A stretch of DNA of 64,000 bases from Octopus bimaculoides (taxonomy: Eukaryota), in contig NC_068994.1 of NCBI RefSeq assembly GCF_001194135.2, forward strand, positions 58,977,421 through 59,041,420. Reading direction: 5' to 3'. Positions 1-64,000 of this stretch are shown in pieces. A model generated the notes under the pieces. It ran no database searches. It worked only from the letters and a program-made list of their open reading frames with translations, and was not told where the DNA came from. The position numbers were made by a program, and so were the translations under genes. Every line of letters starts with the position of its first letter. Within the stretch, counting starts at the first letter, position 1.

Positions 1-799
1 AGAGTTAATTTGTCGTTACTCCCCCTCAGCAGATCAATTCAATATTAGGGTTGACGTAATCAATATTACAGTGGGGGAGGGGGGGTCACAGTTCAATGAG
101 TAAAAATAATGGTCAATAGAAATGATCCAAGTGTATGACTGGTACTTGCTCCAAGTAAAATGGTAAAGGGGTAAATGGTTAAATCAACTCTAACAGAGAG
201 AATTAAATACAATAAAACCGGTTTCAAATCTTGGCACAAGACCAGCTGCTTTGGGGGGGGGGAGTTGGTTGACTGGTATTTATTGACCCTGAAAGGAAAA
301 AAGGCAAAGTCAGCCTTGGCAGAATTTGAACTCAGAACCTAAAGACACGAAATACTGCAAAGCATTTTGCCCAGCATGCTAACAATTCTGCCATTTTTTT
401 GATTTCATGATAATAATAATTATAATAATATTACAACCAGCACAACAACCACAACCAGCAGCACTATCGCCAACACCATGAAACCCAACATTCAATGAAT
501 GAACCTCTTTGCAGTCACATGACCTACTAGAATAGTAGGTCATGTGACAACCAAACTACTCAGTATAATGAAAGGAAAGATATAATTGATAATGTACTCC
601 TAGATACACAATACCTTGGAAATGAAGATAGGATGGCCATGGTTGGAGCATCTTGGTCATAGATCTGCTAAATCAGAACAGGGCCTGAAACAACACCAGC
701 ACCATGGTGCTGGAGATGATCAAGCAATCAACACCACCACCAATGCCATAACCACTTCCATACACACATTACCATTAAAGTGTTTATGAATAAATGTAC

Positions 800-900
800 C
801 GATATGGTTGGTCTCTGTGCTATTCAATCTGTTACTGTGGTAGGCCAACACATGACGAGTCTCAGTCCAGCAGTTCAGGTCACTCTCCCACCGATCTAAT
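800..900 (-). CDS. NMNAT: NMNAT internal exon, third of those found: (T)LDRWESDLNCWTETRHVLAYHSNRLNSTETNHI
   Basis: Acceptor tttactttgtag| at 901/900, phase 2 matching the previous exon. Peptide matches the NMNAT motif VDxWESxQxxWxxTxxVLxHH. Donor ambiguous: g|gtacat (800) or g|gtaatg (773), both phase 1. Confidence 0.85.
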
Positions 901-985
901 CTACAAAGTAAATAACAAATTAAGTGAAGCTCTAATGAAGCAATGTTTTAGACATGCAAACAGATTCCAAACAGAATTTTGGGGA

Positions 986-1350
986 TTTTTATTTGTTTCT
1001 ATCATTAGACTGTGGCCATGCTGGGGCACCACAATAAAGAATTTTTTTTAGTCAAACAAATCAGCTCCAAAATTTATTTTTTTAAGCCTATCGATCTCTT
1101 TTTGATGAACCACTAGTTTACAAGGACATAAACACACCAACACCGGTTGTCAAGCAGGGAGGAGAAGGGACAAGCACAGACAAAGGTACACGGATATATG
1201 ACGGGTTTCTTTCAGTTTCCATCTACCAAATCCTCTCCCAAAGCTTTGGTCGGCCTGAGGCTATAGCAGAAGACACTTGCCTAAGGTACCATGCAGTGAG
1301 ACTGAACCTGGAACCATGTGGTTGGGAAGCATTCCTCAACCAAACTTGCC
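986..1350 (-). mobile_element. tRNA-derived SINE family A, full copy
   Basis: Reverse complement of the 17358-17756 element (tRNA-like head, accttgggcaagt core, ctccagcatggcc..gactgaaac tail). Confidence 0.8.
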
Positions 1351-2130
1351 TCAGACAATCCTCAGAGCTAACTTTTCCACAAAACTTTCAAATCTCAAAT
1401 CAATTCCAGTTGAAACTATTTTGGCAACTCAGGAAGAATTGCAACATTGAACAACAATCAGGACAACAACATCTCTTGGATTCATATTTAACAGCACAGA
1501 CTTTTGCCCTCAAAACGAAAACTCAAGCTATCATTCCATGGAACTAGTAGAGAAGATTCAAGAATTTGTACAAGGGACCAAACTTTCTCTGAAGTTCCTT
1601 GCTTACCAATATCAAACAGTTTTTGCCAGATCTACAACTACAATAAACAAAGTCAAGATCTCGTGTTGTCTCTTACATTTCTCGAAAAGTTGTTTTTAAT
1701 AAAGAATATGTTTCTTGGGCTTAAGTGGCGGTTGCACCGTAACTCTGTTCTGATGTTCCTTTTATTGACTAAAAATCAGTCTTTTGAACATGTCCCTCAC
1801 CATGAGCTTCCATAGTGATGGACAGTGGGGTGGGCAGTTCCATTACTGTTGGAACAAACAGATTTCTCTCCCTTGTTCTTGGAACTGGTGACTAAATTAG
1901 CATCTTTTACGTGTTGTTCCTGATTGTCAGATAACTATCTTCCATTTGCTTATTTCATGTCCAATGGGTTGGAGAAAACGTTATTTGAAGCAGGATTTTA
2001 CAGGTGAATGCTCTTCCCCTTGCCAACCAATACCTGCTTTTCAAGTAAGGGATATATCGTTCCAGACGTTTTCAAAAGTATGGACTGACCAGCCACTCAT
2101 AAGGGATGTCAACACTTCCAGTCTTTCATG
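1350..2130 (-). mobile_element. Decayed RTE (BovB-like) LINE RT fragment
   Basis: Broken minus-strand frames give KQLFEKCKRQ..VVDLAKLFD, resembling RTE RQLQEKCREQ..FIDLTKAFD; many stops and frameshifts. Confidence 0.6.
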
Positions 2131-2282
2131 ATGAATGAAGAATACATTTATGCACACACACAGAGTTCAGGGGTCTCACATGAATATTAATAATGTTCAG
2201 TAAAAGGGAGCTAAAATTCTGCCCTCAAGCTCTATGTCTAAGAAGAAAAGTTACAAAGTGAAGCAAGAAGAGGTCAACTTAC

Positions 2283-2350
2283 GTGATCCAATCAGAACTC
2301 TCTAAAGATTTCTCCACCATTTTACATCGATGATATGAGCTGATCAAGTC
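2283..2350 (-). CDS. NMNAT: NMNAT internal exon (68 nt): DLISSYHRCKMVEKSLESSDWI(T)
   Basis: ttcttcag| acceptor and |gtaagt donor; phase 0 in, phase 2 out. Matches NMNAT (G/D)LxxxxHRxxMxxLAxxxSDWI. Confidence 0.92.
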
Positions 2351-3264
2351 CTGAAGAACATTTAACAATCACTTTTCATGTGTCTAACTACATACTTATA
2401 TACATACATAGCTAGCTTCTTATTTCTCTACCTCTTCTCTCATTCAACCTTTAAATCTCTTCCACCATGATGTGAATTACCATCTGCCAATCTTCTTCTG
2501 ACAAAGGAAGCCGTTATTACGGTAATGTTTCTATGCAGCAATCAACTGGTTGCATGTCCATGACTTTTTGCACATTCCATCTACTAATTCTGAACTTTAC
2601 AACTACTACATAATTCCAAACTCCCAGAAACAGCTGTTGAGTTTAAAAAAACTATGCATTCTTCCCTTAGTCTTCCCTATTCTTTATACTCTATGTAAAA
2701 TATATATACATATATAGATAGATACAAAGACTAGGTATTTTCAGATAAAAACACTTATGTACAAGCACATTCACATTTATATGCATTGATAAACATATAT
2801 ATATCTGTGTGTGTGTGTGTGTGTGTATTTAAATATATATCAAGCCTAATTGTATTTATCTGCTTCACTATCACTGTATAGGCTCACCTGGATTTCTCAT
2901 AAAGCCACTCTTTACTCTATGGACCTTGTCTTCAATAAAGACTATGGAGTTTAGGTTCTGATCATTTGAGCACCACTACAGGCTTCCTACATTGAGCATC
3001 CCTACGTCTCACATACTGACTACCTCGCTGTATCGACCAGACTATGTGGTGTTGTCATACACCACTGGTCACAATGTGCTTCTCCACATTCTTGTAGCAT
3101 TCAAATGATGCCAACCCTATGATGATAGGCCAACATTCCCCCCTTGATTAGAATGCCAGTCTATTGCAAAGTTACTCAATTCTGCCGAGTGAACTGAGCA
3201 ACATGAAATGAAGTGTTTTGGCTGCTGGTTTGGCTATCAAAACTACATACTGTGTGTAGGGGAT

Positions 3265-4978
3265 GCTCGAAATCTCCAGATGCGGAATGCATGACACAAC
3301 ACAGATTAGTCGTTAGTAACTTCAGAATGAAGCAGACACTGAAACGAAAAACACGGAGAAGGAAACTAAAAGATTCTGCAATTTGGAAGATATTCAGAGA
3401 AATTCTGACACATATGACTGTAGGGAGCAAGATTTAGGTAGCTGTAACATAGATAACAACTGGATATCTTTTAAATATGAAATGTGGCTGGAGCAAGGTC
3501 CTGGTGGTGGACTGATGTAGTTGATAGGGTGATAAAGACAGGCTTGGAAACCCTAGTAGTAAAGAGGTAGAAGGAAGCATTACCGCATGGCTAGAAGGAC
3601 AGGAATATTTGGCTTATGGATGAAACAGAAACGAAAAGATTTGCACATGTCCTCCAACATGAGGATCAGAAGTATGAAGTGTTCAGGATTGTGAGACAGT
3701 GTGTGTGAAGGGTTTATTTATAATGACTCACTCTCAAAATATGGAAGACAAGAAAGTGCTTTCATGAGTGGCTATTGAACATAATGAATACATGGGATAA
3801 AGAGGGGCTACTTCATGCTGACCCTACAAAGGGACCAGCATCATGGCAAAGCTATCAAGGGCATGAAGAGAGGGAAAGCTGCAGGTCCATAAGGGATAGT
3901 TGCAGAGATGCTTAATATAACCAGTTGAGCAGGATACATGATTACCACCTGGATGGTTAATCAAGTCATAGCAAATGACTGACATAATATCATTAGAAAT
4001 TGCTACAAAGGCAAAGGAGGTGCTTTCGAGAGAGGAAATTACAAAGGAATCAAACTACTGGATCAGGATTTGAAGGTCAGAGAGAGAGTTCTAGATTTGG
4101 GACAAGGGAGACTTAGAGGAGATGCAATTTTCCTAGGTATTGCAAGAGAAATACTTGGCTAAATTCCAAGCAATTTATTGACTTGGAGAAAGTGTTTGAC
4201 AGGGTACCACATACAGGAATCTGGTGGTCACAAAGGAAACTAGACATTGACAAATTTAGTGTAAGGGTTAGGGTCCATCAAGGCTCAGTTCTTAGTCCCT
4301 TCCAATTCCTACAGGACATCACAGTGGGGTTTAAGACTGGTTGCCCATGGGAACTCCAATATGTTGATGACCAAGTTCTCATAGCAGAATCTTTAAAAGA
4401 AATTCTATACATGGAAGCTAAATCGAGAAGCCTTAAGGTAAACCTAGCAAAGACAAAGATTTTAGTGAGTAAGGAAAGAAAACAGGACCCTGATATACAG
4501 AAATGGAGTAAGTCTAAACCCCATATGCTGTACCAAGGTCAGCTATAGACATGCAAGAGACATAATGAAATAACAGGCAAACTAGCAGAGAATATGAGCT
4601 TCAATGTGTGATAGATGCACTGCAACAGTACATACTAGAAATACAGCAGAAAACGATTCTTGTGAATACTTGGACGATGCCTCACTAGAAGCAGTTGATA
4701 GCTTTTGTTATCTTAGGAGATGTCATTAGTAAAAGAGGTGACTGCTCCAAAAGTATGTTAATTATCAAAGTATGGATTGGAAAAAGTTCAAGGAATTACA
4801 ACTGCAACAAAAGTCTCTCCTCTCAGAATGAAGGGCAGATTGCACGATGCTTGTGTTAGAACTGTAATGCTGCAGGGTAGTGAGATGTGGACCTTGAATG
4901 CAGAGGAATTTAGGGGTCTGGAAAGGAATGAAGCAAGCATACTCCATTAGGTGTGCAATGTGAGTGAGCATGAATGAC
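3265..4978 (+). mobile_element. Decayed RTE-clade LINE (linker + RT), antisense within an NMNAT intron
   Basis: DLEKVFDRVP, VHQGSVLSP, GCPWELQYVDD, VNLAKTKILVS and VDSFCYL motifs across frameshifts. Confidence 0.85.
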
Positions 4979-5042
4979 AACATCAGACATAAACTTCGTC
5001 AGAAATGAAAACAACAAAAATATCAATTACAGAAGGAATTAC

Positions 5043-5131
5043 CTTTTTGCCATAATTATCGTTTACTGGAGAGACAATCCCACCAATCACATTGTACCGA
5101 CCATTTCTTTGCAAATTATCACGAGCAAGTT
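5043..5131 (-). CDS. NMNAT: NMNAT internal exon (89 nt): (E)LARDNLQRNGRYNVIGGIVSPVNDNYGKK
   Basis: ttttctttacag| acceptor and aag|gtaatt donor; phase 1 in, phase 0 out. Matches NMNAT ELARDxLxxTGxYxVIxGIxSPVxDxYGKK. Confidence 0.93.
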
Positions 5132-6299
5132 CTGTAAAGAAAATAAACTTACAGCTGCAGGAATGGTTGTGTAGTTTCAAAAGTTGTGTGGTTTGGCTGG
5201 TAAGGCCTGGGATTGCACCAGGTGCCATTCTTGTGCTTTCTACGGCTGGATGGCCTTCCTAACACCAACCACTTTACAGAACGTACTAGGTGCTTTTTTT
5301 TATGTGGCACCATATATAAAGAGCAAAGACCCACTTCAGTCACGAAGGACCATTGGATTGCACATAGAAGTTCCCCTCCAAGACAAGTCTGAGCAATGTT
5401 GTTTGTGGAAAAATTTTAAGAATTAAAAAAAAAAAAGTGTTTGTAGAAATAATGGTTCTTCTGTACTAAGAAGAGAGTGTACTTTTCAGAGATTAAGTCT
5501 CTAAAAAGCAACACAGTTGATTCCATCTTTAAAATTTCAGCAAAGTGGAAGCACACCATCAAAGAAGGAGAATAGTTTATCTCCAACCTAAAAATGTTAT
5601 GGTGAGATTTTGATTGCATTTCTGGTTAAATTCCGACAAGGTCTTGTACCAAAACATCATTTGGTGATTATTTTTTTTAGAGAAATTGAGGACAGTACAC
5701 CAGATAGCTTTCTAATATTTTATTTGGAAAATAAAATGTGGTTCATTTGTGCAGGTGTCGATGCCCCTGCACAGATGTGCAAAACATACGTCTTTCAATA
5801 AATCTATCTTTCTTCAAAAGCATTCCATGACTTTTTAACATTTTGGCATTTAATATGGTTATATCTGGCATTTTTCAATGTAACGGTAAATAAATATTTC
5901 CTTAAAACTTCATGCATTGTCCATCTTTCACATCCTACAACATGCCGTTATAACAAATTTTTATCGTTACAACTGCTGACTCCGACATTTCATATTATTG
6001 CGTACCCAATCAATCATACCCGTTACAATTGATAACTACACTAATTAAAACCTAACCGTTACACACACACACACGCGATGATCTTTCAGAGAAAGTCTAT
6101 TGAAACTGAAAGTATTTATTCCGTAATTTCCATAAAATATTTTTTGTTTCTTTAATTTTTGCTTCCAGTGAATCAGTTACGTTTATGTACTTTTCGTGTA
6201 TGCATTCTACCCACACACAAATAAACATACAAACACACACATGCATACATACAAGAAAAATACAAAAACATAAGCGATTCAGCTGAAAGTAAAATTAAA

Positions 6300-6388
6300 G
6301 AAAAAATTTTGGTACTACTTAAATACAGAGGTCCCTAAAAAGTAACCCTACCCCTACCTCTGTATTTAAGTAGTGCCAAAATTTTTTC
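6300..6388. repeat. 33-bp inverted repeat with a 23-nt loop
   Basis: gaaaaaattttggtactacttaaatacagaggt (6300-6332) pairs with 6356-6388; single G:T mismatch. Confidence 0.95.
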
Positions 6389-6679
6389 ACGGAATTTGTC
6401 GAACAAATACTTTCAATTTTGATAGACTTCCTCCGAAAGCTCACCTGTATATATGTCTGTACATGTACACACACACACACATGTGTATATATATATATAT
6501 ACACACACACATACATACAGAGGGATACACATATACACATTCCCCCTCTATGTTGGCCCCTTGTGGGCAATAAAAAAAATCACACATACATCCAGAGGGA
6601 GAGTATAGAAGGAATAAGTTATCCTGGCAGATACCGTACTATCTCACAAATTGGTATAGATACCGGCTATCCACAACAG

Positions 6680-7246
6680 CGAAAAAACGGGTGGTCCAGT
6701 CGTCTTGAAGTAATGGAGGGTGGAATGCGCGGGCTTCGCTGGTTTGAAAGTAATGTCCACCAGCTCCGGAAAAGACGCTAAGAGAGAATGAAAAGCGTCC
6801 CCAGCAGTGGCAATAAAAAATGCTGAGCTAAGAGGGGAATTGGTAGAGCTCCTTGCCGGCGTGGAAAGGGATGTCGAGTCGTCGACAAGCCTCCGACGTC
6901 GGACATCTACCAACAACTGGAAGTGATTTAAGAAATCCACACCTAAAATAGGATACGGAATGTCAGCTATGACAAAAACCCATTGAAAGTCTCTACAAAG
7001 ACCGATGTCTAGGCATAGAGAAAGCTGACCAAAAGTAGGAATCGGGGACGAGTCAACAGCATGCAAAACAATCGCCGAGTGGCGAGGTTTGTCTACAGTA
7101 AGGCGAAGTGGCCAAATGCTACAACAGGAGCCAGTGTCAACCATGAAGAATTCCTTTGACACCTGGTCCTGAATGAATATTGCACGATTGAAAGTTGGTT
7201 GAGTGGAGGAAAGTGATGTGCTCATTTTCCCCTTTACGCGTTTCCC
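6680..7246 (-). pseudogene. pol: pol fragment: aspartic protease and the first residues of RT
   Basis: FMVDTGSCCSIWP (DTG at 7130-7138), ADIPYPILGVDFLNHFQLLVD, HYFKTTGPPVFS; entered by -1 slip at GGGAAAC (7240-7246). Confidence 0.88.
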
Positions 7247-7984
7247 GGTTGTTTGAAAGAACAAGGCTGAATACATCTTCGCGCCTTGTGTGAGAAGGTC
7301 TCATGGTACCAGCACATACCATTTTTAGGTCTGTTGGTTCCCCGATTTCGAGAAGTACTGCGAGAACGTGAGCTGCTCCGAGACTTCGAGCGGCAGAGGT
7401 TGTCTGCGCGACGTGTGAGATTATCGATCCTGCGAAGCATGTCATCGTTGGACACAAAAGACGACTGCCGTGGAGCATCTGTGGAGGACTCAGTACACTG
7501 CCAAACAGCGCGAGAAGGGTTTCCCGAGTATTCGAGGACTATCGGCCATTGTGGCCACTTGGTCCACAGTGTTTGACTCAAATGCCGTCGCTAGAATGGT
7601 TTGAACGTGCAACGGCAGACGAGAAAAAAATATCTTGCGGAGAAGTGGGGCATCTGTTGATTCTCCGCTCAGATCTCGTAAAAGTGTTAGAAATTCCGTG
7701 GGAGTCCTGTCCCCGAGCTGTTCGTCTGCCATCAGCTCATTGAATCGGCTGGTGGCAGACCTGGTGGTCCTGTGTAGGATCTTGTTTTTCACCTCGTCAT
7801 ATGTGGCGTCGTCTTTTGGAGATGTGAGTAAGTCTTTAGACACTTTTGTAAGCGATGGAGGCAGATTGCAATAAAGCAACTTTAACCTCTTGGATGGCGA
7901 GATGTCATAGGTTTGAAAATAGGCCTCCAATTGTGCGAAATAGATATCGGTATCACCAATGAATGTGGGTAAACCATGCGACAT
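7234..7984 (-). pseudogene. gag: Gag of the Gypsy element with a frameshift at ~7540
   Basis: MSHGLPTF..YFAQLEAYF..LGDRTPTEFL..LRKIFFSRLP; frameshift in AD|VLEYS; RS-rich tract; CWYHETFSHKARRCIQPC (CHCC box, 7261-7314). Confidence 0.88.
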
Positions 7985-8563
7985 TTTTGTTGGGATGACT
8001 CCGTCGAGGTAGGAAAAAGGAATGGAAAGAAACAATGAAAAACGAAGTCGTATGAAATATACGAGAGGCCAAAAAGAAAAGACACAATATTTCCCGTGTT
8101 TTGTAAGTTACAGTGTGCACAAGAGAGAGAGAAAAAAAAATTTGTCAAAATTTTGTTTTGTTTTTTTCTCGTGAGGGGTGTTGCTTTGTACTGTCTGTAG
8201 AAAAAAAAAATATTGTTGACCAACCTTACGTCGTTGCTGCAAGGCAAAAAATTTTTTTTAATGTATGTGCGTGTGTGTAGTATTTTTTTCTTTTTTTTTT
8301 GTAAGACAATAGATGGAAGCAACGTAGTTTGTTTTTCTTTCAAGCCACGTGGAGTCAGACGAAAAGAGAAGTCACTGTTCGCTCATTTGTTCTTTCCTCA
8401 GCCTCTGTTGGTGTTGAAAGAAACACGCGGGTGAGAGTTATAGGCGGCGGCTCGTGTCATAGTAGTTGCTGGTTCAGTTTCCAGGCTGTATGGTATTTTT
8501 CTCCGGGGTAATTAAAACTGTTGTATTTGTTCCATTTCCTCGTCTCTCGTGTTTTTTTTGTAG

Positions 8564-8584
8564 AAATCACGTCGGGGGTCACCA
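8564..8584 (-). promoter_or_regulatory. Primer-binding site complementary to the tRNA-Trp 3' end
   Basis: Minus strand TGGTGACCCCCGACGTGATTT versus the canonical tRNA-Trp PBS TGGTGACCCCGACGTGAT (one extra C). Confidence 0.9.
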
Positions 8585-8586
8585 GT

Positions 8587-8975
8587 TATAAGAATTGGAT
8601 GAGATATAACGGCTCGGCCGTCTCTCCCCAGTTCTTATATTAATCATTAAATCCAGAAATACAACAACATGAGGGATAACGGTAACAACAGATCAATAGC
8701 TTATTCTAGGTTGGTGTAGAGCCGTTTCGTTCCTGGGTGAATAGGCATGCCGCTAGAATACCAAAGGAAGCTTCGACCACATGTCGGGGTTGAGTTGGGA
8801 CAGCCTGAAAGAACGTCCTGTCGCCATGGATGCTGGATGGATAAGAGAGCGAACGCTATTGCTTTTTCGCCACTTGTTGCATTGCACATGCGTGCTCGGG
8901 TACTTCCGCTGACGGCAAATCCATTGCACATGCGCAATGGCACTTCCCAAGATGGCGGCCACACGCACCACTACA
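8587..8975 (-). mobile_element. 5' LTR of the Gypsy element
   Basis: Begins TGTAGTGG (8975) and ends ..CTTATA 2 nt before the PBS; the flank beyond 8975 resembles a SINE B-box fragment. Outer boundary cannot be confirmed without a second LTR. Confidence 0.6.
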
Positions 8976-10140
8976 AGTTGATCTCAGTGGATTTGAACTT
9001 TGGGCGCAGAGAATCGGAACATACGTTCCGATGTCCACAGGACATCTTTGGATTATTTCGTATTACAACAATAAAGACAAATATAAAATATATTCTCGTA
9101 AGCAGAATAGATACAGAAACAACATACGTTTCGCCCGTTAAATTCCGGTTTTTCATTATACTCTTATTTTTTTCTAATTTTACTTTCGTTTTAAATAATT
9201 GTAAATAATATATAAAATAACAAAGCATTTTCTTACNNNNNNNNNNNNNNNNNNNNNNNNNNNNNNNNNNNNNNNNNNNNNNNNNNNNNNNNNNNNNNNN
9301 NNNNNNNNNNNNNNNNNNNNNNNNNNNNNNNNNNNNNNNNNNNNNNNNNNNNNNNNNNNNNNNNNNNNNNNNNNNNNNNNNNNNNNNNNNNNNNNNNNNN
9401 NNNNNNNNNNNNNNNNNNNNNNNNNNNNNNNNNNNNNNNNNNNNNNNNNNNNNNNNNNNNNNNNNNNNNNNNNNNNNNNNNNNNNNNNNNNNNNNNNNNN
9501 NNNNNNNNNNNNNNNNNNNNNNNNNNNNNNNNNNNNNNNNNNNNNNNNNNNNNNNNNNNNNNNNNNNNNNNNNNNNNNNNNNNNNNNNNNNNNNNNNNNN
9601 NNNNNNNNNNNNNNNNNNNNNNNNNNNNNNNNNNNNNNNNNNNNNNNNNNNNNNNNNNNNNNNNNNNNNNNNNNNNNNNNNNNNNNNNNNNNNNNNNNNN
9701 NNNNNNNNNNNNNNNNNNNNNNNNNNNNNNNNNNNNNNNNNNNNNNNNNNNNNNNNNNNNNNNNNNNNNNNNNNNNNNNNNNNNNNNNNNNNNNNNNNNN
9801 NNNNNNNNNNNNNNNNNNNNNNNNNNNNNNNNNNNNNNNNNNNNNNNNNNNNNNNNNNNNNNNNNNNNNNNNNNNNNNNNNNNNNNNNNNNNNNNNNNNN
9901 NNNNNNNNNNNNNNNNNNNNNNNNNNNNNNNNNNNNNNNNNNNNNNNNNNNNNNNNNNNNNNNNNNNNNNNNNNNNNNNNNNNNNNNNNNNNNNNNNNNN
10001 NNNNNNNNNNNNNNNNNNNNNNNNNNNNNNNNNNNNNNNNNNNNNNNNNNNNNNNNNNNNNNNNNNNNNNNNNNNNNNNNNNNNNNNNNNNNNNNNNNNN
10101 NNNNNNNNNNNNNNNNNNNNNNNNNNNNNNNNNNNNNNNN

Positions 10141-10191
<51 letters not shown>

Positions 10192-10224
10192 TATGTTATG
10201 AGCGAAAGTGGTGTCAATTAGACA

Positions 10225-10375
10225 GTGAGTAAGTGCTGTGCATAGACCATAGATATCCAGGAAGATGCGGGATAAAGTGGTGCAGACTTACCTCAAGATG
10301 TTGAGCTTTAGGGAGGAAAAAACAAAGGACCGAGATAAATGGCGATTTGCTGTGCTTCAACAAAAATGGGTTCCT
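10225..10375 (+). mobile_element. RTE LINE 3' end fragment
   Basis: DKVVQTYLKMLSFREEKTKDRDKWRFAVL resembles the RTE C-terminus seen at 49395 and 62345. Confidence 0.6.
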
Positions 10376-11811
10376 AAAAGCATATTAAGCCTATGCGCCC
10401 CACCCGCAACCTCATCTATCCCTGTCGAGCTTTCCCTGCATCTCACGTTCTGAGTAAATAAAGTTGGACTTGCAACCAAAAGGTCAGCGGTCCACATTCG
10501 GTTACTTAAAATGCATTATATTTATGGTCGAAACAACACCTAGCTCACAAATGCCGCAGTCCCCCTAATGGTAAATAAGCATCAGAACGAATAACTCGCC
10601 GTTGTAATCAGGTAACAAAAGGTGGAAGAGTTCATTCGGGGGCTACATGACCTAATCTCATAGGAGCAGGTACGAATAGGTGATGGTACAGTGACATTCA
10701 TGCCCTTTCCAAGAGCATTAGAGGTGTAAACTATGATTAAGTGAACAGAGAAGCAACGGTACGATTCCTACTCACCAAGGTCGTTATTATTATTTTTTTT
10801 TTTTAATAAACTGTAGGGGACAAGTTGGGGCCCCTATAGAATCAGAAATTATTAATGAACGAAAAACCCTAACTTCTTCAGATGAGTATGTTTGAAACAA
10901 CGATGGTAACACTACTGAGATTTGGGGGAGGGGTGAGCATTCTTTTGCCTGCTTCCCCTGTTTTTCTCTAAGTTTTCAGTTTTTGTTTTCTTTCTCCGAA
11001 AATTTTCCCAGAATTATGTTTTAAAGAATTACGTCTATTTCTGAAAAGAATTTGTCTCAAATGCTTAAAACATAACCTGAAAAAGATATTGAAATAAAAA
11101 TGAAAACAAGAAAGTTATGGGAAAACGAAGTACATACCATACACACACACACACATTATATATATATATATATATGAAACGTCTAGATAGAATAGAGACA
11201 GCTGATGAAGGGATATTCCAAGTGGCTTTCCGTTTTCCTATGTGTTCGTTCCGTTGTCTGTAGTTTATTGTTCTAACGTCCTGTACCCTGATATGCATGT
11301 ATATACACACATGTAGATGTAAGTATGTACATATATGTGTGTATACATGTATATATATTCTTTGTATTATATATATATATATATATATATTAGCGTGTGT
11401 GTTTGTAGAATTGTAATCTACGACGCTTGAAGTATATACTTCCGAAGAAATTAGGAGTTTTGACTCAATAGTTAATTTCCAATTCAATTCTTTTGACAGG
11501 GCAAAAAGTTCTGAAGGTGGAAGCAAGACCTAGAGTCGAAAAACCTAAAGGTTTTAGCAGGAAAAAGAATGAGAATAATATCCTCCCTGGACATGTGTAG
11601 ATGAAATGACTAAAGGGAATACATGTACCAAGAGAGAAGCAAGGTGGGCAGCAGATGGAAACCCATTAATACTCGGCCCTACAAGGATCTGTAAAGTTAA
11701 GGGTACAGCTCATTTCCTTACAATGAACCAATAATTAAACTGAAGGACGCTGTTGTTAATGTTAATGGCCAACAAGCTGACAATATCTGTTTAAATAATG
11801 AATGGACTTAC

Positions 11812-11906
11812 ATAGTCTTTATATGGCGCTTCGCATTTACAGTGCTTGAATAGATCTGCCGAACGGCCGTGTTCATATTAGCTCCAAACTTTGGGACTTT
11901 AGCCAT
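11812..11906 (-). CDS. NMNAT: Candidate first coding exon, probably of NMNAT: MAKVPKFGANMNTAVRQIYSSTVNAKRHIKT, presequence-like
   Basis: ATG in gcaATGg context, 31 open codons + 2 nt, ending at a |gtaagt donor. No acidic residues, six K/R. Same strand as and upstream of the NMNAT exons; linkage to NMNAT is inferred. Confidence 0.5.
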
Positions 11907-12337
11907 TGCAGAGCTGTCACTAACAATATACTTGTTTATTCGTACTTTCGTATTCAAACAAGTTTTTTTTTTCTTTTTTTTTTTGGTTTTCTTTTAAACT
12001 ATATTTTAAAGCAGATTTTTGTAATTAAATTTGCTTTAAAATGCATTTGTGAAAAGAATAAACTTTAAAAATTTTCGTTTGTAATATTCAGCTTAAAATG
12101 TAGTAAACTATTTACTTTTAATCTCTTTACCCGTTACAATCTTGTTAGTGTCAGTAATATTCCACTACGTTTTTTATTACAAATTAACTCAAACCATATC
12201 AATTAATCAGTATTTTCGACCATGAATGAAACTGTTGGGTTACGTTAAAGTAACTTGACTCGATATAATTATGTAGCGGGTTAGGGATACGAAACTATTT
12301 TTGCTCCGATCCAAAGCTATCGGTTACCGTGACAATT
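11907..12337. promoter_or_regulatory. Putative bidirectional promoter between the minus-strand first exon and FANCC
   Basis: About 430 bp between divergent ATGs; CpG visibly retained; CCGTTA (MYB-core-like) at 12131 and TTTGAA (CHR-like, minus strand) at 11953-11958. Confidence 0.55.
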
Positions 12338-14230
12338 ATGGCGGACATCAGTTCTTCTTTGAAGTCAGCGACGTCGATTGATACAAGCCTGGAAAACAAG
12401 ATAACTACATTATTGAATCGATTAAATTTCACTTACGACGAGAGTATACCGAACCCAGATAATAATTTATTTAAAAGATTTCCAGAAATTATAGGAATAC
12501 TTCAACAATTAAAGCAGTATTTATCAGAGAAGTCTAATTATAGTTCGTTATTCCCGGACGACATGAAAACTATTTATCGATTGTTAGACTGTTTGACTCA
12601 GGTAAATAGTTTAACGTTACATTCAGACATCAATCGACTTATAATTGAGTGTATTTTAAATACGTATGACTTTGGTCATTTCCTACCTACAGGAATACGA
12701 ACCAATCCGTGGGTCATCTCAAAACTTCGAAACTGTTTCATGTATGTCGATGCCGAAGGAAAATATATTCATGATCAACTTGGCTTGCATACCGAATTAA
12801 TATGTGACAAGGCCATATCAGTGTTAAGACAGTATATTATGGACCTTAAGATAAGCACTGATACTGTTAATGGTACACCTCTCCCCAGTGGCATCGTCAT
12901 GTCTTCAGACAGTCTTTCTGATGTTTGTTCAGTTTTGGTTTATCTCTTGCACAATTCGCAGCAACCACGCCTTCAGACTTTGGTTGATGCATTCATGGAC
13001 TATCTTTCAACACAGCCTTGTTCGGGTGTCGTTTTAGACTTTTACCAAAGCTTGGATAGTTTAGAATCGTGTATATATACGGGTAGTCTCGTATCTGCTA
13101 ATCCGCCTTCTTCCTGGTACCTAAGCTTCTACAGTCGATATAGATTATGGATCAGTCATATGCCTAGTTTGGAACGAGAAATCTTGTTGTTGATCCGCGC
13201 AAGCTTGGATTGGTGTCACTGTAGAAAACGCATGGAGAGAATAATGAATTCCAGATCGCTTCCCAAAGCCTGTGCGGAGGATACACAGTTATTTTTGGAA
13301 ACTTCGAGTGTATTCCACTCTGTCGTTAAGAATATGATTGCTGTGGACGAGGAAGACATTACAGCGAGAAAACATTGCGGTGGTGGGGCCAGCATTTTCA
13401 ATGTATTGTCTGTTTTCTATGAATGCATTCATCGACACACAACAGAATACAGCTCTAGAGAAGATTCAATATCACTTTATTGCTTGTACCCGTCATTTCT
13501 TCATGAAATACTTAAACAGTATATTTTGATTCCTTACCAGGACATATCAGAATGTGTTCAAAGTATGAAGTCTTTCTTCCAGCAAACAGAAATCTGGAAG
13601 TATGCTGGATTCGATCTTGTTCACGTTTGGTTTCAGACACAGCACTTCCGTTTGAAATTTATAGCGTATCTATTGAAACATAGTTTCACTGTACCAGAAG
13701 CTAACCTAGAAGCTTGGTTAATCGCTTTGCTGTGGTTCTACAGAGCTGACCTTAGTTCATCGCACTGTGAAGACACAAAGAATATCCTCCATGGGTTTAT
13801 TAAAGAAATTAGGCTAATATTCCATCAGTGCAGCCCCACGTGGGATCAAGTGAAGCGCATCTTACCAGTAACTGTTAATCTTCATCCTGAGTTCAAATCA
13901 GTCATTGATAGTCTGTTGTTGACCTTTGTGCTTTACAGCAAAGTCGACCTCAGTTTTGTAGACAGTGTTCTGCAATTCATTATAGACAACAAGGGAGATC
14001 ATTCCATCCATTCACACCTGGTTCTTCTCTTATCAGCTGAAATCTTGTTACAGTTTGAACCCAGCCATAGTTCATTAGCCATTCGAAGTAGATATGTAAG
14101 TCTGGTCAAACCCTATCAATCCAAGTTGAAAGATGACCAGCAGGATAACTTTCATTACAGCAATTATTTGACCACAGAAGCTCAACAGATTTGGGTTGGA
14201 TGTGAAGATGTCATCAAAGATTATTCATGA
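12338..14230 (+). CDS. FANCC: Fanconi anemia group C protein homolog, single coding exon, 630 aa from ATG 12338
   Basis: Uninterrupted ORF with colinear matches to human FANCC as recalled: KRFPEIIGIL~ERFPTIGQLL; LWISHMPSLEREILLL~LWLRHLPSLEKAMLHL; KRMERIMNSRSLPKAC~RRIECFIKDSSLPQAA; PYQDI~DPQDI; WFQTQHF~WFLFIHF; IALLWFY~LWLLAFYY; LLLTFVLY~LLLNFLLW. Track start (GTG 12329) reassigned to attATGg. Confidence 0.82.
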   Translation: MADISSSLKSATSIDTSLENKITTLLNRLNFTYDESIPNPDNNLFKRFPEIIGILQQLKQYLSEKSNYSSLFPDDMKTIYRLLDCLTQVNSLTLHSDINRLIIECILNTYDFGHFLPTGIRTNPWVISKLRNCFMYVDAEGKYIHDQLGLHTELICDKAISVLRQYIMDLKISTDTVNGTPLPSGIVMSSDSLSDVCSVLVYLLHNSQQPRLQTLVDAFMDYLSTQPCSGVVLDFYQSLDSLESCIYTGSLVSANPPSSWYLSFYSRYRLWISHMPSLEREILLLIRASLDWCHCRKRMERIMNSRSLPKACAEDTQLFLETSSVFHSVVKNMIAVDEEDITARKHCGGGASIFNVLSVFYECIHRHTTEYSSREDSISLYCLYPSFLHEILKQYILIPYQDISECVQSMKSFFQQTEIWKYAGFDLVHVWFQTQHFRLKFIAYLLKHSFTVPEANLEAWLIALLWFYRADLSSSHCEDTKNILHGFIKEIRLIFHQCSPTWDQVKRILPVTVNLHPEFKSVIDSLLLTFVLYSKVDLSFVDSVLQFIIDNKGDHSIHSHLVLLLSAEILLQFEPSHSSLAIRSRYVSLVKPYQSKLKDDQQDNFHYSNYLTTEAQQIWVGCEDVIKDYS

Positions 14231-17200
14231 ACTTTGGTCCTAACTTTCTTACACACACATGTATGTGTGTAATGTCCTTGCAGTTAGCTGGACTGGTCAT
14301 GTAGAATATAGTGTTCTGTCCAGAAACACCACAAATCAACAACCAGTGTCCATTATATTTCCCAGAGCCTCCAAGGCTGGTGGAACAAAGTAACCCTCAA
14401 ACTAGGCACTTGGACTGAATACTCTTCACAGAGTAGTCCCTGCTAAAGGTTCCCAATGGCCAGGTGGTGGGGTTGTGCAGCTAGGTGATGTATTCAGTTT
14501 ATCACTCAATAACGAGAATACTCCTTTCAACAGGCTTCCACACAGTTTCCATTTATAAATCCCTCTCACAAGGTATTTGTCAGTTCAAGGCTACGTTTGA
14601 AAACATTTTCCCAAGATGCCATGCAATGGAATTGATCCTGAGACTACGTAATCACAAAGCGATCTTCTTAATCACACAGCCATGCTTGTAGCCACTGACA
14701 TAAATGAGAGACGAAAATCCTAAATATGTTTTTAATTTCTAATCCAGATCTGATTCCTGTTGAAAAGCTTTAAACAGGTGGAACCTTAAATAAAACTGTT
14801 TTATGTAATAATTCTTTATTTCAATTGTTTATAATTCTTCATTGGTTTCAGCTCTTACAAACACAGAGTAGTGAGAACTCCTTTATCTTGCATGGGACAA
14901 AGCAGCCCCACTACAGCTGGTGCCTGCATAAACTCAACCAGGAGACTGTACAATCGCCAGTGAGTAAGAGAAAGGGTCAACAAGACACTTTACTCGGATA
15001 TCACCATCTTTCTAGTGATACAATAAAATGTACCCAGTAGACACACTGTAAAGTGTGAGATTGAGAGGACATGACGGTCTCTCTTTTGTTGGTGTCATGA
15101 TAAGATGTACTCAGTGCACTTTGCAGGGTAGTTGGTGTTAGGAAGGGCATCTAGCTATAAAAAGCAAACCAAAATGAAACACAAGATGTGGACCTTTAAA
15201 GAAAGATAACAAATCACTTTGGGTTTGGCATGTCTTCTCTTTTATCTTTTACATGTCTCAGTCATTAGACTGGCCATGCTGGGGCACCACCATGAAAAAT
15301 TTTAGTTTGACAACTCAATCCCAGCACTTATTCTATCAGTCTCTCATGTTGAACTGCTAAGTTTCAGGGATGTAAACGACCTAACACCTGTTGTCAAGCA
15401 GTGGTGGGGGTCAATCACAGACACACACACACAATGCATATATAAAAGAAGCTGACAGAGTGGACTCTTAAGAGGCCACAAAACAAATGGATGTTTGTTG
15501 TGTGTGTATAATAGCAACAGCACTGCCCTAGACTGCAGTAGACACCTGTAATGTTGGTCAGCAAACTAAAACGAAAGGGATTTGTGACGGTGAAAGAGGG
15601 GGGGCTGGCACAATGCATAAATAATAAAACAAAATTATTTGATGAAATAAAATACAAAACAACTTTATTGCTGTAGATTTTTTTTAAATATATTTTATTA
15701 ACAGAACTCTGAACTGATAACAGGTAGCAAAACAGTCTTAAATACATCTTTCTAGAATATTCTGGGTGAACAACATAATAATAATAATAATCAATGGTAA
15801 TAGAAGTAATAATATAATTATAATAATAATAACAATAGTAATCATGATCATAATGGTAATGTATTCTTACGCATGAAGCAGGTGAGTTTTTTTATTTTTC
15901 AAAGGGAGGGAAGGCGGGAGTTGTGGCATTCATACCTTTCCCAATGGTATTAGTAACATTTAGTGAAGTGAAGAAGATCCAGTCAGGAATTGAAAGCAAC
16001 TAACATAGGTCTAGCTTTACTACACTATGTTACCTGCAACAACAATAACAACAATAGTTTTCTTATAATAATAATAATAATAATCGTAAACAATGACATA
16101 TAGAGGTTGGAGGCCTGGGACTTTTAGTTTTGTTTTATATGAATATATTTTTTAAAGGGTGTTGGGGATGAGTGTAAGAGATTGTGAAGTAGATGCCTTT
16201 CTCAAGGAAGTGATGATGAGAAGGTTTTCAAATGTGTTTGGGAATATAACTGAGAACAAACTGTCACATCACAGCACACACTTTAAACAACAACAATAAT
16301 AATAATAATCGTGGTGATTTCTTGGTGACGGCCATTCATTAATTGCTTCCTTCTCCCAGTTCAAGACTGGTTTCTTAATTTTATATACTGTGGGCAGGAT
16401 TTGAACTCAGAATGTGCAAGTGTGAGTCTAAATACTATAAAACATTTAGTTTGATGCTCTACTGATTCTGTCACTGCCCTAGCAGTAGGAATAATAACAA
16501 TGATGATGATGGTGATGATGTCTAGCTTTGGCACAAAGGCCAAGGTGTTGCAGAGGACACTGTTCCATAAAGTGACCACAATGTATAACTGGTACTTATT
16601 CTACTGGTTCCAGGAACACAGAATGAAATTAAAGCATTCAGCCACATTGAAGTGAAGGAGGAAGAAGTACAACCCGGACCTCGAAATATGACTGGTATCT
16701 ATTTTGATAGACGTAAAGGTAATAAGCCAAGTTGCCTTCAGCAGGATTTAAATTTTGAACAAAGAAACATAACAGTAATGTGAACCCGTCTCCCTTCTGA
16801 CCATCTTTGACTGCTCTGTGTGTTGTCAGGTCTCTGGACTAAGGGAAACATTTTTGTTTCCTCTCTCACCAGAGTCCCAGAAGAGCAATGAATTGAACCT
16901 GTAACAATAACATATCCAATCTAGTCCTCTGTTCATTGTTTATATACCCCACCTCACACACACTGTGACTTATCAATAATAATAATAACGATAATTGTTA
17001 CTTCTAACAAGGTTAGAAATTCAGGGTGGAGGATAATCAGTTATATCAACCCCAACATCTCCCGGTTCCTTATTTTATCAACCCAAGAGGGAAGAAGACA
17101 AGCAAAGTTCATCTTTGCAGGATTTGAATTCTGAATGTCAAGGGCTTCAGGTAAATCCTGCAAAACATTTTGTCCAAAGACACCAACGATTCTATCTTTC

Positions 17201-17357
17201 CATAAGGACAGCAATTTTTGGAAAGAGAAGCTTAGTTGATGAAATTGACCTCAGTATGTGACTGGTATCTGATTTTATTGATCCTGGAAGGACAAAAAGC
17301 AAAGTTGACTGGGGTGAGATTTCAACACTGAATGGCAAGAACTGGAACAAATATGCA

Positions 17358-17756
17358 AGATGCGTTGACTGTGGTAAGAAGTTTGCTTCCTAACCACATG
17401 GTTCCAGGTTCAGACCCAATTTATAGCACCTTGGACAAGTGTCTTATACTATAACCTTGGGCCAACCAAAGCCTTGTGAGTGGATTTGGTAGATGGAAAC
17501 TAAAAGAAGCTCGTCGTATATATATATATATTATGTGTGTGTTTTTATGTCTGTAATTGTCCCCCCCCCCACTATCACTTGACAATCAATGTTGGTGTTT
17601 ATGACCCCCATAACTTAGCGGTTCAGCAAAATAGACTGACAGAATAAGTACCAGGCTTGAAAAAAAAAAAATAGTACTAGGGCTGATTCGTTAGACTAAA
17701 ATTCAAGGCAGCACTCCAGCATGGCCACAGTCTAATGACTGAAACAAACAAAATAA
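17358..17756 (+). mobile_element. tRNA-derived SINE family A, full copy
   Basis: A/B-box-like head (gtggtaagaag..ggttcagaccc), CORE-like accttggacaagt, internal (TA)/(TG), A-rich tail. Partial copies at about 14515, 15235, 44850, 61015 and 62985. Confidence 0.85.
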
Positions 17757-17786
17757 ATGCTTTTAGCATTCTGTCAATCCTCCAAC

Positions 17787-17819
<33 letters not shown>

Positions 17820-18340
17820 TCCTTAGGTTGGCCCTGGCTCCCAAAGGTATTCTATAAAGGGAACAGTTTAATCAATACGGACTATTATATTGCTTGGTAT
17901 TACAAGTTAGATCGATTTCATTTGTTTCCAACTCGTCAATCTGATGACATTTCATTAATATTCATGATTTCTAACGAGCACACATTGAAAAGGGAGAAAC
18001 ATTCTGGGGTCAGACCATTTCCGTAAGGATGATTTTAAACACTGCCCTGCCTCACATTTTTACTTATGTGACATCTATGCCTCTTCCAGACCCCAATAAC
18101 ACTCAAAAGTAGCTGCAATGCAGGTGGGGAAAGAAACCTTAGCTAGAAAGGGACCACAAGATTGTGGCCCTTTTACATTGTTTAACATTGCAATGAACCA
18201 TTATGATGATGAGGGGAAAAAATACAATAAATAAGAGTGAAGTGGGAGCGAGTATTCAAACTGCCTTATAATCCAGTGAAACACGCAAATATGTAGTGTA
18301 ATTATCACCATCATATATATATATATAATTATATATATAT

Positions 18341-18427
18341 ATGACATGCTATAGATTTATTTTCTCAAATGTGTGCTCAAATTCTCTCTACATTTAAGTT
18401 TAATCCAGCATTTAAAATTGTATGTGA

Positions 18428-18462
<35 letters not shown>

Positions 18463-18652
18463 TATATACAAACAGGTATATACATATATACACACACACA
18501 TATATATAAATATATGTGTGTGTGTGTATATATATATATATGTATATATATATCTACATACATAAATATATATATATGACATGCTATAGATTTATTTTCT
18601 CTCAAATTCTCTCTACATTTAAGTTTAATCCAGCATTTAAAATTGTATGTGA

Positions 18653-18687
<35 letters not shown>

Positions 18688-18795
18688 TATATACAAACAG
18701 GTATATACATATATACACACACACATATATATAAATATATGTGTGTGTGTGTATATATATATATATGTATATATATATCTACATACATAAATATA
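18341..18795. repeat. Tandem duplication, unit ~235 bp
   Basis: Copies start at 18341 and 18576 and are nearly identical except for a ~10-bp indel. Confidence 0.9.
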
Positions 18796-19804
18796 TCATA
18801 TATACATACATACATACACATATAGTTCATGTGTATTTGAATAAGCAACTAAATCGTTAAATATAAACTTTGGCTTTGTGTTTGTCCTGACATGAATCTG
18901 ACCCTTAGTGAACTCAGCCTTGCCAAAATTATTACACACACACACACACACAACACTAGATTCTCATTTTCCCCAGAAATGGAAGAGAAAATTTGCTTTT
19001 TATAGGTAAAAACCAGACATTAACTGTTCATTTGTGTATGTATGTACACATGCACACATATGCGCAAGTATATGTGTATATGTGTGTGTGTATTTTATTG
19101 AAAATTATAACTGATCTAGTTTAATTTGTTGGTTTTCAAGAAAACCTCAACAAAAAAGAAAACTAGAACAGACGTGTTTTAATACATTAAAAAAAAAAGA
19201 TGATCCCAATAAACACACACGTGTGTGCATGTATATACACAAATATATGTATATATAAACAGATATATACATTTGTTTTTATATAACATCCACATGCACC
19301 ATATTATATATTCAACACCAATATTTCAGTAACATTGTTATAAAGATTTCTTTTACATCTTGAGAGAATTTCTTTTTCTGAAGAAAAAATATAAAGGAAA
19401 AAGGATTAACATTTTTGTATTGTTTCTCTCCCCAATTTTTTTGAGAAAACAAATTTAAATTAATATAAATTGGGTTTGAGAGATTTATTTCCAAAAAATT
19501 TAAAGAAAATATAATTTTTTTAAAGTCTTAAAAAAAAAAAATTAACAAAATAAAAAATTACATTTTCATTGTTTTTTTAATTTTTTCTCTCTTTGGCTGG
19601 GACCCTTATCCACTCCTTCCTCAAATTTATGAAATCTTAGCTCTACAATAACAACAACAACAGCTGAGTGTGTTTAAAAATGCAGTACAATAACAACAAC
19701 AACAACAACAGGGAAATGGTTTAAAAAAAAAGAAATTATTAAAAATTGAAAAAACAAATACTCTTTTCTGAACCATAAAAGGTCTCTAAGGGTTTTGATG
19801 ACTG

Positions 19805-19845
<41 letters not shown>

Positions 19846-22298
19846 TGTACCTGCACACAGACACACTCACTCTCTCTCTCATACACACACACACAAACAC
19901 AGAGGTCTACAAGCCAAAGTAGGTGATGTCAATTGCTGTTTGACCCCAGGCAAGCCTTTTCAGAGCAGACCTATGATCAAAAATGTTCCACTCCTGACCA
20001 TCCTGTTTTACACATAACTGATGTAAGACCACATTATCCAGCGTGTTCAATTTTACAACTATGGTAGGGTTTGAGGGAGATTTGGCTGCTATTTCATGTA
20101 CAAAGGCTTACCTTGCAGACCTTTGTCACCCTCTGTGCCAGTAAACTGGAGGGAGAGGAAATGATAGCTCCACCCCAAATGGAGGGAGAAACTGAGAAAT
20201 AGCCCCACCCCCAACTAGAGGGAGTGGCATGAAAGATAACCCCATCCCCAATGGGAGGGAGAAAGTGAGAGAGAGAGAGACCCCTTTCCAAATGGAGGCA
20301 GCTCTCCTCATGACTGGTTAAGATTCAGAGACAATTTGGTACCCTTTCTACTGAAATAAGATGGAATTTACAAGGTCTCACCCTCAAGATGGTAAAAAGC
20401 AGAGTGCTTTTAGCAGGGGACAAACACAGACCCCAGGAGTAAGTGGTCACAATAACACAGCTATGCCACTTCTACACACAAACCTAAGAACATTAGGTTT
20501 TACAAAATGGGAAAAGAGAACTCAATACATGAAGCAGAGTATATGTAAGTTTTTAAACTGAGAAAACTAGAGAAGTTGGTCAGAACATACTGTTTCATAG
20601 CAAAACACTTACCAAAGGTATGAAACTGTAAGTCCTTAAGTAACTCCTATGGTGTTCTCAGCTAATAATAAATGTGTGTGCATACATACAAACATACAGT
20701 TGTATACACATACACACACACACACACAGATACACGTAGTAATATATATGTGTATGCATATAAACTTTTTCTTCTTTTTGTCAGAAATAAATTAACATAT
20801 TTTAACAAGAAATGCATCATGTGACTCTAAATGAAGCAGGTAATACATATCATGTGACTTTGATAACAAGTAGAAGTGGGAGGGGGGGAATACAACAAGT
20901 AAAAGGAGGAGGGTGAGAAACAATATTTCATAAACTTTATCACTGAAAGCAAACAGATAATTATTTTTAGTTATTTTTATAAATATCTTTAAATATTACA
21001 TTTGTAACTGTTTAATAATTTGTTTAGATTAGGCTCAGGGCCCTTTTAAAAAAAATATATATAAGAAAGGGGCATGTCTAGATGATTGAATCAACTAACA
21101 GTACATTAGTGGTACTGGTTATATGAAACCTGTCAAATGTCCACACCCTTGGAAAGGTAAAAAGTCGACTGTAACAAGGGTTGAACTCTGGTGCTGGCCA
21201 GAGGAGATTAAATACTGAAGATCGTTTAGTAGTCCAATACTTCATCAGATCAAGAGACTTTCTAGAAATAGCTGTTGTTTGACCAAAGATATTCATCAAT
21301 AATTGATCAGTCCTATTGATTTTTAAAAGACATGATGATGGAAGATTTTACAAAGTTATTGTCTGAGGACATTAGTGGTAGGTAAGTAAATTGAATTTAA
21401 CTTAAAGTTGGCAATGGAAACAGCAAAACATTCATATCTTTAAGTCAACTGACCTCATTTGTATAGAGATTTAAATTGTCGGAAGATTTTAAACAAAAGG
21501 AAGTCAACGATAACAGAACAATCGATTCACAGACAAAAAATATTAACAGAATTTTATAATTATGATTCCTTGGACAGATCTCTTCAGTAAAGTCAGAAAC
21601 CCCCTTCAGATTGAAACTTCATAAATAACTACTGTTTATGCACTAGATGGAAAAAGAGGCAACATCACCCCTGGATAACATGCTAAACTATTTACTGCAG
21701 ATAAAAACATTCTTTCTGCAACAGCAAAAGGTAATTGGATGTAAATGTAGGATTATGATTTCCAACAGGCCTCCAATAAATACCTTCAGTGCCATTTAAA
21801 CGTAACAAGTTTCTTCCCTCAATACGACTGAAGCATAGTTTCTAATGAGCATTAAGCAGTTGACATTCAGGAGGAAAATGTACTTGTCCTTGAATAAATA
21901 TTATCATCCAATGCAGGGGAGTTTATTCTGATAAACAGCTGTGCTTAGGGAAGACTGTCCTGTCTCCCACAGACAAAACTTAATATTTTCTATCAGTCAA
22001 TTTGACTGCAACATGTATAGGTTCCTTTCAACAACAATAACAAGGAGATGAAGAATTAACGGAAATCAGACAAATATGGCCAAAATAAAATAACACAAAA
22101 GGAAAATGAAACTTTCGTATTTGTAGAGTTTCTTGAACATGTGTTTAATATTCATTTTAACAAAGCACAAGGCCATTAATATTATTATTATTATTGTGTG
22201 TACGTGTGTGTGTGTGAATTTTGACACATGCATGTTAATTATCTTTTTAGTCACTTCATTGAAATCATGGTCAATCAATAAATTTTCCCTCTCTATTA

Positions 22299-22329
<31 letters not shown>

Positions 22330-22479
22330 AATATTTTCTCTATATTTTATATGAGTTTGGCAGGGTGATAAAATTTTGTAATAAACATTTAAACATCATA
22401 ACCATAATAATTTAACAACAACAACATAAATGTTTCTTTTTCAATAATACACAATCTCTGAGCGACCTCTATGCAATTT

Positions 22480-22493
22480 ATATTTATGTGTGC

Positions 22494-22556
<63 letters not shown>

Positions 22557-23617
22557 TGCATACACACACACACACACACACACACACCAGTTTTTAATTT
22601 CTCAATCCCTGCATTTTCTCTTGCTGCAATGTTTCCTTAACGAAAACATTAATACATTAGAAAACTATTTAATTCATATTCCGTAAATAAATAACCAAAC
22701 CTTGGAATATGATACAAATTCATGTGGGTATTGATTTAATATTATTAATTAAGATTCAGTCAATTAAAATAATTAGCAAGGAGCCAGTTTTTGACTAGGG
22801 TTATCAACACTTAATACAAATATGAATGGTAACAATATGACAATTCATATATATGTGTGTGTGTATGTATGTGTGTGTGTATATATATATTTATTTATTT
22901 ATTTGAATGTATATTTATAGAGGTGCTTTCCCAAGAATCAGAAGCCATTACAGTCTTTGAAAACAATCTGATTCTCTTTAGCCTGTTTATCTCACACAAA
23001 AATTCTGTTTCTCGGCCATACCATATTTTGTTGATATAGCATCAGACAATATACTCAGATATTCCGTTTCCGTTTTTCTTCTTTTAATTATAATAATAGT
23101 AATAATAACAATAATAATAATTTCTTTCTTAAAACTCTTTGCTTTCGTATTGGCACAACGTCAGAAATGACATCACATTTTGTGTCTTATTGTGTTTTTA
23201 TCAAATCCTGGAATGATGAAAGGCCAAGTCAAAATGTTTAGAGAAAAGAAAAAAAAAATTAATATACAAACACACACATAGATGTGTGTGTGTTTGTGTA
23301 TGAATATATATATATATATATATACATATATGTATGTATGTATATATATGTATATATACATACAAGTGCATATGTGTGTGTATATATATATATATACTTA
23401 AATATATGTATGTATGTACACGTGTGTGTGTATATATGTACATGTATTTATGTGTATTTTTGTGTATACATATGTATATGTGTATTATAGGTGCATATAT
23501 GTATATACGCGTGTATATGTACTTATATACATATTAAATATAAATATGTATATTAAATATACAAATATATATATATATATATATATATAAAATCTATATA
23601 CTTGTATGCATATGTAA

Positions 23618-23676
<59 letters not shown>

Positions 23677-35182: not shown

Positions 35183-36670
35183 CTATGGTAACTCAGGGTC
35201 TAAATGCCAGACCAGATGTGCCATAAACTCCAGCCGGTTGCCGAGTTTCTTCAGGCATTTTCTGCAAGTGAATGGATCAGCATCGTCTGCGGAATGCAGG
35301 CTGTTGTGCAACATGCACATAGCATAGTCCTCAAACCAGATTCCGCAGTATTCACAGCGTCCCAGTCTCTTGCCATTCAATAAGTATGGAGGTAAAGTCA
35401 ATGATGAGGGATTGTTGCTGTTGTTGTTGCTGTTGTTGTTGCTGTTGTTGTTGTTGTTGCTGTTACTGTTGTTGTTGGTGTTGTTGTTGTTGTTGGTGTT
35501 GTTGTTGCTGTTGTTGTTGTTGTTATGGCTGTTGACTGCAGTCAGCACAACTGAGTTTGAGATGGCTGTCATCTTGTTTGATGAGATCATGCGACGGGTG
35601 CACACTTCCGCACGTGTCACACTGCTTTTGTTGCTAGCCAAAAGGCTTATTGTACACCTTGGTGCAGTTTTTGTGCCACTGCTGACAATTGGCTCACGTT
35701 TTATAACAGCCTTCAGTGGCCTGCTGGCCTTGCGCAGGGCACTTCTGTTGGAATTGCCATCTACTGTTGCAGATTTTGACTGCGCACCCTCGGTGTCAGT
35801 GCTGTTGCTACCAGACTTCCCTGTCACCATGTAGAAGGCAGCATTGGAGCTGCTGGGCAGGGCATCGCTGGCAGTTATGGTGCTCTCGTCTCCGACGTCT
35901 GCTGCGGGGCCTACGAGAGAGTAGCCAGGAGATACGGCTATTTGCAGCGGTTCATTATCCTCATTCGAGCTGGGCTTGGAAGTCGAGAGATCGGCGTCGA
36001 ACGACTGGTCTTGGAGATTGGCAGCCATGATGACAGTGGCGCTGTTGTTGTTATCATGGATATCAGCTGTGGCATTGTTGCTGTTGTTGTTGCTGTCCTG
36101 GTCACCACCAACAGCATTGTTGCTGGTGTCAGTTTTCCTATCAGATGGCTGCACGATCTTGTTGCCAATCGACGGTATCTGAGCGAGACAGAAACGAGCA
36201 CAACCAAGCCATTTCCCTTCACCGTCAGTCGTACTCGTCTCAGTACTGGTACTTGGTACTCCGTCAGCTCCCTCGCCACTCGATCTTATGTCCGTCTTGA
36301 TGTTATGGAGCCGTTCGTGTTTCTCAAGTTCCTCGGCTTCCTGGAAACCTTCGCCGCACTGGTGGCACAAGTGGATCTGGTAGACGTCGTGGCGTCGTAA
36401 GTGACTGCCGAGTATCTGTGACTTGTAGAACTGTGACCCGCAAATGCGGCACATGTTCTTCTGCCGATGTGGCGAGTGTATCTTGAGATGTTGCTTTACA
36501 TGATCTGAGCGTGTAAAGCGACGGCCGCACAGGTTACATACATAAGGTCTTTCTCCGCTATGCACTCTCGAGTGACGCTGCAGCTGCGATGGTGTGCTAT
36601 ATGACCCACCGCATATCGAACACGAGTGCACCCGTTTGCGCTTCTTTGGTGCAGCTGGACTAGGCTGCAT
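35183..36670 (-). CDS. C2H2 zinc-finger transcription factor, 4+2 fingers, Hunchback/Ikaros-like C-terminal finger pair
   Basis: 495-aa ORF; NLS-like PKKRKRV (36629-36649); four C2H2 fingers (36305-36622) with an SGERP linker; Asn/Ser-rich middle; C-terminal CEYC..FED.AM...H...H....DPFTC..C......RLEF..H (35204-35356). tttag|aaaATG may be a splice acceptor, so upstream exons are possible. Confidence 0.92.
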   Translation of the reverse strand: MQPSPAAPKKRKRVHSCSICGGSYSTPSQLQRHSRVHSGERPYVCNLCGRRFTRSDHVKQHLKIHSPHRQKNMCRICGSQFYKSQILGSHLRRHDVYQIHLCHQCGEGFQEAEELEKHERLHNIKTDIRSSGEGADGVPSTSTETSTTDGEGKWLGCARFCLAQIPSIGNKIVQPSDRKTDTSNNAVGGDQDSNNNSNNATADIHDNNNSATVIMAANLQDQSFDADLSTSKPSSNEDNEPLQIAVSPGYSLVGPAADVGDESTITASDALPSSSNAAFYMVTGKSGSNSTDTEGAQSKSATVDGNSNRSALRKASRPLKAVIKREPIVSSGTKTAPRCTISLLASNKSSVTRAEVCTRRMISSNKMTAISNSVVLTAVNSHNNNNNSNNNTNNNNNTNNNSNSNNNNNSNNNSNNNSNNPSSLTLPPYLLNGKRLGRCEYCGIWFEDYAMCMLHNSLHSADDADPFTCRKCLKKLGNRLEFMAHLVWHLDPELP

Positions 36671-37742
36671 TTTCTAAACACTTTTCCAAAAAAAAATAAA
36701 CAATTATGACAAAAAAGGGTTGGTTTTTTTTTTTTAAATGTAAAAATAATATTAATAAATAAATAAAAACTTCAACTGAAAGTCAAAGAACAAAACAACA
36801 AAAATACACACTGGTGTTGTGCAAGCTTTAGCAAGACCACCAGCAACTCCACCAGCAGGTTTAGCTGTGTAATTCTGTGTTATAGAGCAGAGCAATAATT
36901 TGATGCCAGTTTTTCAAAGTGTCCGAGGGTGTGCAGAGGCAGCATCTATACTTTTAGTTTTATCACATGGCCAAAAGTTGCCGGTTCAAGGTGTCTATGG
37001 TATTTGTAGTTCAGTATCATCTTGATTGGATTCATTGATGTACAGATGCTTCTGTTCATAACAGAATGGACTCCTGTAGAGAAAGAGAGAGAGAGAGAGA
37101 GAGGGAGAGAGTATGAGTGTGAGGTGGAAATGTAAGCATAAACAGAAAACAAAAGAGTAACAAGCAACAGAAATGCAGTAAATAAAACAGGTACAACAGG
37201 CTGTGGGGGTTGAGAGAGAAAAAGAGAGAGAGAGACTACTATAGTTTGCATGAAACACTGTCTAATAAATGTTTATAATTGTTTTTTTTAAGCCAAAACA
37301 ATGCCAAATAATTATACAGGTAAATGGTTTGTACTTTTACATGGTTATTTCAATAATTCGGGAAACAAGAAATCTTCAGAGTAAAGGTGTTCTTATCTAT
37401 CTTACAAAATCTTTTGAAAAGAAGTTTTCCTAATATTGAAATTTTTCAAAGTTGCATTGTTTTGGCTGACAAAAATATAATTTAAAACATGTTTATATAC
37501 ATATATATGCACGCACGCACACGTGTGTATCCCCTTAAACAAGAATATTATTGATAGTGACTTCAAAGTTTCTGCTAATTAAGCTATTGTCAGACAATGG
37601 CTCAACTCACCAAAGTCACTGTCAACGACATTCTTGTGTAAGACTTGTCCTCTCTGAAAGCATAGAGTAACTCATCAGATTAATGTGAAATTGTTTTAAT
37701 TGTAACTGAACATAAAAACAAACTCACACACACATACACACA

Positions 37743-37782
<40 letters not shown>

Positions 37783-39924
37783 GCACATATCTCAAACACA
37801 TACATATAAACATATACATTGCATACACACACTGCTATTACCAAGAGAGGGTCTCAACGTGGTTTTTCAAGCTGCTAGAAATAGCAGCCAAATCTTCCTC
37901 AAATCTTGACTTACCACCTTATGTATAGGAATAAAGCATATCAGATAATGTACAAGACAGCCATCAAACTGCTCAGGATAGTCATGGTTGGATGTCTCTG
38001 ACCATGGGACTGTTTGATCAGCCTTGGAGCTGACCAAACCAACATTACTGGCCTCTCTGGGACTTGAACTAACAATTCAAGATTGCCAGGTGCTTTCATG
38101 TGTACAACTTCTATTTTGTAACTTGAGAAGGGGCAACTTAATTTTTATCTCAAAGAGGTTAGGGGCAGGTCAGGACTACAACAGCTCATGGCCAGTCCTT
38201 CCCTCAACTGGTGGAAGGAAGGAAAGGAAGAAAGACGGAAGCTATTCTCAGCATGGAGGCTTGGTCTGAACACACCCAACAGAAGCTACCCCAAGGGGTG
38301 GAAGTGTTAAAACAGGAAATGGTTGAAGTCTGTGTCCTAATTGGAATCGAGTAGTGACACCCAAGTATGGTGGCCAGGTGGTGGTAGGTGACCGACTTTA
38401 CCATTTCTGTGACCCAGCGCAACGACTTAGAAACATAAACCCCAGAATGCAAGAGAAGTTCTTTGTCGAGAGAGAGAGAGAGGGGGGAGAGGAAGAGAGA
38501 GAGGGGGGAGAGAGGAAGAGAGAGAGAGAGAGAGAGAGAGAGTAACTCTAGGTGTCTATGTTTGATAGCCTTTGGAAATGTAGGGACCTGTCTCCTCGCA
38601 GGAACAAAGCTAACTGGAACCCACAATCACCCTTTTTTAAGTGACAGAAATCTAACTATTCAAAAAAGAAAAAAGTTGCTGTTTTTGTTGTTGTTGTTGT
38701 TGTTGTTATTCCGCTTTGTGTTAGCCCAGATCCATCAGATCACCTCTAAAAGGCATTTCCAGTCATCTTTTTAAAGAATTATGTAGAACTACATCATATC
38801 TAATGTGCCCTTCCATTATGTAAGACAGTAGTAGTGGTCGGAGTGAGATTTGGTTGTTATTTTTAGCACCAAGTGGCTGGTAAAATGAGATCACTTGATG
38901 CTGAACCTTAAACATAACAAAACAAATGTTGCAGAGGCTTGCTTGATATAAGTAAAGTAGGGATGTCAAAGCATTAATGAAGATAATAGGAATGAAATAG
39001 TGATGATGATGATGATTGTGGTTATAGCTGTTGTTGTGAATGGTGGTGGGTGGTGGTGGTTGGTGGTGGAGCTATTTAAAGAAAGGAAAACACTGAAAAA
39101 GTGTGGGAAGATGAAAGAAACAAAAAAGTAGGATTCCATAAACATTCTCAGTTTGGGTTTCAAAAATAGGTCAATAATCTGACCTAAATAGATTACATCA
39201 CCTAACACCACCACCACCGCCGCCGCCGCCACCACCACTGCCAAGAACCCAACAGGAAACTTCTATGAGGTGATTCCACTGGCTAGAAAGAGCAGCCAGA
39301 TCTTGCTCTAGTTACAACCTATTGTCTTACAAAAGAACTCATTGCATAATATAGTCTAGGGATTGCTGCACATGGGAAAAATATGGACTGGTCATGGCTG
39401 GAATGCTTTTGACCACAAGTCTGTTAAATCAGAGCAGTCCTGGGGCTAAACAACTCCCACCCACATCCCAAATATTGCTATTACTCTCGCCCCCTTATGA
39501 GTAGAGTTGGATCACAGATGTTTATAAGTTAGAAATTTAAAAATGGAAAACACAATGATTACTGTTAGGTTAAAGTGTTGGATTAGTCTCAATGTGATCA
39601 TGAGTTCAAATCCTACAATAGATATTGTGTTGCATCCCTTGCTAAAAAAAGAACCATTCCACCTCACTCCACATTGCATTTTTCGTGTCAGAAAAGAAGA
39701 GTCATCCAAATGTAACAACACTGATTTGGTTCAATCTTGGATCAATGTCTACCTTAGCATTTACATTCAAACTCTTGTAATTCCTTTTGTTTTTGTACTG
39801 CAAATAGCTTTTTTATCGACAGACATAATATTTTAGCAATAGTTTTCTAAATTTGATGAAGGGCCCTGCCTAAACCATCACATCTTTCCTCTTCTTCACA
39901 GCAAAGAAATATCCATGATCCCAA

Positions 39925-40290
39925 CAAACAAAATGGAAAAGAGGTTGCTCTGGAGGATGGCAAGGTGGGTGCGCTGAAAAATCTGCTCTAACTCACAGGG
40001 CTTGCATTTAGGATAGCCATCTCCACCCTGATAGGGGTGAGCAGGGTTGTGGTCTAGGGACCAAGAACGCTGGAGATCTCTACTGCCACAGGTTTGACCA
40101 CAAACCTGTCAGAGAGCAGCTGATATTTTGCCCTTCTCAGCCTGATGAACAGCAGAGCTTGGGTTGGTGGCTGAACACACCAAGTTGCTGCTGGAGGTGC
40201 CACAGAATGTGGCATCTCAGATGAGGAGCCAACTACCATGGAACGATATGTTCTAGCTTAGATTTAGACTTGCATCATGTACAGGGATCT
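39925..40290 (-). mobile_element. CRE-like non-LTR retrotransposon remnant (restriction-like endonuclease C-terminus)
   Basis: Broken frames give IVPW*, I*DATFCGT..SATNPSSA..QAEK, KYQLLSDRFVVKPVAVEISSVLGP, FQRTHLAILQSNLFSIL, paralleling the CRE pattern VPW..WDAT..KY..L...F.PVAVET.G..GP..FQR.S.AIQRGN. Confidence 0.65.
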
Positions 40291-40336
40291 CTCCATCACA
40301 CACATCTTATTTTAAGGTAATGAGAAATTCCCATCA

Positions 40337-40384
<48 letters not shown>

Positions 40385-41627
40385 GTGTGTGTATGGTGGG
40401 GGTACAAGTGTGTATTTATGTCAGTGTCTCAGCTCAAAGCTCCCAAACCAACTGTTATTCTATGCCACCTCACTAGAATCTGCTACATTTAGTAGATAGA
40501 GACTCCCTCCCCTTGATGAAGATACCAATCACAACAGGCACCACTGCACCCACCCCCACCCCCACCACTCGCTAAATAAATATATAAACCATAGAATTGA
40601 TGTCCATGTACCCCAGAGAGAATGCTGGCAATGGAATTGGGACTCACAGCTTTGCTTCCATCTCCATCTCCTTCATCACCCTAACCCTGAGCCCCATCAC
40701 AACTTCTTTTTCTTCTTCTTAGGACAGTGGAAGAAGCGAACAGAGCAAGTCTCAGTGTCCACAATGTCTATTTGTGGCTTTCTAACAACTGACCATTTGA
40801 CCAGATGGACGGCCCGGTTGGTGGGGGAAGTAGAGATATGTGTACATTGAGTGCAAAGTAAAGGGATATCTGAGGCAGGTGGGTGGCACTGGTAGGGGGT
40901 GGTGGTAAGAGTGAGGGAGAGAGAGAGAGAGAGTGACAAGACAGGGAGACAAGACAGTGAGGAACCAATCAATTAATTGTATAAGACACACACACACACA
41001 CACACACACAAGGTCAGAGAGCATATTAGTCTATCCATTCAGAGGCCAAAAATAAACAGTGTGGTCAGTGAGAGGAAACATGGTCAGGAGCAAGTGGTGG
41101 GGTGGAAGTAGGGTGTTCATAATGACAGTGGAACGATAGGGTGGTGGTGGTGGTGGTGGTGGTGGTGGAAACAGGTTCATAATGTGTATACACACATACA
41201 TACTCAGAGAAATGCAGACATAATTTGAAGGTTACGTAGTGCAAATGTTATTATTCAGACCCAGGTCAGTCAGGACTGACCTGGGTCTGTGATCAAGTAT
41301 TTCCACTGCTGGTCATCTTAATATACAGATTGCCCAGGAAAACATTCAACAGTGTGTCTTTCTGAGAGGACAGAGTTTTCCATGGTGGAGTTTTTGGTGA
41401 TATAGTATAAATGAGGTGCTACACTACAACATACACTGCAATATTTCAGTATAGCAATGTACTACATGCTGTTCTAAAGGCGTTCCAACTGTGACCATCC
41501 TGTCTTTTATTTTTCCATTTGCACTGTCCAATGTGTCCTTTTACTAACACAGTAATGAGATACGAAGGAGAAGTGACTGCTATTTCTAGTGGCTGAAATA
41601 ACTACATTGAGGTTCTCTTGTTTGATT

Positions 41628-41664
<37 letters not shown>

Positions 41665-44600
41665 AATGGAATCAGAAATATTGGCTACATGTCTCAGTAG
41701 TGATGGTGGCAAATACAGATTGTTTGTCGTTATCAGGCAGTGGGTGGTGAGGGTGGAGGGGCTGCCAGAATCGTTAGCAAACTGGACAAAACACTTAACT
41801 GCATTTCATCTGTGTTTACACTTTGAGTTCAAATGCTGTCGAGGTCAATTTTAGCTCTCGTCCTTTCTTGGTCAATGAAATAAAAAAAACAGTTGAGCAC
41901 TCACTCCTGAGGGGTGGAGGTGTTGATGTAATCGACTGACCCCCACCCACAAAATTTCAGGCCTTGTACCTATAGTTGAAAGCAATGTATAACAAACATT
42001 TGATATTCTGGTCGCTCACACATGATCACGTGATCAAGGATGTGGTGGTGGTGGTGGTGGTAGGGGAGAAATTGCCTGTTTGAGAGAAATGCTTCAAGCA
42101 TTGCAGTGGCGTTAGCCAGGCCTGTGCATCCAGATGCATCGTGAGGAAGGAAACCAGTTGACATTCTTTGTCTGAATATTAGGGACATGTGGAATCATGT
42201 CAATCACCTGTTATCATAGGAGAGGGTCACATGATCTGGAACTATCAGTGAGAAATGGTTACACACACACGTACACACGCACACACACACACAGAGGCAA
42301 AAATTGACAAAAAGATGTCCTGGAATATACACACATACATAGGATACTATTACAGAAATACATACTCTGTGATAGAGATATTGAGATGCACACACACACA
42401 CACACACGTGTGTGTGTGTGTGGATAGATAGAATTTGGATAGATTTAGTAAAACAGTCCAACCCATGCCAGCATGGAAAACAGACGTTAAACGATGATGA
42501 TGATGATGATGATGATGAAGAAGAGGAGAAAATGTTTCTAACATAAAAGATTGAAATTTTGATTTAAATATTTCTAAAATGAGAGATTTTTATAAACACA
42601 GAACTAAGGAGTCTGATGTGGTTTGGAGTCAAAGAAAGAGAGGGAGGGAGGGAGAGATAAAGTAAGGGTGTGTGTGGGTGTGTGATGTAAATATCAGAGC
42701 ATTGCCAGAATATCTAGGATTCTTCAATAACACCGAACAATGTGTAACTTTGTTTCAACTGTAACCATGGTTACTGTCTCCACCATCAGTATCATCATTG
42801 CTGCCACCACCAACGATCATCATCATCATCGTCACCAACACAATAATCTAACCATTACCGTAACCATCACCACAATCACATCACGCTACCACTGCTGACA
42901 TCACTACCAACACCACCATCATCATCATCATCAAGAAGTTATATGTGAGTCGAATGATAAGACAGAACATCAAGTGTACTAATAAAAACAAACACCTTAC
43001 TATTCTATGAAATAAACTTTTTGTCTGTGTGTGAGAGAGGGGGGGAGTGAGAACCTTAGACCTTCAGTGGCAGACACTTCCAAGCTTCAGTAATAGCAAC
43101 AAAATCCCCCCTAATGTCCTTAAAAAGGAAGGACACACATTGGCTATTGCAGTGCTCCATAAGCTACGTCTCAAAAGAACGGTGGGGTTGTCACGATTGG
43201 AACATCATTGGATCTGTAATGGCGAGGAACTAAACAACTCCAACACTCTAGATGCTCATTTGATTCGATATAAATAGCAGCCAGGTTTCTTCTAAATCAT
43301 ACTGATTGCTCAAAATTTTACGCACACACACACAAATCTGGCAGAATTGTTAGAACATCAGAGAAAATGCCTTGTGAGCATTTCTTATGATGCTTTACCT
43401 TCTGAGTTCAAACTCTGTCGTGATCAACCGGTCAGTTTTAGATTTCATCTTTTCAGCTGGCTTTTTCTCAATACTTTTTTTTTGTTCTTTTCCAGATTTT
43501 AAACCACAGCCTAACCATGAAACTTAAGTAGCATATTGTACGTTTCAAGTATTGTACAAAACTTATTTGTATACAATACGGATACGCACACACACACACA
43601 TACACACACACACACACACACACAACACAGTGTCGTGACAAGCACACGGATGATTACCTGTTAATCATTTTCATTTAGTTAATCACTCACAATTCGATAA
43701 ACACAAATAAAAAGATAATTTGTTACTCTTTTAAATAATGAAAATATAAACTTGAAAATTTTAATTAGCGTAACATAATTATTATTGACAGTGTTAATTC
43801 AAAAGTAATGCCAATTAATTAAAAGGCAATTTAAGAAAGAATGTCTAAGATTTAATATTCACCACTCATACACAGAGAACAGCAGAAATAACTCAATGAT
43901 TACATCATCTATTTTGATTGGTAAAGAAGGAAGCCTTCTTGCCAGAGATGCAGCAGAAGACATCTGTCCAAACAAGTGCATGTTTTCCAAGCCATGGCAA
44001 CACAGAGTCAGTAATGGCTGCTCACCACTAACATCTTCAAAGAAACTGGTGGTTATTCTGTTCTTGATCAGAACAGCTGCATAAAGCCACCGCAAGGATG
44101 GACCGATACATTGACAGGAAAATGGCCCCAACTGGCCACCACCATCAAACACTGACTGCAGTAGTTTGGGCTCAGAGGACATGTGGCACATAAAAGATAA
44201 TACCCATGCCAACATGAAAGGCAGACGTTAAACGATGATGATGATGAGGTTTCTCTGAAAAACACCACATGTTGGCATTAAGCTCACTCAGTATCATAAC
44301 AATTCGATGGTCACCCCCCACCCGTCATATACATGGGATGAAGTACTAAAGCACAACCTCAGGACACTGAAACCTAACGGAGGTGATGACAAAGGACCAA
44401 AACCTCAAGCACCTTGTTGTACTCAAGAAGACCCAGCCTCCACAATAGAAGAGTTAATGACACATCTCAGCTGAAGAGGATTGGGTAAGAATGCATAGGT
44501 ATGTCAAGTTTGAGCAAAACTGGACAACTTTTTGAAAAAAATTGATAATTATCGATCGAGTTTTTGCAAAAACCAAACATTGATCGAAGCAGTTGTTATG

Positions 44601-44694
44601 ACTAAAACATGCCTCGGAACATACCAAATGCATGTCTGAAGTTTCTTTCAATCGAGTTATTCAATCGAACTCGAGTTATAAATATTCAAACTTG

Positions 44695-44726
<32 letters not shown>

Positions 44727-44795
44727 TTCTGTTTTATATATATAGATATATAGATATATATACATATATATATACACACACACACATATATACAT

Positions 44796-44829
<34 letters not shown>

Positions 44830-45254
44830 GTATATATATGTATTAGTATCAGTGTTTGTGCCCCCACTATTGCTTGACAATCGATGTTAGTGTGTTTATG
44901 TCCCCGTAACTTGGCAGTTCAGCAACAGAGACCGATAGAATAAGTACTAGGCTTACAGAGAATAAGTCATGGAGTTGATTTCTTTGACTAAAGGTGGTGC
45001 TCCAGCATGGCCCCAGTCAAATGACTGAAACAAGTAAAAGAATAAAAGAATATATAACTGTCGGTCTACCTGCCTCTCCATTGCATGGAGCTAATGAATA
45101 GGAGTTCAATACTTGAGTTCTCTCTCTTTCTCTCCTTTTCTCCAAGACACACACACACACACAAACACAAACACACACAGAGCAAGTGAAGACAGGCTCA
45201 CTTCCTATAAATATACATCTGATTAAGCTTCTGCACAAAATTCATTTGGAAAAT

Positions 45255-45306
<52 letters not shown>

Positions 45307-45489
45307 GCACACTTGTTAGCCATTCACTGGATAATGGGTAGCTGTAATATCAACAAGTTCAACAGCAATTTAGTTGGTGTGTGTGGGGGGGGGGTCACTT
45401 AAAAANNNNNNNNNNNNNNNNNNNNNNNNNNNNNNNNNNNNNNNNNNNNNNNNNNNNNNNNNNNNNNNNNNNNNNNNNNNNNNNNNNNN

Positions 45490-45548
<59 letters not shown>

Positions 45549-45569
45549 ACACATTTGTATAACCACCTG

Positions 45570-46560
45570 ATCACCTTGCAATCTGGTGGTCACACAAGTC
45601 AGATTACATTTTTACCAGGAAACAAAAGAGAAGAACAATTGCAAATACTGAAACCTTTCCTGGTGAAGAATACACTACACCACCACAGATTAGCAGCTGA
45701 TGTGGAGGACATGGAAAAAAGAGGAGAATATGGAGGTGGATGAGAGGGGAGCAAAAAAAAATCCTGCAGTTGGGAATAGGTCTAGAGAAATTCTAAGTGA
45801 TGCAGAAGACTGCAGAGAGAAACAAGCAGATAGCTGTAACAGAGATGACAACAAGGAATTTCTACCAAATAACCTGCTTCAAAGAGTTACAGATCAGACA
45901 CGTAGTAGGGGCAAAGTCTCAACCAAAGCCAAAGTAGCATGGTGATGGTGGAATGATGACAGAGTTGAAAGGGTGGTGAAGATGAAGAGGTAGGCTTAGA
46001 AAAGCTGGAAAGAAGGTAGTTAGAGGAAGCGTTAGTAAAAATGAGTGGAAGGACAGGAATAGGTGATAGGAATATTTGGCTAAGGCTGAGGCAGGCAGAA
46101 AGAAATTTGCACATGGACTGAGACATGAGGACCAGAAGTATGGAATGTTGAGGATTGTAAGGCAACGTATTAGAACATTACTGGGGGAGACATGAAAAAG
46201 ATATACTTGCCTTTGATGTGAAGAACAAGGAAGTGGCATGAAAGGCTGCATGAGATAAGAAGAAGAAGAAAGGGCTACATCATGCTGACACTACAGAGGG
46301 ACCAGCAATTAAAGTTGACAGCAGCTTGGTAGATAAAAAAAAAAAGGGAGAGAGAGAGAAAGCTAGGGGTTGATCAGGAACAGTTTCAGGTGTGCTTAAG
46401 ATAGCAAGTGAGGTAAGCTACATGATCACAACCTGAATAGTAAATGAAGTTAAAGAGGAGGAAGCCATCACACCCCAATGACTAATGCAGCATCATCATC
46501 ATAAACTGCCACAAAGAGAAAGGAGAGATGCCTTTGAGAGAAGCAACAGATGTCTGTAGA
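45570..46560 (+). mobile_element. Decayed RTE LINE fragment, same family as 3265-4978
   Basis: Colinear nucleotide similarity to 3290-4060, e.g. catgctgacactacagagggaccagca vs catgctgaccctacaaagggaccagca. Confidence 0.7.
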
Positions 46561-46832
46561 AGAATCACACACACACGCAGAGACGAACAACCAACAGAAA
46601 TGTAAATTATGAAATAAAACTGACCCCAATAAGATTGTAAAGGCAGCAGGAGACTTTTATTTTTAGGGAGTCAGAAACGGGTGGAAAGTAGGGAAGACAT
46701 CCTTCAGCCTGAAAGCTAGACTCAAATGTTTACAAGGGTAGATTCTACTGAAGGTACATAAGGGTGGCCAAGTGATAGCGGTGATGGCGGCGGTGGTGGA
46801 GTAAGATGGAGTGGAGACTGATATGCATAAAT

Positions 46833-46863
<31 letters not shown>

Positions 46864-47420
46864 CATGCACACACACACACACAGATGTACATACTACGTT
46901 CAAAGAACTGATTTCTTTTTCGGTGGAATTCCCTGCTGCTGCTACGACTAGTATTACTACAGTAACAACAACAACCACAACAGCAACAGGGGAAAGCTTT
47001 GCATTAAAAGTGTACGCTTACAACAGCAGCAGGGGAAATAACAGTAGTAGTAGTAGCAGCAGTAGTAGTAGTAGTAGTAGTAGTAGTTGCTAGCAGCAGC
47101 AACAGTTGGTTTTTCCCTTGCATAGTAATCCACAAAGTGGTGTAGTGTTACTGTTGATGATGATGATGCTTGGAGGCACTGACNNNNNNNNNNATAGTTG
47201 CAGGGGTGCATTAGCTGCAGTCGTAGCAATGTTCCTGTGTCTAACTGAGGAGTGCTGGAAGTGTTCTCTCTGATTTTATTAGATGTACGTGAGAGAGACA
47301 CAAGTAATGCTACTCTTCCCACATTGGCACCACCACCACCACCACCAGCAGTTGTGGTGGTGGTGGTGGTGGTATACTGAGTTCAAAAGCCAAACATGAA
47401 ATCCCTCTGCATTTGTGAAT

Positions 47421-47775
47421 CTTTTCTTTTCTTTTACTTGTTTCAGTTATTAGACTGTGGCCATGCTGGGGCACAGCCTTGAAGATTTTTAGTCTAACGA
47501 ATGAACCCCAGGACCTGTTTTTTTTTGGGGTTTTTTTTTCAAAAAGCCTGATATTTATTCTATTGGTCTCTTTTGCCAAACCGCTAAGTTACGAAGACAT
47601 AAACTCACCAACACCTGTTGTCAAATGGTGGAGAGGGACACACACGTGTACGAGCTTCTTTCAGTTTTCGTCTACCAAAGCCATCCACGAGGCTTCTGTT
47701 GGCCTGAGGATATAGATGACACCTGCCCAAGGTGGCACGCAGTGAGACTGAACCCAGAAGCAAACTTCTTACCAC
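47421..47775 (-). mobile_element. tRNA-derived SINE family A, full copy
   Basis: Reverse complement of the family A pattern. Confidence 0.85.
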
Positions 47776-48464
47776 ACACACACACACACACTATTAAAAC
47801 TAAATGAATAAAGGAACAGGGAAAGTAGAAAACATTTACCTTTTAGGATACAAAAAAGCCAATGAAAACCCAGCAGAAAATGTTTCATCATTACTGTTCT
47901 GCTGTTTCGTACTGTCAGTCATCTCCTACTCTCCCTACCTTCCCATCATGCACTACATCCATCCTCAGACCCTGCCCTATTTTTATGTGATTGCTTACCT
48001 CCCCTTCCATCACCCATTCCCTCTCTCTCTCTCCCTATGTACTCTCTTCCAACTTCCATCCACCCACACTCTTCGTCCCTATGCTCCACCTCTACTCACT
48101 CTGTACCATGAGGGTCCACCCTGACATCTCATCACTACATATTTTCTTTTTATCTCTTTCCAACTCCACCTGATCACCCCCACCCTCCCTTCCTCAAGAA
48201 ACTTGTTTTGCTCTGGTCCCTTTCTCCAACTTTTACCCTTCATCTCCTAGCATTATGTTACCCCCCTCAGGGTTCACAGCCACTTTGCCAACCACTGGTT
48301 AAAGTTAGGAAGGGCATCCAGCCATAGAAACCATAGCAAAGCAGACCTCACTGGAGCCCAATGCAGTCTTTTGGCCCATTGGATCCTGTTAGACCATGCA
48401 AACCATACAAACATGGAACACGGACATTAAATGATGATTGGATACCCCTAATGCGTCAGGCAAT

Positions 48465-48803
48465 ATGATATGCATGAGAAGACCTGTTGAGTCAAGTAAA
48501 ATCAATATCGTAACTGTGGCCAGTGCCCCCTGACTGGCTCCCATGCTGGTGGCATGTAAAAAGCATCATCTGAACATAGCTGATGCCAGTACCCTGACTG
48601 GCCCATGTGCCGGTGGCATGTAAAAAGCACCCACTACACTCTTGAAATGGTTGGTGTTAGGAAGAGCATCCAGCTGTAGAAACATTGCCAGATCAGATTG
48701 GAACAAGGTGCAGCTGCTGGTTTTACCAGACTTCAGCCAAACCGTCCAACCCATGCCAGCATGGAAAACAGATGTTAAACGATGATGATGGTGATGATGA
48801 TGA
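48465..48803 (+). mobile_element. SINE family C with an RTE-like tail ending in (GAT)n
   Basis: Internally duplicated gccagtg..ggtggcatgtaaaaagca unit, then gttaggaagagcatccagc..catgccagcatggaaaac..ttaaacgatgatg. Related tails at 5160-5312(-), 24430-24665, 42450, 44040-44247, 54575-54752 and 55866-55995(-). Confidence 0.8.
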
Positions 48804-49394
48804 TTGCTCCATCCTCATAGATGACTGCCATCTCCTTGCGTTTCCTTGTTGTTAATGGCACTTCTAACTTCCATCCATGACCTCTCATATGACTACTCCG
48901 TCCTGCTGCGTTGTGTAATAGTGCATTTCCAACTGATTAGGTCTGCACATGTTGCCACTCTTCCATCGCCATAGGACTTTCATTTGATGGAATGACAAGC
49001 AAGAAATAAGGTCACCATAAAGAGACATCTGTACATCATTGGATTATAGTGACAGACGCTTGTACAACACAAGCACCACTCTCTGAGTGTCTGTGATTAG
49101 CATTTAGTGCAAGGCCAAAGTGAGATGACTAGCAATCACACCGAAACTGCAAGTTTTATATTCAACTTGGGGTCCGTCACTCAAAATTGTTTTATTTACA
49201 TGCAAATTAACTCATAGCTGGTACCGTGGCAGTTCAGAGTAGACCTGGAAATAAGAATGGTTAAGAGGTAGTTCCACACACCTCACAACCCTGGAACTGC
49301 CACACTGAGGCCCCAAATACCAGATGCTGTTTTAAAGTCATACCAGTGTATACGCACACACACACACACGCACACACCTATACATAGAATACTG

Positions 49395-49745
49395 GAAAGA
49401 AATGAAGTTTGTTCTGTTGGATGTGCAATATGAATGTGCATGAAAGACAAAGCAGAAAGGTGCTGAGAGAAAAATTGAGAAGAGGAATCAGATGTTGTGT
49501 GCAAGAAAGAAGATGATGCTGGTATGGCTATAGGATGCCTATGGATGGAGGAGAGCTGTCTAAAGAAATGCCAATCACTAAATGTGGTTGAGACTTGTGG
49601 ACAGGAGAGACCCAAGAAGACATAGGATGAAGTGATGAAAGCCAACTTCAGGACCCTGAACCTCATGGTGATGACGACAGACCAGGATGTCTAGCAATAT
49701 GAGGTCCTTGAAAAAACTTGCTCTTCTGGAAGCAGCAGTGTATAT
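49395..49745 (+). mobile_element. RTE LINE 3' fragment
   Basis: Continues the sequence where the 3265-4978 copy ends (tgtgcaat.tga.tg.gcatgaa); encodes a CGQERPKKT-like (GRPRKTW) region. Confidence 0.7.
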
Positions 49746-49924
49746 ATTGTGCTCCCCACCACCTCTTACAATGATTTATTCCCCCACCCCACCTTTGCAC
49801 TGAATCAAATTACCCCCCCCCAAACATGCACAATGCCTACCTCCCAGCTCCTGAAGACTACCCAACCATGTCACTTCTCTCTTTTCTCTTCCCCCCGCCC
49901 CTGTATCATCATTGCTATCCAGCC

Positions 49925-50250
49925 GTAAAGTCATGTGGCTTAGTGGTAAGGCTATCCAGCTCATAATTGTAAGGTCCCAAGTTCGATTCCTGGCAATGCA
50001 TTGTGTCCTTGAACAAGACATTTTATTTTACATAGCATCAGTCCATGCAGCTGGCAAAAATGAGAGAGTAGTACCTGTATTTCAAAGGGCCACGCTGAAT
50101 CTCCCTGTGTCACGCTGAATCTCCCTGAGATCTTCGTTAAGGCTACGCGTGTCTGTGGAGTGCTCAGCCACTTGCACGTTAATTTCCCCAGCATGCTGTT
50201 CTGTCGATAGGGTCAACTGTAACCCTAGTTGTCATAACTAATGGAGTGCC
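49925..50250 (+). mobile_element. tRNA-derived SINE family D
   Basis: ggcttagtggtaag A-box, agttcgattcc B-box, gtccttgaacaagaca core; related pieces at about 24850-24985(-) and 63330-63485(-). Confidence 0.75.
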
Positions 50251-51053
50251 CCCCGCCGCGCCACACGTTTGGTTGTACCTAACTCTCGGCCCTTGAGGCA
50301 CTCTGTAACTGCTGCCGATTAATATATATATATGCGCGCGCGTCTTATATTAATCAACAAGTGTTCCGCCATTTAATTACTACTTGTGGCTATTATTACT
50401 ATTTTCTATGAGCCCTTATTTTCTCTCATCTCTTCTCATCATCATCATCTTCATACGTTAAAACCATGACAACGACGGGCGAAGCTGTATGAGAGCGAGG
50501 AGAGAGAAGAGATAAGAGATATTGGGATCCATTAAATAGGGTTAGTAGCAGCAGAGGTAATTAAATAGAGAAACACTTGTTGACAATATATACGTGTGAG
50601 GGAAAAGAATGCAGCCAGACAATGTTGTAATAATAATAGCAAGTGTGTGGGTGAATGGTCGAGTTAGGTGTAAGGGAAGAACTCAATCCTAGACAGACAC
50701 CACTCTTCGCGTTCTCGCTCCTTCCCTTTACAAAATGGCTCCAGAATGGTTTGGTCGTCTCTAACAGATTCGGAGAACTGATCAACGCCAAATACGCTTC
50801 ATTTGGTATCTAAGATTCTTCCAAGAAATAGATTATTACTATTATTTTTTATTTATTTCCAAGTGAAATGCCTAATATATGACACAGGCAGAATATACTG
50901 GAGGGAGAAAAATAATCAGATTGCATGTCCCGTATAAAGAATCATATGTGTGTGTGTTATAATTATATTTATATATATAATAATTATTACTTATACGATT
51001 ATTTTCCATGCTCGCCACTTGATATGATCGTTATTCTAAATAATGGTCTTACC

Positions 51054-51091
<38 letters not shown>

Positions 51092-52062
51092 GTGAAGATA
51101 TTTGTGTAACCTAAGTTTAATGTTGGTTACGATTGTTTCAATAGCATTCCATATCACATCCCATTACCCACCATTACCCATTAATAATTATAAGTAATAA
51201 ATTACACAAGACTTGTATAAGTTATAGAGATCATGTCTATTATCTTAACATGTCTTAACGTGTAGAGAGAGCTGGAAATCGTACAGAGGGTTGCATAAGG
51301 AATACGGCAACACTTTCATAAATCCCCAATAACCTTACTACTACTACTACATACATACNNNNNNNNNNNNNNNNNNNNNNNNNNNNNNNNNNNNNNNNNN
51401 NNNNNNNNNNNNNNNNNNNNNNNNNNNNNNNNNNNNNNNNNNNNNNNNNNNNNNNNNNNNNNNNNNNNNNNNNNNNNNNNNNNNNNNNNNNNNNNNNNNN
51501 NNNNNNNNNNNNNNNNNNNNNNNNATATATATATATATATATATATATATACACGCACATACACACCTGTCGTTCCCTTTCTCAGCACTGACAGGACAAA
51601 TTTGCGATTTAATGTCAGGTAAACCTTAATCAAGCAAAAAAAGGTTTGCAGAACTACATCCTCAAATGTGCCCTAACATTGTTTAAGGTCGTAGAGTGTG
51701 AATGATATAAAGGATATATATATGCCTATAATTTCTAGCAAGTCGAGCGACCACGTATCAGTGAATCTCCCTCATTGGGTCGGCCAGGAATTACTAGAAG
51801 GCAAACACAATCGATTGAAGTGAAACCAGGATCAGAACGGACAGCCACTTACTTCACCGACACACACACACACACACCATACAGCTCAATCGTACTTAAG
51901 GTGACAATCCCTAATGATCACTTTGTAAACAGTTTATAGATTAACTGATATTCATGCCCTTCCAAAAGACACGACAACGCCATACTAGTCACTTCCAACC
52001 TCACCTTCATTTTGTCCAACCAACCATAAATAAGAAATGTACATGTGTGTGTGTATTGTGTA

Positions 52063-52111
<49 letters not shown>

Positions 52112-53035
52112 GGGTAAAAATAGGTCAAGAAGGCGATATAGATACAGGCAATTAGTGATCAGATTGGACCAGGTACCTAAAATCCAATGACACACACACA
52201 TTCCTAATTTCTATTAAATAACGTATCTTCAAAAACGAAAGGAAAAAAAATTAAGCGGTATTAAATTGTATAATAGCGAGGTTTTCTAATCAGATACACA
52301 CATTTCGCAGTAAGAGAATAAAATCATTCGATTGACATAGTATCTAATCCCTTAACAGGTTCCCTACTATATTTTGTGGACCTTGCCCTCCACTCATTTG
52401 GGTACAACAGATGGTTGATAGTGAAACTAGGCAAAAAAAAATTGGGAGCGAAAAGAAATTAATTATGAAATAAACGGAAATTGAAAACAAAAATCGATAA
52501 ATGGATAATCCTTGACGCTTAAGGCGAGCCGCAGAGACATGTAATGTTAAGGTAATATTAATTTAAGAGGAGATAATAATAATAATAATAATAATAGAGT
52601 ATGTGGGAGGATATTGGAATTTAGGATAATGGAGAGAAAAATACAGTTTCGGTTTTATAAAGAAGGTTATGGAAATTTGAGGCATTAATACGTTCTTCCG
52701 TCGTGCTTGTTTTGGTAGTCTTTTTAAATGAACGACAAAGGCCAAGAAATAAAAGCAGAAAGGCAGCAGCAGCTGTAGTAGTACTCGTTGTAGTAATGAT
52801 AGTAGCAGCAGCAGCAGCAACGATTACATTAAGGAGGTCAATGTCCTCTGGAGGAGTGTGTGAACGAATAGAGCAGAAATAAAGTACAATGCAATGGTGA
52901 TGATATATATCGGATACGATGTCATGATAAAGAAGTAGAGTGTAACTAGGGTTTGAAAAAAGAAAGGTATTAAATAAAGTGTGTGTGTGTGTGTATATAT
53001 ATATATAATTATTACAAATTGCTGATCCCTTATTA

Positions 53036-53078
<43 letters not shown>

Positions 53079-53226
53079 ATGGGTGGTGATAAGGAGGAAC
53101 AAAAACGCATGTATGTGTGTAGACTTGTTTGAGTTGGCTCCATGCTGCGGAAAACACAGAGCGGCCTAAAATATTNNNNNNNNNNNNNNNNNNNNNNNNN
53201 NNNNNNNNNNNNNNNNNNNNNNNNNN

Positions 53227-53273
<47 letters not shown>

Positions 53274-53500
53274 TATATATAGTACTAGCCGATATAAATG
53301 CTCGTTGGTTGGTTGGGTGGGTGGGTGGTTTTCGATTCACGCTTTACGTCAAGTAGAGAGAGGGGTAGAGAGTAAAACAGCAATAGTCAGAGAGAGAGTT
53401 AACATAAGTGGTACAAGAAAAAGAGCGCAGGGAAAGAGTCATTGAGAAGAAGGAAGAGGAGAGGAAGATAAAGCGAGGGAGTAAACTAGAGAAGTTATGG
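50250..53500. promoter_or_regulatory. CpG-retaining domain, candidate promoter/first-exon region
   Basis: CG dinucleotides visibly more frequent than in flanking intergenic DNA, with no ORF or young transposon to explain it. Not quantified. Confidence 0.35.
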
Positions 53501-53829
53501 GAGGAGTTATACAAATGAGAAACTTCTTTTAATTTTATTGGGTGGTGGTAATAAATATATCTCTTTTGAAAATAGTATTTATTACATCACTTTGTACGAG
53601 CAATAAAACATTATAAATATAGATATATAGACATGCAATAGTTTTTATGATATTACCAACAGTGACGAGAGTGTCTTTCCAAGGGGCTAGGTTTAGGTCT
53701 CATTAAGCTGGGCACCTTGTGGAGGTCCTTAGAGTTTAGATGGTTTTCGTTACCTAAGTGATCAAATTAGCAGCAGGGGTACTCGCGAAAGGTCTGTTTC
53801 AGGAGAGCAGAAATAGTCACTTGATATAC

Positions 53830-54080
53830 AGCAAGGACAATCTGGAGACACCCTCGTGCAAAAACCTATATTGACAGTCTTTGAGATATCCCTTGTATCA
53901 CCAAAGCAAGGGACACCAAAACTAACAGCACCAGGAACCAAATTTGATCTTGGAAACTTCCAGATGGAAAGAACCCCAGGACTTTAATAAAAAGACATGA
54001 TTGAAGAGCATCCCGGATAAGATGGCATGCCTCACAAAGTCTACAAAAGGTGTTTCATTCTGACCAACAAATTATTTTTC
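53830..54080 (+). mobile_element. Possible CR1-like LINE 3' remnant
   Basis: FNKKT*LKSIPDK resembles the FK.KLD.FL..IPD.P terminus; short and degenerate. Confidence 0.3.
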
Positions 54081-54139
54081 CGTCTCTGAAGAGCTTGGAA
54101 AGAGAAGGTAATCATGAGATGATAAATAAGAGCAGAAGG

Positions 54140-54207
54140 TATTTGCCTCCCCAAGAAGTAGAACTCACCGATTCTAAACCAATTCAGACCAAATTCCTAA
54201 CTAAATG

Positions 54208-54252
<45 letters not shown>

Positions 54253-54420
54253 NNNNNNNNNNNNNNNNNNNNNNNNNNNNNNNNNNNNNNNNNNNNNNNN
54301 NNNNNNNNNNNNNNNNNNNNNNNNNNNNNNNNNNNNNNNNNNNNNNNNNATATATATACATTTAGTTAGGAATTTGGTCTGAATTGGTTTAGAATCGGTG
54401 AGTTCTACTTCTTGGGGAGG

Positions 54421-54426
<6 letters not shown>
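54140..54426. repeat. 73-bp perfect inverted repeat flanking (TA)n and an N gap
   Basis: 54140-54212 is the exact reverse complement of 54354-54426. Confidence 0.92.
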
Positions 54427-54463
<37 letters not shown>

Positions 54464-55504
54464 GTATGTATGTATGTGTATGTATGTATGCATGTATGTA
54501 TGTAAGTATATGTATATGTAAAGATAAATATACAGACAGATAGATACATGGATAGATAAATTAGATAGTGGGTGCATGTACAAACACTCTCGGAGTGGTT
54601 GGCATCAGGAAGGGCATCCAGCAGTAGAAACTTTGCCAAGTCAGATTGGAGCCTGGTGCAACCTTCTGGCTTGCCAGTCCTCAGTCAAACCATCCAACCC
54701 ATGCCAGCATGGAAAACGGACATTAAACAACAACGATGATGGTGATGATGATTGATAGATAGACACATAGAGAGAGAGAGAGAGAGAGAGAGAGTGACAG
54801 ATAGATATAAATACACATAAATACAAACATATACAAATATAAACGAAAGCACACACACACACACACACACACACACAAGCATAAACATATAACAAATAAC
54901 ATATAAAAAAATTGCTATTTCAAAGGCTATTTACACCAATGACATAAATTTTAAAATTGCCATGTCTATTGGTGATTTGTGGATGCCTTGAGTAAAATAT
55001 ATGAATAAAACTTGTAGGGGTTGAAAAGGGGTGCAAAAGACTGCAGATGGGGGTAAAGGAGACGGGGATAGAAAATTAAGACATTTAAAACTTTTATTAC
55101 ATGCACATATATAGAAACACCACACAACCACATTAATTAACCAGCAGAAAAATTATCAAGATATACACACAATACAAACACACCCAGAGGTAAGACGTAC
55201 ACGTTTGCTCACACACAAATAAATTATTAGGTTGGAAAGCAAGTCTTGCCACATTTCTGACCTGATCCCTTTGAGAGGACTTTTTAAACACTTCTGATAA
55301 ACGAAGCATTAACTTTTAGATCCTGATGTTTGTTTGCAGATTATTTTAAACCACAGAGGTTTAAATGACTTTAGATCAGACCCCTACCTGACACTGCATA
55401 GGGCATGAATTCTAAAGGGCTTCTTCAACAATGGAAGCAGCAAGAAATAACCATTCTGTCTATGGAGGTTTAGAGAACTCAATATATATATATTCACCTA
55501 TGAG

Positions 55505-55865
55505 TGCACTGCATAATTTCTTATGTCTTTCTCATTCTAATACGTAAGGTTCTGAGTTCAATCCCAAGGCACCTTGGGCAAGTGGGTGTCTTCTACTATA
55601 GTCTCGGGCTGAACAAAGCCTTGTGAGTGGATTTGGTAGACAGAAACTGAAAGAAGTGTGAGTGTGTGTATCTGTATGTCCACACCATTGCTTGACAACC
55701 AATGTCGGTGTGTTTACATCCACGTAACTTAGAAGCTCAGAAAAAGAGACTGATACAATAAGTACTAAGGCTTACAAAGAATAAGTTCTGGGGTCAATTT
55801 GTTAGACTAAAGGCGGTGCTCCAGCACTGCCACAGTCAAATAACTGAAACAAAAGAATAAAGGAA
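55505..55865 (+). mobile_element. tRNA-derived SINE family A
   Basis: gagttcaatccc..accttgggcaagtg..ttgtgagtggatttggtaga..aataagtacta..gactaaaggcggtgctccagc. Confidence 0.85.
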
Positions 55866-55987
55866 TATATATCATCATCATCATCATCTTCATCATCATC
55901 GTTTAACGTCCATTTTCCAAGCTGGCATGGGTTGGATGGTTTGACTGAGGTCTGGAGAGACAACGGCTGCACCAGGCTCTGATCTGA

Positions 55988-56032
<45 letters not shown>

Positions 56033-58186
56033 NNNNNNNNNNNNNNNNNNNNNNNNNNNNNNNNNNNNNNNNNNNNNNNNNNNNNNNNNNNNNNNNNNNN
56101 NNNNNNNNNNNNNNNNNNNNNNNNNNNNNNNNNNNNNNNNNNNNNNNNNNNNNNNNNNNNNNNNNNNNNNNNNNNNNNNNNNNNNNNNNNNNNNNNNNNN
56201 NNNNNNNNNNNNNNNNNNNNNNNNNNNNNNNNNNNNNNNNNNNNNNNNNNNNNNNNNNNNNNNNNNNNNNNNNNNNNNNNNNNNNNNNNNNNNNNNNNNN
56301 NNNNNNNNNNNNNNNNNNNNNNNNNNNNNNNNNNNNNNNNNNNNNNNNNNNNNNNNNNNNNNNNNNNNNNNNNNNNNNNNNNNNNNNNNNNNNNNNNNNN
56401 NNNNNNNNNNNNNNNNNNNNNNNNNNNNNNNNNNNNNNNNNNNNNNNNNNNNNNNNNNNNNNNNNNNNNNNNNNNNNNNNNNNNNNNNNNNNNNNNNNNN
56501 NNNNNNNNNNNNNNNNNNNNNNNNNNNNNNNNNNNNNNNNNNNNNNNNTCATTATGTCTCTCACCCTCCCACCCACAATCTTGCAACCTTTAATCACCCA
56601 CGCTCACCTGTCATCTCCCCCCTCCCCACCACCCTATTTGTAGTTTTATTATCCAGTGGCTCTTCACCCCCCTCAATGTTATCACCTTCCTCCCTCCCCA
56701 ACTTATATTTACCATCAACCACCTCTCCACCCTCCCTCACCCTTTACCACATCCACCTCCCCTTTCTGACCATCACTCTCCTCCACCCACCCTGATCTAT
56801 CTCCACACTCCTTTCTATTCATCTTGTACCTTGAGGGTACACTCTCACATTTCCTCCACCATTATCTTTGCAGATCTACCCCAAAACCACCTGCCTACCC
56901 TAAAATAATACCCGGGAGGGGGGCATGTAGCTCTTCAACAGCAACAAGCCTATTCATTTTACCATACTTTAAGTCACTTCCNNNNNNNNNNNNGGGGGGT
57001 CTGTTTAGTTTTATGGGTTCCATGGCAAACTGACAAACAGGGGTGGCACAAAAAAGGCACCCTGCCGGCACACTTTGTATGGATACCCTTCCATTAGGAA
57101 GCGTATCCATGTATAGAAACCATACCAAAGCAGACATTGGAACAGAAATCAGTTCTTCAACTTGGTCGGATCCTGTCAGAACCATGCAATCCATCCATGC
57201 CAGTATAGAAAACTGACATTAAATGATTATGATGATGATGATGATGATGATACATTAAATAGAGACAGAAAGAGAGAGAGAGAGAGAGAGGAAAAGAAGG
57301 AACTTACTTTAAGGCAGCAGCAACTGCTATTATTGGGATTCAATTCTATCTGCACATAACACACACACAGACACACACACACACACAGACGGAGAGGAAG
57401 AGACAGGAAGAAGACTAACCTTTATGTCTACCACTAACTAATCTTCCACAGGCATATTTTGATTCCCTGTCAAAATCAACAATGTCTCTGAGAGAAAAGG
57501 ACTATCACACACTCCATAGTCCTTCTTCCTTTATTCCATTGTCTTCTAAACCCCCACCCCACCCCTATCTCCACGCTCCCACCACCGCATATATCTATCT
57601 GTCTAACGCTCCCCTCTTAAACCTTCTACCTTTTCCTTACAAGCACATGTGTAAAACCTTCCCCACCAACATGAAATAGTGAGAGAGAGAGACAGGCAGA
57701 TAGACTGAATAAGAGAGAGGGAGAGGGAGAGAGAGAAAGAAAGAGAGACAGACACACAGACTGAATGAGAGAGAGAGAGAGAGAGAGAGGATAGCAACTC
57801 CAGTAACAACTACAAGTGTCAATCTACCTCAAAATCTTCAGAGACCCAATATCACCTTTTTTTTCTTTCACTTTTGCTAAGTAACCTACCCCCCCCCCAC
57901 CACCACCACCATCGCCACCACCACCACCGCCATTAGTAGTAGTAGTAGTAGTAGTAGTAGCAGTTGTGAAGAGCAGTGGTAGTGCCGTTGGTAGTTACTA
58001 CTCAATATTTATTGATTTCTAAGTATTGCAAAATCTAGTCCAAACTAATGGGTACCTATAAGCATCCTACTTCCCAGATGACCTCGCATTCCTCTCCTTG
58101 CCTTGTCTGTACCCCACCATCATCATCATCATCATCACAACCATTGTTGTTGCTGTGGTCCTTTGCTGATAACACAACTGAGTGAT

Positions 58187-58335
58187 GGATCAACGGATGA
58201 AGGCACGGATGGACGGATGGGTGGACGGGTGGATGAATGGATGGATGGATGAATGGATGGATGAAGGCACGGATGGATGGATGGATGGATCAACGGATGA
58301 AGGCACGGATGGACGGATGGGTGGACGGGTGGATG
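58187..58335. repeat. GGAT-based satellite with a 100-bp higher-order period
   Basis: caacggatgaaggcacggatggacggatgggtggacgggtggatg at 58191 and again at 58291. Confidence 0.9.
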
Positions 58336-58528
58336 GATTTGGTGGCTGAACACTAGAAACACATGAACTGTGTATTTCTCTAACAGTCCCCCTCTCTTCC
58401 TTTCTCTGTGTGTATATTTGTGAATATATATATGAATGCATACTTAAACGGGTAGTTGGGGATTGAAAATATATATATATATGATATATATATATGCATG
58501 TATGTGTGTATGCATGTATGTATATGTA

Positions 58529-58562
<34 letters not shown>

Positions 58563-58971
58563 ATGTGTGTGTGTGTGTATCTATTTCAATCCATCTTTCT
58601 TTCCATCTATTCATCCATGAATTTATGTGTGTCTTATTCATTCATCTATTCATCTATTTCTGCATCAATCCATCTGTCTATCTGTCATCCTCTCTACTCA
58701 TCCATGAATATATCTGTCTGTTTGTCTCGTCTATCCAATCATCTATCTACCTCACCAATAATCAACCTGACTATATCTCCCTCAATAAATTTATTTATCA
58801 GGGTAGGATGGACGGAATGATTCAGTACCATATCATTGTCGTTCCAGTCTCTTTTCTCTTTTACATCCTTAAACCCTGAACAGAAATCTCAGACCTAAAC
58901 CTTCCCTTCTACTAAACCCCAAAAACCTTAAATCTAAGGGAACATCTAAATTTAACCTGACCGAAGTCGGT

Positions 58972-59175
58972 GTGCTGGCAGTGCTGTAGAATTGTTAGCA
59001 AGCTGGAAGAAATGTTCTGAGTTCAAATTTCACCAAGGTTGACTTTGCCTTTCCTCCTTTCGGGGTCAATTAAATAAGTACCAGTTATGCACTGGGGTCG
59101 ATGAAATCGATTAGCCCCCCCACCCCCCACCCCCCACCCTTATGCCAAAAATTCAGGCCTTGTGCCTATAGTAGA
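58972..59175 (+). mobile_element. tRNA-derived SINE family B with a conserved central domain
   Basis: gagttcaaatttc..gactttgcctttc.tcctttcggggtc.at.aaataagtaccagtt..ctggggtcgat. Further copies at about 240-393(-), 16355-16770(-), 17010-17350(-), 31720-32205(+), 41760-41975(+) and 43330-43460(+). Confidence 0.8.
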
Positions 59176-59501
59176 AAAGCTCTTTAGAAGTGTTCTGCCT
59201 GCTTGGAATTCTTCATGCAATTAGAAGGGGGGAAAAAGAAAACAAAACTCCTTTAAGAGTGTTTAATATGAAATTCAAGAAAGAAGGAAGACAAATCAAT
59301 AATATTGGCTTTTGTACATTTTCTGACAATAAACACAAATGCAGTTAGGAGTGACTCTCTTCAGTCCAACTGGTGTTGTGTCTTTACAACAACAGATCCA
59401 AACAATTGGATTGGCTGACACTGTTAGACGACTTATCTCTCTCACATGGTTTTAAATCAATTTTAAACATACTTTGAGTCAGTTAATCAATTTTTCAACT
59501 C

Positions 59502-59547
<46 letters not shown>

Positions 59548-59607
59548 ATGTCTATCTATCTATCTATCTATCTATATATATATATATGTCTAAAAATATA
59601 TATATAC

Positions 59608-59728
<121 letters not shown>

Positions 59729-60201
59729 ATTAATTAGTTATAGAATTCATTAGAATCTGGGCAGATCAACATGTAGAATGCCAGAAATGGCTAGGTTGTA
59801 CAATAACATGGAGTTCACAGTGAGATAAAACAACCATGAAGGAATCATGGGTTGGTAGGATACTGTAGATATGGAAGTACCAAATCCAATTGAAACTGTA
59901 GAGCTGATTCAGGGTTGGTTCCAGATGCAACGTATGTTCTTTGAGGTGGAGAGAGAAAGAGAGAGAGAAAGAGATGGTGTATTTAGTCGGCTTACGCACA
60001 GTTCCCATGTCAACCCAAGCATAGAAGACACTCCAGCTGTATCACACAGCAGTATCTAACCGGGAACCATGGTGTTGCAAAGTGGGGTTTTTAACTACAC
60101 ACACCCCTGACTCTGCCAATAATACACACACACACACAATATCATGCACACACACACAATATTGCACACACATACTATATTGCACACATCCACATCCATC
60201 T

Positions 60202-60244
<43 letters not shown>

Positions 60245-60603
60245 GCAGCTACTACTACAGCTACTACTAACATTTAAATTCTGTTTCTGTGTGTATTTCT
60301 TGTTTTTAGACTAAACCATTCTCACAATAAAATGCTTTAAGCTATGAACTCTTCAGGCATAAAAACCCTTGTGTCTAAACAAATTTTCTAAGGAATCTGA
60401 TCCCAGGAAGACCCAGAATAGAAGAAATTCTTTTTTTTTTTTTTTTTTTTTTTCATAATCATGCAAACACTTCAGAAAATGTTGTCACTGATTCTGAATG
60501 AGAAGAAAATGACAATAACGTGCTAAGCAGGACCTGAACACAAGCAACACTTAAACAGAAAGTACAAGTCATTCCTCATGAAGTCATACACAGTATAATG
60601 GAC

Positions 60604-60648
<45 letters not shown>

Positions 60649-62344
60649 TAAATAAATACTTAGAAGGGAGGGGGGGGTGATATTCACATCAAAAACACAG
60701 AGATGCATCAGCTCAAGCATATACACACACTTAACATAATGATGCATATGAGAAAGGTTTACATAGAAAAGTAAAAAAAGGAACACAAACACACATACAC
60801 ACACTCACATATATATATATATATTCATACACACATGCATACTTTTACATGTGCATACACACACACACACACACAGTTCTCTGCAAAAAACGAATGCACA
60901 GATTCACTGAATGAGTGAAGAGATAAGTTTCCTTTCTGTTCTTACATAATTTTTCAAACCTCTTTCTCTCTCTCTCTTTCATTCTCATACACATTTTTGT
61001 TTTCCTTCGATATTTTTTTTCTTTTACTAGTTTCAGTGATTAGGCTGCGGCCATGCTGCAGCACTGCACTGAAGGGTTTCAGTCAAACAAATCAACCCCA
61101 GGACTCGTTTTTGAAAATCTGGTACCGATTCCATTGGGATTTTTTTGCCAAACAGCTTACAAGCAAACCTGTCAAGTGGTGTGGGAACAAACGTGCACAC
61201 ACACACACGGCGAGGGGGGTGGCAGTAGTAGTATGGATATGGCAATATCAGAGTTTACAACATCAGTTTCACACTCCTGACTAGAAAACAATTCCATCAT
61301 ACAAATCTGTAAGAGGTGGGGGGGGGTTTCTCTTTGGGTTTCCCTTTTCTCCAAGAGCCTGCTTGCTAAACCTCATATGTATATATATATATATATGTAT
61401 ATATCAACCTTTATCATTTACATCATCATCATCATCATTTGACACATGCACAACTGTGCCCTTTTCCCAATTTCCTTCCTCTTCAAGACACCCACCACCT
61501 TCCTCACCGTAACCCTTTCTCGATTCCCCTTTTTCTTAATAACCCAGAACTACTCCACTTGTTTTGTCCTCCATTAATACTTCTCTCTCCACCCACATTT
61601 CTATTGATCCCTTCCCTAACAGCTGGGTCCTTCCTTAACACCAACCACTTTACAGAATGTTCTGGGCTACTTTTTTCATGCCACTGGCAGCACTAATGGG
61701 GTAGCCATGCAGTTTGCAAGAGGAGGGGGGGGGACAACTTAATGCTAGAAGAATGAGGAGCAAACAAGGGTTAGAAAGGGAAAGAAAAGGGGCAGAGCAG
61801 AACAGGTTACTTACATTTTGGACGGTGGGGGGTGGGTGATTAAGTGGAGCTGAAGAATAATAGAAACAAAATGGAGGTGGGGTGTCAGGGTGGACCTTTA
61901 GAATATGGGGTGGGTAGGGAAGAGGTAGGGGTGCCAGGAGTGAGTAAATAAGGGTTAATGGATGTCTGATAAAGTGGTGTTGGGGGGGGGACAACGACTG
62001 GAGAATAAACATGAAGATACAATAAACAGAAGGATGAAAGAGAGATGACATGTTGTGGGATAGGTTGCAGGAGATGGGGAGGATTGTGGCAGATGAAGTG
62101 TATAGAGGTAGGGGCGAGACATATTGTGGCAAAGGGGGAGAGATACTTTGGTGGCACAGTAGAGATGGGGATCATTGAAAGAATGGGTGGAGAGATCGGG
62201 ATTAATGGTTGAAGAATGGAAAACAAGTGTAGAGGTTCTGGGTGGTAAGAAAAGTAGAACTAGGGTTAGGGTTAGGGTTGTCATGAGAGGAAAGAAAACT
62301 GGGAAAAGGGCCCAGTTTGTGCATATACATATATACAGGCACAC

Positions 62345-62885
62345 AGCTCAACCAGAACTCATCATGATGGGCAAGTTTTTGTTGAGAACCGCATATTGCC
62401 AGCCATCCCAGACCTTTGTGATCTCCGTGGTGAGATTCAAAGTCCTGAGAAAAGCCTTCACCACCTCATTCCATGTCTTCCTGGGTCTCCCACTTTCACA
62501 ACCTCCATCCACATTAAACGATGAGCACTTCCTTATGCATCTGTCCTCATTCATATGCATCACATGTCCAAACCATCACAGTTTTCTTTCCTGCCCACTA
62601 CATCGGATTCTTCTTATGCCCAGTTCTCCTCATGTTTCACTGCCATGCAGCATTACAACAGTTCTAACCCAAGCATCATGCAATCTGCCCTTCACTCTGT
62701 GAGAAAAGACCTTGTTGCCGACAGCAGTAGTAGTAGCTCCCTAGACTTTCTCCAACCACTTCTTACTCTGACTAATATACTGTCAGCGCTGCCACCTCCT
62801 TTGCTAATTACATCTCTTAAGTAACAAAAGCTATTAATTACTTCTAATGAACCATCCAAGCATTTAAGCAAAACTATTTCGGGTG
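62345..62885 (-). mobile_element. RTE LINE 3' fragment
   Basis: LEVINSFCYLRDVISKGGG..RVRSGWRKSRELL and MHMNEDRCIRKC..GRPRKTWNEVVK in minus-strand ORFs. Confidence 0.85.
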
Positions 62886-62903
62886 TGCTCCAAACACACA
62901 CAC

Positions 62904-62955
<52 letters not shown>

Positions 62956-64000
62956 TATACATACACATGCACACACACAACAGGCTTCTTTCAGTTTCCA
63001 TCTACTAAATCCACTCACAAAGCATTGGCCAGCCTGGTGCTATAGAAGATACTTGCCCAAGGTGCCATGCAATGAGACTGAACCCAAGACCAGATGGTCT
63101 GAAAGTTTGCACACACACACACATGCACATACATGTAACATACACATCCCCACACATTGATAGATATACATACACACTTTATAGAACCGATGGTCAGTGT
63201 TCTGATGAGTCTATTTCAAGTGTAATAAGGGACATGACTGAAAATGTTAACTGGCTTTTAGGGAGGCTTAAACTTATCCATGTTTCTTTCGGGAACTTTA
63301 TATATCTCCATCAGTTTCAATTATGCAGATTTGACCGTTCAATCAAGTGAGTTACCTGCCCTTGATTTAACGTGTAAGTGGTTGAATGTTCCACAGACAC
63401 AAATGCACTCTTAATGTGACTGTCAGACAGAATCTACACGAAACAGTGCATATGGTAAAGCTGTACCTTTTGAATTACAAGAAGTCTACCCAAGGGGTTG
63501 TGGTGAGGGGACCAACACTGACCACTGACAGATTGTCATTCTAATGGGTCCCACAGGATAATGAGATGGGCAACAGACCTCATATCTATGACAGTCAAAC
63601 TTGCAGCTCAATCTCTCTACAGATGCACCCCAGATACGTGGCAGTACCCTAGGATTATACATGGATAAATCCAAGGCTGAGCTTTTATCTGGGCTGAGGA
63701 TCAGAATTAGGAAATTTCTAAATCGTGACTCATCCAGACTCAGCTTTGAAAATATATCGTTGTTGCTATCATCGATGTTTCATAACTGCTTTCCACGTTG
63801 GGAAGGGCCAAACAGATTGATCATGGTGTGAACCCTGGAAGGGATCAGGGGTCAGGTCACACTCCTACATTTTATTTCAGTATGGTTGCCACGAGTGGAT
63901 ATCCATCCCTTTTAGCAATCACTTTGCACCAGCAACAGAGAGGTTTTTAAAGTCTTCTCCAACACTGGACGGCACTCTTGACTCAACGTAATCTCTATTT

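What the first reader, a model, noticed from the sequence alone, without database searches (positions are those of the whole stretch)
35183..36670. Hunchback/Ikaros-type dimerisation fingers coupled to unrelated DNA-binding fingers
The C-terminal pair CEYCGIWFEDYAMCMLHNSLHSADDADPFTCRKCLKKLGNRLEFMAHL aligns closely with the Ikaros dimerisation domain ([29 protein letters not shown]....DRYEFSSHI) and the Hunchback C-terminus, and the 4+2 layout is the same. The N-terminal fingers are not Ikaros- or Hb-like: finger 2 has an EGR/KLF-type RSDHxxxH helix and fingers 3-4 have non-canonical linkers. It may be an uncharacterised HIL-family member able to heterodimerise with and retarget Hunchback/Ikaros-like factors, distinct from the tandem-array C2H2 expansion of cephalopods.
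Basis: partly seen in the sequence, partly recalled or inferred. Interest (0 to 1): 0.7.

Follow-up and report, generated by a model that had tools for sequence, protein, structure and literature searches.

The report
Mollusc Hunchback/Ikaros-like zinc-finger gene, octopus paralogue
This is an intact, strongly conserved octopus gene for a zinc-finger transcription factor that has four DNA-binding-type fingers at one end and a Hunchback/Ikaros-style finger pair at the other; it is one of five cephalopod copies of a gene found throughout molluscs, so it is an undescribed member of a known kind, not an oddity.

Summary
Window 35183-36670 (-) is one uninterrupted 495-aa ORF with four N-terminal C2H2 fingers, a roughly 310-aa low-complexity spacer and two C-terminal fingers.

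An HMM built only from mollusc hunchback C-terminal pairs scores this pair at 44.5 bits. That is above all 2,444 ordinary adjacent finger pairs tested (maximum 37.3 bits). The N-terminal fingers are not Hunchback-like (26% identity).

It is not an orphan. It belongs to a family present in chitons, gastropods, bivalves and cephalopods. That family is ancestrally 5+2 fingers, usually has a single coding exon, and has one representative per named non-cephalopod species in my sample. Octopus bimaculoides has five copies. The window copy lost finger 1, begins with an NLS-like PKKRKRV, and changed a DNA-contact residue (K to Q).

Purifying selection is very strong: 62 synonymous and 0 non-synonymous changes in the N-terminal fingers against a distant orthologue.

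The true hunchback/Ikaros orthologue lies elsewhere (G000 C2). At least eight more genes in this genome end in such a pair.

Pairing with its own paralogues (65-79% identical C-terminal pairs) is far more plausible than pairing with Hunchback (about 40%). Dimerisation itself is inferred, not shown.

The parts
35183..36670 (-). Complete single-exon coding sequence, 495 aa plus TAG stop. It is the O. bimaculoides orthologue of O. vulgaris/O. sinensis 'myosin-G heavy chain-like'.
   Evidence: ORF and translation. It is 95% identical to P0002, which is likewise one contiguous ORF in O. sinensis and O. vulgaris. The ATGCAGCC start context is shared with the distant orthologue L018. dN/dS is 0.22 overall and 0 in both finger regions.
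36629..36649 (-). PKKRKRV (aa 8-14), a classical monopartite NLS-like basic motif. It sits where the other family members have a conserved 'KYTVQVVTKY' motif plus finger 1.
   Evidence: Read from the sequence and the family alignment. It is conserved in P0002 and P0003. NLS function is inferred from its resemblance to the SV40-type consensus (my own knowledge).
36560..36622 (-). N-terminal finger a (aa 17-37), equivalent to ancestral finger 2. Helix is TPSQLQR: -1 T, +3 Q, +6 R. Position +3 is K in every other family member aligned.
   Evidence: A canonical SGERP linker follows it.
36476..36538 (-). N-terminal finger b (aa 45-65), equivalent to ancestral finger 3. Helix is RSDHVKQ, the EGR/Sp/KLF-like recognition helix. 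This is the most conserved finger across the family.
   Evidence: PDB and database hits to EGR1, WT1, KLF4 and Sp map to aa 13-65.
36389..36451 (-). N-terminal finger c (aa 74-94). It is preceded by the non-canonical linker SPHRQKNM. Helix is KSQILGS, which varies among paralogues.
36305..36367 (-). N-terminal finger d (aa 102-122). Helix is acidic (EAEELEK), so it is an unlikely base-contacting finger.
   Evidence: The functional reading is inference from the canonical C2H2 contact positions.
36176..36214 (-). Short conserved motif KWLGCARFCLAQI (aa 153-165). Its core is G-x-A-[RK]-F-[CS]-[LV]. Function unknown; it may be a cofactor-docking peptide.
   Evidence: The core is present in 18 of 30 family members from bivalves and cephalopods. 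It is a conservation island in the family alignment.
35690..35719 (-). PLKAVIKREP (aa 318-327). It matches the SUMO consensus psi-K-x-E and the 'synergy control' pattern P-x(0-4)-[IV]-K-x-E-x(0-3)-P.
   Evidence: The strict pattern is found in 6 of 30 family members, against 1.1% of shuffled sequences. It is conserved in P0003. The functional reading is inference.
35411..35533 (-). Poly-Asn/Ser tract (aa 380-420), encoded by an imperfect (AAC)n/(GTT)n microsatellite. Its length varies between species.
   Evidence: Tandem Repeats Finder reports 35412-35524, period 6, 18.8 copies. Indels relative to O. sinensis/O. vulgaris, and absence in L018, are seen.
35204..35356 (-). C-terminal finger pair (aa 439-489): CF1 aa 439-459, acidic 9-residue linker SADDADPFT, CF2 aa 469-489. 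It is of the Hunchback/Ikaros dimerisation-finger type. Helix contact positions are D/A/M/L in CF1 and N/L/E/A in CF2.
   Evidence: HMM test, BLASTP, genome searches. The pair is near-invariant across Mollusca, with 24 invariant columns of 63. Against L018 there are 33 synonymous and 1 non-synonymous change. The AF2 monomer gives two beta-beta-alpha units at mean pLDDT 79.

Best explanation
The locus encodes a functional nuclear C2H2 transcription factor. It is a cephalopod-specific paralogue of a family I found only in molluscs, which has the Hunchback/Ikaros-like (HIL) architecture.

Shown:
- The CDS is an intact single exon under strong purifying selection.
- It belongs to a family found in chiton, gastropods, bivalves and cephalopods. 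The family has one representative per named non-cephalopod species in my sample and five copies in O. bimaculoides.
- The ancestral layout is 5+2 fingers. This lineage lost finger 1 and its flanking motif, and changed the +3 contact residue of the next finger from K to Q.
- The C-terminal pair is statistically of the Hunchback/Ikaros dimerisation-finger type.

Inferred mechanism:
- Fingers a and b, joined by the only canonical linker and nearly invariant across the phylum, make the core DNA contacts. From the textbook recognition code the site should be G-rich, roughly AGG followed by G-A/G-N, but this is low confidence.
- Fingers c and d, with non-canonical linkers (d also has an acidic helix), contribute little to base reading.
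- The C-terminal pair has hydrophobic or acidic residues at the usual DNA-contact positions and an acidic linker. It probably does not read DNA. It probably mediates self-association and pairing with the four sister paralogues, whose pairs are 65-79% identical.
- The spacer carries a SUMO/synergy-control-type motif and a conserved G-x-A-R/K-F-C/S-L peptide. These probably recruit cofactors, most likely for repression.

Loss of finger 1 together with the K-to-Q change suggests altered target specificity after duplication.
For: - ORF, fingers and coordinates.
- Orthologues as single ORFs in O. sinensis, O. vulgaris and a more distant assembly.
- Selection: omega is 0.22 overall. Against L018 the N-terminal fingers show 62 synonymous and 0 non-synonymous changes, and the C-terminal pair 33 and 1. 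Only the CDS aligns to L018.
- Family membership and distribution: with the chiton member.
- Five O. bimaculoides paralogues, each in one long open frame.
- Tree: four cephalopod paralogue groups form one clade (SH-aLRT 99), while each named bivalve, gastropod and chiton species contributes one sequence.
- Finger 1 loss and the K-to-Q change.
- Single-exon CDS also in scallop and chiton.
- Dimerisation-finger type of the C-terminal pair.
- Identity of the pair among paralogues.
- Spacer motifs.
- HIL architecture and the role of the C-terminal pair in known members: bioRxiv 10.1101/2022.06.20.496913, PMC12774644, PMC5393059.
Against: - No experiment here or in the literature I could search addresses this family. 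Dimerisation, DNA binding, nuclear localisation, SUMOylation and expression are all inferred.
- A dimerisation-finger-like sequence does not guarantee dimerisation. C. elegans HBL-1 is reported not to homodimerise through its pair.
- The similarity to the Hunchback pair (44.5 bits) clears generic pairs by only about 7 bits, and is well below Ikaros against Hunchback (about 71 bits, using an IKZF1 sequence recalled from memory).
- PDB sequence and fold comparisons return only ordinary DNA-binding tandem fingers.
- The strict SUMO/synergy-control motif is present in only 6 of 30 family members.
- Restriction to molluscs rests on named hits.
Confidence: 0.7

Rival explanations
1. One reading: the protein uses its C-terminal pair to heterodimerise with Hunchback/Ikaros-like factors and retarget them to new DNA sites.
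For: The pair is of the same type as the octopus hunchback/Ikaros orthologue's pair. Ikaros-family members do heterodimerise through such pairs (PMC12774644). The genome holds many proteins carrying such a pair that could form a network.
Against: Identity to the octopus Hunchback pair is only about 40%, against 65-79% to the sister paralogues. Dimerisation in this subfamily is described as selective (citing McCarty et al. 2003). Worm HBL-1 showed no interaction with five other family members. The closest relative of this pair is class B (72 bits), not Hunchback (39 bits).
Confidence: 0.1
2. The C-terminal fingers are a second DNA- or RNA-binding module, as in bipartite binders such as EVI1 or ZEB, and do not dimerise.
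For: AF2 models two ordinary beta-beta-alpha fingers. The best structural and sequence matches in the PDB are DNA-bound tandem fingers. HBL-1 shows that such pairs need not dimerise.
Against: The canonical base-contact positions are D/A/M/L in CF1 and N/L/E/A in CF2. The linker is acidic (SADDADP) rather than TGEKP. The pair scores as dimerisation-finger type above every generic pair. Near-invariance of hydrophobic helix-surface residues across the phylum fits a protein interface better than a base-reading surface.
Confidence: 0.12
3. It is a decaying or neutral intronless retrocopy, or just another member of the cephalopod polydactyl C2H2 expansion, with no specific function.
For: The CDS is intronless. 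The spacer is low-complexity and carries a microsatellite-encoded poly-Asn tract. Retroelement debris lies nearby in the window.
Against: There are no non-synonymous changes in either finger domain against O. sinensis or O. vulgaris. Against L018, at saturated synonymous divergence, there are none in the N-terminal fingers and one in the C-terminal pair. The single-exon structure is ancestral to the family in scallop and chiton. The protein has six fingers in a 4+2 layout rather than a long TGEKP array. The family is conserved across Mollusca.
Confidence: 0.03

Closest known systems
Hunchback, and its mollusc orthologue (O. bimaculoides P0229, 'ikaros family zinc finger protein', G000 C2:104.75 Mb)
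   Same: It has a cluster of DNA-binding C2H2 fingers plus an isolated pair of fingers at the extreme C-terminus. The two pairs are each other's best local match (40% identity). They share D at -1 of CF1, a hydrophobic residue at +3 and an aliphatic one at +6 of CF1, a DPF-x-C linker end, and N at -1 and F at +4 of CF2.
   Different: The DNA-binding fingers differ (26% identity, C-x2-C-x-Y-S-T type in Hunchback). The linker inside the pair is two residues longer. CF2 ends H-x3-H (HLVWH), not H-x4-H. It is a separate locus and a separate family and is not the orthologue.
Vertebrate Ikaros family (IKZF1-5)
   Same: The layout is 4+2 in this particular paralogue, with a C-terminal pair used for homo- and heterodimerisation in Ikaros. 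IKZF1's pair, recalled from memory, scores 36.2 bits with the family-A HMM, just above every generic pair (maximum 35.5).
   Different: The N-terminal fingers are unrelated. The 4+2 count here arose by loss from 5+2. There is no PEDLS CtBP motif in the window protein. The IKZF comparison rests on remembered sequences, so it is a lead and not a test.
C. elegans HIL genes (hbl-1, ehn-3, ztf-16 and others)
   Same: They are a precedent for lineage-specific HIL-type genes that combine diverse N-terminal finger clusters with a Hunchback/Ikaros-type C-terminal pair. NCBI's pipeline named one sister paralogue 'ztf-16-like'.
   Different: No orthology was shown. The worm sequences were not compared here.
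Mollusc 'class B' 3+2 proteins (O. bimaculoides L006, C10:72.67 Mb; variously annotated 'Ikaros-like', 'Pegasus', 'ZNF628-like')
   Same: This is the nearest relative of the C-terminal pair: 72 bits with the family-A HMM, about 48% identity, and a shared H-[IL]-V-W-H ending. Named full-length matches are all molluscs. It lies on the same chromosome as family A in eight species.
   Different: It has three different N-terminal fingers, a QDRIEF-type CF2 that is closer to Ikaros, and an extra conserved C-terminal tail (KYPHTIPNY).
Sp/KLF/EGR-type fingers
   Same: Finger b carries an RSDH-x-x-x-H helix. These proteins are the best non-family hits to the N-terminal region.
   Different: Only one finger resembles them. 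There is no three-finger C-terminal Sp/KLF/EGR domain, and scores are far below those of family members (75 bits or less, against more than 200).

Membership tests
Hunchback/Ikaros-like (HIL) architecture class | An N-terminal or central cluster of C2H2 fingers of DNA-binding type | tested here: met
   There are four fingers at aa 17-122. Pfam zf-C2H2, zf-C2H2_4 and zf-H2C2_2 match.
Hunchback/Ikaros-like (HIL) architecture class | A separate pair of C2H2 fingers at the extreme C-terminus | tested here: met
   Fingers at aa 439-459 and 469-489 of 495, about 316 residues after the N-terminal cluster.
Hunchback/Ikaros-like (HIL) architecture class | The C-terminal pair is of the dimerisation-finger sequence type, not a generic tandem pair | tested here: met
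   The hunchback-only HMM gives 44.5 bits, against a generic maximum of 37.3 (n = 2,444). Reciprocal genome searches and BLASTP agree. The margin is modest.
Hunchback/Ikaros-like (HIL) architecture class | The C-terminal pair mediates homo- or heterodimerisation | not testable with these tools
   Only a monomer could be folded, and no solved reference structure exists in the PDB copy. This needs multimer modelling or biochemistry.
hunchback / Ikaros proper (orthology) | It is the orthologue: best reciprocal match over the DNA-binding fingers and the C-terminal pair | tested here: not met
   The O. bimaculoides orthologue is P0229 on C2. The window protein matches its DNA-binding fingers at only 26% identity and groups with a different, mollusc-wide family.
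Mollusc 'family A' (5+2 finger family defined here) | C-terminal signature C-x2-C-x-I-W-F-E-D ... L-H-N-S-L-H-S-A-D-x2-D-P-F-T-C-[RK]-K-C-x-K-K-L-G-N-R-L-E-F-x-A-H-L-V-W-H-L-[ED]-P | tested here: met
   The signature is matched in full. There are 24 invariant columns across 18 diverse members.
Mollusc 'family A' (5+2 finger family defined here) | Five N-terminal fingers preceded by a KYTVQVVTKY-like motif | tested here: not met
   Finger 1 and the motif are absent here and in orthologues P0002 and P0003. Fingers 2-5 align column for column. No upstream exon encoding them exists in the window. I read this as a derived loss within the family.
Cephalopod polydactyl C2H2 expansion | Long tandem arrays of fingers joined by TGEKP-type linkers, lineage-restricted | tested here: not met
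   There are six fingers in a 4+2 layout with one canonical linker. The family is conserved across four mollusc classes. For contrast see arrays such as L010, L011 and L013-L015.
Sp/KLF/EGR | Three consecutive C-terminal fingers with family-specific helices | tested here: not met
   Only finger b has an RSDH helix, and the architecture differs.

The most novel reading that the evidence does not exclude
Molluscs may have built a sizeable combinatorial network of transcription factors around the Hunchback/Ikaros-type C-terminal finger pair. O. bimaculoides has at least 14 genes ending in such a pair, falling into roughly eight to ten sequence types. The cephalopod-specific five-fold expansion of family A, including this copy with a lost finger and a changed DNA-contact residue, would then create new DNA specificities. 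These could be mixed by paralogue heterodimerisation, in the way bHLH or bZIP families work, and might contribute to cephalopod-specific development.
Probability: 0.15. Interest if true: 0.6.

Novelty: new member of a known kind. Interest (0 to 1): 0.35.

Why it matters
Hunchback and Ikaros are classic temporal and cell-fate regulators, and their C-terminal finger pair is one of the few well-documented cases of C2H2 fingers used for protein-protein contacts. This finding shows that molluscs carry an additional, deeply conserved family built on the same plan. I found no description of it in the literature, and databases give its members misleading names such as 'myosin-G heavy chain-like' and 'EVI1-A-like'.

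Cephalopods expanded this family five-fold, and at least one copy changed its DNA-reading end. That provides:
- a correct annotation for these genes;
- a natural panel of closely related C-terminal pairs for studying what sets partner selectivity, the structural basis of which is still unsolved (PMC12774644);
- candidate regulators to examine in cephalopod development.

It does not overturn anything. Lineage-specific HIL-type genes are already known from C. elegans.

Tried and rejected
- PDB sequence searches with the window C-terminus, a family profile and the octopus Hunchback pair. Even the genuine Hunchback pair finds only generic fingers, so the PDB copy holds no reference pair. The Ikaros-family entries that did appear are N-terminal finger constructs in cereblon complexes. 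The Eos entry 2ma7 scored only 16-19 bits with the family queries and was not among the 60 best matches of the Hunchback pair. These searches cannot test the claim.
- AF2 monomer plus Foldseek against the PDB. The model has two ordinary fingers, no hit has E <= 0.001, and the result is uninformative about dimerisation.
- The exhaustive phmmer search. The top-150 list is swamped by polydactyl proteins whose many weak stretches sum to high scores. It was useful only after filtering for hits with few stretches.
I used single-sequence queries instead.
- A search for an upstream exon encoding finger 1 found none in the window. The start codon context is conserved in the distant orthologue.
- Flank conservation against O. 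sinensis is uniformly about 84-89%, so it cannot delimit UTRs.
- Literature. One search was too loose to be useful. No paper holds hunchback, Ikaros and octopus together. Kastner et al. 2024 and Sun et al. 1996 are not held. McCarty et al. 2003 is known to me only through citing papers and was not looked up. What I say about their content comes from citing papers.
- CtBP-type P-x-D-L-S motif: absent from the window protein, present only in the ztf-16-like paralogue.
- tRNA and Rfam scans of the window found nothing.
Full report
**What is there.** Window 35183-36670 on the minus strand is a single open frame of 495 codons ending in TAG. An in-frame TAG lies two codons upstream of the ATG.
- The protein (P0001) has C2H2 fingers starting at aa 17, 45, 74 and 102, then about 316 residues of low-complexity spacer, then two more fingers at aa 439 and 469, six residues from the C-terminus.
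- Pfam sees only generic C2H2 models.
- The window is G000:C14:58977421-59041420 of a 2.34-Gb genome. I take this to be Octopus bimaculoides. The NCBI protein 'ikaros family zinc finger protein isoform X1 [Octopus bimaculoides]' is 100% identical over the 69 C-terminal residues queried from locus L008, and sits on a contig of 192,492,730 bp, the same length as G000 C2, which carries L008.

**Is the gene real and functional?** Yes.
- The closest protein (P0002, 95% identity, full length) is annotated 'myosin-G heavy chain-like' in O. vulgaris and O. sinensis. It is encoded there by one contiguous ORF.
- A more distant orthologue (P0003, 63% identity, ENA assembly ERZ21867824) has the same 4+2 layout and is also a contiguous ORF.
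- By Nei-Gojobori counts, omega is 0.22 against O. sinensis and O. vulgaris, with no non-synonymous change in either finger region.
- Against the distant orthologue, synonymous sites are saturated. The N-terminal finger region shows 62 synonymous and 0 non-synonymous differences, and the C-terminal pair 33 and 1.
- Only the CDS is alignable to that orthologue, and the ATGCAGCC start context is shared.
- The odd database name comes from a poly-Asn tract (aa 380-420). It is encoded by an imperfect (AAC)n microsatellite whose length varies between species.

**Is the C-terminal pair really Hunchback/Ikaros-type?** I tested this several ways.
- Forward genome search. A 63-aa query of the whole O. 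bimaculoides genome returns the gene itself and four close paralogues. Next come loci whose long open frames end in an isolated finger pair: L006, L007, L008 and L009, with L012 a little lower among the first polydactyl-array hits. L008 is the hunchback/Ikaros orthologue. Its orthologues are named 'protein hunchback' in Aplysia and Saccostrea, and 'Ikaros-like' elsewhere.
- Hunchback-only HMM. I built it from 60 distinct mollusc hunchback C-terminal pairs and scored every adjacent finger pair in all proteins fetched so far. Family members score 37-51 bits and the window type 44.5 bits. The 2,444 non-isolated pairs have median 18.4, 99.9th percentile 36.9 and maximum 37.3. That null set is drawn largely from the best polydactyl hits to this very query, so it is conservative.
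- BLASTP against the octopus hunchback protein. The best HSP is C-terminal pair against C-terminal pair (48 bits, 40% identity). The N-terminal fingers align at 26%.
- Reverse genome search. The hunchback pair recovers the window locus as its sixth match overall, at E = 1.1e-5.
- Converse HMM. With a family-A HMM, the hunchback pair (39 bits) and human IKZF1's pair (36 bits, sequence recalled from memory and therefore only a lead) exceed every generic pair with a canonical linker (maximum 35.5). Drosophila Hb and IKZF5, also recalled from memory, do not quite exceed it.

My conclusion is that the pair is a divergent member of the dimerisation-finger class. The margin over background is real but modest. 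PDB-based tests were uninformative, because even the genuine hunchback pair finds only generic fingers there.

**What family is it?** It is not an orphan.
- Word-indexed and exhaustive searches recover dozens of proteins with a nearly invariant C-terminus. The signature is C-x2-C-x-IWFED...LHNSLHSAD-x2-DPFTC[RK]KC-x-KKLGNRLEF-x-AHLVWHL[ED]P, with 24 invariant columns of 63.
- Members come from bivalves (Pecten, Mytilus, Saccostrea, Mercenaria, Mya, Dreissena, Sinanodonta), gastropods (Haliotis, Patella, Gigantopelta), cephalopods (Octopus, Argonauta, Acanthosepion) and a chiton (Liolophura).
- Every named member is a mollusc. No non-mollusc protein with this C-terminus appeared among the 150 best of 1.84 billion representatives. 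Many hits are unnamed, however.
- The typical member has five N-terminal fingers preceded by a KYTVQVVTKY-like motif. The window protein and its orthologues lack that motif and finger 1, and begin instead with M-x(n)-PKKRKRV, a classical NLS-like peptide. No exon encoding finger 1 exists elsewhere in the window.
- The remaining fingers align column for column. The first two (TPS[K/Q]LQR and RSDHVKQ helices, joined by SGERP) are almost invariant across the phylum. The one exception is that K at helix position +3 of the first is Q only in the window lineage.
- The CDS is a single exon in octopus, scallop and chiton. The Haliotis model is not contiguous.

**History of the duplications.**
- O. bimaculoides has five copies: L001 (the window) and L003 on C14, and L002, L004 and L005 on C10.
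- In a maximum-likelihood tree, four cephalopod paralogue groups form one clade (SH-aLRT 99). The fifth ('Eos-like') sits on a long branch. Each named bivalve, gastropod and chiton species contributes one sequence.
- The window gene is therefore a cephalopod-specific duplicate that later lost a finger. Its 4+2 count matches Ikaros by convergence.

**Wider context in the genome.**
- Besides hunchback (L008), at least eight further O. bimaculoides loci end in a pair of this type behind quite different finger clusters: L006 (3+2), L007, L009, L012, L021 (the most Ikaros-like), L023, L028 and L029.
- The nearest relative of the family-A pair is class B (L006): 72 bits, with a shared H-[IL]-VWH ending. 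Its named full-length matches are also all molluscs.
- Class B lies on the same chromosome as family A in eight species, 10-22 Mb apart where I measured it (and contig lengths).
- Lineage-specific multiplication of HIL-type genes has a precedent in C. elegans.

**How it probably works (inferred).**
- Fingers a and b have the only canonical linker and canonical contact residues (T/S/Q/R and R/D/H/Q at positions -1/+2/+3/+6). They should form the DNA-reading core.
- Finger d has an acidic helix, and fingers c and d have non-canonical linkers.
- The C-terminal pair has D/A/M/L and N/L/E/A at the contact positions, and an acidic nine-residue linker. These features, partly shared with the octopus hunchback pair, suit a protein interface better than DNA reading.
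- In Ikaros-family proteins both fingers of the pair are needed for selective homo- and heterodimerisation, and the structural basis is unsolved (PMC12774644). Hunchback is reported to dimerise in the same way (PMC5393059).
- Sequence identity of the pair is 65-79% among the octopod paralogues, about 48% to class B and about 40% to hunchback. The likeliest partners are therefore the protein itself and its sister paralogues.
- The spacer carries a SUMO/synergy-control-type motif (PLKAVIKREP) and a conserved G-x-A-[RK]-F-[CS]-[LV] peptide. I read these as cofactor-recruitment elements, with low confidence.

- Right: the observation, the HIL-type classification, and the statement that the DNA-binding fingers are unrelated to those of Hunchback and Ikaros.
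- Needs correction: the gene is one paralogue of a conserved mollusc family, not a singular fusion.
- Unsupported: retargeting of Hunchback. This idea is weakened by the identity figures above and by worm data in which HBL-1 neither self-associates through its pair nor binds five other family members. The same data are a caveat for my own dimerisation inference.

**Novelty and interest.** This is a new, apparently undescribed member (subfamily) of a known kind of transcription factor. It is useful for annotation, and as a natural series of related C-terminal pairs for studying partner selectivity. It is mildly interesting for cephalopod evolution and is not surprising in kind.

Noticed in passing
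window 12269-14230 (+): An uninterrupted 653-aa ORF matches Pfam Fanconi_C (PF02106, E = 1.1e-12, covering profile positions 44-531 of 560). This looks like an intronless FANCC-like gene about 21 kb from the zinc-finger gene.
   Followed up: partly
window 4117-4548 (+) and 6644-8107 (-): Retroelement debris. There is a reverse-transcriptase fragment (RVT_1, below Pfam's cut-off), and ORFs with a protease-like VDTGS motif and a DUF7041 domain.
   Followed up: partly
window ~9.2-10.2 kb, ~45.4 kb, ~52.9 kb, ~54.3 kb, ~56.0-56.5 kb: Runs of N (assembly gaps) flanked by TA/CA-type microsatellites. None touches the gene studied.
   Followed up: no
window 35412-35524: An imperfect (GTT/AAC) hexamer array encodes a 41-residue Asn/Ser/Thr tract. 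It has indels between Octopus species and is absent in the distant orthologue. It probably explains the misleading NCBI name 'myosin-G heavy chain-like'.
   Followed up: yes
G000 loci L006 (C10:72.67M), L007 (C4:131.9M), L009 (C26:22.68M), L012 (C18:10.9M), L021 (C10:55.70M), L023 (C25:22.94M), L028 (C5:17.70M), L029 (C3:3.70M): At least eight further O. bimaculoides genes, besides hunchback (L008) and the five family-A copies, end in an isolated Hunchback/Ikaros-type finger pair behind different N-terminal finger clusters. L021 (MYTIHMGYH...CNMCGHQSRDKIEF) is the most Ikaros-like.
   Followed up: partly
L032/L033 (chiton), L034/L035 (abalone), G000 C10: Family A and its nearest relative, class B, lie on the same chromosome in chiton, abalone, Gigantopelta, scallop, Mercenaria, Mya, Sinanodonta and octopus. 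They are 10-22 Mb apart where measured. This is consistent with an ancient intrachromosomal duplication plus conserved macrosynteny.
   Followed up: partly
P0004 aa 421 and P0007 aa 420 (orthologues of G000 locus L002): The 'ztf-16-like' sister paralogue carries an exact PEDLS peptide, the CtBP-binding motif reported for Ikaros proteins. The window protein has none.
   Followed up: no
window 36674-36700: A polypyrimidine run followed by AG (ttttttttggaaaagtgtttag) lies immediately upstream of the ATG. It looks like a splice acceptor, which would imply one or more untranslated 5' exons further upstream.
   Followed up: no
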